Positions 1 to 64,000 of a stretch of 64,000 nucleotides of DNA are shown in pieces. Position numbers and translations under genes: made by a program. The notes below the pieces were generated by a model. The model was given only the letters and a program-made list of their open reading frames with translations. It ran no database searches and was not told where the DNA came from. Positions within the stretch are counted from its first letter, which is position 1. Each line of letters begins with the position of its first letter. Source of the DNA: a virus. Taxonomy: Duplodnaviria; Heunggongvirae; Uroviricota; Caudoviricetes. The stretch lies in IMG/VR virus record IMGVR_UViG_3300020045_006153, positions 115,550 to 179,549 of that record; one strand, given 5' to 3'.

Positions 1-177
1 TAGACTTTTGCTACCCATTACTAACCATTCATTAAGTAATGTCTCAGCAGCAGATACAATTTCATCTGCGTTAAAATGTGGACCTGCATAGTTTACAAAA
101 TCTTTACCAGCAGTCCAGGACTTTGCTGCATGTTTTTGTTCTATGTAAGTACGGATTTGATTTAAAATTTCTTGCAT
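1..177 (-). CDS. RfbH/DegT-family sugar dehydrase-aminotransferase, N-terminal part (runs off window)
   Basis: Manual translation MQEILNQIRTYIEQKHAAKSWTAGKDFVNYAGPHFNADEIVSAAETLLNEWLVMG resembles RfbH N-terminus; adjacent to glycosyltransferases. Confidence 0.7.
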   Translation of the reverse strand, partial: MQEILNQIRTYIEQKHAAKSWTAGKDFVNYAGPHFNADEIVSAAETLLNEWLVMGSKSL

Positions 178-180
178 GTT

Positions 181-831
181 TTATTTTACTATCTGCGTTG
201 TGTAATATCTAGCCAATTGGATACGTTGTTCTAGACTAAGTCCGGGCCAATGAATAAGCCAATCTCCTATATGCCATGTACCGTCATTTCCGTAAAGATC
301 AGTTGAAGGTTGATTAGTATAGATAGCAGTATTGTATGCATTAAGATGACGTTGCGGCACTACTTTTACATTATCTTTAAAATCAGTTGCAATTAAATCA
401 ATCATCGATTGTTGTTCAAACCAATGATGACTTTTATATATTGGTTCTGATTCCCAGATTCGATTTATCCATTCTTTTCCTTTCGCACTGTTCTTTAATA
501 AAAAACTATCGCTATTAATACCATTACAATCGGATGCAATGATTACATCGAAGTTGTTATCAATTTTATCTTCTACTTTAGTTGTGAAATTTGTAATTAA
601 TGTGTCACAGCCCGTCCACCAGAACCAATCTACTTCGGGATTTAGTTCCATCATTTGCTTTAATAACCAAATCTTTTCAAATCCGATAGATATGTTTCCA
701 TGTAAGTCATCTGTCCTACAAAATGCTGTATAGTCGTGTAAGTCTGCATACACTTCTTTATTTTGAGTCCAAGTAATGTCACCGAGTGGTTGGTATTTTT
801 GATCATGCAGGCTAATTAGTGCTATATTCAT
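181..831 (-). CDS. Glycosyltransferase, GT34 (GMA12/MNN10)-like
   Basis: WFWWTGCDTLITN, DCNGINSDSFLLKN, EQQSM, DWLIHWPG motifs. Confidence 0.75.
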   Translation of the reverse strand: MNIALISLHDQKYQPLGDITWTQNKEVYADLHDYTAFCRTDDLHGNISIGFEKIWLLKQMMELNPEVDWFWWTGCDTLITNFTTKVEDKIDNNFDVIIASDCNGINSDSFLLKNSAKGKEWINRIWESEPIYKSHHWFEQQSMIDLIATDFKDNVKVVPQRHLNAYNTAIYTNQPSTDLYGNDGTWHIGDWLIHWPGLSLEQRIQLARYYTTQIVK

Positions 832-887
832 GACAATATTTATAGCCCTACTTAATGTAGGTAAATAAAATCAATACAAAGGTTAAC

Positions 888-1742
888 ATGAGAGTCTTCG
901 ACTGCTTCACATTTTACAACGAATTAGATATCGCAGAATTGCGAATACAAGAACTTTGGGACACAGTAGATTACTTTGTCATCGCCGAAGCAAATACAAC
1001 ACACCAAGGGAATCCGAAACCCTTCATTTTTAATGACAATTGGGAAAGATTTAAAAAATACGAAAGTAAGATTCGTCATATTATGATCGATGATATGCCA
1101 GTAAACTCAGATACATGGGTTCTGGAAAAGTTTCAACGTAAGAGTTTAGAAAGACGATTATTAGACTTGCAACCTGATGATATTGTAATTGTTAGTGACT
1201 GTGATGAAATTCCAAGGCCAGCAGCAATTGAAGCGATCAAAGAGGATGTAAACGACTATGATAGGTACATCCTTGCTATACCGTTAAATTACTATAGGTT
1301 TAACTTTATGATGATTAATCCCAATGTAAAGCAAAACAACATTGTTGTTACTCGTGGAAGAGCATTTACAAATCCTCAAGACGAACGTGCATTTACATTT
1401 AGTAGCAGCGGACTGCCTATGCATTTTGCAAACGAACATTTTTGTGTAATCGAGCATGGCGGGTGGCATTTTACATACTTTGGGCAGACTGATCATGCAA
1501 AGAACAAAATTAAAAACTTTGCACATGCTGAAACTAATGTACCTGAAATTATGGATAAGTTAGATGTTGACTACATGATTGCAAATAAAGTTGGATTGCT
1601 TGGTTTTGAATACCATGAAAGATTTGAATACATTAAAGTAGACGATTACTTTCCACAAACAATTTTAAATAATTTAGAAAAATACAAGGATATGATTGTC
1701 CCTAATGCAACTCACTTAGTTTACGATTTTTACCCGGAATAA
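888..1742 (+). CDS. Glycosyltransferase GT17 (beta-1,4-GlcNAc transferase)-like
   Basis: DCFTFYNELD, VDYFVIAE, SDCDEIP, GGWHFTY motifs. Confidence 0.85.
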   Translation: MRVFDCFTFYNELDIAELRIQELWDTVDYFVIAEANTTHQGNPKPFIFNDNWERFKKYESKIRHIMIDDMPVNSDTWVLEKFQRKSLERRLLDLQPDDIVIVSDCDEIPRPAAIEAIKEDVNDYDRYILAIPLNYYRFNFMMINPNVKQNNIVVTRGRAFTNPQDERAFTFSSSGLPMHFANEHFCVIEHGGWHFTYFGQTDHAKNKIKNFAHAETNVPEIMDKLDVDYMIANKVGLLGFEYHERFEYIKVDDYFPQTILNNLEKYKDMIVPNATHLVYDFYPE

Positions 1743-1744
1743 TT

Positions 1745-2317
1745 ATGCAACATTTTTATCAAGACATTTTTGGTTACTTTAGTTACGAATACATTTATCA
1801 CTACAAAGTGGCAGAAGCAGTAGACGGTGCAATATTTGTAGAGATCGGATCATTCAAAGGTAAGAGTTCATCCTTTATGGCAGTTGAGATTGCTAATAGT
1901 CAAAAGAAGATCGGATTTATTTGTATCGATCCCATGGAACTAATGAGCCACTATGTTAAAGATGCTTCTGCAAATCCGGCTTGGGAAGGATACAATGTAG
2001 AAAACTTTCGTAAAACAATGGAACCTGTAAAAGACTACTATATATTACTGCAAATGACAAGCGAAGCAGCCTCAACGCAGTTTAAGAATAATAGTATTGA
2101 CTTTATTATGATCGATGGAGACCACGAATATGAGGCAGTGAAGGCAGACATTCTTAACTTTTATCCAAAGATGAAAGACGGTGGTGAAATGTGGGGAGAT
2201 GATGCATGGGCTCCAACTATTTGGCAAGCAGCACAAGACGCAGCAAACGAACTAGGATTAGTAGCAGAACTCGTAAACAACAGTCATTTTAAAATTGTTG
2301 CCAAAAAACAACAATAA
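1745..2317 (+). CDS. Class I SAM-dependent methyltransferase (Methyltransf_24-like)
   Basis: VEIGSFKGKS, IDFIMIDGDHEYEAV motifs. Confidence 0.85.
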   Translation: MQHFYQDIFGYFSYEYIYHYKVAEAVDGAIFVEIGSFKGKSSSFMAVEIANSQKKIGFICIDPMELMSHYVKDASANPAWEGYNVENFRKTMEPVKDYYILLQMTSEAASTQFKNNSIDFIMIDGDHEYEAVKADILNFYPKMKDGGEMWGDDAWAPTIWQAAQDAANELGLVAELVNNSHFKIVAKKQQ

Positions 2318-2320
2318 TTG

Positions 2321-2534
2321 TTGACAAAGTATAAATAACTCTATACAATAAAGACTTGCTAGAGATTACTGCATACGCAAATTGATAAAACAAAATGCAA
2401 ACAGGGGTTGACAGCAGGGATAAATAAACGTATAATTTAAACTTGTTAGCAAATACTGTACGCTAAAAAGAATTTGTAAAAAGATTCAAAATAAGCAAAT
2501 AGTACTTGACAACAGAGATAAATAAACGTATAAT
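2321..2534 (+). promoter_or_regulatory. Three tandem sigma70 promoters each with embedded ATAAATA late-type box
   Basis: TTGACA-17-TACAAT (2321/2344), TTGACA-17-TATAAT (2408/2431; 2506/2529); ATAAATAA in each spacer. Confidence 0.85.
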
Positions 2535-2587
2535 TAAGACATACGCTGCATAGGGCAGTATATGTTAGTAGAAATTAAAAGAAACAA

Positions 2588-2743
2588 ATGACTAAAGTGA
2601 TATCATTATCGTTGAATTGTAAAGCAGAACTAGGCGGGTTTATGCCCTCTTATTGGTCTGCGAATACACAACAACATAATAGTGATCGCACACCGGTAGA
2701 GATTAGAATTAGGGTTCGAGAAGAAGGAGTAGGTCTAGGCTAA
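2588..2743 (+). CDS. Candidate 51-aa leader peptide (MTKVISLSLNCKAELGGFMPSYWSANTQQHNSDRTPVEIRIRVREEGVGLG)
   Basis: ATG..TAA between promoter cluster and terminator; weak SD; not in ORF track. Confidence 0.55.
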   Translation: MTKVISLSLNCKAELGGFMPSYWSANTQQHNSDRTPVEIRIRVREEGVGLG

Positions 2744-2772
2744 CAAGCCCAGTAACTACAACAAACTTTAAG

Positions 2773-2810
2773 AACCCTAGGATTAAAAACCCTGGGGTTT
2801 TTTGTTTTTA
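2773..2810 (+). terminator. Intrinsic terminator / attenuator hairpin
   Basis: AACCCTAGG-ATTAAAAAC-CCTGGGGTT followed by TTTTGTTTTT. Confidence 0.85.
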
Positions 2811-2973
2811 ACGCTGTGAAGCGTAAAGTGTTAGTGGCAGAGACTGTTAAGGCAGTTGTTGACGCAAACGTGTAATAAAGTACAGTAACGTAGACTGGAC
2901 CGGGCACGATAAACATCCGGTGAAAGGGCGGTGACGGGGATGGCTTATCTTCTTGTAGATAAAAAAATCCGTC

Positions 2974-3053
2974 ATATTAAAGCACACTGCATCGTTGTAA
3001 GTGACTCGGCGAAAGCTGATATCGACCGCGGGATGTTAGGTGTGCTTTAATAT
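2974..3053 (+). ncRNA. Long-stem cassette RNA 1
   Basis: 14-bp perfect IR ATATTAAAGCACAC / GTGTGCTTTAATAT enclosing structured interior. Confidence 0.5.
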
Positions 3054-3085
3054 ACACATTCGAAAGAGTGTGTTAAATTATATTT

Positions 3086-3169
3086 GGTTCTGTGGGTGAG
3101 TGGCTGAAACCGTCGGACTGTAAATCCGATCTTAATAGCGCGTTGGTTCGAATCCAACCGGAACCACCA
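3086..3169 (+). tRNA. tRNA-Tyr(GTA)
   Basis: Cloverleaf, loop CTGTAAA, TTCGAAT T-loop, ACCA. Confidence 0.92.
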
Positions 3170-3174
3170 AATAT

Positions 3175-3249
3175 ACTGCTGTCGTCTAGTGGCTAGGACA
3201 TCTGGTTTTCATCCAGAGAAAGACGGATCGAAACCGTTCAGCAGTACCA
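3175..3249 (+). tRNA. tRNA-Glu(TTC)
   Basis: Cloverleaf, loop TTTTCAT, T-loop ATCGAAA, ACCA. Confidence 0.88.
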
Positions 3250-3254
3250 GTTTT

Positions 3255-3314
3255 AGGATACATACAGCAAACTTAAAATTTTAATATGGTTTTAAAAGAC
3301 AAAAATGTATCCTG
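3255..3314 (+). ncRNA. CAGCAA-motif RNA copy 1
   Basis: AGGATAC-ATA-CAGCAA ... GTATCCTG with internal TTTTAA/TTAAAA hairpin. Confidence 0.7.
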
Positions 3315-3323
3315 TTATATTAT

Positions 3324-3409
3324 GGAGTATTATACCGTTAAGGAGACGGTCCGGCCTGTAAAGTCGGCGCATTATTGCTCTGTTGGATCGTTACCAACAT
3401 ACTCCACCA
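3324..3409 (+). tRNA. tRNA-Tyr(GTA)
   Basis: GGAGTAT/ATACTCC acceptor, loop CTGTAAA, long variable arm, ACCA. Confidence 0.88.
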
Positions 3410-3416
3410 AGTTTAT

Positions 3417-3494
3417 CTCTCATTAATGTCAATCTGGTAGACGGCCTGATCTGGAGTCAGGAGGCTGTACGTTCGAATCGTACATGGGAGACCA
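3417..3494 (+). tRNA. tRNA-Pro(TGG), C33 variant
   Basis: CCTGA-TCTGGAG-TCAGG anticodon arm, T-loop TTCGAAT, ACCA. Confidence 0.75.
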
Positions 3495-3503
3495 AGTTTT
3501 TAT

Positions 3504-3577
3504 GCATCGGTAGTTTAATGGCAGAACCGCGGTGTTACATACCGCTGATGGGAGTTCAATTCTCCAACGATGTACCA
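3504..3577 (+). tRNA. tRNA-Val(TAC)
   Basis: GCGGT-GTTACAT-ACCGC anticodon arm, ACCA. Confidence 0.8.
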
Positions 3578-3582
3578 GTTTT

Positions 3583-3638
3583 AGGATCAGTTCAGCAAAC
3601 TTAAAAATTCACTGTAAATGAAATCAAAGTTGATCCTG
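3583..3638 (+). ncRNA. CAGCAA-motif RNA copy 2 carrying Tyr-type anticodon stem-loop
   Basis: AGGATCA-GTT-CAGCAA ... TTCA-CTGTAAA-TGAA ... TGATCCTG. Confidence 0.75.
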
Positions 3639-3649
3639 TTATATTTTAA

Positions 3650-3723
3650 CTCCGTGTGGTGAAATGGTATCACTCTTGGTTTGGGACCAAGGAGCGTAGG
3701 TTCGATTCCTACTACGGAGACCA
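3650..3723 (+). tRNA. tRNA-Pro(TGG)
   Basis: Cloverleaf, loop TTTGGGA, ACCA. Confidence 0.92.
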
Positions 3724-3728
3724 CATTT

Positions 3729-3792
3729 AGGATGCTTCCAGCAAACTTCTAAAAAATCAAATTGAAACTTTGACACTAAGAAATGCATCCTG
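3729..3792 (+). ncRNA. CAGCAA-motif RNA copy 3 carrying Phe-type anticodon stem-loop
   Basis: AGGATGC-TTC-CAGCAA ... TCAAA-TTGAAAC-TTTGA ... GCATCCTG. Confidence 0.75.
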
Positions 3793-3803
3793 TTAGTTTT
3801 TAT

Positions 3804-3877
3804 TCGGGATTTGTGTAGTGGTAGCACAACAGACTTTGACTCTGTCGGTATAAGTTCGATTCTTATATCCCGTACCA
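3804..3877 (+). tRNA. tRNA-Gln(TTG)
   Basis: ACAGA-CTTTGAC-TCTGT, T-loop, ACCA. Confidence 0.88.
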
Positions 3878-3883
3878 ATATAT

Positions 3884-3958
3884 GCCATGGTAGGACTCTG
3901 GGAGTTTACCACACTGTCGATGTGATTTAGGCGGGTTCAATTCCCGTCCATGGCGCCA
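3884..3958 (+). tRNA. tRNA-Asp(GTC)
   Basis: GCCATGG/CCATGGC acceptor, loop CTGTCGA, GCCA. Confidence 0.82.
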
Positions 3959-4018
3959 AGTTTGAAGACGACAAGGTTACCTGCACCACAATGTCAAGCA
4001 GGACTTCAATTAGTTAAT

Positions 4019-4093
4019 GGGGGCAGCAGAGGGCTGCGGGTTTGCTTTGCAAGCATACTGACTAGAACGGTTCGATACCGTCGGCCTCCACCA
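4019..4093 (+). tRNA. tRNA-Ala(TGC)
   Basis: G3.U70, loop TTTGCAA, ACCA. Confidence 0.8.
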
Positions 4094-4099
4094 AAGTTA

Positions 4100-4157
4100 C
4101 GGGGCAACAAAGAGCAACTCTGTTAGAGTTCGTACAGCAAGTTAAAATGCCCCGCCA
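4100..4157 (+). ncRNA. Acceptor-minihelix RNA with permuted CAGCAA motif
   Basis: GGGGCA/TGCCCC-G-CCA enclosing AACTCTG-TT-AGAGTTC-GTA-CAGCAA. Confidence 0.65.
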
Positions 4158-4161
4158 ATAT

Positions 4162-4237
4162 GTCCCTGTCGTCTACCTGGTTAGGACGTCAGCCTTTCAA
4201 GTTGAAAAATCGGGTTCGAGACCCGATGGGGACGCCA
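4162..4237 (+). tRNA. tRNA-Glu(TTC)
   Basis: TCAGC-CTTTCAA-GTTGA, GCCA. Confidence 0.9.
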
Positions 4238-4243
4238 AGTTAT

Positions 4244-4338
4244 GGGGAAGATGCTCTAAGGTAGAGTAATATGCATTCTGCTTAGAATGTTTACTGCAAA
4301 AATCAAACTAATTGGTTCGATTCCAATCTTCTCCACCA
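4244..4338 (+). ncRNA. Anticodon-less tRNA-like RNA (Ala identity) with permuted motif in place of anticodon arm
   Basis: GGGGAAG/CTTCTCC (G3.U70, A73), D-arm, GCATTCTG-CTT-AGAATG-TTTA-CTGCAA, T-arm, CCA. Confidence 0.75.
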
Positions 4339-4343
4339 ATTAT

Positions 4344-4421
4344 GCGGGTATACAGTGCAAAGGGCGCACAGCAGATTTCCAATCTGAAGATCGCGGAGTT
4401 CGATTCTCCATACCCGCTCCA
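4344..4421 (+). tRNA. tRNA-Gly(TCC)
   Basis: GCGGGTA acceptor, loop TTTCCAA, TCCA. Confidence 0.88.
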
Positions 4422-4426
4422 ATTAT

Positions 4427-4490
4427 AGGATGCTTCCAGCAAACTTTATAAATTTCAAAACCATTATCTTTGAAAAGAAAAAGCATCCTG
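4427..4490 (+). ncRNA. CAGCAA-motif RNA copy 4
   Basis: AGGATGC-TTC-CAGCAA ... TTCAAA/TTTGAA hairpin ... GCATCCTG. Confidence 0.7.
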
Positions 4491-4499
4491 ATATTTTAT

Positions 4500-4577
4500 T
4501 CCGCAGAAGCCAAGTAAGGACAAGGCCGTGACTGTTAATCACTGTTTAAACTGGTTCGATTCCAGTGTGCGGAGCCA
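4500..4577 (+). tRNA. tRNA-Asn(GTT)
   Basis: GTGA-CTGTTAA-TCAC, GCCA. Confidence 0.85.
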
Positions 4578-4586
4578 AGTTAGTTA

Positions 4587-4662
4587 GGTCTCAAAGTGTT
4601 CATGGACGCACACGACACTGTCACTGTCGAAGAGTGGGGATCGTTACCCCCTGGGACCGCCA
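4587..4662 (+). tRNA. tRNA-Asp(GTC)
   Basis: CGACA-CTGTCAC-TGTCG, GCCA. Confidence 0.88.
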
Positions 4663-4669
4663 ATTTTAT

Positions 4670-4744
4670 GTCCCTTTAGTATAATGGATAATACACAACG
4701 CTACGAACGTTGGGATCCAGGTTCGATTCCTGGGAGGGGCTCCA
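4670..4744 (+). tRNA. tRNA-Arg(ACG)
   Basis: CAACG-CTACGAA-CGTTG, TCCA. Confidence 0.92.
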
Positions 4745-4748
4745 ACTT

Positions 4749-4822
4749 GCCTTTTTAGTTTAATGGTAGAGCACCGGTTTTGTATTCCGGGAATAGGGGT
4801 TCGATTCCTCTAAAAGGCACCA
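4749..4822 (+). tRNA. tRNA-Thr(TGT)
   Basis: GCCTTTT/AAAAGGC, loop TTTGTAT, ACCA. Confidence 0.88.
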
Positions 4823-4845
4823 TGTGTTAGTGAGACATCTTAGGT

Positions 4846-4918
4846 GTGGCCTTAGTGTAAAGGTTAAGCACCTCACTCTGTGAAAGTGATAGAATGGGAT
4901 CAATACCCATAGGTCACC
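4846..4918 (+). tRNA. tRNA-His(GTG), no encoded CCA, embedded in flanking stem
   Basis: TCACT-CTGTGAA-AGTGA; C73; flanked by ACATCTTAG/CTAAGATGT. Confidence 0.82.
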
Positions 4919-4934
4919 CCTAAGATGTTTATAT

Positions 4935-5008
4935 TCCCGGTTAATTAAATGGTATAATACTCGCCTGATAAGCGGAATTTACAAGTTCGATTCTTGTACT
5001 GGGAACCA
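4935..5008 (+). tRNA. tRNA-Ile(GAT)
   Basis: Loop CTGATAA, T-loop, ACCA. Confidence 0.85.
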
Positions 5009-5018
5009 TAAGTTTTAT

Positions 5019-5273
5019 TTCGTTATAGTGTAGAGGAAGGTAGAGTAGTATTGAGTAGGTGAGATAAGTCAGTTAGTAATTCAAAGTAGATAACAATCGC
5101 GTAGGCTTTAAAACCAAACACTGTGAGTCCGGGAAGTGCGGAACAGGTTGAAATGAATGAAGGGTGAGATAAGGCGCTGAGGGGATACGAGGGTAACTTT
5201 GGGAAACACACGGGGACCCAGCATACGCGATTTTAGCCCCGCATCGCAAGTTCGAGTCTTGCTGACGAAGCCA
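5019..5273 (+). ncRNA. 255-nt tRNA-like RNA (acceptor stem + T-arm + CCA, ~200-nt insert)
   Basis: TTCGTTA/TGACGAA-G-CCA; GCAAG-TTCGAGT-CTTGC; internal ATCGCGTA/TACGCGAT helix. Confidence 0.65.
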
Positions 5274-5279
5274 GTTTAT

Positions 5280-5373
5280 ATGTCTGTAGTTCAATGAGGT
5301 GCGCAAGTAATTCCTCGAAGTCAGAACGCCCTTGATCAGGGAGATGGAGGTTAGAGACCTTCTGGGCATGCCA
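5280..5373 (+). tRNA. Atypical tRNA with hairpin inserted in D-loop, 5-nt anticodon loop (TGATC)
   Basis: ATGTCTG/TGGGCAT-G-CCA; GTTC..GAAC D-stem enclosing GAGG..CCTC hairpin. Confidence 0.55.
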
Positions 5374-5378
5374 GTTTT

Positions 5379-5497
5379 AGGATGTTTACCGCAAACTTTA
5401 TCTTTATTCCAAACTAGTGGTCCGGTTCGATTCCGGCGTCCGATTCGGATGTGGTGTAATGGTAGCACACAAGTCCACAAGAGAAAACAGCATCCTG
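5379..5497 (+). ncRNA. Circularly permuted tRNA-Gly(TCC) bracketed by CAGCAA-type motif
   Basis: 3' half (nt33-73) 5407-5444 fused to 5' half (nt1-32) 5445-5475 inside AGGATG..CCGCAA / CATCCTG. Confidence 0.75.
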
Positions 5498-5506
5498 TTA
5501 TTTTAT

Positions 5507-5583
5507 GCCTTCGTACGCTAATTGGTAGTGCGGATAGTTTTAGAAACTGTTGGTTGGGGGTTCGAATCCGCCCGAAGGTACCA
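5507..5583 (+). tRNA. tRNA-Leu(TAG), short variable arm
   Basis: ATAGT-TTTAGAA-ACTGT, 5-nt variable loop, ACCA. Confidence 0.8.
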
Positions 5584-5590
5584 TAGTTAT

Positions 5591-5679
5591 TGGGGAGTGG
5601 TGAAATTGGTTAGCCACACTGGTCTTTGAAATCAGCGCCTGTAATGGGCATGTAGGTTCGACTCCTACCTCCTCAGCCA
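5591..5679 (+). tRNA. tRNA-Gln(TTG) with long variable arm
   Basis: U1-A72,G73; CTGGT-CTTTGAA-ATCAG; extra GCCT/GGGC arm. Confidence 0.8.
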
Positions 5680-5685
5680 AGTTAT

Positions 5686-5760
5686 ATCTTGTTAGTTTAA
5701 TGATTAGAACGCTAGCATTTTCGGCTAGTAATGCAGATTCGATCCTTGCACAAGATACCA
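5686..5760 (+). tRNA. Degenerate tRNA (anticodon TTT by position)
   Basis: CTAGC-ATTTTCG-GCTAG; imperfect T-arm; ACCA. Confidence 0.6.
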
Positions 5761-5865
5761 CAGAGTATAAGTAGTCCTAAGCAACCTGGACCCTGCTCAA
5801 ACGAACCAGCGTAACTGGGATGCGATACTTTCGCTTGAGAGGTTAGCCCTCACAGTAAGAATAAC

Positions 5866-5943
5866 GCCAGAGTAGCTCCAATTGCGTAGAGCAGCAGCCT
5901 GAAAAGTTGTGTGTTGTCGGTTCGAATCCGACCTTTGGTACCA
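5866..5943 (+). tRNA. tRNA-Phe(GAA)
   Basis: Loop CTGAAAA, ACCA. Confidence 0.9.
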
Positions 5944-5949
5944 TTTTAT

Positions 5950-6035
5950 GGATAGTTGTGCGCTGGCCGCAAGTTGGTTTGCTAAACCGATCCACTGCTA
6001 ACGCGGTGACAGTTCGATTCTGTATCTATCCTCCA
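5950..6035 (+). tRNA. tRNA-Ser(GCT)
   Basis: Loop TTGCTAA, long variable arm. Confidence 0.85.
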
Positions 6036-6042
6036 AGTTTAT

Positions 6043-6118
6043 GCACCTTTAGCTGATGTGGTCATAGTGGCGGTCTGAAGATCCGTTGAAGTTGGTTCGA
6101 TTCCAACAGGGTGCACCA
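6043..6118 (+). tRNA. tRNA-Phe(GAA)
   Basis: Loop CTGAAGA, ACCA. Confidence 0.85.
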
Positions 6119-6128
6119 AGTTAGTATT

Positions 6129-6202
6129 GCTCTTATCGTTAAATGGTAGGACACCTCTTTGGTAAGGAGGGAATAGAAGTTCGATTCTTCTTGAGAGCAC
6201 CA
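6129..6202 (+). tRNA. tRNA-Thr(GGT)
   Basis: CCTCT-TTGGTAA-GGAGG, ACCA. Confidence 0.9.
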
Positions 6203-6209
6203 AATTTAT

Positions 6210-6298
6210 GGGCTGGCGCCGTGGGACACGGCCGAAGTTGCAGTGATGTGACATGCGGAAAAGCGCTGAGAAGGTTCAACTCCTTTCCTAGTCCACCA
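6210..6298 (+). ncRNA. Aberrant tRNA-like RNA with Ala identity
   Basis: GGGCTGG/CTAGTCC (G3.U70) A73 CCA, T-loop TTCAACT, no canonical anticodon arm. Confidence 0.55.
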
Positions 6299-6300
6299 GA

Positions 6301-6476
6301 TTTTTGAGATAGACGAGGGAGTTATAGCATTGCCTAACAATGCTGAGTCGTAAGTAGCGGTGAATGTAGCAGGTCTAGTGCTACATTGACGGGTTTAACG
6401 TGAAAGAAACAAGATCTCCTCCCATCGAGACAACCCGTTGAGTCCCTTCAATAAGGATAGGCGGCCTCTCAAAAAA
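6301..6476 (+). ncRNA. Multi-helix structured RNA of unknown class
   Basis: TTTTTGAGA/TCTCAAAAA closing stem, hairpins AGCATTG/CAATGCT, AATGTAGCA/TGCTACATT, ACGGGTT/AACCCGT. Confidence 0.5.
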
Positions 6477-6675
6477 CTATTTGGGGTGAATGGTTAGAAG
6501 CGGGTTCGATTCCCGTATAGTCCACCATAAAGTATATCGCCTAGTCGACGAGGGTCAGGTCGTGCTTACTATAAGAAAGTAAGTTTTCCTGGCAGGTATA
6601 CTTCATAATGGGCTAGGTTGGATCCGCCTCCTAGGGGCATTGCAGGGTTCGATTCCCGCGCACTCCACCAAATAT

Positions 6676-6762
6676 GGATTATAGATGTGCTGGGCACTAA
6701 GCGGCTTCGAATACCGTTCCACTTAGAAATAGGTGATAGTTCGATTCTATTATAATCCGCCA
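6676..6762 (+). tRNA. tRNA-Ser(CGA)
   Basis: GGATTAT acceptor, loop TTCGAAT, long variable arm, GCCA. Confidence 0.75.
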
Positions 6763-6777
6763 ATAAATAAAGAATAT

Positions 6778-6867
6778 GGAGTGTAGAGTTCATGGTGAGC
6801 AAGCAGCCTTGAAAACTGTTCCACTGGTTAGTAGCCGGTGATGGTTCGATTCCATTACACTCCGCCA
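6778..6867 (+). tRNA. tRNA-Ser(TGA)
   Basis: Loop CTTGAAA, long variable arm, GCCA. Confidence 0.85.
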
Positions 6868-6873
6868 AAATAT

Positions 6874-6960
6874 GGAAGATAGAAGTGCTGGGCACTAAGC
6901 AACTTGGAAAGTTGTTCCACTGTGAAAACGGTGACAGTTCGATTCTGTTATCTTCCTCCA
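6874..6960 (+). tRNA. tRNA-Ser(GGA)
   Basis: GCAAC-TTGGAAA-GTTGT, long variable arm. Confidence 0.85.
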
Positions 6961-6966
6961 AATTAT

Positions 6967-7044
6967 AGTGCGGTGCCCGAGTGGTCCAAGGGAACTGATT
7001 GCAAACCAGTAAAACCGTGAGTTCAAATCTCACCCGCACTTCCA
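6967..7044 (+). tRNA. tRNA-Cys(GCA)
   Basis: Loop TTGCAAA, U73, CCA. Confidence 0.9.
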
Positions 7045-7049
7045 AATAT

Positions 7050-7125
7050 ACGTCGTTCTTCTAACTGGCAAGATAACGGACTCCAAATTCGTTTAATATA
7101 GGTTCGAATCCTATGCGGCGTGCCA
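7050..7125 (+). tRNA. tRNA-Trp(CCA)
   Basis: Loop CTCCAAA, GCCA. Confidence 0.88.
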
Positions 7126-7135
7126 ACATAAATAC

Positions 7136-7720
7136 GTGATGAGAATAACTGAACTTTTTGAATCACGTAGTGCTGATTTGTATCACGGTACAAATCTGTT
7201 AAAATTAAATAACATATTGCAAAGAAATATGTTTAAAGCAAGTGCATCTGTCCGCAGCGATATTGTACCGCATACGTTTAAAGGACATAGTAGAACTGTT
7301 TCTTTTTCTAGAGATCCGAATATGTCAGTTAACTTTGCTCGTTCTAAAGCAGGCGGGGAAGAAGGCATTAACGGTATACCAGTTGTCATTGTTGTGGATC
7401 AAAATAAATTATATCAAACTGTAGGTAGAAGAATGCAGGCATATAATGATCTTGCATTAACACATAATGGAACAGAAAGATCAAATGGCGGTAGTGAGTC
7501 TGAGGAAGTTGTTTTTGGAGACATAAATGATGCTAATGCTTTTATTAAAAAGATTATCATTCATATGCCCAAAAATGCAGGTAAAGACTTAACAAGTGCA
7601 TTGGCTAAATGCACTAATATCTTAGGTGATCCGCGTACTGTGATAGTAGATTTTCTAAATAAACCACTATCGGGTAAAGAATTCATCAATATAGCAAATA
7701 ATAATGTATCTCTAGTGTAA
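7136..7720 (+). CDS. ADP-ribosyltransferase-fold protein, putative virion-packaged
   Basis: LYHGT, VSFSRD, ESEEVV motifs; N-term MRITELFES; CATAAATA upstream. Confidence 0.6.
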   Translation: MMRITELFESRSADLYHGTNLLKLNNILQRNMFKASASVRSDIVPHTFKGHSRTVSFSRDPNMSVNFARSKAGGEEGINGIPVVIVVDQNKLYQTVGRRMQAYNDLALTHNGTERSNGGSESEEVVFGDINDANAFIKKIIIHMPKNAGKDLTSALAKCTNILGDPRTVIVDFLNKPLSGKEFINIANNNVSLV

Positions 7721-7779
7721 TGGCAGCATTCCGGTCTCCAAAACCGTCAGTCAAGGTTCGAGTCCTTGGAGGTACGCCA
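7706..7779 (+). tRNA. tRNA-Trp(CCA), overlapping upstream ORF end
   Basis: Loop CTCCAAA, T-loop TTCGAGT, GCCA. Confidence 0.9.
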
Positions 7780-7790
7780 TAAATATTGTT

Positions 7791-8327
7791 ATGAAATCTT
7801 TAAGACATTATATTAATTTAGTAGAGCAATCAGAGGATGACTACGTATATCACGGTGGATCATATGCAGGCGGAGAATATAATCCTAGCAAGGTGGGTGA
7901 ACCAGGTAATATTCGCCCACTAGGTGTAGGTATATATGCAGCCAAAACTCCTGAACATGCACAACTATATGTGAAATATGCAGGATCTAATGGTGCTGTT
8001 AAAAAATTTAAAGTTTCAAAAACTGCTAAATTATATCCATGGGGCGCTGATGCATGGAGTAAATTAACTCCTGCCGAAGCGGCACAATGGAGAGCAAAGT
8101 CTGCAGAAATTCAAACTGCATTTGAAAAAGCAAATTTAGTTAAATTTAATACTTTTAGAAAACAGTATAATCATTGGCAAGATGCAGTATCAGGATTTGG
8201 TGCATTTGATAAAGAACAAATGAGAAAGATTTTAGTATCAGTTGGAGTCGATGGCGCTAAACAAATTCTTAGCGACGACATGACTGAATTAGTGTTTTAT
8301 AACACTTCAGTGTTAACTCCGGTATAA
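7791..8327 (+). CDS. ADP-ribosyltransferase-fold protein (ART-PolyVal-like)
   Basis: VYHG, LGVGIYAA..A..Y, GVDG, ELVFY motifs; N-term MKSLRHYINLVE. Confidence 0.6.
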   Translation: MKSLRHYINLVEQSEDDYVYHGGSYAGGEYNPSKVGEPGNIRPLGVGIYAAKTPEHAQLYVKYAGSNGAVKKFKVSKTAKLYPWGADAWSKLTPAEAAQWRAKSAEIQTAFEKANLVKFNTFRKQYNHWQDAVSGFGAFDKEQMRKILVSVGVDGAKQILSDDMTELVFYNTSVLTPV

Positions 8328-8328
8328 T

Positions 8329-9057
8329 ATGAAAATCACAGAACTCATAACAGAACGCAGACAACAAAATATATCAGTTGTGTATCACGGTACATCTTCT
8401 AATTTTGTTAGATCTATTTTAAAAACAGGATTAAGTCCAGTGCCTCCAAAACGGTCGTGGGGTGATAGTGATAAGATGGGTGCTGATAAAGAAAGCCTTC
8501 CTGGAATATACTTAACTCCACGATTAGATTATGCTCAAACCGCAGCCAAACAGTCAGTGGAACTTAATGGCGGAACTCCGACTCTTATTACTGTACAATA
8601 CGTATCAGGAAGCGGAGGATTAGATGAAGATAATATCACTGGTATTGTGTGTTACGCTGTTTCAGAAGATTACGATGCATTTATAAAAGATTTTGATCAT
8701 CAATTTTTAGATATAATTAGTCGAGTTAAGGATCGATTAAAGAATACAGCATTGAATAATCGAAGTATTGAAATACTAAAACAATTAGTAAAAGTTGCGG
8801 TTAATATTACTTCAAAAAATTACGAAGAAGTTCAAGGAACTGAATTTCGATCAATATTATCTAATCCGCAGTTTAGACAATTACTGATAAAATTTACAGA
8901 ATCTGTTAAAGTTCACTCATCGGAAAATCCAGATTGGACTTCGGAACACATAAAAGTAACACGCATAATTGGTTTCAGCGGTAAGACGAAAATAGTTAAA
9001 ATCGAAGATTTAAAAACAAAAGCAGTGTACTATGAAAAGCATGAAGTCAGCCGCTAA
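8329..9057 (+). CDS. ART-fold protein, Tpt1/KptA-like first strand
   Basis: VYHGTSSNFVRSILKTGLSP, GIYLT..DYA; N-term MKITELITE. Confidence 0.6.
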   Translation: MKITELITERRQQNISVVYHGTSSNFVRSILKTGLSPVPPKRSWGDSDKMGADKESLPGIYLTPRLDYAQTAAKQSVELNGGTPTLITVQYVSGSGGLDEDNITGIVCYAVSEDYDAFIKDFDHQFLDIISRVKDRLKNTALNNRSIEILKQLVKVAVNITSKNYEEVQGTEFRSILSNPQFRQLLIKFTESVKVHSSENPDWTSEHIKVTRIIGFSGKTKIVKIEDLKTKAVYYEKHEVSR

Positions 9058-9226
9058 TTTTAAATTACGTGGAAAATTAAGAATGATGTGTCAATGTGGT
9101 TGTTGTGAAGTTTATAACCCTACATGGACAGAACGGTTAAAAGAAGCAAAGAAAGAAGTTGACAACTACTGTAACACGTTGTATAATAAACAAGAAGGAA
9201 AAGGCAATGAAGGCGAATTATCGTAA
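9032..9226 (+). CDS. Hypothetical protein (CxCGCC)
   Basis: ORF track, overlaps previous stop. Confidence 0.5.
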   Translation: MKSMKSAANFKLRGKLRMMCQCGCCEVYNPTWTERLKEAKKEVDNYCNTLYNKQEGKGNEGELS

Positions 9227-9350
9227 GTTAAATGATCATTCACACAGTTCGAGCACTTACCACAAGAAAGATGGCACACCAGTTCGTGCTATTTTAAAAG
9301 AAGAACTTAAGAAAGAAGTAAAGGCATTATATGAAGCGAAAATCCGCTAA
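9207..9350 (+). CDS. Small basic hypothetical protein
   Basis: In-frame ATG after sigma70 promoter at 9160-9190. Confidence 0.5.
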   Translation: MKANYRKLNDHSHSSSTYHKKDGTPVRAILKEELKKEVKALYEAKIR

Positions 9351-9422
9351 ACTATAGTGTCACACTAAACCCCATGTATGGTTTAAGGTGGCACGTAAAA
9401 GACAATTATCAATACGTAACAC

Positions 9423-9496
9423 CCACTGCAAACATTAAGGTGATGTACTAGGCTCTTACCCTAGGAAACACGGTTCAATACCGTGGCAGTGGACCA
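9423..9496 (+). tRNA. tRNA-Lys(CTT)
   Basis: CTAGG-CTCTTAC-CCTAG, ACCA. Confidence 0.88.
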
Positions 9497-9501
9497 TATA
9501 T

Positions 9502-9575
9502 GGGGTTCAAATTTTAAAGTGAAATATCTGGCTTTTAACCAGAAGAACACGGGGCAGTACCGTGGAGCCCTACCA
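9502..9575 (+). tRNA. tRNA-Lys(TTT)
   Basis: TCTGG-CTTTTAA-CCAGA; T-loop GGCAGTA; ACCA. Confidence 0.82.
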
Positions 9576-9694
9576 TATATAAGCATACTCGACGGCCTAA
9601 CACGGGCGCTTAAACCGTGTATCGAGAGACCAGAGATGTTGCTATCAGGAGTATGCTTATATATGGTATAAATAGTGTACAAGGAGTACAGTAT

Positions 9695-9928
9695 ATGACA
9701 GATATCAATAGTGCAATTACAGCCGCAGCAACTGATGCAATCTTAAGTGATGCAGTAGGTAAGAAGTGGTATGCATCTAAGACTTTTTGGGTTAATGTAA
9801 TTTCAGCAGCAACATTGCTTGCGCAAATACGTTATGGATTTATTATTGATCCAGCAACTCAAGCATTAATATTAACTGGAGTTAATATTGTATTGCGTAA
9901 AATTACAAAAGAATCAGTTACATTTTAA
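9695..9928 (+). CDS. Small membrane protein (holin-like), late promoter
   Basis: TATAAATA at 9667, AGGAG SD, KKWYASKTFWVN then hydrophobic helices. Confidence 0.55.
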   Translation: MTDINSAITAAATDAILSDAVGKKWYASKTFWVNVISAATLLAQIRYGFIIDPATQALILTGVNIVLRKITKESVTF

Positions 9929-10029
9929 TATGTAAAAATAATGCGCCGGGTTTGTTTATCCCGAGGAGTACACGGCTAGTGGAAGTGATTTAATTCATGG
10001 ACATCGAGGGAGCCTAACATAAACAATAT

Positions 10030-10104
10030 GCGGGTATGGTGCTAGTGGTAACACATAACTTTGCCAAAGTTAAATTACGAGTTCGATTCTCGTTACCCGC
10101 TCCA
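10030..10104 (+). tRNA. tRNA-Gly(GCC)
   Basis: Loop TTGCCAA, TCCA. Confidence 0.9.
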
Positions 10105-10108
10105 ATAT

Positions 10109-10183
10109 CGGTCTTTAGTGAAATGGATATCACCATTGTCTTCGAAACAGTAAGTAGAGGTTCGATTCCTCTAAGACCGGCCA
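10109..10183 (+). tRNA. tRNA-Arg(TCG)
   Basis: Loop CTTCGAA, GCCA. Confidence 0.9.
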
Positions 10184-10186
10184 AAT

Positions 10187-10384
10187 TTAAAACCGACGAT
10201 CGTTATTCACTAAGTCAATATATTCGCTTAGATGGTCTTCGTCGAAAAAATATCGTATTTGCTTTGTCTTATACGGTGTGAATACTTTAGTCATGAATAG
10301 ATCATCAATAATTGCAAGGTGTATTATATAACCGTAGTAATTTGTAATAGGTCCAAATGTTTGATAATGAAAATCTGTATTCAT
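10187..10384 (-). CDS. Hypothetical protein
   Basis: ORF fills gap between tRNA and GT gene. Confidence 0.5.
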   Translation of the reverse strand: MNTDFHYQTFGPITNYYGYIIHLAIIDDLFMTKVFTPYKTKQIRYFFDEDHLSEYIDLVNNDRRF

Positions 10385-10415
10385 GAAATATTTATTATTT
10401 TATAGTAAATATTTC

Positions 10416-11114
10416 ATGAATAAATTTACGTTAGTATTACCAACTATGTGGAGATATGCTCCATTTATGGACTTTCTTCCAGACCTATTAAATCACGAAT
10501 TAGTGGATGAGATTATTGTATTTGACAATGATCCAACAAAAACTCCATCTAGTGGAATACTTAATCATCCAAAGGTTAATTATCAATGCGTAGGAGAGAA
10601 CATTTATGTTAATCCAGCATGGAACAAAGGTGTAGAGTTAAGTAGAAATAAACTTATCGGGTTTATCAGTGACGATGTAATTTTTGATATGCGTTTGTTG
10701 CCTAGGGTTGCAAATTTGTTATCAACTAGATGCGGAGTAATAGGAAATTGTCCAGGACTTGAGCAGTTTAATCAGCCTCCATTTAAAGATGGAGCAATTA
10801 ATCTTGTTCCATGGGGAGGACAACATACATTCGGCTTTGGTTGCTTGATGTTTGTGCATAAAGATACATACATTCCAATACCCGAAGGACTAAAATTGTT
10901 CTACGGTGATGAATGGATTTTTGATACGTATTTGTATAGAGGGTATCTTAATTATTTGATAACGAATATTTTGTTACATACTCCACATGCGGCAACAACA
11001 ACTGACCCAAGTGCAAACTTAGATATTACTAAGTTTATGAGAGAAGAAAAAATTATATATGAACCTGCTTTTGCAGAGTTCAAAGAAAAAGTTAACGCGC
11101 AAGTAGTGCAATAG
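10416..11114 (+). CDS. GT2/GT-A fold glycosyltransferase
   Basis: LVLPT, DEIIVFDND, NPAWNKG, ISDDV motifs. Confidence 0.75.
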   Translation: MNKFTLVLPTMWRYAPFMDFLPDLLNHELVDEIIVFDNDPTKTPSSGILNHPKVNYQCVGENIYVNPAWNKGVELSRNKLIGFISDDVIFDMRLLPRVANLLSTRCGVIGNCPGLEQFNQPPFKDGAINLVPWGGQHTFGFGCLMFVHKDTYIPIPEGLKLFYGDEWIFDTYLYRGYLNYLITNILLHTPHAATTTDPSANLDITKFMREEKIIYEPAFAEFKEKVNAQVVQ

Positions 11115-11174
11115 GTAGGAGACAACAGACTTAAAATCTGTACAGTACGGGTTCGAATCCCGTCTTGCGCACCA
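11097..11174 (+). tRNA. tRNA-Leu(TAA), short variable arm, overlapping ORF end
   Basis: ACAGA-CTTAAAA-TCTGT, ACCA. Confidence 0.88.
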
Positions 11175-11179
11175 ATTAA

Positions 11180-11252
11180 CCCGAGTGTCGTCTAGATCCG
11201 AAAAGAAGCCAGGCACATAGTGCTTGATCGCAACTGAGTAGACTCGGGACCA
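11180..11252 (+). ncRNA. CCA-ended non-cloverleaf RNA
   Basis: CCCGAGT/ACTCGGG-A-CCA; internal CAGGCAC/GTGCTTG hairpin; no T-loop. Confidence 0.5.
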
Positions 11253-11257
11253 TTATC

Positions 11258-11331
11258 GCCCTTTTCGTATAGTGTGAATACGTCTGTTTCGTAATCAGAA
11301 TACAGGAGTTAGATTCTTCTAAAGGGCACCA
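11258..11331 (+). tRNA. tRNA-Thr(CGT)
   Basis: Loop TTCGTAA, ACCA. Confidence 0.85.
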
Positions 11332-11336
11332 AAAAT

Positions 11337-11456
11337 GCAGACCTAGCTTAATGGTAGAGCACGTAGAAAGCGATCCTGATAAGGATACAATACAGCACTA
11401 CAAATCATTCCACTCACTAGGACGGGATCGTGGTTCGAATCCACGGGTCTGCACCA
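11337..11456 (+). ncRNA. tRNA body with permuted CAGCA motif inserted in anticodon arm
   Basis: GCAGACC/GGTCTGC-ACCA, D- and T-arms intact; ATCCTG-ATA-AGGATAC-AATA-CAGCAC insert. Confidence 0.75.
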
Positions 11457-11461
11457 AACAC

Positions 11462-11535
11462 GGTTCGTTAGTTCAATGGTAGAACACTGATTTGACTTGT
11501 CAGATACAAAGGTCCGATTCCTTTACGATCCACCA
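11462..11535 (+). tRNA. tRNA-Val(GAC)
   Basis: CTGAT-TTGACTT-GTCAG, ACCA. Confidence 0.82.
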
Positions 11536-11596
11536 TAATCATACTGTAATCATGGTAATTACTTAGAATAACTAAATATTGATATTGGGAGCATCA

Positions 11597-12646
11597 ATGT
11601 CAAAAGTACTTTTTATTTTAAAACGCCGCGAAGATTACAACGCAACACTTCATTCTGCAATTGGCATGAGCACAGGACTTTATAATTCTGCAAGTTTCAT
11701 GAATGCTATGTTAAACGAAAATGGTGTTGACTCTACTTTAGTAGTAGTAACTGATAATAACGATATTGATCGAGAAGTACGTAAGCATAACCCAACTCAT
11801 GTAATTATTGAAGCATTGTGGGTAGTACCAACAAAGTTTACTGTATTGAAAAAGTTACATCCTAATGTAACATGGGTTATTCGTGTACATTCTGAAATGC
11901 CATTTATGGCCGGCGAGGGCATGGCAATGGATTGGTTAGGAGATTACAGTGCTACAAAAAATGTAGTTATTGCAATGAACGCGCCTCGCATGTTACGTGA
12001 GGTACGTATGTTTTTACAACATAAGAATCAATGGAGTGACGAGGTTGCAAATAAAAAAGTAATTTACTTACCTAATTATTATCCTCATGGACATGTAACA
12101 AAGAAAATAGATAAGACTAAAGATACAATTGATATTGGATGTTTTGGAGCAGTTCGTCCATTAAAAAATCATCTTGTGCAAGCATTTGCTGCAATTGATT
12201 TTGCAAATCAAATTGGAAAAAAATTAAGATTCCACGTAAATGCTGGCCGAATTGAAATGCAAGGTGGGCCTGTATTAAATAACTTAAGATCATTGTTTGA
12301 ACATATATATGATCATGGTCATGAGATGATTAATCACGAATGGGCTCCTAGAGAGCAGTTTCTTGATGTTTGTGCTCAAATGGACATAGGATTGCAAGTA
12401 AGTTTCTCTGAAACATTTAATATTGTCGGTGCTGACTTACTTAGTCAAGGTGTTCCGTTGGTAGGAAGCACAGAAATTCCATTTTGTGCATGGCCATTCT
12501 GTGCTAACCCTACTGAGAGTGAGGATATTGTGCGTAAACTAAAGTTAGCATACTACTTTCCAGAAATAAATGTTGCAGTAAACAATTGGTTACTAACGCG
12601 ATACACTAATAAAACTGCATGTATTTGGACTAAATACTTCAAATAA
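11597..12646 (+). CDS. GT4-like (GT-B) glycosyltransferase
   Basis: IGCFGAVRPLKN, QVSFSETFNIVGAD..SQGVPLV motifs. Confidence 0.75.
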   Translation: MSKVLFILKRREDYNATLHSAIGMSTGLYNSASFMNAMLNENGVDSTLVVVTDNNDIDREVRKHNPTHVIIEALWVVPTKFTVLKKLHPNVTWVIRVHSEMPFMAGEGMAMDWLGDYSATKNVVIAMNAPRMLREVRMFLQHKNQWSDEVANKKVIYLPNYYPHGHVTKKIDKTKDTIDIGCFGAVRPLKNHLVQAFAAIDFANQIGKKLRFHVNAGRIEMQGGPVLNNLRSLFEHIYDHGHEMINHEWAPREQFLDVCAQMDIGLQVSFSETFNIVGADLLSQGVPLVGSTEIPFCAWPFCANPTESEDIVRKLKLAYYFPEINVAVNNWLLTRYTNKTACIWTKYFK

Positions 12647-12656
12647 GGACAATATT

Positions 12657-12860
12657 ATGCAACGTAAAAAAAATCAACGCCACAAAGTACATTTATTTAA
12701 ATGGAGCGGGAGCACCTTGAAGAAGATCGAGCACTGGTTCGAACATTTTGTAGATGCATTATTTTTTGCCAATTGTAGCGGCAGCACTGCGGTGAAGATT
12801 TATCATGATGACGATTTAGTACATAGTGGTAAACCTTGCGCGCCAGACGGATATGCTTAA
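12657..12860 (+). CDS. Hypothetical protein
   Basis: ORF with SD. Confidence 0.55.
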   Translation: MQRKKNQRHKVHLFKWSGSTLKKIEHWFEHFVDALFFANCSGSTAVKIYHDDDLVHSGKPCAPDGYA

Positions 12861-12886
12861 ATTAAATTGGTAAAACAATAAAATTA

Positions 12887-12976
12887 AAACCCTGTTTACT
12901 ATTGACAGGGTTTCTTATTTGTGCTACAATATATACATACAGCAAGCAATTACTGTATACACGCTCTTTAAAAATT
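12887..12976 (+). promoter_or_regulatory. Terminator hairpin overlapping sigma70 promoter, followed by boxA
   Basis: AAACCCTGT/ACAGGGTTT; TTGACA(12902)-17-TACAAT; CGCTCTTTAAAAATT at 12962. Confidence 0.75.
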
Positions 12977-12989
12977 AGTTAAAATATGT

Positions 12990-13064
12990 GCCCAGGAGAC
13001 CGAATGGGGAGGTAGCGCCTTGATAAGGCGTTTGTAGTCAGATCGAAACTGACTCTGGGTACCA
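12990..13064 (+). tRNA. tRNA-Ile(GAT)
   Basis: GCGCC-TTGATAA-GGCGT, ACCA. Confidence 0.85.
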
Positions 13065-13170
13065 TATTAGAGTACATTGTGTTGAGTATATGAATAACTG
13101 AGGAACCGTCGAACGAACCTTTTATATCATGTCGTTAGACTGCGGCCGCAGCAGTGTACTCTAATATGGT
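13061..13170 (+). ncRNA. Long-stem cassette RNA 2
   Basis: 19-bp IR ACCATATTAGAGTACATTG / CAGTGTACTCTAATATGGT. Confidence 0.5.
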
Positions 13171-13202
13171 AAGCAAGAGTAATTAACTTGCACCATTTAC
13201 GG

Positions 13203-13281
13203 GAGTCATGACCCGTAGGACTCGCGTAGTGTAATGGTTAGCACAGCAAAAATCTTTAGGTTCGATTCCTAAGCCTGGCCA
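13203..13281 (+). ncRNA. Scrambled tRNA/CAGCAA-motif hybrid
   Basis: GAGTCATG..AGGACTC, D-arm GTGTAATGGTTAGCAC, CAGCAAAAATC, T-arm, CCA; no anticodon arm. Confidence 0.45.
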
Positions 13282-13344
13282 ATATACAGGACGGTGTGTG
13301 ATGAGTAGCAAATGATGGTTCGAATCCATCCGCAATGAGTCTGC

Positions 13345-13448
13345 ATATTAAAGTAAACTAAGGTTACGCAGGAACCCTGCCACAGTAGATATACTGTGAA
13401 AGTTCAAGTAAATAAGATTCACCTAACGGGTACAGTTTATTTTAATAT
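13345..13448 (+). ncRNA. Long-stem cassette RNA 3
   Basis: 15-bp IR ATATTAAAGTAAACT / AGTTTATTTTAATAT. Confidence 0.5.
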
Positions 13449-13562
13449 GGTATGAGAGCCTTGCAACCGGCCCAAGTGTCTTGTATTGTTGTGGAGATAA
13501 AATACTTGAACGACCTAAGAGGGGCAGTGTCCACTACTCGTAATTTTGCTCATATCATAAAT

Positions 13563-13639
13563 GCGGATGTAACCGAATTGGTATAGGTACTGGTCTAAGA
13601 AGCCAGGTTTTGAGAGTTCGAGTCTCTCCATCCGCACCA
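13563..13639 (+). tRNA. tRNA-Leu(AAG), A34, short variable arm
   Basis: CTGGT-CTAAGAA-GCCAG, ACCA. Confidence 0.85.
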
Positions 13640-13673
13640 TATACCATAATTATTTTTAACACAAGGAAATGAA

Positions 13674-13901
13674 ATGACACTAGCACTTTGCTCGCAAAAA
13701 GCAGCCGAAATGGTTGGAAACAAGTTTGATCTGGTACTTATTGCCAGTGCACGAGCACGTGAATTGAAGCGTGGATACAAGGCATTAGTTCCTAATCCAA
13801 CTGGTCCTATTGTTACTGCGCTTCGTGAAATTGAAGAAGGCTTTGTTGGCCGTGAATATTTGAAGAAGAAGGTTGCACAGTCGCAATCGAATCGCAGATA
13901 A
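13674..13901 (+). CDS. rpoZ: RNA polymerase omega subunit
   Basis: GNKFDLVLIASARAREL..G..LV....IVTALREIEEG matches omega consensus; AGGAAA SD. Confidence 0.9.
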   Translation: MTLALCSQKAAEMVGNKFDLVLIASARARELKRGYKALVPNPTGPIVTALREIEEGFVGREYLKKKVAQSQSNRR

Positions 13902-14003
13902 CAGTTCTTGCAAGAAGTACAGGGGTACGGTGATCCAACGAAGCGGGGATTATAAAAGCCGATAAGTGCCCGGGGTAAAACTCCATACGCTTTCCCAACA
14001 TAT

Positions 14004-14093
14004 GCAAGCGAGACTTGGAGTCCGAGGAGTCTTATAAGCTCTTTCCGCCAGATTAGCGGCTTTGAGAGAGTTCGATTCTCTCCGCTTGTACCA
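14004..14093 (+). tRNA. tRNA with TAT (Ile) anticodon and long variable arm
   Basis: GGAGT-CTTATAA-GCTCT; CCGC/GCGG extra arm; short D-arm; ACCA. Confidence 0.75.
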
Positions 14094-14177
14094 AAATTTA
14101 ACAACAGCGTTTTATTGGAAATTCGATTCGTTTACGAATCTAACAGAATCCCGGCTACGGGATGTTAAATACTGCAT

Positions 14178-14252
14178 CTGGCGTTCGTATAATGGATAAT
14201 ACAGGGGATTTCTACTCCCTAAATAGGGGTTCGATTCCTCTACGCCGGACCA
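14178..14252 (+). tRNA. tRNA-Arg(TCT)
   Basis: GGGGA-TTTCTAC-TCCCT, ACCA. Confidence 0.9.
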
Positions 14253-14270
14253 CATATGTATAAATATTGA

Positions 14271-14744
14271 ATGCGAATTAACGAAGTTATAATAAAACCT
14301 GCTCCCACTATTGAACAAGTTATTGAGGCTATGGGTGCTTGGTTTGAAATGTGGCAAGCATCGAAACAAGTTCCGATCATTTTAGCATCGCCTGCGGCTG
14401 CAAAGTTCAAGCATGTTGAAGGGAATACATTATTTCGATGCGTAGTCCTTACTAAAACTGGAAATTTTAAAGCACCGAAAACTACTTCGTTGATTGCAAC
14501 ATATACCACTGATATTAATGCTGCTCATAAATTTTACAATAGTTTATATATTGATAATCCATATGTAATTGTACAGAAAAAACTTAATCCCGCCGATGTG
14601 GCATTAAATTTCACAGCATTTGCTAATAGTTTAGGTCAAAGTGGAGGATGGGATGAAAAAGAAATCTGGATGAAGGCTACTCCTTATTACAAAGATATAA
14701 ATCCCGAAGAAATAGTTTTTGATTCGAGATCAGATCATAGTTAA
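14271..14744 (+). CDS. ART-fold protein (R-S-E type), late promoter
   Basis: TLFRCV, ATYTTDINAAHKF, DEKEIW motifs; TATAAATA at 14259; N-term MRINEVII. Confidence 0.55.
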   Translation: MRINEVIIKPAPTIEQVIEAMGAWFEMWQASKQVPIILASPAAAKFKHVEGNTLFRCVVLTKTGNFKAPKTTSLIATYTTDINAAHKFYNSLYIDNPYVIVQKKLNPADVALNFTAFANSLGQSGGWDEKEIWMKATPYYKDINPEEIVFDSRSDHS

Positions 14745-14772
14745 ACATATTATTGATAGTGTGTTTAACTAT

Positions 14773-14875
14773 GGTGCGTGAGGTACGCAGGACGTCAACG
14801 TGTATATCCTAAGACATAGACAAAATATTGTGGCCACAATATGCGACTAGTTTTAGGTTAACTCATGCACCGCCA
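14773..14875 (+). ncRNA. CCA-ended rod-like RNA
   Basis: GGTGCGTGAG/CTCATGCACC-G-CCA; internal ATATTGTGG/CCACAATAT. Confidence 0.5.
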
Positions 14876-15187
14876 AATTTAATGTTAGATGAGTTAGTAA
14901 CCGAGACACCTCGTCGTTGTCCTAAACCATATAATGGTGAGTAAAGGCTGCTGGAAAACCGATAAATTCCTTCTCAGGATTTGCAGCGACAGACATTAAT
15001 TGAATTATAGTTATAACTATCTGAGGACTCAACGAAAGTGTAGTCGCTGCATAGTACGCCTTAACTATATAAGGGCAACGTGAAGGCCCTTGTTATTAGT
15101 AGTATCGCGAGGGGTTCCTGGCGATACGAACAAACTAAAGGAGCGCCGGATCTCCACAACTCTTTGACAATTATCAGACTAAATTGT

Positions 15188-15260
15188 CACTATATTGAAG
15201 CATTGGGTTCATTGCCCTCAGCGCGAAGACTAGAAAGTACTAGTATGCTTCAATATAGTG
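15188..15260 (+). ncRNA. Long-stem cassette RNA 4
   Basis: 16-bp perfect IR CACTATATTGAAGCAT / ATGCTTCAATATAGTG. Confidence 0.5.
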
Positions 15261-15421
15261 TGTTATGCGTCTGAAATGAAATCCCTTCGAAAAGGATTGA
15301 CAGTAGGATAAGAAAAGCAACGTGAAGATCGAAGATACCTGCCTCTGAAGCAGACGTATTCGAAAGGCTAACGTAAGTATATTGCAATGAAAGCGTTAGA
15401 GGCTTATAACAGACTAGTTTT

Positions 15422-15498
15422 GGTGCGGTAGTATTATTGGCAATACGCTATCCTCATAAGGTAGAATGAAGGGAGTTCGAATCTCCCCCGCACCACCA
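15422..15498 (+). tRNA. tRNA-Met(CAT)
   Basis: CTATC-CTCATAA-GGTAG, ACCA. Confidence 0.88.
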
Positions 15499-15632
15499 TA
15501 TATTAAAACACATTGCCCTACCCAAGGGGTAGCAGACAGTGGTTGGAAGGATCTGCTCGTTGCTGATCGCGTTGGATGCACTCGGGTTGCACCGATGCCA
15601 ACAGATAGTGATTGCAGTGTGTTTCAATATAT
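15498..15632 (+). ncRNA. Long-stem cassette RNA 5
   Basis: IR ATATATTAAAACACATTGC / GCAGTGTGTTTCAATATAT. Confidence 0.5.
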
Positions 15633-15709
15633 GCCCATTTACGCTAATTGGAAGTGCGGATTCTCTCAAAAGGAGTTGGCTCTCGGTTCGAATCCGAGAA
15701 TGGGTACCA
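15633..15709 (+). tRNA. tRNA-Leu(CAA), short variable arm
   Basis: Loop CTCAAAA, paralog of 5507 tRNA, ACCA. Confidence 0.82.
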
Positions 15710-15837
15710 AGTTTAAGCAGAGCCTGACTGAAACGGGCATGAGATGTGGTAATACAAGGCCGAAAGCACAAGGGTTCAATTCCCTAGCGTCTTATTTCAG
15801 TCTGCTTAATTAATTTTCACAATGTTGCATATAGTAG

Positions 15838-16009
15838 TTGACAAAGTGTTAAATAGACAGTATAATTAATACATACACTAAGCAGTTAGTGTATAAAATA
15901 TATGTGTTGAGCAATTGCCCACTGTTTTGTGGGATGAAGGTAATAAGAAAACTATTGGATACGTTCATTAGTAGAAATATCTTTAACACATATCGCTCAT
16001 TAAAAATTT
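15838..16009 (+). promoter_or_regulatory. sigma70 promoter with downstream boxA-like site
   Basis: TTGACA(15838)-17-TATAAT; CGCTCATTAAAAATTT at 15994. Confidence 0.65.
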
Positions 16010-16301
16010 AACGTATAAGAGTTCTTATACACATACGCACAACGAAGTTTGATCGGTAGCAAGGTGCATCAAACAACCTATGTCTACAGTGCGTATATGT
16101 ATAGTAATTTTTATACACATGCACATAAATGCACAGTACATGCAGATATAGATGGACATTAGCCCGGCATACAGTTGGGTAGGCAGGTTCGATTCCTGTG
16201 AATGTGCAGTTGTATAAGAATTACACTTAGCCTGGATATAGTTTAGGTATTAAGGTAGGGACACCTCCGTCGTGAAACGTCCTAAGTGTAGTAAGTATAA
16301 T

Positions 16302-16376
16302 GGGGGATTGGCGTAATTGGGAACGCAGTAGCTTTGCAAGCTTCAGTCAGGAGTTCGAATCTCCTATCCTCCACCA
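16302..16376 (+). tRNA. tRNA-Ala(TGC)
   Basis: G3.U70, loop TTTGCAA, ACCA. Confidence 0.92.
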
Positions 16377-16382
16377 ATTTAG

Positions 16383-16518
16383 TTGTTTTATAAAAGCAAT
16401 CTTAGACGGATAGAATCCTGCAATAATAACAGGGTGTCTCTTCGGTTCCTGGTAGGGCGAACGGTGGTTATGTGCCAGCATGTACTGCTTATATCTTAGT
16501 GCGCTTTTATAAAACAAT
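16383..16518 (+). ncRNA. Long-stem cassette RNA 6
   Basis: 15-bp perfect IR TTGTTTTATAAAAGC / GCTTTTATAAAACAA. Confidence 0.5.
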
Positions 16519-16522
16519 TTAT

Positions 16523-16596
16523 TGCGGGTAGGGCAGTCACCACACCGGTCTCATAAGCCAGGTGCATCGGCCGTGCGAATCGGTCACCCGCATCCA
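16523..16596 (+). tRNA. tRNA with CAT anticodon (Met or Ile2)
   Basis: TGCGGGT/ACCCGCA, loop CTCATAA. Confidence 0.78.
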
Positions 16597-16776
16597 AATA
16601 CGCGCAGAGTGATGCTCTGCTAGGAGTGAAACAATTGTCGGTGTAACCTCTGCGTAAGATTACTTAACGGTGCTTACCCATGTTACAGGACTTCTTCGAA
16701 TGTAACTACTAATCCTAGAGAAATGTTTCAGATGCGAAGGCACAATCAGGTGGAAAGCCTGTTCAAATTGTTAGTT

Positions 16777-16861
16777 GCCCTGGTGGCGAAATTGGTAGAC
16801 GCACCAGATTTAGGTTCTGGCGCCGCAAGGCGTGGGGGTTCGAGTCCCCCCTAGGGCACCA
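16777..16861 (+). tRNA. tRNA-Leu(TAG), canonical long arm
   Basis: Loop TTTAGGT, GCC-GCAA-GGC arm, ACCA. Confidence 0.95.
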
Positions 16862-16871
16862 AAAGATAGAA

Positions 16872-16961
16872 GGAACGGTCCCATAATGGTATTGGAGAAG
16901 ATTGCTAATCTTTCGATCGTAGTAATACGGTTTCTGAGTTCGAGTCTCAGTCGTTCCGCCA
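16872..16961 (+). tRNA. tRNA-Ser(GCT)
   Basis: Loop TTGCTAA, long arm, GCCA. Confidence 0.92.
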
Positions 16962-16968
16962 TAGTTAT

Positions 16969-17130
16969 GTTGCGAGTTTAGTCGAGTGCGCTATCTATAG
17001 TAACGCACAAAGGTAGGTACCTAAAGACTATCCATTAATTTGAAAATATTATGTAGTAACAGTAGGTTGACTAGTTAAAACTTTCTGCGGGGCATAATAA
17101 CCCAAGGTTCGATTCCCGGGCGCAACTCCA
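16969..17130 (+). ncRNA. 162-nt tRNA-like RNA (acceptor + T-loop + CCA, large insert)
   Basis: GTTGCG/CGCAAC-T-CCA; GG-TTCGATT-CC. Confidence 0.5.
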
Positions 17131-17152
17131 AATTTAGTTTATTTTAAGGAAA

Positions 17153-17356
17153 ATGATGTATATTAAACCAACGAAGACATTCGTGTTAAGCAAGCGTTCA
17201 AAGACAATCGGTGCATTGTCGAAATTCAGAAGTGAAGACTTGCGTCATGACTTCAAGAACGCGATGATTCAAGCAGAACTTGCTTCGGCAATTCGTCCTG
17301 CGAATAAGAAGACACGTGATGTGAATAATATGCCTGTGGCTGACACAGAGGCATAA
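17153..17356 (+). CDS. Small basic hypothetical protein
   Basis: AAGGAA SD, ORF track. Confidence 0.6.
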   Translation: MMYIKPTKTFVLSKRSKTIGALSKFRSEDLRHDFKNAMIQAELASAIRPANKKTRDVNNMPVADTEA

Positions 17357-17367
17357 GTAAAGTATAT

Positions 17368-17442
17368 TCCACAGTAGCACAGCGGTAGTGCAGGAGACTG
17401 TTAATCTCTTGGTCGTTGGTTCGATCCCAGCCTGTGGAGCCA
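17368..17442 (+). tRNA. tRNA-Asn(GTT)
   Basis: GGAGA-CTGTTAA-TCTCT, GCCA. Confidence 0.93.
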
Positions 17443-17447
17443 AATTT

Positions 17448-17503
17448 AGAATGCGTTCTGCAACCAAAACAATTCAACTTTTAATTGAAAAATAAGCATT
17501 CTG
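17448..17503 (+). ncRNA. CTGCAA-motif RNA copy carrying Lys-type anticodon stem-loop
   Basis: AGAATGC-GTT-CTGCAA ... TTCAA-CTTTTAA-TTGAA ... GCATTCTG. Confidence 0.75.
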
Positions 17504-17513
17504 TTAGTTATTA

Positions 17514-17588
17514 GCCCGATTAGCGTAGTGGTAGCGCAATCGCCTTGTAAGCGATAGGTCGTCTGTTCGAACCAGACATTGGGCACCA
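17514..17588 (+). tRNA. tRNA-Thr(TGT)
   Basis: ATCGC-CTTGTAA-GCGAT, ACCA. Confidence 0.93.
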
Positions 17589-17593
17589 GTTTT

Positions 17594-17717
17594 AGGATAG
17601 GTACAGCAACCCATAAATCAATATGGAATGTTACGTGATACCCCGAAAGGGATTCTAGTAAATAGAGGAGTTTCGACAGTTCTTCTCGATAAACTCAAAA
17701 AGTAGACAACTATCCTG
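17594..17717 (+). ncRNA. CAGCAA-motif RNA copy with long multi-hairpin insert
   Basis: AGGATAG-GTA-CAGCAA ... CTATCCTG. Confidence 0.7.
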
Positions 17718-17725
17718 GTATTTTT

Positions 17726-17799
17726 GCGGGGTTCGTATAGTGGCAATACCTCAGTTTTCCAAACTGAAGCGAGGAGTTCGATTCTCCTACCCCGCTCCA
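17726..17799 (+). tRNA. tRNA-Gly(TCC)
   Basis: TCAGT-TTTCCAA-ACTGA, TCCA. Confidence 0.92.
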
Positions 17800-17810
17800 C
17801 TTATAATGTT

Positions 17811-18044
17811 ATGAATTTAACTGAACAACTTATTGAAATTGCTCGTGAGATTGAAAGCGAAGACCCGATTGATTGGGGAATGCTTGAAATCGATGAGTAT
17901 ACAGCATATGAACTAATGGCAGGAAGTATCCTTGAGAATTATCTCGCAACTGATGCAGATAGTAGGGATATGGTGTTATTAGCCACTGTATTAAAGTTGA
18001 CAGTAGAGAATTTTGTGTTAAACTTAAAGTTAATGCAGAAATAG
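17811..18044 (+). CDS. Acidic hypothetical protein
   Basis: In-frame ATG after tRNA. Confidence 0.6.
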   Translation: MNLTEQLIEIAREIESEDPIDWGMLEIDEYTAYELMAGSILENYLATDADSRDMVLLATVLKLTVENFVLNLKLMQK

Positions 18045-18050
18045 AATAAT

Positions 18051-18126
18051 AGGAACTTAACTCAGTTGGTAGAGTTTCTGCCTTACACGCAGACTGTCAT
18101 CGGTTCGAACCCGGTAGTTCCTACCA
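18051..18126 (+). tRNA. tRNA-Val(TAC)
   Basis: TCTGC-CTTACAC-GCAGA, ACCA. Confidence 0.93.
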
Positions 18127-18401
18127 AAGTTTTGCTAGTTAATAAACTAGCCGGTATTTGTATAGAGATGAGTGATTGCAACAATCTAATTATGCCTGAA
18201 CAGCATTATTGGAAACTTATATTTGTTCCAGTGATCCAAGATCATATTGCTTAATTGCATTGTTTATTGTTCCTTGGAAATATTGGTAACCTTTGTTTTT
18301 TGTTTGAGAATAGACCTCATGTATATTGCAAGTTGCATTTTGTCCCGCAATTAACTTGCTATACATTTACTGTAATAATTTAAATAGATAGAAAGAAGAA
18401 G

Positions 18402-18968
18402 ATGAAATTTACACTACGCAAGGCAAATGCTTTGCAAACAGCAATTCAAGAGCAAATTAAAGCGATCGAAGTTACAACTGATGTTTCGTTGAACGAATTT
18501 CAGTCTTCGGAATCCGCAATTCAAGTTGCACGTGATAAACTTGTAACCAATGACCTTAAACGTGCTCAATTGACCAAGACATTGTACGGTATTCGTGCAC
18601 AAATTGGTCGTGCAAACGTTGAGAGTGGTGTAAGTGACCTGCTTGCTGATGCTGCATACGTTGATAAGCGTATCAGTCACGTAAAAACTTTGTCTGAAAG
18701 CAAAGTAGTCGACGCATCTGAAGTAATTGTTGGCAAGTTAGAGAAACTTCGTACTGCTGATTCTGCAAGAAGTGCATACGGTTACAGCCAAACGGTCGAT
18801 ACTGGTGTGCTAACGGCGGAACAAATTGAGGATTACAAGTCAGAAATGCGTGAACTTAAGAAACGCAAGCAAAATATTAACGATAAGGTGCTAGAACTAA
18901 ATGTTCGCACTGAGATCGAACTAGATGATAGCACGGTAACACTGTTACAAGCGGAACAACTAGTTTAA
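18402..18968 (+). CDS. Coiled-coil hypothetical protein
   Basis: 188-aa ORF, heptad pattern. Confidence 0.7.
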   Translation: MKFTLRKANALQTAIQEQIKAIEVTTDVSLNEFQSSESAIQVARDKLVTNDLKRAQLTKTLYGIRAQIGRANVESGVSDLLADAAYVDKRISHVKTLSESKVVDASEVIVGKLEKLRTADSARSAYGYSQTVDTGVLTAEQIEDYKSEMRELKKRKQNINDKVLELNVRTEIELDDSTVTLLQAEQLV

Positions 18969-19066
18969 TTAGTAAGATACGCGGGCTGACCACAAGGACA
19001 CGTGTCAAGGTAAGGTATCTGAGGAGTAAGTAACAGGTTTGGTCATACTTACTCGCAAATAGTTTT

Positions 19067-19118
19067 AGGATTCATTCAGCAACTTAAATACTTTCATATG
19101 TAATAAAAGCGAATCCTG
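19067..19118 (+). ncRNA. CAGCAA-motif RNA copy (loop contains TT-CAT-AT)
   Basis: AGGATTC-ATT-CAGCAA ... GAATCCTG. Confidence 0.7.
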
Positions 19119-19130
19119 TTGTTTTTAGTT

Positions 19131-19204
19131 CAGGGTGTGGTGAAATGGTATCATGCGACGTTTGGGACGTCGTGGCGAAGGTTCGATTCCTTCTATCCTG
19201 ACCA
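19131..19204 (+). tRNA. tRNA-Pro(TGG)
   Basis: CGACG-TTTGGGA-CGTCG, ACCA. Confidence 0.92.
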
Positions 19205-19463
19205 AGTTTTGTAGTAAATCCCCCGGTGGGTGTTAAAAGGCGTTGCGGGTTGTTTATACAATCGTTAAATATCGAAGCGCAAACTAAATGAGTTTTGTCT
19301 CAGCCTACTATAAATTATTTTGCTGATGTGGACAAGGCGATCGTAAGCCCTCCATACGTAAACGTAGAATCAAAGTGTCTATGGCATCGGATCCATTTTG
19401 TGGCAAGTTAGGTCGACAGATTTATATCTGTATGTTGGTAAGGGGTAATTTCCGGAGGGACAT

Positions 19464-19539
19464 ACAGCGGTGGGAGGTAATATTACCCATTGTAAAGTGA
19501 GTTAATAGAAGTTGGGTTCGATTCCCAATTGCTGCACCA
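19464..19539 (+). pseudogene. Degenerate tRNA (no intact anticodon arm)
   Basis: ACAGCGG/TTGCTGC-ACCA and TTGGG-TTCGATT-CCCAA T-arm. Confidence 0.45.
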
Positions 19540-19556
19540 ATTTTTAAGGAAATAGA

Positions 19557-19727
19557 ATGAGCAAGGGTTCAAGACCACGTAAGTATAGCGTACCGCTAAA
19601 AGAGTTTGATAAGACATACGATAATATCTTCGGCGAAAAGCCAAAGAAAGAACAATATGTTCCACCACCACTTCCTAATATGGAAGAACCTAAGAAGCAA
19701 TCTCCTTGGGACAATACCTCGCTATAG
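19557..19727 (+). CDS. Small hypothetical protein (MSKGSRPR.., 56 aa)
   Basis: Manual translation; AAGGAAA SD; stop inside tRNA-Arg. Confidence 0.6.
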   Translation: MSKGSRPRKYSVPLKEFDKTYDNIFGEKPKKEQYVPPPLPNMEEPKKQSPWDNTSL

Positions 19728-19792
19728 TACAATGGATAGTACTACTCACTCCTACCGAGTTAATGTAGGTTCGATTCCTACTGGCGAGACCA
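19718..19792 (+). tRNA. tRNA-Arg(CCT)
   Basis: ACTCA-CTCCTAC-CGAGT, ACCA. Confidence 0.88.
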
Positions 19793-19802
19793 ACAAAGCA
19801 TA

Positions 19803-19836
19803 AAAGGCATATCATTTTGGTGATATGCCTTTTTTT
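19803..19836 (+). terminator. Intrinsic terminator ending tRNA region
   Basis: AAGGCATATCA/TGATATGCCTT + T7. Confidence 0.85.
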
Positions 19837-19841
19837 ACGAC

Positions 19842-19870
19842 TTGACACAAGGTAAAACCTATGTTATAAT
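19842..19870 (+). promoter_or_regulatory. sigma70 promoter with GGTAAAACC spacer box (also 22819, 28727, 31177)
   Basis: TTGACA-17-TATAAT, TG extension, conserved GGTAAAACC. Confidence 0.8.
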
Positions 19871-19907
19871 TAATGCATAGATTAACAAATAATGTAGAAA
19901 GTTTAAT

Positions 19908-20354
19908 ATGAAAAAAGGCGAGATGCTTGCAACAATGCTAGTCATTGCAACGAATGCACATTCTGGTCAATTTGATAAAGGTGGTAACCCCTACATTTTG
20001 CATCCGCTGAAGGTCATGCATTACACTAAGAGTGCAGATGAAGAAATTCAAGTCATGTCTCTAGGACATGATGTAATTGAAGATACCAGTGTAACATATA
20101 CTGACTTGCGTAATGCAGGTGTTAGCGAACGTGTAATTGCAGGAATTCGTTCGCTAACTAAGCAGCCAGGTCAAACATACGAAGAATACAAGGTTAGTGT
20201 TTTTGCTAATCGCGATGCTATGATTGTGAAGATGGCAGACTTGCGCCACAACAGCGATATTCGCCGCCTGAAAGGTGTAACTGAAAAAGACATTGCCCGT
20301 GTTGCAAAATATATGCAATTTTATTCTGAAATTCAAACAGCATTGGCTAATTAA
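19908..20354 (+). CDS. HD-domain protein, RelA/SpoT (p)ppGpp-hydrolase (Mesh1/SAH)-like
   Basis: AHSGQ.DKGGNPYILHP, HDVIEDT, VKMADLRHN motifs. Confidence 0.8.
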   Translation: MKKGEMLATMLVIATNAHSGQFDKGGNPYILHPLKVMHYTKSADEEIQVMSLGHDVIEDTSVTYTDLRNAGVSERVIAGIRSLTKQPGQTYEEYKVSVFANRDAMIVKMADLRHNSDIRRLKGVTEKDIARVAKYMQFYSEIQTALAN

Positions 20355-20364
20355 GGAGTTTATT

Positions 20365-23300
20365 ATGACGATTTCACGTTATGAAGTTGTGATAAAGATT
20401 GAATTTGATCTAATTGATGATCAAGAACCTACTGCACAGCAACTTGCTGAAAAATATGCCGATATGGCAAAACAGTATCGCAGTATTGGCGCACACGCTG
20501 CCGAAGTGGTTTCTGTTGAAAAAGTAATGTAATGGCAAACGTTTACACACAGGTGGTACAAACTGCAAAGATTGATATCATTATGCGTGAATGGGCAAAG
20601 GGTTACAAGCCCCTTAACGATTCACAAGAAATTATGAGCACTGAATGGTACGTTGATCCTGTTAAAGGCACAGTAGTATTTGTATTGAATATGAAAGAGG
20701 AAGAATAAAATGGCTAAAGAAACAATCGCTGAGCGCAAAGTGCGCGAAGCAAGAGAACATGAAGAATATCTTGCAGAACAAGCATCGACGTATCTGCAAC
20801 GACTAATGTCAACTATGGAACGTGCTTGCAGAGCAAATTTCGATCTAGATATTCGCGATAATGTGTTTGTATTGTATGATCGCGACGATCGAGCATACGA
20901 TAAGTACGAACTTCATGTTGTATTTGACCAAGAGACCGACGAAATGCTCAATCGCTTTGAAAGCGAAGTTTCTTGGAAAGAAAAGCGAATTGCAGAAGAA
21001 AATCGTAAGTATCTTGTTAAACAATCTGCTCTCGCTAAGTTGAGTGATGAAGAACGTGAATTGTTGGGACTATAAATGTTTTATTTTGCACCACGCAAGA
21101 AACCTATTAGTGGTTACACTCATTGGGATATTCATGCATTGGCTAGGGCGTTAGACCCCAACGCATGGGCTCAATTTGATCTGTTGCCAGAAATTGACCC
21201 TGTGACTAAAAATAAAAAGTACTATGGTTCGTTTGAACCCGTGAGTGTATCGTTTAATATGGCAATCAATGGTCTTAAAAATAGAATTCGTGCTACTAAA
21301 GAATGTTTATGGTCCGATGCAGATCTTCACAATCATATAATCGATCTTCAAATAAAGAAGTTGCAAAATGAAAAAGTCTAAATTGATTGAATTACTAAAC
21401 AAAATCGACGGTAATCCAGAAATTAAATTGTGGAATGGTTTTGTCAGCGACTGGGTTGATATCAATCCTACGCTAAGTGAGCAGGACCTTGTGAAACAAA
21501 CACTTGCTCACTATCTTGAAACGTGCCGACTAGAATATTGCCGCGATCGCAACGATTGGGATTATCAAATGCCCGCAGAAGAAGTTGCTCGATTGGAAAA
21601 GATGTATACAAAGGTCTGCAAGTGGGAAATGAATCCGTATGTTACTCAGGAAGATATTGATACCAAGCGTTATAGCGTTAAGATTGTGCAGATTATGCAG
21701 GCAAAGATCAAAGGTGAAAATGCCTGGGATCGAATCGGCGACATGAAGTACTAAGGAAAAACAATGAAACGAGAAGACTACGAAAAACTTTCCACTGATG
21801 ATCAGATCTCATATTGGAAAGGGCAAATGCTATTTGGTATCGGTAAAGGCGATCTTAACACTGAAATTTTCAGGATGATGGATTTCCTTCACCGGTTGGG
21901 ATATGAACGCGGCAGCGCATCTATAGTAGAAAAGAACTTATCATGATTACAGCAAACGACGCACGTAACCTTGCCCAAGAGAGCGAGACTGCGGTATTGA
22001 AGCACTGCGAAATTATTAGCAAGCATATTGAAAAGGCTGCTGCTGAAAATAAGCGAGAGATTTATCTCAGTGGCCTACTTCATAATCCGCTATACGATGT
22101 CAATAAGCCGGCATTTTATGCACCTGAATATACCGCATTTCAGAAAGTTCTTAAACAGAAACTCGAAGAAAACGGATTTACAGTTGCAATTGAATCACAC
22201 GAATATGACTTAAACAAAACCTTTAATAGCATGGCATATCATGATGATCCGCCTAACATGCAAGAGTCTTATTATATTACTGTAAAATGGTAAACGAACA
22301 CATAAAAGAAATTGCTGCACTTGCTGATATGCACTTCGACAAATACGATCTTGCATTTGCTGATAAAGATCATGCAGAAGACGGAGTAGACTTAGAAAAG
22401 TTTTCAAAGTTACTTATTGAAAAATGCATTGAAATTGCACGTAAAGCAGATAACGAAGATAAAGTGTACGCCCATTGGGCAATTGAACAATATTTTAAGG
22501 ATTAATTATGCCAGTGAATCGTGAACGACTATTAGTACCAAAACAAAATTCAACACTACGTCTTGAATATCGAACGCTAGAACAAATCTTAGAAGAGGTG
22601 AAAGAATGTATTGAGCATTATGGTAAAGATGCATATATTTCTAAGCATTCTTATGATTATGAAGAAACTGAATATTACTTCATTATGACAAAAGAACCCG
22701 AAACCGATGAACAGATGCAAAAACGAATTGCGCGAGAAGAGGCCTGGGAACGATCAAGTAATGAACAAGATGCGGCTGATTACAAAAGATTGCAAGAAAA
22801 GTTTGGTAATACTAAAACTTGACAATAGGTAAAACCTGTGTTATAATTAATGTATACAAACAGTAATACAATATGAATAACGATCTACCTAATTTAGAAG
22901 TTTCTTGGCCAAATGCCATTAGTTTTTCAATATACTACGGCGTTCGACTAATCGGCCTTTTCTTATTTGCAGTATCGTTAATTCCTATTGCACTTATTTT
23001 TAGTCCAATATTTCCCGGAGTGTTTACTAAAATTGCTAATAAGTTAGAGTTATATGCAGAAACAGAGTCTAAAAATTTAGATCGTGATTGGAAACGGTTA
23101 GCAAGGAAATTGAAATGAGCAAACAAGTTGTATACAAAGGTATCGGTCTCGCAAAAGGCAGCACTGCGCTGGAACTGTGGGAAGCATGGCAAAAAGAGAC
23201 CAAGGACCGCAATGCTGCACAAAAGAAACTCGATGTGCATATGAAGGATGTAGAAACTCGCCACAAAGAATTACTGGAGCGTTACAAATGAACGAGCGAA

Positions 23301-25612
23301 TTAAAGAACTTGACAAAGCAGCACAAGAATACGCAGGAACTATGGCTGGTAATGATGAAGATTCTAACTATGTGGAATGGTTTAACATCTACAAGAAAAC
23401 GTTCGCCGAACTGATTGTCAAAGAATGTATACAAACAATTCAAAATGAATCCATGAATTCTGGTGATGAATGGGAAGATGGTTTGCGTATAGCACAAGGT
23501 GCGATTCAAGAACATCTCGGAGTTGAAGGATGAACAAACACATGATGGAACTATATGCGCAAGCCCACGTGCCTTGCACAGCCATTGATCCGTCTAACAA
23601 CATGCCGTATGAGACAACCTGCTTTAGCGCAGATAAGTTCGCTGAGTTGATTGTGCTTGATTGCGCTGCCTTGGCTGAAAAATACACAGATGATAGTCGC
23701 ATCTACGATTATATTACATATCAATACGGAGTTGAATAATGGGAATTTCTACAAACTATTACACAGTATACGGCATTAAAGGTGAATTTAATGATGAATT
23801 CTTTGAGGCATATGATAATGTATACAACGACGACGATACTCCGACTGTATTGATCGATAGTATGTCCGGTGAATATGCAGTGCTCGGTACTATATTGTTT
23901 GATTCAGGCGACCAACGGTACGGCGAGGTAGAGGATGTTTTTGTTGAGATCGATATGGATAATCTTCCGGCCATTGAACTCAGTTACAAGAACTTGTTTA
24001 TTACAAAATTTCCACAGTTTGCGTCTTTAATGGACACACCATTTAAACTAATGACATTTGTGCATTATTCTTAAGAATTAAAATGATCAAAATTAAAACA
24101 CAGCAAGTTATCTCAGTGGATAGTTGGGATGAACTAGTTCAAAATACATACGGTCGACTTTACTCTTTTCAACAACAAGACGATTGTCAAGAACGTGGTA
24201 ATGTTGATATTACTGTTCCTGTCCTTGGATACACTGATGCGTTTAATAACAATACTGTTCTAGAAGAAGTCAACGGAGAAGAAATGGGAGTTAGTTTTGT
24301 TAACTGGCTGGACCGAGATCCAGCGCTATTAATTCCGAATCAAAAATACGATTGGGAATTAAGTATGTTCTGGGAACGAAATTTTTACCCCGATTTGCAG
24401 ATGGTTGCAAATGATCTGCACGCCAAAGGACTTATTCCTGCAGGCGAATACGTAATTAACATTGATTGGTAAGCATGCCAGATTATCTGTATGTAGAAAG
24501 CCACACTTACGGTAAAGAACGCCGTAATTTTATCAAAGATTGGTTTAACACTCATCCTGACGGCCGGTATTGTGTTAATGCAACGCATCGGCCTCAAGTT
24601 AAAAACGACTCAGACTTGCAGAAACTAATCCGCGTAGGGTTTCTGAAGGCAATTCGCATTCACGAATCAGCAAGTCACGCAAAAACATTTTTAGTGAAAG
24701 CATAGCATGACCGAAGCAGAAGAACATCCGTTGTTTAAAAAGTATCCAAAGATTTTTAAGAAACTGCGATACTTAGAAACTAGCGAGGGATGGAATAGCA
24801 TCCTCGACATGGCATGTAGTTCCATTCAATGGCATATTGATTCCACACGCAAGCAACGTGCGACGGCTATTAAGTATAACCGTGTGTTGCGGAGGGCGTT
24901 GAACGGAGATCTTAGAGGACTAGAGCATTGGTATACATACAAAGGTAATTTAAGCGAATGGGGCGCTAAGAAAGTACTATCTGATATTAATGAAGCACAG
25001 TTTAGAGTCGTTCCTGAATATTGTAAGCAAGTATATGCAGTACAAATTAAAGAAAAATTCGGAACTCTTCGTTTCTATTATGACGGCGGGGACGAATATG
25101 TATCAGGTGTTGTGACAATGGCAGAGGGTATGAGTTCGTGCACTTGTGAGAGTTGTGCAAAGCCTGGCCTGCGACGTAGTGGAGGTTGGGTTCGTACATT
25201 ATGCGATGATTGCAACATTGATGTCGAAAAGAGTAGACATACTGATTGACTTTTACCTGTTCTTGTGTTATAATAATATATGACAAATGGAACAGTATTT
25301 TTTATTAACAATAGCCCGCACGGCTGGTGGATTGCTGATGCACGAGTAGTGCCTACTGGTATTCGTGGATATGTGCGAGACGGATGCTGGTGGATGGACT
25401 ACAATATCGAAAAGAAAGTTGTAAATGTTTGCCCAGCGCAATTTAAAATTCGCACAGTTGAAGAAGAAACCCCCGACTGGGGATCTTCGGTTTCGTGGAA
25501 TGAACCGATGAATGTGATGAAGGTAAAAGTACTTCATCAGATTCCAGTTACAATAAACAGTGACGATTATAATACAGTAATGCAATGGGCAAAGGAACAA
25601 CATGTGGATTGA
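20365..25612 (+). other. Tightly packed cluster of ~18 short hypothetical early genes
   Basis: Abutting/overlapping + strand ORFs (20365,20532,20710,21076,21368,21764,21943,22287,22508,22873,23115,23288,23530,23739,24083,24475,24707,25280); 24707 has C-terminal CxxC..CxxC. Confidence 0.7.
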
Positions 25613-26078
25613 AAATTGTGCAGCGGTAGATATCCCTCAACGGTTCCATCACGATGCAGGACCTAACAGTATGCTTATCCAAATTATGGATACTGCTACT
25701 TCGTGGTGGCCTGAACCTAAGCACGAGTTTAAAGAAATTCATAAGTTTGAATTCCTTGATATCGAAAAGGATGATCATGTATTTGACGAAGAATGCCGCG
25801 TAAGTGACACCCAAGCGGCTGAACTTGTTCGCTTGCTGCAACATGCACTAGATAATAAAATGAACGTTGTAGTGCATTGCTATGCCGGCATTTGCCGTTC
25901 TGGCGCAGTGTGTGAACTAGGTGTAATGATGGGATTTGATGATCTTAAAAAATATCGCCAACCTAATTTGCTTGTAAAACATAAAATGATGAAAGCATTG
26001 GGCTGGACATATGATGAAGAAGAACAATCTAAACCTATCAACATTCAAATGATTGATGAATGGGAAGGCGACGTCTAG
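25602..26078 (+). CDS. Protein-tyrosine/dual-specificity phosphatase-like
   Basis: VVVHCYAGICRSGA (CX5R) motif. Confidence 0.8.
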   Translation: MWIENCAAVDIPQRFHHDAGPNSMLIQIMDTATSWWPEPKHEFKEIHKFEFLDIEKDDHVFDEECRVSDTQAAELVRLLQHALDNKMNVVVHCYAGICRSGAVCELGVMMGFDDLKKYRQPNLLVKHKMMKALGWTYDEEEQSKPINIQMIDEWEGDV

Positions 26079-26087
26079 AAAGAATAT

Positions 26088-26384
26088 ATGGAAAAAGTAA
26101 ACGGATTTATCGTATTTTGGATGGAACAGGATCCGTGGGACGACGCCGGTGATAATCGGATGTCGTCCAGATCTATGTTTTATAAAACTTCGGAGATGGC
26201 GTTGGCACTAACATTTATGGAATCACTGCGTAAATTGCCAACTCATCAGTTTGTAACAATGGCTTCTCAAAATTCCAACTCAGTTGGTAAGGCAGGAGTT
26301 GATACTGTTGCAAATGGCAAGACTCCTGACGGAGTTGAGTATGATTGGAACAAGAATTCACGCATTGGCGCAACTCGCCGATAA
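26088..26384 (+). CDS. Hypothetical protein
   Basis: ORF track. Confidence 0.55.
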   Translation: MEKVNGFIVFWMEQDPWDDAGDNRMSSRSMFYKTSEMALALTFMESLRKLPTHQFVTMASQNSNSVGKAGVDTVANGKTPDGVEYDWNKNSRIGATRR

Positions 26385-26585
26385 GGACTGACATGACTAA
26401 GCAAGAAGAACAAATTCGAACTCGAATTGCAAATAAAGGCATTTGGGCTGAAGATATTAAACATAAAGGTCGACTAACAGATGACGAAATTGCAACATTG
26501 CCGATTGAGAATGTTTATGCATGGGTCCGGCAAGGAGCATGGAAACCGAAACACTTTAACCAATGGTTAAAAATTATGAGAGTAA

Positions 26586-27647
26586 TTGAATAAAATGACT
26601 GAAAGAAAATTAGCAACAATTCGTAAAATTGATAATATCGAACCTATCCCAGGTGCTGATAAAATTGTTAAAGCAACTGTAGGCGGGTGGCAATTAGTAA
26701 CTGCGGTTGACAACTGTTTTAAGATTGGAGATCTTGTTGTATATTGCGAAATTGATTCGTGGATGCCAACTGAGATTGCTGCATTTTTATCTAAGGGCAA
26801 TGAACCACGCGAATACAATGGAGTAAAAGGTGAGCGGCTGCGCACTATGAAAATGCGCGGTCAAATCTCTCAAGGTCTTATTTTGCCATTGTCTATTGCT
26901 ATTGAGAAATTTGAAAACAGCAAGTACGACGAAGGACAAGAATTTTCTGAATTCTTCTTTCCAGGCAACGATGTTACAGACTTGCTCGGTATTCAAAAGT
27001 TTGAACCAGAAATTCCAGCATGCCTAGCAGGCGAAGTAGTTGGATATTTTCCGATCTTTATGCCAAAATCTGATCAGGAACGTATTCAAAATCTTACTAT
27101 CGATTTCGAACAATGGAAGACGCAAGGACTAACTTGGGAAGAAACTGAAAAGTTAGAAGGTGCTTCTATGACTGTGTTTCGCCGTGATGACGAATTCGGA
27201 GTGTGTACACGGAATTTGCAACTTAAACCAAATCCTGATAATTCGTTGTGGAAAATTGCAATACGAGAAAATCTCGAAGATGTTTTGCGCGATGCTGGCA
27301 ATTTTGCATTGCAAGGCGAAATTGTGGGCGCAGGAATCGAAGGTAATATTTACAAATTCAAGGATCAGAAATTTTACATTTACAACATTTACGATATTAA
27401 CAACAGTTGTTGGTTAACTCCTATGGAACGCAATCAGTTCATTACTAAGTACAAGTTACCGCATGTACCTGTGATCGAATCCGCAAAAGTATTGGATACA
27501 CATACTGTAGAAGATTTACTAAAGAATGCCGATGCTAAGGCTGTATTAAATGCTGAACAATGGCGAGAAGGTGTTGTATACAAATGTAATGAACTTCCTA
27601 TCTCATTTAAGGTGATTTCAAACGTATATTTGTTAGGTCAAGCATAA
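26586..27647 (+). CDS. RNA ligase, DRB0094/Rnl2-type with N-terminal OB-like domain
   Basis: IEPIPGADKI, TEKLEGAS, VCTRN, LQGEIVG, EGVVYK, SFKVISN motifs. Confidence 0.88.
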   Translation: MNKMTERKLATIRKIDNIEPIPGADKIVKATVGGWQLVTAVDNCFKIGDLVVYCEIDSWMPTEIAAFLSKGNEPREYNGVKGERLRTMKMRGQISQGLILPLSIAIEKFENSKYDEGQEFSEFFFPGNDVTDLLGIQKFEPEIPACLAGEVVGYFPIFMPKSDQERIQNLTIDFEQWKTQGLTWEETEKLEGASMTVFRRDDEFGVCTRNLQLKPNPDNSLWKIAIRENLEDVLRDAGNFALQGEIVGAGIEGNIYKFKDQKFYIYNIYDINNSCWLTPMERNQFITKYKLPHVPVIESAKVLDTHTVEDLLKNADAKAVLNAEQWREGVVYKCNELPISFKVISNVYLLGQA

Positions 27648-28165
27648 TGGCATATGTAAGCAAGATTGAAGATTTTGAGGAGTTTTCTTCAAATTTTATC
27701 ATTATCTATAATGAGAGTTTTTCATACCAAGGTTCGTGGTACGGCCCACCGGATCCGCCTGCTGGTACGGAAACTAAGAATTTCATCCAAACGGAATGCT
27801 TCTCTACTAAAGAAGAAGTAGTAGAGTGGATTAAAAAGAATGCAGAAACTAAATACGGCCGGCCAAAGGCTTTCAAAGTTTTTATGATCGACGAAATGAA
27901 GATTAAAACAGAGATCTCAATCTCAGTAGGATAATATGGAAGAAGAATACGAAGAAGCAGATAAGGCCGAGCGTTATGAATTCTACGCATGGCTATTATT
28001 TGTTGCAGTGATTGTACTTGCTGGTATGGGAGTAGATAGTTATAGAGAATACGGGCGTAGTCAATGTATTTCTGCATACTCTCAAAGCCTGCGTCCAGCA
28101 GCAGAAATACAGAAAATCTGTAACAAATAAGTTGACAAAATGTAAATCTATGTTATAATAGTTGC

Positions 28166-28711
28166 ATGAGAACATATATAACCAGTGATTTACATTTTGG
28201 GCATAATAACATTATGAAGTTTTGCCCCGTAACCCGTGCGCGTTTTCGCAATGACGTGGATTACATGAACGAAGCCATGATTAAGGAATGGAACGACATT
28301 GTCCAGCCAGACGATCTAATCTACATCCTAGGAGACGTTGCTTTTTCGTCTAGCCAAAAAGCAACCGATATTATGCGTCGGTTGAACGGCACAAAAATCC
28401 TAGTCGAAGGCAATCACGACCGCAAGGTATTGACTGATAAGCAATTTTACAACTGCTTTGCAGAAGTCCACAAGTACCTAGACATTCAATATAACGGAAC
28501 TAAATGCGTTATGTTTCATTATCCTATATCTGAGTGGGATCAAATGCACCGTGGCTCCGTACACTTTTACGGCCACTTGCACGGCAATGAATCGGGCCTG
28601 GAAAAGTATCGTTGCAAAGATATGGGAATGGATGCAACTGGTATGATAGTTATGCTGATCGACGATGCAATTCGTGAGGCAATGAAGGGCGAAATTAAAT
28701 CGCATCACTAA
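28166..28711 (+). CDS. Calcineurin-like metallophosphoesterase
   Basis: SDLHFGH, ILGDVA, GNHD, HYP, GHLH motifs. Confidence 0.88.
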   Translation: MRTYITSDLHFGHNNIMKFCPVTRARFRNDVDYMNEAMIKEWNDIVQPDDLIYILGDVAFSSSQKATDIMRRLNGTKILVEGNHDRKVLTDKQFYNCFAEVHKYLDIQYNGTKCVMFHYPISEWDQMHRGSVHFYGHLHGNESGLEKYRCKDMGMDATGMIVMLIDDAIREAMKGEIKSHH

Positions 28712-29736
28712 ACTTGAAATTATCACTTGACACACTGGTAAAACCATGTTATAATTAACACTTACTAGAAAGGAGTTAACGTGATAATTGCAAAGTATTG
28801 TAACAAAATAGTTCAAATCGTTAAGACGCAAGAGTCCGTTGGCTTCTCCGAAGACAAAGGGTGGATTTTTCTGTGCTTTGACTTTGATAAGATTAACCGC
28901 AGGCGTGAACAATTTAAGTGGGTGAGAATATCTCACACACGATTTGATTGGGTACGCGAATTCATCGGAGACTAACATGGAATATCAGTGTTTCTATCTT
29001 AACACTAAGAGTAAACTAGCGCACGATGATAACGCTGTGATTCTTTTTGAATCCGATCATCTACATGAATGCGCTGGGTTCATTTACCATAAGTTTCAAG
29101 AAGAAGGCCTTGATATTGCTGTTTATCAGCCACGGTCAAAGGGGTACCGTGAATATTATCGCAAACCGGCACGTGACAGTCTTGGCCGTTTTACTAAAAG
29201 ATAGGAAATAATTATGCGTGGAAAATATAGCCCAACAGTTAGTGCAGCATACCGAAAAGACCAAGAATGGTGGCGCCGTTACAGCCGCGAGGCTGAAGAA
29301 TGGACACAGTACGATCCCGAAGGATTTGACTCCTACGGATACGATGAGCACGATTACGATCGTGCAGGGAACCAGGAATCAACTTATTACAGCAACGATG
29401 CTCCTTGGGATAGTGATGATGATTACAACTATGCATACGATGCAGCCCTAGACGATTGGGGTTTTGACGGTACTAAACCTGTACAGAGAAAATAATGGTC
29501 TTACCAGTAATTAACGCAATTGTTCAGATTTATAATCCGTTATTTGATCACACTGATCCTTCATCGCATTTTCAAATATATGCAGCGCGGCAAGTTGAAG
29601 TAGTACAACTAAATCTAAACTCCGGTGGGATGCGTGTTCGGTTTAATGATTCTTATCTAGGCAAGGTTAAAGTTGTCACGCAAGATATAGATATTAATGT
29701 GTTTTTTGAACAGTATCAAATTGTAAAGAAATAAAA

Positions 29737-30647
29737 ATGAACCAATTAGACTTAAAGAAGTTTGTAGAAGATAATTCTAAACTAGTTACTATGCGTGAAG
29801 CAGGTGACGGAATTTTTGTATTGAAGTACAAGAAGACTGTGTTCTTCGACAACCTGTGGAACGAGTACTTAGAGGAATGTCGCGGTACAATTGTGGACGC
29901 TGACTTCAATGTTGTGTCCCGTCCTTTTACTAAAATCTATAACTATGGTGTTGAAAAGAAGGCGCCTGTTTTATCCGACGACACTCTTGTTACTGCTTAC
30001 CGCAAGGTAAACGGCTTCATGGTAGCAATGACCTGGTACAACGGTGACATCTTATTGTCTACTACTGGTTCCACTGAGAACGAGCACACCGCCATGGCGC
30101 GTGAGTTGATGTTGAAGCACCAGTGTTGGGAAGATTGGCGATTTGAACTGCGGAATGCCGAAGGCGCGACGCTGATGTTTGAGTGCTGCCACAAAAACGA
30201 CCCGCACATTGTTGTAGAAAACGAAGGGCTGTATTTTTTAGGTCTGCGGGAAACACATGGGATTCTAAGGTAAAGATGTTTGGCAAAGATAATGCAGATT
30301 GGGCACGTGACTATGCACTGTCGCATTTGAAGTGCGGATATGCCGAGGCTTTCCATGTAACTATGGGCAAGTTGAAAGACATGTCTGCTAAAGTGCAGCA
30401 TGAGGGATTTGTGTTTTATACCGAAGACGGGCGTTCTGCAAAGATTAAGTCTCCGTATTACTTGACTTCTAAATGGGTAGCACGTAATCCTCGCACTGAG
30501 AAGTTGACTAATCCCGACTTTAAGAAGCAAATTGACGAAGAATACTACCCACTTGTAAATGCAATTAACGCTAATATTGTTGAGTACACTGCAATGGATG
30601 AGCAAGGTCGGCTTGCATGGGTTCGTGACTTTTTGGAAGTAGTATGA
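29737..30647 (+). pseudogene. T4 Rnl1-like RNA ligase split by a 1-nt frameshift near 30250
   Basis: ECRG, SRPFTKIYNYG, RKVNGFM, FECC in 29737-30273; EGFV, KIKSPYY in -1 frame to 30647. Confidence 0.75.
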
Positions 30648-31254
30648 GAGAGTTCTTGTTAGGAGTAGTTTTAGGACTATTAATATCCGGAGCCATGCGT
30701 GGCCTTCCAAACAGCACCGATGCTCTCTATCGCAAAGCGATAGAGCAATGTGAGAGATCAATACCACGTGATAAACATTGCGTAATAACAGGAATTGAAG
30801 CAAAATGAAAGACTGCCCAGATTGCTGGCATGAAGTTGTTGATATAAATGCAACTGAATGCGAAGTATGCAGTTGTAAGTTTGTAGAACTAATTGCTAAT
30901 GATGTAGATTGGGAAGAAATAGAATGAAAGATTTCTTAGGACGTGCACTTGAGTTAGGAGATAGTGTTGTTATTATCGCTCCTAACTACAGACATTTTGT
31001 TCTTGCGCGTGTGATTAAGTTTACACCTCAAAGCGTGAGAGTAGCATACAACAATGATTGGAACGGTTACGGATACAAAGAATTGTTGCAGTCCCCTAGT
31101 CAACTTGTAAAAGTAGACGGGCCCGACCTTACGATGTATTTGCTGAAACTAAAAACATAGTTTGGTAATATAGATATTGACAGCAGGTAAAACCTGTGTT
31201 ATAATTAATGCACACAGACAGTGTTTAACTTAACTTAACTAGTAGATAGGAATT

Positions 31255-32034
31255 ATGATGGAAGATGAAGTTCAAAAGCAAAAGTTTATTACGATTGCTA
31301 AATGGGGCATTACAATTTTAGCAGTAGCAGTTCTTGCGCCAATAGCATGGCTGGCTGTGGGCACAATGGTTGGCATTGCACTTGCAGCAGGCATCGGCCT
31401 CATCGGCATTAATGCTGCGCCGGTGCTTGCACTTAAGGCAGCAAATATGCGATATCGCGCAATTGATGCAGAACGTGTTGAACATATTGAAAAAGTGTCA
31501 ACGGCGGCGGCGGTTAATCCGATCGAAACGCTAATCCAGCAAAGCATGGAAAAGCGCCAAGCAAGTGATGCGTTCAAACAAGCAATTACGATCTTCCGAA
31601 CTGAAGTTAAGAACTTTGCGGATCAGATTGCAGGATTTGCTAAAGAGTATCCGGATGATGTTGCACGGTTTCAAACGCAGCAAGATGCAATGAACAAACT
31701 GTTGAAGTTTCGAGAAGATCGGTACAAGCAACTTCAGGTTGAATTGGATAATTTTGATGCAGCAATCAAACGTGCACAAGCCATGTGGAAGATGTCTCAG
31801 GCTGCACAGAAAATGAATAAACTTGCTGGCATGGAACTCGGTGATCCGTTTGAGAAGATCAAGGCTGATTCCGCAATCAACAGCGTAATGACCAGCATGA
31901 ACAAGGCGTTTGCTGAAATGGAAACTGCACTTATGGACAATAAGGAAGTGCAACAAGCACAGCGGATTGAAAACAATGCAAGCCCTGTGCTAACAATTGA
32001 TACAACTGTTGTAACTCAGAAAGTGAATGTTTAA
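31255..32034 (+). CDS. Membrane-anchored coiled-coil protein (PspA/IM30-like)
   Basis: Two N-terminal TM helices then long coiled coil. Confidence 0.55.
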   Translation: MMEDEVQKQKFITIAKWGITILAVAVLAPIAWLAVGTMVGIALAAGIGLIGINAAPVLALKAANMRYRAIDAERVEHIEKVSTAAAVNPIETLIQQSMEKRQASDAFKQAITIFRTEVKNFADQIAGFAKEYPDDVARFQTQQDAMNKLLKFREDRYKQLQVELDNFDAAIKRAQAMWKMSQAAQKMNKLAGMELGDPFEKIKADSAINSVMTSMNKAFAEMETALMDNKEVQQAQRIENNASPVLTIDTTVVTQKVNV

Positions 32035-33100
32035 TATGTCTAAAACTGTAATGTCGGTAGTGTTCGTGGTCATCCTATTGATCGCAGGTGTGTTTACTAA
32101 TGTGGATTTCCGCAATAAGGTAAACAGTGTTGTTCCTGCTAAAGTAGCAGAAACTGTTACTCAAGTAGCACCTGTTACTCCTGCAAGTGGTCGACTGGCT
32201 GCTATTCAGGAAACTGGTGTAGTGCGAGCAAGTGTACAGAATCCTAGCAAGCCATTTTACTTTGGTGAAGGTACTCGAGCAAAAGGCTTCAACGTGGACT
32301 TTATGAACATCCTGTTCTCTCAAAGCGAATTTAAGGGTAAGATTAAAGTTGAGGCAGTGCCTGTAGAAACATATGCGGATGTGCCGAAGCAATTGCTTGA
32401 CAGCAAGAAAATCGATATTGCTATTGACGGTCTAACGTTTAATGACGAAGATTTGAATGGCGTAGTTTATACGATCCCATACGTAAAAGATTTTGGATAC
32501 AGTTTGATTACTGCTAAAGGTAACAACATTGCAAGCGTTTCCGATGTAACTACTGTTGGTGTGTTGCAAGGTGATCCAGATGCTAAGGCATTTGCTGAAC
32601 AAACATTCCCTGGTGCAAAGATTGTTGAATTGAGCGACAAGGCTGATGCTAATGGTAAGTGGATTGTTGGACATATTAAGTCAAACAAGGTTGATGCAGT
32701 AATGTATGACTATCCTTTTGCTGTGGCAGAAGTTGAAGGAACTGATCTACAGTTTGCAATGACTAAGATTAAGGGCAGCGATATTCAATATCGAATCGGT
32801 GTACATAAGGAAGACAAGGACCTGTTGGTAGCATTGAATGGTGCTATCCGCAAGGCAGTTGATACTCCTGAGTACACTGACATGCTGAAACAGTACTTTA
32901 TGAGCAATAGCGTAGCCGCAGTACGTCGGGCAAGTTCCGGTGAAGTTAGTTATGTAGTAGTTAAGGGCGATACATTGAGTACTATTGCACAGTCGCAACT
33001 TGGTGACAAGATGAAGTACAGTGATATTCAAACACGCAACAACTTGGCTAATCCTAACTTTATTGCAGTTGGTCAGAAGTTGATTATTCCTGGAAAGTAA
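32027..33100 (+). CDS. Amino-acid-type solute-binding protein fused to C-terminal LysM
   Basis: N-term TM; GFNVD, DIAIDG, VGVLQG, DAVMYD; YVVVKGDTLSTIA..IAVGQKLIIP LysM. Confidence 0.85.
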   Translation: MFNMSKTVMSVVFVVILLIAGVFTNVDFRNKVNSVVPAKVAETVTQVAPVTPASGRLAAIQETGVVRASVQNPSKPFYFGEGTRAKGFNVDFMNILFSQSEFKGKIKVEAVPVETYADVPKQLLDSKKIDIAIDGLTFNDEDLNGVVYTIPYVKDFGYSLITAKGNNIASVSDVTTVGVLQGDPDAKAFAEQTFPGAKIVELSDKADANGKWIVGHIKSNKVDAVMYDYPFAVAEVEGTDLQFAMTKIKGSDIQYRIGVHKEDKDLLVALNGAIRKAVDTPEYTDMLKQYFMSNSVAAVRRASSGEVSYVVVKGDTLSTIAQSQLGDKMKYSDIQTRNNLANPNFIAVGQKLIIPGK

Positions 33101-33279
33101 TTAATTGACAGGATAACAAAACTGTGTTACAATTCATATGTAACACAGTTTTTAACGAAGGAATAATATGTTTGGTAATTCAGTTATTGCACTTGGTATT
33201 GTACTTGCATTAATTATACCTCTATATCTTGGTGTATTTATTTGGATTGCTACAATGATCGAAGTTGGGATAGAATAAA

Positions 33280-33723
33280 ATGACACTATTTGAAAAGATT
33301 AAAGCAGACCAACTTGCTGCCCGTAAAGCAAGAAACGGAGTAGAAGCAACTTTGCTTACTACATTAATTGGGGAACTTACTGCTATTGGTAAAAACGACG
33401 GTAATCGCGAAGTAACAGATGCAGATGTTGTTAAGTTGGTTAAGAAATTTCTTGACGGCGTAAACGAAACGATTAAGTTAATGACCGACGCTACGAATGT
33501 AGACGGTAGTGCAGATCGATATGTTAATCTTCTAAAAGAACAAATGTATCTCACTGCATACATGCCACAACAAATGACCGAGATTGAACTGACTGTTGCA
33601 GTGAAGGCAATTGTTGCTGAGGTTGGCAGCAATATGGGCAAGGTGATGGCCGCGCTAAAGGCGGCACATGCCGGCAAGTACGATGGTGCTATGGCATCTA
33701 AAATCGTTAAGGCTTGCATTTAA
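33280..33723 (+). CDS. GatB/YqeY domain protein
   Basis: IKADQLAARKA, YMPQQMTE, MGKVMAALK..GKYDG. Confidence 0.85.
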   Translation: MTLFEKIKADQLAARKARNGVEATLLTTLIGELTAIGKNDGNREVTDADVVKLVKKFLDGVNETIKLMTDATNVDGSADRYVNLLKEQMYLTAYMPQQMTEIELTVAVKAIVAEVGSNMGKVMAALKAAHAGKYDGAMASKIVKACI

Positions 33724-33737
33724 TTAAAGGAAACACT

Positions 33738-34821
33738 ATGACACAAACTATTATCCCTGCTGGCTATCGCGTTACTATTACATCGTGGGAAAACGACGGC
33801 GACCACTACGAAAACACTGTTCACGAAGGCCTGACTAAAGAGCGCGTAGAATACATTCTTGAACTGTGCAATCTATTCAAGAGTGATTCTAGCACCGGTG
33901 GCAAAACTTTCGGTAACCTGTACGAACCTGATCGTACAGAACGAGCCGAAGCAGAATCTGCTATCACTGTGGTAATGGAAAAGCATAAACCAGTGCTTAC
34001 CAAATACGAACTCAAGCAACTTACTGCTGTGGCAGTCCCCAATGAGCCATACTCTGGACCAGAGTATGGCGATATCGTGAGGGAACTTGTGGGCTACAGC
34101 GAGTACTATACATATCGTGTTTACGATGGTGCTAAAGTGGAATTCATCCCGAACGAGATCACAATGGAAGATGTGACTGGGCAGTTTAAGGTCTAATATG
34201 CGACTAATGTTAGGAACAACTACTGATCCAAGGTTGCTAGTCGAGGTGTCTGCTAATTATGACCCTAAACAGTTTAAATTCTCTGTTATTAATGGTGGGT
34301 GGGAAGGGGAGTTTACAAACGGATATATTACTGTGTTTGGCTGCCCGGGCGGCGCCTTCTCTGATTTAGATAAAATTGAAATTCTTTGCACTAATCAAGA
34401 CAGACTACGATGTAGGTACAGAGATTATCAAGACGTGTTTAACAACTTCAGCAATGCTGAGTATGTTGCGCCCGTGCACAAAGAAGTTAAATTTGATAAC
34501 ATGGACGACGACATTCCGTTTTAATATATGAGCAAACGTGCTAAAGAACTGCTTGAAATTTTTAAGGACAACGACGTGATTACATCGGGTTGTGCAACAA
34601 GTATGAACGAGCAAGATTTGGTTTACCGCTTGAACAAGCGAGCAGCGATACGCAGGGTTGCTAAAGGACGTAAGAGTGTGGAACAAGGTAAGCCTGATCG
34701 AATTTCAGACTTGCTGGAAGAAGCCGCAAAAGAGATTGAAAAACTACGTAAACAAGTTACATCTCTCAATCAAATGATTTCTTATGACGACGGTCCGATG
34801 ATTAAAATGTTTAGGGATTAA
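33738..34821 (+). other. Three hypothetical genes (33738-34196, 34198-34524, 34528-34821)
   Basis: Abutting ORFs. Confidence 0.6.
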
Positions 34822-34984
34822 TATGAAAATTGAATTTAATAAAGAAACAATGCCTGACGAACTGTATAATGCATTACTACAACATTTCGTAACCGAAGCA
34901 GTTGCTCAAGGAATTACTGTAAATAAGTACACACAATTTAACAAATGGGTTGTTTCTTGTGAGGTTAGAGAGTTAGTTCATTAA

Positions 34985-35770
34985 ATGTCGCATTCAATAT
35001 TACGGAATAAATCTATATTCAAAGTTACAAGTTTATCAACTCAGTTGTTTTTTATACTTGGATGGATAATGATTCCGTATTGGGCGAGCAATGCAACATG
35101 GGGAGAGGCTGCAATATGTGCCTTTTCCTTTTTTGTATTTGTTACAATCGGTAGTTCAATCGGATTCCATAGAATTACAGCACATAGACTAAAAGTAAGC
35201 AGATGGTTTTATTACTTTGCAACTACAATATCAACATTACAGGGTGCAGGGTCAATAATTGCATATGTTGCAAATCATAGGCAACATCATCGATTTGCAG
35301 ACACTAATAAAGACCCGCACTCCCCCCATACGCAATCTTTAATAAAAGTATTGTTTATGCGAGGATATCAGTCACTGGATCCTAAAGTAATGATACGACA
35401 AACTAGAGGATTAACATCAACTGATTGGTATGCGTTTACGTACACATATTATTGGGCATTTGCAATAATTTTCAGCATATTCTTATTTCTGATCTCTCCT
35501 AGAGCAATCATGTACGCATATGTAATTCCTGCAGTGTTATCTACATTTGCAATTAGTTTTTTTGTAGATTTTATGTGTCATTGCAAGGTAGGATATACTA
35601 ATTTTTATGTATCTGATACTAGCAGGAACATCCCATGGACGGTATTATTCACCGGAGGAGAATCATTGCACAATAATCATCATAGATATGCTAGCAAACA
35701 GAATATGAGTGTACGATGGTACGAGTTTGATATCGGATATTACGTACTTAAATTGTTTAGACAAGCATAA
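34985..35770 (+). CDS. Membrane fatty-acid (delta-9-type) desaturase
   Basis: His boxes FHRITAH, HRQHH, HNNHH; TM helices. Confidence 0.88.
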   Translation: MSHSILRNKSIFKVTSLSTQLFFILGWIMIPYWASNATWGEAAICAFSFFVFVTIGSSIGFHRITAHRLKVSRWFYYFATTISTLQGAGSIIAYVANHRQHHRFADTNKDPHSPHTQSLIKVLFMRGYQSLDPKVMIRQTRGLTSTDWYAFTYTYYWAFAIIFSIFLFLISPRAIMYAYVIPAVLSTFAISFFVDFMCHCKVGYTNFYVSDTSRNIPWTVLFTGGESLHNNHHRYASKQNMSVRWYEFDIGYYVLKLFRQA

Positions 35771-35812
35771 AGTACTTGACTTTGCAATAGAACTTAAATA
35801 CAATATATGTAT

Positions 35813-35919
35813 GCAGTCGTAAGCGAACAGGCATAGCTCCAGAGAACTGCCCAAAAAACAGTTTGCGGGAAAGGACGAATCTAATTCTCCTTGTAGGTTC
35901 AAATCCTACCGACTGTACC
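35813..35919 (+). pseudogene. Aberrant Leu-like tRNA (9-nt anticodon loop, enlarged variable region, no CCA)
   Basis: GCAGTCG/CGACTGT acceptor, GTAGG-TTCAAAT-CCTAC. Confidence 0.5.
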
Positions 35920-35994
35920 CGCCCTTTCGTCTAATGGATAAGACACTGTGTTCCGAACGCAGTAATAGAAGTTCGATTCTTCTAAGGGCGACCA
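35920..35994 (+). tRNA. tRNA-Arg(CCG)
   Basis: CTGTG-TTCCGAA-CGCAG, ACCA. Confidence 0.9.
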
Positions 35995-36005
35995 ATTATA
36001 CATAT

Positions 36006-36482
36006 ATGACTCAAAAATTTACATTATTCTGGCAAAACAGAAGTCCATTTTCAAATTGGTATCCTAGTGTGTTTACACACAATGGCATTACTTTCACACG
36101 AGGCGAACAATACATGATGTACTGTAAAGCAATTATATTCAACGATCTCGAAACGGCTGACGCAATTATGTCGACAGACAACCCTCGAGAACAAAAAGAG
36201 TTAGGAAGAGCGGTCTCTAATTATAATGATGCAGTATGGTCTGAGGTTAGAGAACAAGTTATGGTCGAAGGATTGACTGAAAAATTCAAACAAATTCCAA
36301 AACTTAAAGAGGCACTACTTGCGACAGGTGACACTATTATTGCAGAAGCCAGTCCGTACGATTTAGTTTGGGGAATTGGATTTACAGCAGATCAACCTGA
36401 AGCAACTGACCAATCAAAATGGCGTGGCCTGAATTTGTTGGGCAAAGTTTTAATGAAGGTACGAGATGAAATCAAAATTTAA
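36006..36482 (+). CDS. NADAR (YbiA) family protein
   Basis: FSNWY, EQYMM.CKA, KELGRAV, EASPYD.VWGIG, GLNLLGK.LM.VR. Confidence 0.9.
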   Translation: MTQKFTLFWQNRSPFSNWYPSVFTHNGITFTRGEQYMMYCKAIIFNDLETADAIMSTDNPREQKELGRAVSNYNDAVWSEVREQVMVEGLTEKFKQIPKLKEALLATGDTIIAEASPYDLVWGIGFTADQPEATDQSKWRGLNLLGKVLMKVRDEIKI

Positions 36483-36981
36483 AAAAACATACATGGATGT
36501 TGCAAAGAGATTTGCAGAATTATCACATGGACGCAGATTACAAGTTGGTTGTGTTATTGTTAAAGATGATATTATGCATCCAGGGTATAATGGTACACCT
36601 ACAGGATTTGATAATAACTGTGAAACAGTAGAATGGTGTTCAGGCGGTGGATGGTTAAGTCCTGAAGAAATTGAAGAAAGTTGGCCGTATGAAGGCATGT
36701 ACGAAGATGCAGACGGATTTAAAATGAAAGGACGATATCGCCTTAAAACTAAACCAGAAGTACTTCATGCTGAACCAAATGCACTTGCAAAAATGCTTAA
36801 GGCAGGTATGAGTACAAAAGATGCAGATGTATTTGTAACGCATGCACCATGCATGGACTGTGCTAAAATTCTTTCTCAAGCAGGTGTGCGTAGTGTTACA
36901 TTCGGAAAACATTATCGTGATAATGCCGGTATTGATTTTTTAGCAAAAACTGGTGTAATAGTCGAGTTGTACGAAGAGTAA
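36466..36981 (+). CDS. dCMP deaminase
   Basis: GYNGTP, HAE, PCMDC motifs. Confidence 0.9.
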   Translation: MKSKFKKTYMDVAKRFAELSHGRRLQVGCVIVKDDIMHPGYNGTPTGFDNNCETVEWCSGGGWLSPEEIEESWPYEGMYEDADGFKMKGRYRLKTKPEVLHAEPNALAKMLKAGMSTKDADVFVTHAPCMDCAKILSQAGVRSVTFGKHYRDNAGIDFLAKTGVIVELYEE

Positions 36982-37043
36982 AACACCAACTTTATACGTA
37001 TCCTGCAGAGATAATTACATATATTAATGTAGGATACGCATAT

Positions 37044-37775
37044 ATGGTCAAACTGACAGGGTTTAATTGGAGTGAATTAACTAGATCTGCTATAATACAG
37101 ATGGTATTTCTTTGTAAAGATCAAATCGTAAATCAATCGTTACAAGTTAACCAATTACATAAAATACTGTCAATTCATATAAAAAAGTACATACCTGTTA
37201 CTATACATAAACAGACTCGGAAAAAAACTGAAGCAGGGCTAGTGTATGTAGGTGGATTATATTATAGTGAATATGACCAAGCAGGAACAAAGCCTATTAA
37301 AGTTGTGTTGCAATATAATCCATCTGATGTTCATATTATGGTAACCGCAATTCGTTTTAAAAAAATAGCCATATTAATTGCCGACACAATATTGCATGAA
37401 ATTATTCACATGCGTCAATATAGAAGAAGATCGTTTAATGATGGGTTAGAGTATGTCGGTACTGCAAACAATTATACTCAATGTGCAGATCAATCTTATT
37501 TAGGAAAAACAGATGAGATCGATGCATATGGATTTAATATTGCATGTGAACTTGATCTCAAGTTTAAAAGTGACGAACATGCAATAACTGAATATTTAAA
37601 CAGTTGCCCGTCACTAACTGTAAAAGAGAAAAGTAATTGGATCAAATATCTTGTTGCATTTGATAATAATCACAATCATCCAAAAATTAAACAATTAAAG
37701 AAGAAAATCCTCCATCATCTTCCAAATGCTAAATTAGGTAAACCGTATACTAATTCAAACTGGTTAACTAACTAA
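37044..37775 (+). CDS. Hypothetical protein with HExxH (zinc-peptidase-like)
   Basis: LHEIIHMRQY, DEIDAY motifs. Confidence 0.55.
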   Translation: MVKLTGFNWSELTRSAIIQMVFLCKDQIVNQSLQVNQLHKILSIHIKKYIPVTIHKQTRKKTEAGLVYVGGLYYSEYDQAGTKPIKVVLQYNPSDVHIMVTAIRFKKIAILIADTILHEIIHMRQYRRRSFNDGLEYVGTANNYTQCADQSYLGKTDEIDAYGFNIACELDLKFKSDEHAITEYLNSCPSLTVKEKSNWIKYLVAFDNNHNHPKIKQLKKKILHHLPNAKLGKPYTNSNWLTN

Positions 37776-38065
37776 CCCGGATTGTTTGACATTAAGTAAC
37801 GCATAGCGTATACTTAATATATGACCAATTATAATGTATCAATAGATGTTCGCTTTACGTTTGAAGTTGAAGCAACATCAATGAACGATGCTTTAGAAAA
37901 AGCAACTCATTTTCAAGAAACAATGAAGCACACATGGGGCGATAATGCATTCACTAACACTGTTACGTGGATGGATTCATATGCTGTAAAAAATGCGGTC
38001 AGCCACGATACTGATCTTGCGTAAAAATTTACGATAATTACAGTATCCATAACTAAAGGACAATA

Positions 38066-38776
38066 ATGAAAAACAAAGGTAAACTTAATATCCCAAGTCG
38101 CCCACAAGTAGCACAATCATCAAGTATGGCTGCACCACCACAATCAACTGGTAAGAAACCACCTAGTATTATGATTGCAGTTCCTGCAATGGAAATGGTT
38201 AATGCAGAATTTGCACAACATTTAGCAATGGCGGCAGCAAATTTAGTTGCAAACGGTGTACGAATTAATTGTGCATTTAATATCGGATCTGTTATTACTA
38301 TTGCTCGTCGAAATCTAGTCGATATCTTTTTAAAGAGTGACTTTGATTATATTTGGTGGATTGATAGCGATATGAAATTTCCAATTGATGCACCATTGCG
38401 ATTACTAGCACGTAACAAAGATATTGTTGGTGCAAATTATCGTCGTCGGCGCTTTCCTAATCCTAACTTCACAGGAATGACTGGTAAGCCCGGTACATAT
38501 ACTGAGTTCCAAACAACTGACAATAGTCCTGCTATGGAACTGATCGATGTGTTACCGCATGGATTAGTACTTGTTAAACGTGAAGTATATGAGAAGATTC
38601 CACAACCGCATTACTTGCAAGAGTTTGTTCCAGAACTTAATCTCGAAATCGGCGAGGATATTTACTTTTGCCAACTTGCACAAAAAGCAGGATATCAAAT
38701 TTGGTGTGATCAAGAACTTTCTAAAGAAACATCACATATTGGTATTTTCCACTTTAACTATAACCTGAGCGTATAA
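38066..38776 (+). CDS. GT-A fold glycosyltransferase-like protein
   Basis: IARRNLV, WIDSDM, GEDIYFC motifs. Confidence 0.7.
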   Translation: MKNKGKLNIPSRPQVAQSSSMAAPPQSTGKKPPSIMIAVPAMEMVNAEFAQHLAMAAANLVANGVRINCAFNIGSVITIARRNLVDIFLKSDFDYIWWIDSDMKFPIDAPLRLLARNKDIVGANYRRRRFPNPNFTGMTGKPGTYTEFQTTDNSPAMELIDVLPHGLVLVKREVYEKIPQPHYLQEFVPELNLEIGEDIYFCQLAQKAGYQIWCDQELSKETSHIGIFHFNYNLSV

Positions 38777-38942
38777 TATGTCTGAAACTTCATTGTTTGA
38801 AAGTATTGAAATCCGTAAAGTAAAAAACGGAATCATCATTACTCTTCGTGCAGACGAGGAGGATAGCGAGTATGTATACGATACTGACCGTAAAGCATTG
38901 AAGTTTGTTAAAGATCTTCTAGAAACAAAAGAACTAAAATAA

Positions 38943-39926
38943 GTGAAAAAAATTCTAGTCACTGGTGGTAGTGGTTATATAGGTAGTCATGTGGCGAAGA
39001 TGCTATATGAAAACGGATATGAACCAGTAGTATATGATATGCAATCTCGTTCTCGTCCATGGGCACATTTGAATTGGGAAGCAGTTGCTGGTGATATTAC
39101 TAACAAATGGTCAATTGGGCACATATTTGATAATCATAAATTTGATGCAGTAATTCACCTTGCTGCGATTAGTACTGTAGAAAGAAGTATAACAGATCCA
39201 TTACCATATTACCAAACAAATGTCGGTGGCGCAGCCGCATTAGTAGAGGCCTGTAGGTGGCACGGTGTAAATAAAATAGTGTTTAGTTCGTCTAGTTCAG
39301 TATATGGTTTATCAAATTATAAACCAAGACTCGAATCTGATGCTAAAAATCCAGTAACTGCATATGGTGCAAGTAAGTTAGCCGCTGAATACTTATTTAG
39401 AGATGCTAGTTCATTAGGAATTCAAACTGTCGGACTTAGATATTTTAACGCAAGTGGTGCTAGTCCTGATGCTAAAATAGGAGAGTACAGAACAGCAGCG
39501 TCTCATCTAATTCCTAGCATACAGTGTGTAATAGAAGGTAAGCGCAGCCAATTATCAATATACGGTAATGAATTCAATACTGTTGACAATACTGCTATTA
39601 AAGATTTTACACATGTCTGGGACATTGCAGCCTCACATTTGAATGCTTTAGACTATTTGTTTAACGGTGGCAAATCAGATGTGTTTAATATAGGAGCAGG
39701 AGATGGTAAAACTGTATTTCAAATGTTTCTCGAATATCAATTGCAATCGGATGTTAAAATTCCATTTGTATTTGGCAATACAAGGCCAGGCGATGTTGAA
39801 TGCAATTATGCAGACATCAGTAAGGCTAAACACATACTAGGGTGGGAACCTAAACTCAGTGATAAAGCAACAATTGTTCGCGATGCGCGGCGGTGGTATT
39901 CCACAGAACTATATAAATCATTATGA
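38943..39926 (+). CDS. galE: UDP-glucose 4-epimerase
   Basis: TGGSGYIGSH, YGASK, LRYFNASGA, KDFTHV. Confidence 0.85.
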   Translation: MKKILVTGGSGYIGSHVAKMLYENGYEPVVYDMQSRSRPWAHLNWEAVAGDITNKWSIGHIFDNHKFDAVIHLAAISTVERSITDPLPYYQTNVGGAAALVEACRWHGVNKIVFSSSSSVYGLSNYKPRLESDAKNPVTAYGASKLAAEYLFRDASSLGIQTVGLRYFNASGASPDAKIGEYRTAASHLIPSIQCVIEGKRSQLSIYGNEFNTVDNTAIKDFTHVWDIAASHLNALDYLFNGGKSDVFNIGAGDGKTVFQMFLEYQLQSDVKIPFVFGNTRPGDVECNYADISKAKHILGWEPKLSDKATIVRDARRWYSTELYKSL

Positions 39927-41796
39927 CAAACAAATACAATATTAAAGACACAGTTTGGATCCACTTAGGTGAACCAAACTTAGTACAAGGAAGAGTAGTA
40001 GAAATCGTTACTCTCAATCATTTAAATGAACCGGGATATATTATCGATCGAGAACTGTATGTTATTGAAATCGTGACGCACATTGATAATATATACGAAG
40101 TGCGAGAATGGGAGACTATTAGTCCCAACAAGACTGGTCCTATTAATTGTTTTAGAAATCTAGGAACAGAAACACGTAAACTAAAGAAACTAGGAATTAA
40201 ATCCACGCAAGTCAACGAACTTGAAGACTTTGTTGAAGTCGGTGAACCAACTGCTGATCAAATCAATGCAGCACTCGAACGTTCTGAGCAATCAATTAAA
40301 CACTCAGCAATGTCTATGCCACTTAATCCAAAACCGAAGCGCAGAAGTTTCAAGAAGCGTAGTTCACTATGAGCATCGTTTGGGATCGAATGGTTAGAGA
40401 ACTTGCACCTGATTATGATAAATTAACAAAAATTATGAACGAAGGTGCAGAAATCGTATCACGGTCGATTACACGCCCCACTGGTATTGATTTTATGGTA
40501 GTAGATGAATCTGCTGTATTGTTAGATTACGATCCAAGTGAAATAACAAAACGAGTTAATTGGTTAGAGACGCAGTTGCTAACATGGCCCAATTGTAATA
40601 GACTAACATGGGATACTTGGCATTTTACAACAATAGAATCTTATAGACGGTTTATGACAATATATCATCTAAAATGGCCTACTTAAAATCTGTTATATCT
40701 AACAACAATAAACCTGTTAATATTCACCAGGTAAAGGTGTATGAGTTTACATTATTCATTCCGGCTTCTAGAGAAGATGCAAATGAGGAAATTGCTAATT
40801 GGAAGGCAAGTAAAGAAGGAATGTTTGTTACAGAAAATGCAGTTGTTTCTATTCACGATATGGCCGAATATACTTCGCTAGTACATAGATATGCAATTGT
40901 TGCAGAAATAGAAGAAAAGAAATTAAGCGAATATTATTTAAAGTTTGGTAAAATATAACATGGCACAACATTCAACTTATTGGTCTTGCTCCTCTTTTGC
41001 AGATTGGCTGAGAGGAACACCCACTCCAGGTCCAGCATCATCAAAAGGATGGAGCAACTGGACAAAAGCAGCAATGGCTGCTCATCCCTGCCGGTATTGG
41101 CTAGCAGAAACTGGCCTAAGCAAATTACAGGATTTTGTAACCTGGCCTATTAGAAAACTTTATGACATCAAGTATTATATTAATAATCGTTGGGTTACTA
41201 GTACCCACACTCTTACTGCCCATCCTCGTGATGTGCGGCCTGGTTCTTGGAGTGACGTTGGCTATCGTTTTTTGCCCTGCCTTTTCAACGAACTCGTTAA
41301 TTTCATCGAAGTCGAACAAGCGTGGAGTAAAATTGCATGGGGTGGCGAAGAAACCCGCAAGAAATATAACCCGCCGTTTTGGGCAGCGGGGTGGTTTCGG
41401 TGGCGCACTTGGAGATGTCCACAAGCGGGATTAGACTATCTTAATTGGGCGTCATCACTAACTAACAATGAATGGTTAGAACAAGGTGATGACGGATGGG
41501 ATAAACCAACTCCCCAAGCAATTTGTGCGCGTGAAGAAATAGAACTGTACAATTGGTGGACCGTCACGCGGCCAGCGCGGCCTGATGTATACGAGGCGAG
41601 TGGTTGGTCTTCTATATGTGATCGAAATAATAAACGCGATCCTGATAATATATTTGGTGAAGATAGAAACGAAGAAGAAAAAGCGCAAACTTCTGCTGCA
41701 CTAGAAACGATACGAAAGTTAGAGGAAGAGTATGAAAAGGAGGACGAAGAAATGATGATTCGCCTAATTAAGATTAGACATCATCTTTGGACATAA
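39923..41796 (+). other. Four hypothetical genes (39923, 40369, 40674, 40945)
   Basis: Overlapping start/stop ORFs; 40945 is Trp-rich. Confidence 0.65.
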
Positions 41797-41799
41797 TTA

Positions 41800-43182
41800 A
41801 TGGCACACGATACACAAATTGTACGGTTTGAATTAAACAAAGTAAGTCAATCGTTTTGCCTTGCAAAATGGCAACAAGTAACATTACATCTTCAAACAGG
41901 GCATACTCACAGTTGTCATCACCCAACTACTCATAAAATTCCATTAACTGATCTTGTTAGTAATCCAAGTGCATTGCATAATACTTCTTTCAAAAAACTA
42001 CAGCGTAAGAAAATGCTCGAAGGAGAAAGACCATCTGAATGTGATTACTGCTGGCGTGTTGAAGATAGCGCAGAAAATGTGCTAAGTGACCGAACATACA
42101 AGTCTTCAGAAAGTTGGGCGTGGCCATATCTAGATAAAGTTAAATCATTACCGTGGGACCATGACGTTATTCCGTCATATCTCGAAGTGTCATTTAGTAA
42201 TGTTTGTAATTTTAAATGTAGTTATTGCTCTCCTCAAGTTAGTAGCAAATGGATGGAAGAAATCGAAAGATACGGACCTTATCCAACATCGTCTAAATTT
42301 GGCAACATTCAATGGCTTAAAGATACTGATGCAATGCCGATTCCGCATAAAGAAGAAAATCCGTATGTTGATGCATTTTGGAAGTGGTGGCCCGAAATAT
42401 ATTCTAAACTACAACAGTTTAGAATAACCGGAGGCGAGCCATTAATGTCCAAAGATACATTTAAAGTACTCGATTTTGTAATTGATCAACCAAATCCGTC
42501 ATTAATATTATCTATTAATAGTAATATGTGTGTTCCTGATATACTGCTTGATAAATTTATTGAAAAAATTAAAATTATCGTAAATGAAAAGAAAGTAAAG
42601 CAATTTAGTATTTTTACAAGTTGTGACACATACGGAGCCCAGGCTGAATATATTAGAGATGGGTTAGACTACCAAAAATGGTTATCAAATATACGAAGAG
42701 TGTTAACTGAAGTTCCGGGCTGCACTTTTACAGTAATGAGTACGTATAACGCATTAAGCATTTTTAGTTATGACAAATTTATTCAAGATGTATTATCTAT
42801 AAAAAAAGAATTTGTTACTAACGATTCAAAATATTCTCCTATTTTATTAGACACACCGTACTTAAGATGGCCAGCACATCAATCTATTTTTATATTACCT
42901 GAACATATGTTGATGAATATCAAACATCAATCAGCATTGATGTCTGCAAATTTAGAATCAATTGATAATCCATTTATGGGATTTTTTCAATTCGAAGTTG
43001 ATAAATTCGACAGAATATACGATACTGCACTAGCATCAATCACAACTACTGAAACAACAACAGAACAAAAAGATTTTGTGTTATTTGTAGACGAACACGA
43101 TCGCAGACGAGGAACTAACTTTCTAAATACATTCCCGGAAATGAGTGAACTATATCATAAATGGAAATCAGCATTAACTTAA
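41800..43182 (+). CDS. Radical SAM protein with N-terminal twitch/SPASM-like domain
   Basis: CNFKCSYC, TGGEPL; FCLAKW, SCHH, CDYCW. Confidence 0.85.
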   Translation: MAHDTQIVRFELNKVSQSFCLAKWQQVTLHLQTGHTHSCHHPTTHKIPLTDLVSNPSALHNTSFKKLQRKKMLEGERPSECDYCWRVEDSAENVLSDRTYKSSESWAWPYLDKVKSLPWDHDVIPSYLEVSFSNVCNFKCSYCSPQVSSKWMEEIERYGPYPTSSKFGNIQWLKDTDAMPIPHKEENPYVDAFWKWWPEIYSKLQQFRITGGEPLMSKDTFKVLDFVIDQPNPSLILSINSNMCVPDILLDKFIEKIKIIVNEKKVKQFSIFTSCDTYGAQAEYIRDGLDYQKWLSNIRRVLTEVPGCTFTVMSTYNALSIFSYDKFIQDVLSIKKEFVTNDSKYSPILLDTPYLRWPAHQSIFILPEHMLMNIKHQSALMSANLESIDNPFMGFFQFEVDKFDRIYDTALASITTTETTTEQKDFVLFVDEHDRRRGTNFLNTFPEMSELYHKWKSALT

Positions 43183-43254
43183 TGGTAAAACCTATCATTG
43201 ACAATACACTAGATCTAGTGTATAATAAGTTATTGTTTACGCAATAGGACTAAC

Positions 43255-44490
43255 ATGGCAACAAAGACAGTAACTAAACCCACCGCTAAGAAAACAGCAC
43301 CTCAAGTACGAGTGACTGCTAAACAAGTAGCCGCGCACCGCGAAAAGGCTAGCCGTGATCACAGTCCTAAATGGGATAACACTGCTGACTTAGATGCTGC
43401 AACGTTTCTTCGATTGTTTCATGAAGCAATGAAATGGTATCGGCTGGAAAGCAGTGTTAAGGAACTTAAGCCTAAAGTTGTCGAATGGATGATAACTGCT
43501 GGTTTTAATAAAAATGAAATTGCAGCGTATAAAAAAACTAAAGATTGGCGATCTGATGTAACTACTTGTTCTATTGCAGCAAGTTTGATTAAAGGTATGC
43601 CGAAAGTGCATGCTGGGCTAAACAACGGTGCTGACACGTCTCAATGGTTGTATAATGCGATTCTTCGAATTATCGAAGAAGGCAAGTACGATATTGAAGT
43701 AATTGTTGCTGACAAAGGTGCAAAAAAATCCGCAGTAGTAATTGCGGCACCTAATATTCAAGATCGAATTCGTGAACAGGCAGCGCAAATGAGCGAGGAA
43801 ATTGATGCTGCAATTGATAGTTTTATTACAGATCCTGAAGCATTTGATCCAAAAGCATTTAAGATGGTTAGTTTGCTACGGGGCAAAGGAGCCAAAGGCG
43901 CACAAGCACGATATATTAAAGGGTTTTTTGAAAATAGTCGTGCAGAATTGAAAGAACTTGCTAGCGGGCAAGGTGATGATCAACTGCGTGAAGCATACAA
44001 GCACTTGCCGCGTAAACATGTTAAGAAACTTATCGAATTTTACGATAGCATAGAACAAGCATGTGACCAGATTGCCGCTGAAGCAAAAGTAATGAAAAAA
44101 CCTCGAGCAACTAAGGTTAAACCTGCTGAAGATCTTGTAAAGAAGATTAAGTTTAAACTCACTGACGATAAGTTAGGAGTAACGAGTGTTCCTGCTGCTG
44201 GTATTATCGGTGCACAAGGTGTAATTGTATATAATGCAAAAACTCGCAAGATCGGCATGTATGTTGCAAAATCTAGTGCGGGATTAAGCGTTAAAGGTGC
44301 AAGTATTATTGATTACACTGAAAAGAGCATTCAAAAGACATTGCGTAAACCCGCTGAACAGTTGAAAGAGATGAAACTTGAAAATACTCAACGCAGAGTT
44401 GATGCATGGATCAGTAAAATTAAAGCAACTGATACTGTACTTACCGGTCGGATCAATGAAGACATCATGATTTTAAAAGTATTTAAATGA
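43255..44490 (+). CDS. Conserved phage hypothetical protein
   Basis: 411-aa ORF after sigma70 promoter at 43198. Confidence 0.75.
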   Translation: MATKTVTKPTAKKTAPQVRVTAKQVAAHREKASRDHSPKWDNTADLDAATFLRLFHEAMKWYRLESSVKELKPKVVEWMITAGFNKNEIAAYKKTKDWRSDVTTCSIAASLIKGMPKVHAGLNNGADTSQWLYNAILRIIEEGKYDIEVIVADKGAKKSAVVIAAPNIQDRIREQAAQMSEEIDAAIDSFITDPEAFDPKAFKMVSLLRGKGAKGAQARYIKGFFENSRAELKELASGQGDDQLREAYKHLPRKHVKKLIEFYDSIEQACDQIAAEAKVMKKPRATKVKPAEDLVKKIKFKLTDDKLGVTSVPAAGIIGAQGVIVYNAKTRKIGMYVAKSSAGLSVKGASIIDYTEKSIQKTLRKPAEQLKEMKLENTQRRVDAWISKIKATDTVLTGRINEDIMILKVFK

Positions 44491-45363
44491 TATCGACACA
44501 CTTCAGGATTGAAAATCCTTGGATAAATGCCAAGTTTAACAATATATTTCATAAAGACTGGTTGCCTTTTAAGCACACAGTTTTCGAGATTGAGATTACA
44601 CAATCTACAAGTACACTTGCAGAAATAAAATTTAACTTAACTTTCAAACGAGACCATGCAGGAATGGTATTTGCAATAGGATTGTTTACATATAGTGTGT
44701 GTTTTAATCTATATGATACAAGGCATTGGAACAATGACGCCAACTCATGGGAAGTATACGACGAGCAGGCTTTCAAAAAAGAAGATATGAAAATTACGCA
44801 ACACATGATAAACGAAATGGTAGAAAGATTTAACAAGATAAAGAGCAATGATAACACTTAAACAATGGTTAGAACTTTGTGAATATAAAATCACAGAAGG
44901 TAGTGAATACCAGTGGTGGTGTTTTGGCAAAAATGTACAAACACTCGACAGTTGGAATGGCGATAACGAGAACGGTTATTCGCTTGTAATTCAGTTTGAC
45001 AGAGTCGATCAAACAGTATACAGTGTTGAAATACACGATTATTTAAATCGGCAGGCATATCGTATAATTCATCCAGATCATCTTGATGCATATAAAAATG
45101 AATGTAATTCACGGGGTATTTGCTTTTCTGAAGCAACTGACGAATACAATTTTATCGATCTCGATGTTGACGAAGATTTTATGGAAAAGGCATCTGTAAT
45201 TATTGCTGGTAAAGTATACAGTGAAAAAATTATGATGCCTCTTACATTGCCTGACAATCTAATGTTGCAATTATGCATGTTAGCACACAATGAAGATGTA
45301 ACACTAAACGAGTATGTTACTATGATGCTTAAAGAATTTATAAAGGAAAAAGCAAATGATTGA
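44487..45363 (+). other. Two hypothetical genes (44487-44861, 44848-45363)
   Basis: Overlapping ORFs. Confidence 0.6.
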
Positions 45364-45988
45364 AAATAATTTGGTACCTATGGTTATTGAGAAGACCGGC
45401 AATGGCGAGCGCGCCATGGACATTTATAGTCGGCTGCTTAACGAACGTATTGTATTTTTGAATAGCAGTGTAAATGATCATATGGCGAACATTATTGTTG
45501 CTCAATTGTTGCATTTAGAGAGTGCCGATGCTGAGAAGGATATTCACATTTATATTAATAGCCCAGGTGGCGGCGTTACTGCTGGACTTGCGATCTATGA
45601 TACAATGCAATTTATTAAACCCGATATCTGTACATACGTTATGGGTCAAGCGGCATCTATGGGATCGTTCTTAGCACAAGCAGGAGCACCTGGTAAACGA
45701 TTTGTCTTGCCCGAAGCACGTACTATGATTCATCGTGTTAGTTCTGGTACTCCGGGCACTAGCGGGTCAGTACACGTACAAGCACTTGAATTTGAAGATG
45801 CAAAACGCTCATATGACGAATCGATTCGCATTAATAAACGACTAACTGAATTGTACGTTAAACATAACACTGCCGGCAAGACATATGAAGAATTGTATGA
45901 AACTATGAAATTTGATACATTTCTAAGTGCAGAAGAAGCAGTAGCATATGGTCTCGCTGACCAAGTTGTTAATAAACGACCAACTTAA
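45356..45988 (+). CDS. clpP: ATP-dependent Clp protease proteolytic subunit
   Basis: [43 protein letters not shown]. Confidence 0.95.
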
Positions 45989-46012
45989 AAAAGGACCGAA
46001 AGGTCCTTTTTT
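45987..46012. terminator. Bidirectional terminator
   Basis: AAAAAAGGACC-GAAA-GGTCCTTTTTT between convergent genes. Confidence 0.9.
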
Positions 46013-46367
46013 ATTGAACTAACATTGTTAATTTAGTAACCAATCCTGTAGTTATCAATCCTGCAATAAAAATTACTATCATTTTAATAATTTGTTTAGT
46101 TGCATCAGTTTTATAACCATCCATTATTTCTTGACCTTTTCTCAGTTCAACGTGTTGACGCCGATGTCCCGCATAATCTGGTTTACTTAAATCGTCAATA
46201 GGAAATGCAGTAGTAATTGTGTCAAAGTTTCTTTCTAAATCGTCTAATCTATCATTAATTTCATTTAATAATTTCCATACATCTACAATCGTAGGTTGGT
46301 GGCCGCCGGCTAATGTATCAGACGAGCGACGTTTGTAACTACGATTGTTATCTTGAAAATCCGGCAT
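46011..46367 (-). CDS. Hypothetical protein with C-terminal TM helix
   Basis: ORF track. Confidence 0.65.
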   Translation of the reverse strand: MPDFQDNNRSYKRRSSDTLAGGHQPTIVDVWKLLNEINDRLDDLERNFDTITTAFPIDDLSKPDYAGHRRQHVELRKGQEIMDGYKTDATKQIIKMIVIFIAGLITTGLVTKLTMLVQ

Positions 46368-46833
46368 ATCTAATATATCCTTCTGCTAATATGTAAGGGC
46401 GTACCCAAATCCAAAGTGCTGCAAATGCTAATGCAATTTCACCGCCGATTGCTGCTGGCGGCGGGTAAACTGATAGCAACATACTAAAAACAGTGTATCC
46501 CCATAATACTGCATTCCAGCCTGCAAAATATCTAGCAAATTTGCTATGTAAATCATCTAACAACACAATAGTCAACTGTGTTGTACTAGAAATTAAAAAT
46601 AATATACCCCATGCTTCTTCACTTATAACCATTGCCATGTGAGAATAGGTTGGCCGTGTAAACGTGTCACCGGGCCATAATAGCATAACTGCCCAGAAAA
46701 ATTCACTCATTGCCAGCGTAACTCGGCTTGCAATAAGGTCTGAGTCCCATAATACTCTTGATACAGCTTTAATAATTTTATTAGAACCGGCAGATACTAG
46801 TTGTTGCATAACGCCCTCGTTGATATTGTGCAT
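46348..46833 (-). CDS. Four-TM membrane protein, late promoter
   Basis: Hydrophobic helices; TATAAATA on minus strand at 46842-46849. Confidence 0.7.
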   Translation of the reverse strand: MHNINEGVMQQLVSAGSNKIIKAVSRVLWDSDLIASRVTLAMSEFFWAVMLLWPGDTFTRPTYSHMAMVISEEAWGILFLISSTTQLTIVLLDDLHSKFARYFAGWNAVLWGYTVFSMLLSVYPPPAAIGGEIALAFAALWIWVRPYILAEGYIRYAGFSR

Positions 46834-46942
46834 ATTACATGTATTTATAAAATATACATCAAACTTCTATAGGTAGATAACTAATAATAGCATCGACACT
46901 CAAGTCGCTTGATAAATTCTAATGTCTATGCTATAATATAAC

Positions 46943-47344
46943 ATGACTAGAGTTAATTCCAATTTAGATCCAAAAATTCTTAAGCGTATGCATTTAATTG
47001 CAGAATTACGTGAGATTACAATGGTACCAGCAGCATTACGTCGTAGTTTACGTACAAAATCGCCTGCTGATATTCTTAAGAGTATTCCAAAAAAGTTTAC
47101 ATTAAACACAGGGCATGTTAAATTCTTCTATAACAAACAAGAATTTTTAAAACAAAGATTTACTCGATTAGCAGACGAAATGGTTCGACGTGGATACAAT
47201 CCAGATCGAACCCGTATTCAAGCGTTTGACGAGTTATCGTCTGTATGGATGAATAACTGGGAGTCAACTCCCGAAGACGATAACATTGTTATAGAGCGCA
47301 TAAACTTTCGCATATCACAAAAACCACATTTATATAAGGATTAA
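46943..47344 (+). CDS. denV: Pyrimidine dimer DNA glycosylase (T4 endonuclease V)
   Basis: MTRVN, HLIAE.REI, FTLNTGHVKFFY, EM..RG. Confidence 0.9.
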   Translation: MTRVNSNLDPKILKRMHLIAELREITMVPAALRRSLRTKSPADILKSIPKKFTLNTGHVKFFYNKQEFLKQRFTRLADEMVRRGYNPDRTRIQAFDELSSVWMNNWESTPEDDNIVIERINFRISQKPHLYKD

Positions 47345-47345
47345 A

Positions 47346-47843
47346 ATGATTCCAACCACTTACAAATACACAAGTACAAAAGAATATGTAGATGCATTTC
47401 CGTGTGCATATCGTCAATGGAAATCAGACTCTCATTGCAATATGATTCACGGCTATGCATTTAGCATGAAGTTTTACTTTGGTACAAACAATCTCGATGC
47501 GCGTAATTGGGCGGCCGATTATGGCGGACTAAAAGAACTGAAAAAGATCCTTGAATCCCAATTTGATCATACATTGCTCGTTGCAGAAGATGATCCTGAA
47601 ATCGAATTGCTTAAGCACCTGCAAGAAAAAAATCTTGCAAAACTAACAATTCTCCCGCGCCTAGGATGCGAATCGCTTGCTGATATGCTGTACAAGTATG
47701 TCAACGGTGTGTACATTCCGGAAATGTGGGGCGAAGGTGAAGCCAATCGTCTTTGGTGCTACAAAGTGGAGGTGCGCGAAACACAAGCAAACATGGCCTT
47801 CCGAGAAGGGCATCGCGAATGGAATGAAGACTTATTTGCGTGA
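47346..47843 (+). CDS. queD: 6-carboxytetrahydropterin synthase / PTPS
   Basis: C..IHG, DYG.LK, FDH, ET motifs. Confidence 0.8.
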   Translation: MIPTTYKYTSTKEYVDAFPCAYRQWKSDSHCNMIHGYAFSMKFYFGTNNLDARNWAADYGGLKELKKILESQFDHTLLVAEDDPEIELLKHLQEKNLAKLTILPRLGCESLADMLYKYVNGVYIPEMWGEGEANRLWCYKVEVRETQANMAFREGHREWNEDLFA

Positions 47844-48003
47844 ATATGAGTTTTGATTTTATTATTGAATTTAGGGCAAATCGAGGCATGGAATGGCTCA
47901 CCTGGATAGGAAGCCCTATGATATTCGACGGTGGATTGTGTGTTAATCGCACAGCAGAAGAACATAAAGAAAACAACAAACATATACAAGCAAGGCTAAT
48001 GGT

Positions 48004-48285
48004 ATGAGTTTAACAAAACAACAAGAAGAAATTCTCCGCATTTTGCAAGAAGAATGCGGAGAAGTAGTGCAAATTGTTTCTAAAGTTTGCAGATTCGGAA
48101 TCGATCAACAACATCTTAAAGATAGCAAACCTAATCGAGAACGGTTGACAGAAGAATTAGGCGATGTTGCATGCATGATTAAATTAGCAGTTGATTTTGG
48201 TCTTATTACAGAAGACGGACTGCTAGACGCAAGTATTGCTAAAGAAGAAAAACTTAAAGAATGGTCGAATATTTTTAAAGAATAG
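48004..48285 (+). CDS. MazG-like NTP pyrophosphohydrolase
   Basis: LQEECGEV, EELGDV motifs. Confidence 0.75.
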   Translation: MSLTKQQEEILRILQEECGEVVQIVSKVCRFGIDQQHLKDSKPNRERLTEELGDVACMIKLAVDFGLITEDGLLDASIAKEEKLKEWSNIFKE

Positions 48286-48463
48286 CAATGTTGCAAAACA
48301 AAGTTTGGAGAATGTGGGCAAAGGCGCTCGGAGAAAAAGCAGGAAGCAGTAATAGTGAAGCAGATAAAATCGCTTGCTTTCGCACATTAATAGTTGTATC
48401 GTATATTATAACTAATTGCTTTATTATTGCAGGTGTTATACGACATTGGTAAAAGGAAACAAA

Positions 48464-48985
48464 ATGAAAACAACAGAACAATGGTTAAATGAAATTAAAG
48501 CAAGCCCTGCTAAATTAGAGCATTGGTTGCAACGACAATATGTAGGCGAAGCGCTTGCCGCAGTACGTATTAAGTCTTTAGCAGAAACAACTGAAACACG
48601 AGCGTACCACGTGCTTGAAAAAATTGCACAAGATGAAGCAAAGCATTGTGAATGGATTAAAGAATTGCTAGTAACACGCGGCATTGTCCTTCCAGAAATC
48701 ACACTCGACGGTACCCGATATTGGGAACCTATCTTAAAGAATATACACACGTTTGAAGAAATTGCTGGCGCTGGCCACCACGCAGAAGCGATGCGGCTAG
48801 TTCGTATACGTGCATTAGCCGCGGATGAGAGCATTGCAGAAGATATTCGCACTGTGTTTACTAATATTCTACCTGATGAAGAAATGCATTCACGTGCATT
48901 TGCATCAATGAGCACAACAGAAGCAATTGAGTCTACTAGATCGTTGCATGAGAAAGGGTTAGAAGTACTCGGATTAGAAATGTAA
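48464..48985 (+). CDS. Ferritin-like di-iron protein
   Basis: GE..AA, DEAKH, AE, DEEMH motifs. Confidence 0.7.
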
Positions 48986-49923
48986 TGATTAAAAAGATTT
49001 TAGTAACTGGTGGTGCAGGGTTTTTAGGAAGTCATTTATGCGATAGATTAGTTGCACAAGGACACCATGTCCTATGTGTAGATAACTATTTTACTGGCAG
49101 CAAAGCAAATATTGCACATTTGCTTGCATACAGTAATTTCGAAGTTATTCGCCAAGATATTTGCATCCCGCTATATGTTGAAGTAGATGAAATATACAAT
49201 CTTGCTTGCCCGGCAAGTCCATATTATTATCAACTAGATCCTATTCAGACGATGAAGACAAGTGTGTTAGGTGCATACAACATGCTAGGTCTTGCAAAGC
49301 GTACTGGTGCTAAAATCTTGCAAGCAAGCACATCAGAAGTGTACGGTGATCCATTACAACACCCGCAGACCGAAGAGTATTGGGGCAATGTAAATCCAGT
49401 AGGGATTCGTTCTTGTTATGACGAAGGCAAGCGAGCGGCTGAAACATTGTTTATGGATTATAATCGCATTCACGGTGTCCGCACAAAGATAATGCGTATC
49501 TTTAACACGTATGGCCCAAGAATGGCAGAAAATGATGGGCGGGTAGTAAGCAACTTTGTAATGCAGGCCCTTCAAGATAAAGACCTTACTATTTACGGAA
49601 ACGGTCAACAAACTAGAAGTTTTTGCTATGTTGACGATTTGTTAGATGGGATGATGGCGATAATGGCAACTGGAGATGAAGTCACTGGACCAATTAATAT
49701 AGGAAATCCCACAGAATTTACTGTATTAGAACTTGCTATCAAAGTAATCCAACTCGTTGATACATGCACAAGTGTCGTTATTCAATCGGCGCTGCCACAA
49801 GACGATCCTAAACAACGCAAGCCTGATATCACAAAGGCTAGAGAAGTGTTAGGATGGGAGCCTAAAATTCAATTAGAAGACGGATTAATAAAAACCATTA
49901 AATATTTTAAAGGACGCAAGTGA
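48985..49923 (+). CDS. UDP-glucuronate decarboxylase (UXS-type NAD epimerase)
   Basis: [39 protein letters not shown]. Confidence 0.92.
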
Positions 49924-50213
49924 TTACATACAAAGATGATTGTAATTTATCTGCGTTTGTTCGATATACTGAGATTTGGGAATTCTTAAAAAATCATCAA
50001 ATCGCAATTATTGAATTTAAAAAGAAGGACGGAACAATTCGTGTTATTGAAGGAACATTTGATACTAGTTTAATGTTGCCAAAAGCAGTAGATGAATTTC
50101 ATCAAACTAGAATAATAGATTACGAAACTTTTCCAATCTGGTCTGTAAAAGATCTAAGTTGGAAAAGTTTCAAAACACTAAATGTAATTTCAATTAAGGA
50201 AAAAAATGACTAA
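49920..50213 (+). CDS. WYL_2/SH3-barrel phage protein
   Basis: [20 protein letters not shown]. Confidence 0.65.
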
Positions 50214-50663
50214 CCACGCAACCCAAACAATTTACGGATTAATTTCGGACAGCGGAGACGGTAGTGCAAGCATAAGATGGTTCCGTAATAAGGATGATAT
50301 TGATTTTATGTTAGATGAAGAAAACGGATTAGAACAATTCTGGGCCGCTAACGAAGGGGGCGCTGCTGAAATCCTTACCTTTCCTACAGAGTTAGATTTA
50401 TCTAAATGTGGATTTACGTTTGACGATATAAAGGATTATGAATGACCGATATTAAACAATGGGCTAATTCTCAAACATGGACCATTACTCTCGAGGAAGA
50501 TCCAGAGACAGGCGACTTAATTCTTCCATTTCCTCCTGAATTTCTTGCGCAAGCAAATTGGAATATCGGAGATACATTAAACTGGGAAGAACAGTTAGAT
50601 GGTAGTTTTATTCTGTCAAAAAAAGAGGTCGATAACATTTCTGCTGTCGACCAATCTAAATAA
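50206..50663 (+). other. Two small genes; 50442-50663 AbrB-like
   Basis: EEDPETGDLILPFP, IGDTLNW pattern. Confidence 0.55.
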
Positions 50664-50664
50664 A

Positions 50665-50955
50665 TTAAGACTTTTTCTTTTTCTTAGATACCACAACCAT
50701 AGCAGCAGGCTTCTTTACAGGAGTTGCTGCTTTTTCTTTAGGTAATTTCTTAGTAGGCACAACAGGAGCAATTACTACTGTTTTAAGTACACGTGGTTTA
50801 CGTGTTTTTACAGAAGTAACAACTGCAACTGGAGCAATAGCAGACGGAGCAATTGATAATACTAGAGGCGTAGGAGTTTCTACTTTATATGGTGCTTCTA
50901 TTGTTTCTTTAGCACTGCTCGGGCCGAAGAAGAATTCTTTTAACTTTTTAAACAT
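50665..50955 (-). CDS. Lys/Pro-rich basic protein, late promoter
   Basis: AGGAAA SD; TATAAATA on minus strand at 50983-50990. Confidence 0.6.
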   Translation of the reverse strand: MFKKLKEFFFGPSSAKETIEAPYKVETPTPLVLSIAPSAIAPVAVVTSVKTRKPRVLKTVVIAPVVPTKKLPKEKAATPVKKPAAMVVVSKKKKKS

Positions 50956-51051
50956 GATTTTCCTTTATAAAAAAGTATAATGTATTTATAACCAATAAAT
51001 ACCTATATTAAAAACATTGCTTTTTAATTTAATATACAGTAAAATAAGTAC

Positions 51052-51780
51052 ATGCTGAAAATAAAAAAACTGACCGCAGTAATTGACGAAGAGAATATAC
51101 TTGACGAAATTACGTTAGAAGTCAATAAAGGAGAAATCCATGCTATTATTGGACCAGAAGGTGCTGGAAAGACTTTCTTATCTCATATTATACTCGGTAA
51201 TCCAAATCTAACAGTTAAGAGTGGGTCTCTCACTTTTAACAAAAAATCTATTTTAGAAAAGAGTATTGAAGAACGAAACTTATTAGGAATCTTTAGTAGT
51301 TTCCAATATCCGCCTGCAATGACTGGAATTTCTAATTTTGCATTTCTTGAACATGCGTTAACTGCGAGAAAAGATAAACGAACATTAAATGAAGTTGCAC
51401 TAGAATATAAATTGCTTTGCAAAAAACTAGGACTATCTTCAGATCATGGAAAAAAAGACGTAAATCATATGATAATGACTCCTGCAGAATGTAAGAAAAA
51501 CGAGTTGATTCATATGTTAATGCTTAATCCCAGTTTAATTGTATTAGACGAGATTGATGCAGAAGTTGAAGAAGATGAAGTAGAGTTAATCGGTGCTGTT
51601 ATTAAAGAATTTTTATCAGATGGATCAAAGGCTGCAATTATTATTACGCGGCGTCACGAAATTTTAGACATACTAACACCAACTCGCGTTCACGTTATGG
51701 TAGCAGGCGAAATTAAAGTGTCTGGACCAACAGAATTATATAAAAGGATCGTAACCGATGGCTATTCACAGTTTTCTTAA
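51052..51780 (+). CDS. sufC: SufC-like ABC ATPase with degenerate signature
   Basis: GPEGAGKT, FQYP, LDEID; SGGE replaced by TPAE, H-loop His to Arg. Confidence 0.8.
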   Translation: MLKIKKLTAVIDEENILDEITLEVNKGEIHAIIGPEGAGKTFLSHIILGNPNLTVKSGSLTFNKKSILEKSIEERNLLGIFSSFQYPPAMTGISNFAFLEHALTARKDKRTLNEVALEYKLLCKKLGLSSDHGKKDVNHMIMTPAECKKNELIHMLMLNPSLIVLDEIDAEVEEDEVELIGAVIKEFLSDGSKAAIIITRRHEILDILTPTRVHVMVAGEIKVSGPTELYKRIVTDGYSQFS

Positions 51781-52582
51781 AGCAGAACGAGACGATCCGG
51801 ATTGGCAATTTACTCCGGACGAGTATTATGGCAAAGAATTTAAAATTATCGATGCTGTAGTAATTGACCTGCAAGCAGGGGCCACTGACACGGTAGTATT
51901 GCGGCAAAGCCCTATCGAAAAAGAAATGCTTGCGAAGCATCTTAAAGTATTAGTTCAAGAAAATGCAAACTTAGAATTAATTATTATTAATGAAGTTGAT
52001 GCAAATTTGCAGCAAGTATTTTTGTACGACATTCATCTAGAAGTAGGTGCAACGCTTAGTCTTGGGCTGTTTGCAAAAGATGGAAAACTTAACAAGCACA
52101 TTATTCAAGTTGCATTAGAAGACGATTCTAAAATTGCAGCCTACGGGCTAATTTCAAACGAATGCGAAGGTGATACTGAAATAATTACCAAGATAGTGCA
52201 TCGAGGCGCTGGGTCAGCAAGTACGCAATTATTTTCAGGATTAGCAGGAGAAAATAGTCAAACAGTATTTCAAGGAATTACAATTGCTGAACATGCAGCA
52301 ATTGAAAGCGAAATGTTGATTGAAAATACTAATTTAGTAACAGGGTTAGCAGGTAGGTGTTTCTCTAAACCTGAAAACTATTCTAATGCAGAATTTGTAA
52401 CAATCTCACAAACTTCAGAAACAGACACAATTAGTTTAGAAAAAATTAGTTACTTACAAAGTCGTGGTATTCCGGAAGACATTGCTCGTAACATTGTAGT
52501 TGCTGGATTTAGAAATCAAGTAATTGATATTATAATTAGTGATACAATTCGACAAGAAGTAACAGAAATGTATGTAGAGTAA
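51758..52582 (+). CDS. SufB/SufD-like beta-helix protein (divergent)
   Basis: VFQG, KPE, YLQSRGIPEDIA. Confidence 0.75.
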   Translation: MAIHSFLKAERDDPDWQFTPDEYYGKEFKIIDAVVIDLQAGATDTVVLRQSPIEKEMLAKHLKVLVQENANLELIIINEVDANLQQVFLYDIHLEVGATLSLGLFAKDGKLNKHIIQVALEDDSKIAAYGLISNECEGDTEIITKIVHRGAGSASTQLFSGLAGENSQTVFQGITIAEHAAIESEMLIENTNLVTGLAGRCFSKPENYSNAEFVTISQTSETDTISLEKISYLQSRGIPEDIARNIVVAGFRNQVIDIIISDTIRQEVTEMYVE

Positions 52583-52679
52583 GTTAGTCACTGTCTAATT
52601 ACATAGGATTTACTTAGGTAAATACCTATGTAATTTTTTAAGCCAATTTATAGGTAAATATGGCTTATAGAGGACAGAT

Positions 52680-53801
52680 ATGACTAAGCAAACTATTAAC
52701 ATCGGCGCAGCCGATAACGACGGCACAGGCGATTCAATTCGCCATTCGTTTGATCTAGCAAATCAAAATTTTACCGAATTATATAATCTAATCAACGGAG
52801 GAGATGGTGTACATTTTCTCAACTTAGTTGATACTCCCAAGATTTTAATTCCAAGTACTTCAATTAATCCAGTTGTATTAATTAGCAGTGACGTTGGTAG
52901 TACTGTTACGCAAAGTACATTAGTTGCTGGATACGGAATTGAGATTAAAACTGCAAATACGTTAACAAACTCATCTGCTATCACTATTGCATTAAGCACG
53001 TCTACTGGACTATATAATTTTAATTTAGCATCAGATGCTAACCCTACTTTAGGAAACGATTTAGATGGTATGGGATTTGCTGCAACTAATTTTGCAGATC
53101 CATTTAATCCATCTGATTTAGTTACTAAACAATATTTTGATGACAATGTTCCGCTATCATTAGAAGGAGCAAATACGTTATATGATGTAGATACCGCGCA
53201 GTGGCGTGGAGGAAGTAGTGCATTAGCAAGACTTAATCATGTAGTAATTCGCAATAATGTCGGTGATATATACGTTAACGATGTCCACTCGCTGAAATTG
53301 TTTCCTACTGAAATTGTTGCAACAGGCGATGTTTCCATTGGCGGGGAGATCGCTGCAATCGGTAATATTACATCCAGTGGTGACATGTATGCTACTGTGT
53401 TTCATGGAGAAGCAACATCTGCAAGATATGCTGACCTTGCTGAAAATTATCTTGCAGATGCAGTATATGGGCATGGAACTGTATTAATTTTTGGTGGCAA
53501 TGCTGAAGTTACTGCATCTAAGTTTATGATGGATAGACGCGTTGCCGGGGTTGTTTCAACTAATCCAGCGCATTTAATGAACAGTATGCAAGAAGGAGGC
53601 ACTCCGGTTGCATTAACTGGACGGGCGCCTTGCAAGGTAGTTGGTAAGGTTAGAAAAGGCGATATGCTTGTTACTTCTAACATTGAGGGAGTTGCTATGG
53701 CGTCTGATGATCCAAAGACCGGAGCAGTAATAGGAAAGTCTTTAGAAAATTATAACTCATCAGAAGTAGGCGTAATAGAAGTTGCAATAGGTAGAGTGTA
53801 A
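52680..53801 (+). CDS. Tail/baseplate-associated protein with C-terminal autocleavage (peptidase G2-like) domain
   Basis: INIG..NDGTGD.IR..F..ANQNF; ARYADLAENY, GVVSTNPA, ALTGRAPCKV. Confidence 0.7.
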   Translation: MTKQTINIGAADNDGTGDSIRHSFDLANQNFTELYNLINGGDGVHFLNLVDTPKILIPSTSINPVVLISSDVGSTVTQSTLVAGYGIEIKTANTLTNSSAITIALSTSTGLYNFNLASDANPTLGNDLDGMGFAATNFADPFNPSDLVTKQYFDDNVPLSLEGANTLYDVDTAQWRGGSSALARLNHVVIRNNVGDIYVNDVHSLKLFPTEIVATGDVSIGGEIAAIGNITSSGDMYATVFHGEATSARYADLAENYLADAVYGHGTVLIFGGNAEVTASKFMMDRRVAGVVSTNPAHLMNSMQEGGTPVALTGRAPCKVVGKVRKGDMLVTSNIEGVAMASDDPKTGAVIGKSLENYNSSEVGVIEVAIGRV

Positions 53802-56680
53802 TGGCTACTACGTTTACTCCTCAATGGATAACAAGTGCTGGCCTGTTAGGAACTGCAACTGAATTAACAACTACCACATTTAGTATTTCGATATCAAATG
53901 CAACTACTTCAACTACTATGTCAGTTATTAGTGGAAAATTACCAACAGGTTTTTCATTAACTACTAGCACTTCTAGTTACACTTCGTTAATAACAGGAAG
54001 TTCACCTAGCATATCTAGATCAACATCTAGTCAATTTGTTATCAGGGCTGCAAATGATGTAGGCATAACCGACAGAACATTTAACATAAACATAACAAAT
54101 ACTGCAAGTATTCATTGGATTACCAGTCCTACTTTAAATGATACATATATTATTAACAAGTCAATGGTTGATTTTCAACTAGAAGCAAGTGCAGATGTAG
54201 GATCAGTATTATATTATATAGCAACACCTGATTCGTTTGAGCCGTTATCTATTCCTCCTTACTCTCAATTACAACTTCCGCCAGGATTAACATTATCCCG
54301 ATCTGGAAAATTGTCAGGAATAGTAGATGATCCGGCTCTTACTGATTACGCATTAAAACAGTATACATTTTATGTAACTGCAACTGACGGAATTACAGAT
54401 CCAGTATCAGGAATATATAGATTAAATCGAGCATTTACACTATCAGTTGCTGGAGTTAATGCATTAAAAGCAGATACTACTATATTAGATGCAGACAATA
54501 CTATATTCGATGCCGATAGTTCATCATTAGTACTACCTAATTGGCTAGATACAGTTGATCTCGGAACAGTTCGCGCAAATAATCATCATGTAATTCAAAT
54601 GGATCAATATGATGCTTATCCTAAAATTGGGCCAACACTGTTTGATTGGGTAACTGCAAGTGTTATTCCAGTAACAAAAGGATTAAGCGACAGCCCTTCG
54701 GATTCTACTGGATATCAATTAGTTAATCGAGAAAATGACAATACAATATATTTAAAAAATATAGATGAGTTACCGTTAATTGGACAAATATTTAGATTAG
54801 ATCCATACGTAGACGGAGCAAATACTACTGAATACGAAATTATAACCGTTACTGAACCAACAGTTGGAACATGCACTATTACATTTGGTATTCGATTAAA
54901 TGATAATACTATTATTCCAACTGTATTACCTGTAAGAATATTAGATAATGTAGAATTATATTTTGGTACGCAAACACAACATCCTCCAAATTTTCATCTT
55001 GATCCAGATTCAGGGTCAATATATGGCACATTTGATTTTAATCCAAAATATACAACATCATACACGTTTCCTGTTCGTATATTTAAAATAGATGTTAACA
55101 ATGAATTATTACGCTACATGGGGCCGTGGAAAGTTGATAGATATTATCGTGCAAATGACATTGTAAGGGTAAAAACTGAGTTAGATCAACCGGGTAAACC
55201 AAATAATGGACATATTCTCACTGCTGAAGATCTACCAGTATCGGGAAATATAATAGGAGATAAGTATGTTTCAATATATAACAGTCATTTATGGGTATAC
55301 ACTGGTGTTGGGCCAATTAATGGGTTTGTTGATGTTGGGCATGTAACTTATAGTAGTCAGCAAACTGATCATTATACGTATTATATTGCATTAAACACTG
55401 ATCCAATATCTGATCCTATTACAAGTGAACCAGTATTACCACCATCTTTCTTTGATACTACTAAATGGAAATTGTTTGATTTATCAGGCACAAATGTATC
55501 ATTTAAAGAAAAAGTGTTTACATTAACAGTAAGAGGCGACATAAAAAACGGAATTACTTTTATAACTGATTCGAATCTTGGTTCATTTATTGCAGGTTAT
55601 CAAAGTGAGCAAGTTATCCGGGCGGCGCATATCACAGAGCCTTTAGAAATAACATACAATGTTAGTAAAGGAATATTGCCGCCTGGTATAGAATTACAAT
55701 ACGACGGAACGCTAACAGGCAAAGTTCCTTATGATTTTAATACAGCATTTGATTTTATATTAGATAATAACGTATATAATTTTGATACTCAATTCAATTT
55801 TACGGTATCTGCAAACGATGTGTTTGATAGAGGAATTACTACTAGAGACTATGTTAGTTCGATTAGCCAATCTGATCCAACTAATTATACTCATATATAT
55901 GCAACACCTCGAATATCAGCAGATAAACGAGATGTGTTTTCTCAATTCATTAACGATGAAACTGTTTTTAATCCGTCTGCATTATACAGACCAAATGATC
56001 CTGAATTCGGCGTGCAGCGTATATTAAAAGCATATATTGAACACGGAATTGAACAAATTAAATTAGATGATTATGCTGAACCATTAAGAAAATATTTTTG
56101 GAAAAAAAGATTTTATTTTGGAAAAATTCAAAGTAAAGCAGCATACGACGAAAATAAAAAATATGTATACGACGCTGTATATGTTGAGATTATTGATCCG
56201 TTTGTTAACAATGACGGAATTAGCATCAGTTCATATTTAAATTCGGCAAATGTGACAATATTTCCTAATAGTGCGTTTAATATTCAAAGTACATTAGAGG
56301 CAATCACTATTAACAACGTTACAGTTAAAACTGATCAGTTTTTAAGACCTAGATTTATGCGTACCGTACAAGTAGGAACTGGAGCACCGTTAGGTTTTGT
56401 TCTTGCTGCGCCATTGTGTTATGCATTGCCAGGTGCAGGAGATAGCATTGTTAAACAGGCAGAATTATACAATTTTAATTTTTCAACATTAGATTTTGAG
56501 ATTGATCGGTTAATTGTTGAAGATAGTTTGCCAAAACAAACCGCTAAATATATGTTGTTCCCGAGAAGAGAAGTTGTTGGCAGTGACACTGGCATTAACA
56601 TAACCGATTATCGACTGTATGGGGACGATAACTTAGAAATAGATACAGAGGGCAATGACCCTTTATACTTGGAGATATAA
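53801..56680 (+). CDS. Large structural protein with Ig-like repeats (baseplate wedge-like)
   Basis: SGKLPTG, LPPGLTLS.SG.LSG, LPPGIEL repeats. Confidence 0.65.
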   Translation: MATTFTPQWITSAGLLGTATELTTTTFSISISNATTSTTMSVISGKLPTGFSLTTSTSSYTSLITGSSPSISRSTSSQFVIRAANDVGITDRTFNINITNTASIHWITSPTLNDTYIINKSMVDFQLEASADVGSVLYYIATPDSFEPLSIPPYSQLQLPPGLTLSRSGKLSGIVDDPALTDYALKQYTFYVTATDGITDPVSGIYRLNRAFTLSVAGVNALKADTTILDADNTIFDADSSSLVLPNWLDTVDLGTVRANNHHVIQMDQYDAYPKIGPTLFDWVTASVIPVTKGLSDSPSDSTGYQLVNRENDNTIYLKNIDELPLIGQIFRLDPYVDGANTTEYEIITVTEPTVGTCTITFGIRLNDNTIIPTVLPVRILDNVELYFGTQTQHPPNFHLDPDSGSIYGTFDFNPKYTTSYTFPVRIFKIDVNNELLRYMGPWKVDRYYRANDIVRVKTELDQPGKPNNGHILTAEDLPVSGNIIGDKYVSIYNSHLWVYTGVGPINGFVDVGHVTYSSQQTDHYTYYIALNTDPISDPITSEPVLPPSFFDTTKWKLFDLSGTNVSFKEKVFTLTVRGDIKNGITFITDSNLGSFIAGYQSEQVIRAAHITEPLEITYNVSKGILPPGIELQYDGTLTGKVPYDFNTAFDFILDNNVYNFDTQFNFTVSANDVFDRGITTRDYVSSISQSDPTNYTHIYATPRISADKRDVFSQFINDETVFNPSALYRPNDPEFGVQRILKAYIEHGIEQIKLDDYAEPLRKYFWKKRFYFGKIQSKAAYDENKKYVYDAVYVEIIDPFVNNDGISISSYLNSANVTIFPNSAFNIQSTLEAITINNVTVKTDQFLRPRFMRTVQVGTGAPLGFVLAAPLCYALPGAGDSIVKQAELYNFNFSTLDFEIDRLIVEDSLPKQTAKYMLFPRREVVGSDTGINITDYRLYGDDNLEIDTEGNDPLYLEI

Positions 56681-59041
56681 ATGCCAACAATCAGTAATTT
56701 ACCCGCTTTATCCACAACTACCGGCGTAGTTATTTTCCCTGTGGTGCAAGACGGCATTACAAAAAAAGCAAGATTTGACCAACTAGGCGGATGGGGGTTT
56801 GCAGGATCTCAAGGTACAATCGGATATGTTGGATCTAGCGGTAACGGGTATGTCGGGTCGATCGGATATATCGGCAGTAAGGGGTTTGTTGGATCACAAG
56901 GAAACATCGGATATGTAGGATCATTAGGATTTACTGGTTCGCAAGGAGTCGGATTTACTGGTTCGCAAGGAGTAGTTGGATTTATTGGAAGTAGTGGATT
57001 AGGATATACTGGTTCTATCGGTATAGGATTTACTGGATCACAAGGAACAACTGGTTTCGTGGGATCAATCGGGTCTTTAGGATATACTGGTTCAGGTGAT
57101 ACCGGATTTACTGGTTCTGTTGGATTTATAGGCAGTGCAAGTACTGCATCAGGATTTACAGGTAGTACTGGATTTACAGGTAGTACTGGATTTACAGGTA
57201 GTACTGGATTTATTGGATCACAAGGTATAGGGTATACTTCTGTTAAAACACAAAATACATTAACTATATCAACTGGTACAATTAGTATTGATATCGATAA
57301 TACAAGCACTGCATTGTCAGCGGGACATTGGGTAGTTATTGCGAATGATTTAAATAATTTTGTTGTTGGTCAAATATCAACCTTAGTAAATAGCACCGCA
57401 ACATTAAATGTGTACCAAGCACACGGAACTGGAAATATTAGTTCTGGTACTGGTATTTTTATTAGTGGGCCTGGCTCTCTTGGGTTTACAGGTAGTGTTG
57501 GGGCTGGGTTTACCGGTAGTACTGGATTTATTGGATCACAAGGTTATCTAGGTTCTAAAGGATACACAGGGTCTGTCGGAAACCAAGGGGGGCTCGGATT
57601 TGTTGGATCACAAGGTGCAAACGGCACTGCTCCTAATATCATAGGAAGTACTTCAACTTCTGCAGGATTACCAAATAGTGGCCAATCACTTGCTGATGCA
57701 TATATTACTACATCAACTGGCCACCTTTGGATTTATACAGGTGACATAAGCGGAGTGAATGGATTTGTTGACGTTGGGCAGATTGTTGGACCATTAGGAT
57801 ACACCGGCAGTGCAAGTACTATTACCGGGTATACTGGTAGTATAGGTATCGGATTTGCAGGTAGTAGAGGAGTTGCAGGATTTATAGGTAGTCGAGGAAC
57901 AACCGGATTCATTGCTAATGTAATCGGTAGCACATCAACTTCTGCGGTTTTGCCAAATAGCGGATCAGTTTTAGCAGATGGATATATCACTTCGGACACA
58001 GGGCATTTATGGGCATATACTGCATCAACTGCATCAGGTAGCGTAAATGGATTTATTGATGTATGCCAAGCAACCGGGTTCACTGGTTCAGTTGGATTCA
58101 TTGGATCAGTAGGATATCAAGGATCTAGAGGATTTATCGGTAGTGAAGGTAGTACCGGCACAATTGGATATGTGGGCAGTATTGGATTTGTAGGAAGTAC
58201 TGGTGCGGGATTTATTGGATCAATGGGCGATACTGGCACGCAAGGTAATACTGGATTCATTGGATCAATTGGGTACACTGGATCAACAGGCACGCAAGGT
58301 AATACTGGATTCACTGGATCAATTGGGTACACTGGATCAACAGGCACGCAAGGTAATACTGGATTCATTGGATCACAAGGAATCCCAGGTGCAGCAGATG
58401 CAATAGGTTATACAGGATCAGTTGGATTTACAGGTAGTACTGGATTCATCGGATCACAAGGAATTCCAGGTGCTGCGAGTGCAATCGGATATGTTGGTTC
58501 TAAAGGATACACCGGAAGTATCGGGTTCGTTGGTAGTACTGGCTTTGTGGGCAGTGCAAGTACTGCATCTGGGTATGCAGGGTCAAGAGGATTCGCAGGC
58601 TCGGTTGGTTTTGTAGGTAGTACTGGCTTTATTGGCAGTACTGGAACAATCGGATATACTGGTAGTGTTGGATCTGGATTTGTGGGCAGTGCAGGATTTG
58701 TAGGCAGTGCAGGATCATCTGGTAGCACATCAGGATATAGTTCAGTAATCCTAAAAACAACATCTTATATAACAACTGCATCCGATGCAGGATCGTTAGT
58801 ACTAATGAATAACGGCAGCGCAACTACTATTACTATTAATTCTAGTACAATTGTTAATTATGCGATCGGAACAACCATTGATGTTATACAATCAGGTTCC
58901 GGACAAATCACATTTGCTGGGTCAGCCGGAGTAACATTAAATGCAACTCCAGGATTAAAAACAAGAGCACAATATAGTGGTGCAACTGCTATTAAAATAG
59001 GAACAGATGCTTGGATTATAATCGGAGATTTATCAGCATGA
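56681..59041 (+). CDS. Collagen-like G-x-x repeat fibre protein (GFTGS type)
   Basis: Long Gly-every-third-residue tracts; C-terminal AQYSGATAIKIGTDAWIIIGDL domain. Confidence 0.8.
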   Translation: MPTISNLPALSTTTGVVIFPVVQDGITKKARFDQLGGWGFAGSQGTIGYVGSSGNGYVGSIGYIGSKGFVGSQGNIGYVGSLGFTGSQGVGFTGSQGVVGFIGSSGLGYTGSIGIGFTGSQGTTGFVGSIGSLGYTGSGDTGFTGSVGFIGSASTASGFTGSTGFTGSTGFTGSTGFIGSQGIGYTSVKTQNTLTISTGTISIDIDNTSTALSAGHWVVIANDLNNFVVGQISTLVNSTATLNVYQAHGTGNISSGTGIFISGPGSLGFTGSVGAGFTGSTGFIGSQGYLGSKGYTGSVGNQGGLGFVGSQGANGTAPNIIGSTSTSAGLPNSGQSLADAYITTSTGHLWIYTGDISGVNGFVDVGQIVGPLGYTGSASTITGYTGSIGIGFAGSRGVAGFIGSRGTTGFIANVIGSTSTSAVLPNSGSVLADGYITSDTGHLWAYTASTASGSVNGFIDVCQATGFTGSVGFIGSVGYQGSRGFIGSEGSTGTIGYVGSIGFVGSTGAGFIGSMGDTGTQGNTGFIGSIGYTGSTGTQGNTGFTGSIGYTGSTGTQGNTGFIGSQGIPGAADAIGYTGSVGFTGSTGFIGSQGIPGAASAIGYVGSKGYTGSIGFVGSTGFVGSASTASGYAGSRGFAGSVGFVGSTGFIGSTGTIGYTGSVGSGFVGSAGFVGSAGSSGSTSGYSSVILKTTSYITTASDAGSLVLMNNGSATTITINSSTIVNYAIGTTIDVIQSGSGQITFAGSAGVTLNATPGLKTRAQYSGATAIKIGTDAWIIIGDLSA
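57152..57205 (+). repeat. 18-bp tandem repeat x3
   Basis: GGATTTACAGGTAGTACT. Confidence 0.9.
58235..58374 (+). repeat. 54-bp tandem repeat x2.6
   Basis: GGCACGCAAGGTAATACTGGATTC.. at 58235, 58289, 58343. Confidence 0.9.
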
Positions 59042-61263
59042 GACATGTAGGCCATTTTGCAAGTTCGCGGTATTTTTCAGTACATGGATCAAATTTAAAT
59101 AGTGGTAAATTTAAAGATTTAAATTTACTCGGTGGAAATATTACATGGACAAACGATTATTCAACTTCTAGATATTATCAAAATGCTTTTTTAGATTCTA
59201 GAGGATTTGGGTTGCCAGGTACGTACGGCGGAGAAAATATAGGAATACCACTTGATGCAAATGGATGGCCGACAGTAGCATCATTAGTTGTTATTACAAG
59301 TGCATCATCTGATACAACCGATGGTAGTTTATCAGCAGGTACGTATCATTGCAGTTATCAATCATCAAATCATTCAACTACTATATCAGCCGTTAACACG
59401 CTAAATGGCACAATTACTAATATCGTAAATGTAAACGACGGGCTAACCACTACATTTGATCTTATTCTGTCGGGGCAACCAGGGCAAAATCAAATGCATT
59501 TTTCATTTAGTGGTGCTGTTCAAAATATTATTATTGCACGATCTGGATTACCGAATACGTTAACTGGCAAGTTTACAACTGAGTTTTTAAATCATGCAAG
59601 CAAATTTGCAAGCATTCGATTAATGGATTTTATGGAAGTAAATAATAACGATACTGTATTATGGGCTGACAGACAACCGTATTCAGCATCATTTCCGCAT
59701 GCATTCGAAGATGCAATAGAGTTGTGTAATGCATTATATACTCACTCAGGAAGTCTTGTTAAAACCGTATGGATAAACCTTCCAGGATTAGCAGATAATA
59801 ATTACGGCACACAAGCAGTAAATTTGCTTAATTCATTAGGAAATAATAATTTACAATGGATTGTAGAAATTGGAAATGAACCATGGAATTCACAATTTTC
59901 TCAATTCCATTTAAATCTGTCAAGTGCATTAACAGAAATGCAAACTGTTGCAAATTACGGAGACATAAACACAGTAGCATCTGCAGTTCGTCTTAATAAT
60001 ATAACCACTGTAACAGTATCTGGTACATTTCCTGCATTTATTACTACCGGGCATACTGCAATGGTATGGTGTAGTGACGATACATTTGCTGCAGGCGAAG
60101 TTAATGCACCGATCACTGTAACTGTAACTGGTGCAAATACATTCACTTATGCAAATACTGGAGTAAATGCAAATATAGGATCTGCCAATTTTGCAGTTAT
60201 ATTTAATTTAGCATCAACATTAGTTACTGATAACGGTGATAAATCATTGTGGAATATGGCTGACAAATATTACACTCGTCGAGCATATGAAATTGCAACA
60301 ATTTGGCATACAATTAGGCCACAGGATAAATTTATTTTAAATCTTCAAATGTATGGTGGATCATATACTGGATACGGCTCGTATCCATCTCCACATTGGG
60401 CATATGCAAAATATTTAGGTGGAGGAAATGTAAATTGGCTATGGGGTGCAGCAATAGCACCGTATTTTTCATCCGAATCAGAAACTACGTTAGAAGGCGC
60501 AATTGTGTCATTGCAATCTAGTTTAGATAACTCAATTGTATATGCCATTACTGCACACATTTATCAATGTTTGAAATACGGAATTATGCCTATTTGTTAT
60601 GAAGGTGGTCCGGATTGTCAGCAAGCGGCTACTGTAAATATTGCAGTAAATACTGACATTAGAATGAGTAATTTAGTAACACAATTATTAAATTTATGGT
60701 TTCAAACTGGCGGAAATTTATTTCATTTTTATAAAATTACACCAAACGGATTTTCAAATGCACAACAAGGAACCTGGTCGTCTTCACAAACATATGATGA
60801 TGAATCTAGTCCTAAACATGCAGCATTATTAGCATATCAAGAAAGTGCCCTACCTGTTACGTATCACAATCAGTTTGGTAATCCTGGTACAGTGTTAGCA
60901 AGTCAATATGCAATAATGACAGATAATGGGCAAGTAGATAGTGCAGGATTAATAGGATTTTACGGACCAACTAACACTAGTGCACTTGAATATTTGATTG
61001 TTGTTGAAACTACCAGAACATACACATTTACACTGTGGGGGTCAGATAATGTAAGTAATACTGCAATAAAAATATTAGTTGATAATACACAAATAGGATC
61101 ATCTATATTGCATAACGGTGGCGCGTGGAATAGTGGATCAGCAATAGCAGCAGCAAGTTCATCATTCACTGCATCGCTATCTGCAGGCGCGCATATACTG
61201 CGATTACAATTAACATCTGGGTTATATTCTGCTCCTGGATTCCAAAAAATAGTTATATCATAA
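59038..61263 (+). CDS. Virion-associated glycoside-hydrolase-like protein with C-terminal CBM-like domain
   Basis: IRLMDF, VEIGNEPWN, CYEGG (clan-A-like E residues). Confidence 0.6.
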   Translation: MRHVGHFASSRYFSVHGSNLNSGKFKDLNLLGGNITWTNDYSTSRYYQNAFLDSRGFGLPGTYGGENIGIPLDANGWPTVASLVVITSASSDTTDGSLSAGTYHCSYQSSNHSTTISAVNTLNGTITNIVNVNDGLTTTFDLILSGQPGQNQMHFSFSGAVQNIIIARSGLPNTLTGKFTTEFLNHASKFASIRLMDFMEVNNNDTVLWADRQPYSASFPHAFEDAIELCNALYTHSGSLVKTVWINLPGLADNNYGTQAVNLLNSLGNNNLQWIVEIGNEPWNSQFSQFHLNLSSALTEMQTVANYGDINTVASAVRLNNITTVTVSGTFPAFITTGHTAMVWCSDDTFAAGEVNAPITVTVTGANTFTYANTGVNANIGSANFAVIFNLASTLVTDNGDKSLWNMADKYYTRRAYEIATIWHTIRPQDKFILNLQMYGGSYTGYGSYPSPHWAYAKYLGGGNVNWLWGAAIAPYFSSESETTLEGAIVSLQSSLDNSIVYAITAHIYQCLKYGIMPICYEGGPDCQQAATVNIAVNTDIRMSNLVTQLLNLWFQTGGNLFHFYKITPNGFSNAQQGTWSSSQTYDDESSPKHAALLAYQESALPVTYHNQFGNPGTVLASQYAIMTDNGQVDSAGLIGFYGPTNTSALEYLIVVETTRTYTFTLWGSDNVSNTAIKILVDNTQIGSSILHNGGAWNSGSAIAAASSSFTASLSAGAHILRLQLTSGLYSAPGFQKIVIS

Positions 61264-61306
61264 AAACACTCAAATAGTTAAATAAAAGAAAAGAAAAGGT
61301 TAAACA

Positions 61307-63844
61307 ATGGCAACTAGACAAGATTATATTAATGCAATCGACGAAACATACCCAGTTGCAGGTATAAACAATAATAGTCAAGGATTTCGTGATAATTTTG
61401 CAAATATTAAAACTGCACTAAGTCTATCCGACGGATCTAGCGGCAGTGGAACAGGCGGTAGCGGAGGCGGTACTGCTACAGTGCAGGCCACTCCAGAAGC
61501 AATGGGCAGTGTATTAGGTTACACTACCGGAACATCTGCGTTTATCGGAGCCGATGCAGGAAATATATTAAATACCGGAACAAATAATGTTGCTATAGGA
61601 TATAATTCATTACATTTTGGGCAATCTGTTGGTCCTATATCGGCTGTACAAGGAATAATAGATGCTGGAATTTATAATTCATCAAATACATTAGTTAGTA
61701 CATTTGCAGTACAACCAATTACTAGTACACAACGAATTATTACTACTTCTGATGTTGATGCAACTATTACAGCATTAAGTACTATTGCAATCCCTAGTGT
61801 TTCTGGACTAACATTATCTACAACCCCTCAATTCGGAGATAATGATGAAGGAGCATTTGAAATAACACTGCCGTTTGACATTATGTTTTTAGGGACACCG
61901 TACGGACCGACTGCTGGAGAAGCAGTATTTGTTGGAACAAACGGATTTTTATCGTTTGGTAATTATAATATAGATTCAGCAAATAGTCCTCCAATTTACT
62001 ACATGCCGTTAATAGGAACATATTTAGGTGATGCGTGGACTCAAGGAATATATACTGGATCAACTGGATCTAGTCCTACTCGAACGTTTAGAATTGTAAT
62101 CGAAGCAAGTGCAAGTTGGGACACCGGACAATCAACGGCATTAGGAGATGGAGATACTAGATTAGAATATACATTCTACGAAGCAACTCCTAATCAAATA
62201 GACGTTAATGTAGAGCGCAATGGACAGACAGTTGTTATTATTCCGGCTACTACTTCAACACAAGGTACAGGAAATATTGCAATCGGTGCCTATGCATTAT
62301 ACAGCACTAGCACACAATCGTGGGGAACAAACAATACTGCAATCGGCGAATGTGCACTATATAACGAAGGATATGGAGACAATAATATTGCAATCGGTAA
62401 GTTAGCAATGTTTAGTGACAAGTGTGGCAGTAATAATATTGCAATCGGTGAATGCAGTTTATACAAAAATTCAACATCATCTGGATTTGACAATATAGCA
62501 ATCGGCAGAGAAGCATTAAGAAACCTATGCGATTCTAAGAATGTTGTAATCGGTACAGGAGCATTTTCAACTGCTACACACGGTCGTTGTAACATAGTAA
62601 TAGGACACAACGCAGGATGTGAAGTTACTTACGGCTTTTGCAACACGATTATTGGAAATTATACAGGCACAGCAGGATGTGCATTATACGGAACTGTAGT
62701 AATTAATGCAGGCAATTGTGAACGTATCAAAATCGACTGCAACGGATTATATATAAACGGAGCAACTCTATCAACCACGCCTTCTATTAATTCAAACTGC
62801 AACTTTGCAATAAGTTCGCCAACTACAGGTAATCCATATTCATTACTAGGAAATGGCGTTAATAATATGTCAATCGGTGCCTATGCATTATTTTGCAATT
62901 GTGCAGGCAGTGGAAATATTGCATTAGGATACGGAACATTATGTAAAAACATATCAGGTAGTTGCAATATTGCAATCGGAGCAAGTGCAATGAGATCAAA
63001 TACCACAGGTGTTCGAAATATTGCATTTGGTCAATCTGCATTATATAATAATGTATGTGGCAGTAACAATGTAGCATTAGGGTATTTTTCACTAATTGCA
63101 AATACTATAGGAAATAATAATGTTGCAATCGGATGCCAATCTCTACGATTTAATTCATTAGGTAATTCCAATGTTGCAATCGGAGCAGGTGCATTATACG
63201 GTAATATCACCGGAGGTGATAATGTTGCAATCGGAGCAGGTGCATTATCATCAAACTTGTCAGGCAATCTTAACATAGGAATAGGATGTAATAGTGGAAG
63301 ATTAAATGCGATCGGATCTAATAATGTATCATTAGGAAACATGGCCCTTTGCTGCAATTTAACTAGCAATAATACAGCAATCGGATTTTGTGCCGGCGGA
63401 ACAAATACTACAGGATGTAATAATTCCTTTTTAGGTAACGGCGCTGCCGGTGCATCAGGAACTACAAATAATGCAATTACATTAGGAAATGCTTCTATTG
63501 CAACTATAAGAGCACAAGTTACAACTATTACTGCATTATCAGACTGCCGGGATAAAACTAATATTGCAGGTATTCCGATTGGATTAGATTTTATTAAAGA
63601 AGTACGGCCTGTGCAATTTGATTGGGCAATGCGTGACGGTGCAAAAGTAGGAATCGCTGAAATGGGATTTATTGCACAAGAATTAGATGCATTGCAAATT
63701 AAATACGGTGTAGAATCTGCATTAGGTTTAGTGTTAAAAGACAACCCGGATCGGTTAGAAGCAACACCTGGAAAATTATTACCAGTAGTAATTAAAGCAA
63801 TTCAAGAGTTAGCAGCAATTGTTGATCAACTAGGAACAAAATAA
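61307..63844 (+). CDS. Tail fibre with N-x-A-I-G repeats and C-terminal S74-type chaperone
   Basis: YPVAGINNNSQGFRDNF; repeated NNVAIG; SDCRDKTNI, GFIAQE. Confidence 0.85.
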   Translation: MATRQDYINAIDETYPVAGINNNSQGFRDNFANIKTALSLSDGSSGSGTGGSGGGTATVQATPEAMGSVLGYTTGTSAFIGADAGNILNTGTNNVAIGYNSLHFGQSVGPISAVQGIIDAGIYNSSNTLVSTFAVQPITSTQRIITTSDVDATITALSTIAIPSVSGLTLSTTPQFGDNDEGAFEITLPFDIMFLGTPYGPTAGEAVFVGTNGFLSFGNYNIDSANSPPIYYMPLIGTYLGDAWTQGIYTGSTGSSPTRTFRIVIEASASWDTGQSTALGDGDTRLEYTFYEATPNQIDVNVERNGQTVVIIPATTSTQGTGNIAIGAYALYSTSTQSWGTNNTAIGECALYNEGYGDNNIAIGKLAMFSDKCGSNNIAIGECSLYKNSTSSGFDNIAIGREALRNLCDSKNVVIGTGAFSTATHGRCNIVIGHNAGCEVTYGFCNTIIGNYTGTAGCALYGTVVINAGNCERIKIDCNGLYINGATLSTTPSINSNCNFAISSPTTGNPYSLLGNGVNNMSIGAYALFCNCAGSGNIALGYGTLCKNISGSCNIAIGASAMRSNTTGVRNIAFGQSALYNNVCGSNNVALGYFSLIANTIGNNNVAIGCQSLRFNSLGNSNVAIGAGALYGNITGGDNVAIGAGALSSNLSGNLNIGIGCNSGRLNAIGSNNVSLGNMALCCNLTSNNTAIGFCAGGTNTTGCNNSFLGNGAAGASGTTNNAITLGNASIATIRAQVTTITALSDCRDKTNIAGIPIGLDFIKEVRPVQFDWAMRDGAKVGIAEMGFIAQELDALQIKYGVESALGLVLKDNPDRLEATPGKLLPVVIKAIQELAAIVDQLGTK

Positions 63845-63846
63845 AA

Positions 63847-64000
63847 ATGGCATATATTCTAAATAAAACTAATGGGTCGGCTATTGCAACTATTAGTAAT
63901 GGTAGTATCGATCAATCAACAGATCTTGTGTTTGTAGGTAAAAATTATGCAGGGTACGGACAATCAATTAATGAAGATTTATTAAAATTACTTGAAAATT
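63847..64000 (+). CDS. Baseplate/tail protein, N-terminus (partial)
   Basis: MAYILNKTNG..TDLVFVGKNYAGYG..NEDLLKLLEN. Confidence 0.7.
   Translation, partial: MAYILNKTNGSAIATISNGSIDQSTDLVFVGKNYAGYGQSINEDLLKLLEN

Follow-up and report, generated by a model that had tools for sequence, protein, structure and literature searches.

The stretch of phage DNA analysed here (64,000 nt; the window) encodes, inside a tRNA array, a member of the omega (RpoZ) family of RNA polymerase subunits. This protein belongs to a phage-specific clade and lacks the feature that defines a ppGpp-competent proteobacterial N-terminus, i.e. Met-Ala-Arg at a fixed spacing. We favour, with moderate confidence, the view that it is expressed early and replaces the omega of the host RNA polymerase, with a probably weaker binding of ppGpp at site 1 in this lineage. 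The window corresponds to bases 115550-179549 of a 353,233 bp IMG/VR virus record judged 99% complete, and the structural proteins of the phage are distant kin (~24% identity) of those of RaK2, Serratia phage BF and Erwinia jumbo phages. It is known that phages can modify the host RNA polymerase, inhibit it or replace it. The literature found by our searches does not describe a core subunit homologue supplied by a phage, and includes no paper on a phage omega.

The initial annotation had named the open reading frame an omega gene, and both its coordinates and its identity were confirmed. The ATG at 13674 is the sole candidate start, an in-frame TAA being located at 13647-13649 with no ATG, GTG or TTG between the two. 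The product scored 47.6 bits with PF01192 (RNA_pol_Rpb6; cut-off 26) and 35.1 bits with TIGR00690 rpoZ (NCBIfam; cut-off 23.6). Omega chains were its sole PDB matches in phmmer (V. cholerae 9gdo_E, 7.7e-13; E. coli, ~5e-11), and the phmmer alignment reproduced the core similarities quoted earlier, GNKFDLVL against GNRFDLVL and (T/I)ALREIEEG. The AlphaFold2 model (mean pLDDT 82.4) consists of four helices. The top 50 PDB hits returned by Foldseek for this model were omega chains only (TM 0.72 for E. coli 8tom_K and V. cholerae 9gdp_E), the chains of these two species among the top matches showing 43-48% identity; the ppGpp-bound holoenzyme 4jk1 was also among the matches. Family, four-helix fold and the core motifs GN(K/R)FDLVL(I/V)A..RAR and ALREIEEG are thus common to the phage protein and proteobacterial RpoZ (8tom_K and 4jk1_J of E. 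coli, 9gdo_E and 9gdp_E of V. cholerae). Comparison with IMG/VR homologues gave dN/dS values of ≤0.2-0.3. Synonymous sites were saturated (dS >1.2) at a dN of 0.27-0.47 and the gene is therefore under purifying selection.

Several properties separate the phage omega from its cellular counterparts. It is encoded in a phage tRNA array rather than on a bacterial chromosome, and its 75 residues end in a short basic tail where cellular omegas carry a long acidic one. Ahead of this tail, the segment EGFVGREYLKKK with VGREYLKKK takes the place of EGLINNQILD of E. coli and forms part of a G-R-E-Y-L-K-K helix. A search of 5.8 billion proteins yielded 219 relatives with lengths, as called, of 57-104 aa (mostly 66-80). 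In 136 clade sequences the corresponding motif, G-[RI]-[ED]-Y-L-K-K, is near-invariant (G, Y and L in 135 each, the lysines in 122 and 121), and the alignment columns G56, G59, Y62 and L63 around it are invariant. Motif, short length and short basic tail were absent from the sampled cellular omegas. A maximum-likelihood tree split 134 phage-type sequences from seven cellular gammaproteobacterial omegas with an SH-aLRT support of 99, although the underlying alignment is short and the tool issued a long-branch warning. In a scan whose cellular hits were mostly from Vibrio, owing to the peptide patterns used, the identity of cellular omegas over the matched core did not exceed 47-59% (best tblastn segment). 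By the tree and the saturated synonymous sites, the phage clade is old and separate from the cellular omegas.

The clade is found in uncultured large phages. A profile-guided scan detected at least 401 IMG/VR stretches encoding a relative, some of them on very large contigs (335, 349, 365 and 525 kb). Of the 79 best IMG/VR loci, 64 (81%) have a tRNA no more than 300 nt from omega, and 72 have one no more than 1.5 kb away. The C-terminal motif, the short length and the tRNA-adjacent position of the window's omega are all those of the clade. The ESM Atlas contains clusters with the automatic name omega for which Uroviricota is the commonest known phylum; the gene is therefore present, and automatically annotated, in public viral records. 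Megablast of the omega region against cultured phages gave no match, and tblastn of the protein matched eight records of that collection. Six of these, two of them labelled Salmonella contigs, had the same identity and score, which points to one enterobacterial omega; the other two, 240 kb long and with an annotated rpoZ, are named Acinetobacter phage MD-2021a. No genuine cultured phage with an omega gene was found in the collection by either search. Three omega matches scoring better than the cellular ones come from metagenome-assembled genomes. Two of them are on contigs of 1.5-1.8 kb with tRNAs adjoining omega and are therefore probably mis-binned phage DNA. A 23-kb Haliscomenobacter contig (L023; match at 4001-4201), binned to a Bacteroidota genome, encodes the phage-type G-R-E-Y-L motif behind a long N-terminal extension, has no tRNAs nearby and may be phage or prophage DNA.

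The N-terminus sets the window's omega apart from cellular omegas and from most of the clade. In the alignment, Ser7-Gln8-Lys9-Ala10 of the phage protein match Val6-Gln7-Asp8-Ala9 of E. coli omega, the phage N-terminus being one residue longer. Owing to this offset, Thr2-Leu3-Ala4 stand opposite Met1-Ala2-Arg3, and Asp8 gives way to Lys9. The segment preceding the G-N-R-F anchor is MTLALCSQKAAEMV, 14 residues without an Ala-Arg dipeptide, as compared to 13 residues in cellular omegas. For the cellular controls, 151 Pseudomonadota genomes were used, all of which have an omega, and 27 of the 30 best-scoring loci were readable. Each of these 27 begins with (M/V)AR(V/I)T(V/I)xD, has exactly 13 residues ahead of the anchor and carries Asp8. 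The absence of the MAR motif claimed by the initial annotation was hence borne out. The claimed loss of Asp8 was borne out insofar as a lysine takes its place, but Asp8 is not named as a ppGpp contact in PMC10191844 or PMC13192712, and was dropped as such. The mean pLDDT of model residues 1-10 is 61, and the N-terminal segment is therefore probably flexible.

Within the phage clade, the loss is not general, as an alignment of N-termini revealed. Arg is present at the Arg3-equivalent position in 102 of 134 cluster representatives (76%) and Ala at the Ala2-equivalent position in 87 (65%), while Asp is found at the Asp8-equivalent position in just 13 (10%). N-terminal lengths range from −1 to +7 residues. 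Many members show an exact MAR; others begin with MT(A/S)R, longer by one residue, or with M-x-x-S-R-A-R, longer by four, and thereby keep Ala-Arg. The Arg is missing from about 30 sequences, among them some that begin with MGQ, MEG or MSNQ and some with seven additional residues. At least eight changes of the Arg state can be counted on the tree, of which one or two may reflect mis-called starts; the Arg was lost only in the small subclade of the window's omega plus about six to seven other lineages. This subclade unites the window's omega with four relatives that have come from ENA and Logan assemblies only (P0002-P0004 and P0007; support 89). All five begin MT-(L/K/Q/N)-(A/G)-(L/I)-(C/T) and have lost the dipeptide. 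A metagenome scan for relatives found only clade members more distant than these four, and the MT-x-(A/G) N-terminus occurs in none of the 79 best IMG/VR loci. Loss of Ala-Arg is thus a minority state of the phage clade and a peculiarity of lineages, to be set against invariance in cells. With 76% of the clade keeping the Arg, insensitivity to ppGpp is probably not the reason why phages carry an omega; in fact, extended N-termini mostly keep an internal Ala-Arg, which suggests that most of these phages still benefit from the dipeptide.

The location of the gene inside the tRNA array, as noted at the outset, was verified. It is flanked by a tRNA-Leu gene and an atypical tRNA-like gene (Table 1), and ARAGORN detected 45 tRNAs in the window. 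In Rfam, the atypical gene gave a weak tRNA-Sec match alone (24.9 bits against a gathering score of 47). A 119-nt stretch at 13220-13338 (+) is a near-threshold Rfam tRNA match (28.2 bits against a gathering score of 29) and looks like a tRNA with a large insert.

Table 1. Positions of the omega gene, its sequence elements and neighbouring features in the window
Feature	Position	Strand	Remarks
Near-consensus sigma-70 promoter	12902..12930	+	TTGACA-17-TACAAT, extended -10 TG; 11/12 matches
boxA-like element CGCTCTTTAAAAATT	12962..12976	+	~30 nt 3' of the -10 of the 12902 promoter
tRNA gene not called by ARAGORN	12990..13061	+	Rfam RF00005, 42.2 bits (gathering score 29); first RNA gene of the unit
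tRNA-Leu(AAG)	13563..13639	+	ARAGORN; Rfam tRNA 61.2 bits; ends 34 nt 5' of the omega start codon
Shine-Dalgarno AAGGA	13663..13667	+	6 nt 5' of the omega ATG; read from the sequence
Phage omega (RpoZ) gene	13674..13901	+	75 aa + stop; profiles, PDB matches, fold model
Altered N-terminal segment, codons 1-9 (MTLALCSQK)	13674..13700	+	In place of MARVTVQD; no Ala-Arg
Clade-specific C-terminal motif, codons 55-66 (EGFVGREYLKKK)	13836..13871	+	G-[RI]-[ED]-Y-L-K-K
Atypical tRNA-like gene	14004..14093	+	90 nt, 102 nt 3' of omega; ARAGORN tRNA-Ile(TAT), anticodon position 30
Promoter of alarmone hydrolase homologue	19842-19870	+	Perfect TTGACA-17-TATAAT; consensus match
Small alarmone hydrolase homologue	19908-20354	+	148 aa; just past the tRNA array; 7SMG, Rel/SpoT, phrog_990 matches

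The promoter at 12902 is the nearest one 5' of the omega-containing unit, and its discriminator ATATACAT is A+T-rich. Further RNA genes, and no predicted terminator, are found on the + strand between this promoter and the omega gene. The boxA-like element downstream of it is a weakly supported candidate for an rrn-type antitermination site. The window contains one exact match to GCTCTTTAAMAA and, with one mismatch allowed, five matches against 1.3 expected, a number reached by 1 of 100 shuffles; genome-wide, the boxA core GCTCTTTAA is not enriched (four on the + and two on the − strand, ~2 expected per strand). Along the + strand of the phage record there are 30 perfect promoters of the form TTGACA-N16-18-TAnAAT, including that at 12902, where our own arithmetic from base composition predicts roughly one per strand by chance. 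Six perfect-consensus promoters fall into the tRNA-array region, the last of them, at 15838, downstream of omega. The promoters of the phage combine consensus hexamers with spacers of mostly 17 bp, and their discriminators are all A+T-rich, with a mean of 2.0 G/C per 8 nt; those of the tRNA array show TTGACA-17-TAnAAT elements and A+T-rich discriminators with 1-2 G/C in 8 nt. The 30 promoters span ~29.8-158.7 kb of the record (window 2321 to 43198 and upstream) and represent a very uniform early promoter class; many have the spacer form (A/G)GGTAAAACC(T/A)(G/T)TGT in common, and 13 have the extended -10 TG. T4-type late promoters were considered and rejected, since TATAAATA is not enriched (15 and 11 matches against ~32 expected per strand).

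No beta-prime domain was detected in the 99%-complete phage record. A multisubunit polymerase of the phage's own, which would need an omega, was rejected on these grounds. Together with the 30 perfect sigma-70-type promoters, the missing beta-prime implies that the early genes of this phage depend on the host sigma-70 polymerase and that the phage omega can act only on the host RNA polymerase. Most likely, the omega gene is expressed early, from a tRNA precursor transcript, although the precursor step itself is inferred.

According to the model that we favour, the unmodified host sigma-70 polymerase would transcribe the omega gene straight after infection as part of the tRNA precursor, and RNase P/E-type processing of the flanking tRNAs would then free a short omega mRNA. 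As the entire beta-prime-binding core and the four-helix fold are kept, the product should occupy the site of host omega on host beta-prime. Replacement of a subunit on the host polymerase is the most economical reading. The general role of the protein would most likely be to supply or reshape omega, keeping the polymerase stable and processive while early genes and tRNAs are being heavily transcribed. According to a recent preprint, omega itself makes the polymerase more processive and more resistant to termination (PMC13192885), and this gives a phage with long, heavily transcribed RNA arrays a reason to supply omega that is independent of ppGpp. The conserved G-R-E-Y-L-K-K helix and the short basic tail, both unlike those of cellular omegas, suggest a property peculiar to the phage omegas, for instance tighter binding or a surface for docking.

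Most of ppGpp site 1 is made by host beta-prime. The statement of the initial annotation that N-terminal omega residues form part of it agrees with published work, in which the ppGpp phosphates contact omega Ala2, Arg3 and Val4 (PMC10191844; PMC13192712); the first two of these are missing from the window's omega. The classical site 1 mutant includes a deletion of omega residues 2-5 (PMC10191844; PMC13192712). Like this truncated E. coli omega, the window's omega is without the Ala2-Arg3 contacts to the ppGpp phosphates (PMC10191844), but it differs from it in having substitutions plus one extra residue instead of a deletion. With the Ala-Arg dipeptide lost and one residue gained, a polymerase carrying the window's omega would probably hold ppGpp less well at site 1, and reduced site 1 function is plausible in this lineage. 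The omega-ppGpp contacts are, however, largely main-chain, with the Arg3 side chain moving upon binding (PMC10191844). The effect of N-terminal substitutions is therefore not readable from the sequence, and the substituted N-terminus might still bind.

Site 1 mediates the ppGpp-dependent slowing of elongation, backtracking and transcription-coupled repair (PMC10191844). The expected consequence of a weakened site 1 would hence be less ppGpp-induced slowing and backtracking in elongation, not relief of promoter shut-off; a polymerase with the window's omega may elongate without being slowed by ppGpp.

Another explanation, which we regard as possible but rather unlikely, retains omega as a servant of the host polymerase in assembly, in processivity, in favouring sigma-70 or in docking via the G-R-E-Y-L-K-K helix, denies it any ppGpp role and ascribes the odd N-terminus to neutral drift. 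It accommodates the C-terminal motif of the clade, which is far better conserved than the N-terminus, the repeated changes of the Arg state and the wide range of N-terminal lengths, as well as the main-chain nature of the ppGpp contacts (PMC10191844). The variability at positions 3-6 inside the subclade fits relaxed constraint as well as adaptation. Drift is harder to reconcile with the lack of any variation in cellular proteobacterial omegas, where all 27 have the (M/V)AR start, and with the internal R-A-R that is kept even by phage omegas extended by four residues. The latter indicates that the dipeptide is under selection in most phage lineages, so its loss is unlikely to be without effect.

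The favoured reading can be generalised, more speculatively and with a low probability in our view, by supposing that large phages swap in their own core subunit and that individual lineages tune or abolish site 1 by repeated remodelling of the N-terminus, as the eight or more changes at the Arg3-equivalent position might indicate. Elongation on phage DNA would then be uncoupled from the host alarmone signal, and the phage studied here would be one of the site 1-null variants.

Stringently controlled promoters have a G+C-rich discriminator and a short-lived open complex. The initial annotation proposed that the phage omega displaces host omega and abolishes ppGpp control of such stable-RNA promoters, the tRNA array being transcribed through the stringent response. 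This we consider improbable. The missing Ala2-Arg3, the position of the gene in a tRNA array behind a host-type promoter, and the presence of an alarmone hydrolase homologue and two MazG-like genes in the phage genome would all suit such a role, and polymerase without omega is reportedly insensitive to ppGpp in vitro when DksA is omitted, as Vrentas and colleagues are said to have found in 2005. In E. coli, however, a mutation abolishing site 1 left rRNA shut-off and growth on starvation unaffected, and it is the DksA-dependent site 2 that rRNA shut-off and starvation survival require (PMC10191844). The phage tRNA promoters, furthermore, are by established promoter rules the reverse of the ppGpp-repressed rrn P1 type and do not look repressible by ppGpp; given their consensus elements with 17-bp spacers and A+T-rich discriminators, ppGpp and DksA should not repress them anyway. 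The role of site 2 and the type of promoter thus weaken any mechanism that keeps stable-RNA promoters firing, leaving the narrower elongation version standing. The prevalence of Arg, and often of an exact MAR, among phage omegas also speaks against the proposal. No DksA/TraR-type factor, which would act at site 2, was found in the phage genome.

The hydrolase homologue adds little to that proposal. Its best match is 7SMG, the (p)ppApp hydrolase Aph1 (E 2.7e-24), followed by Rel/SpoT hydrolase domains down to 1e-11; phrog_990 was matched at 3.5e-56. Aph1, the closest solved relative, reportedly hydrolyses (p)ppApp and not (p)ppGpp (PMC10083569), and the phage enzyme might act against alarmone- or tRNA-pyrophosphorylating defence toxins instead of ppGpp. 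A module of omega and alarmone hydrolase was considered but is not supported, as five other omega-bearing phage records, just one of them ≥90% complete, lack the hydrolase. The hydrolase is therefore treated here as a separate feature.

That the phage omega never joins the polymerase, serving instead as a decoy for a host omega-binding factor or defence sensor, which it would titrate, or being a passenger gene captured recently from a host, is very improbable: regulators acting through omega are known, e.g. GafA of the Rhodobacter gene transfer agent (PMC9638019), yet the beta-prime-binding core is the best-conserved part of the protein, the clade is old and apart from cellular omegas, which match the core only distantly, and no near-identical cultured-phage or cellular copy was found.

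T4 Alt and ModA (through ADP-ribosylation), T7 Gp2 and Xp10 P7 are phage proteins that retool the host RNA polymerase from outside; P7 is named in the title of PDB entry 6j9e, which was among the Foldseek matches. The phage omega would share their purpose, an early redirection of the host's transcription enzyme during infection. However, those proteins are foreign modifiers or inhibitors, whereas omega is a homologue of a core subunit and would take that subunit's place. On an otherwise conserved scaffold, the omega N-termini of the clade form a natural series (exact MAR; extended with Ala-Arg kept; Ala-Arg lost), and hence a ready-made tool for addressing the in vivo role of ppGpp site 1, which is still debated. 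Among these variants, a site 1 defect is most likely for the window's omega. At the same time, its sequence context provides evidence against the simple idea that a site 1 defect keeps stable-RNA promoters on.

Some further genes of the window were recognised. Within the tRNA array, an open reading frame at 8329-9057 (+) has a weak match to a PARP catalytic domain (17.6 bits, below the cut-off). The gene at 26586-27647 (+) codes for an RNA ligase that has a PHA02142 OB domain and may act in tRNA repair. A radical SAM protein just under the Pfam cut-off (41800-43182, +) and a QueD-like 6-pyruvoyl-tetrahydropterin synthase (47346-47843, +) together suggest a 7-deazaguanine pathway.
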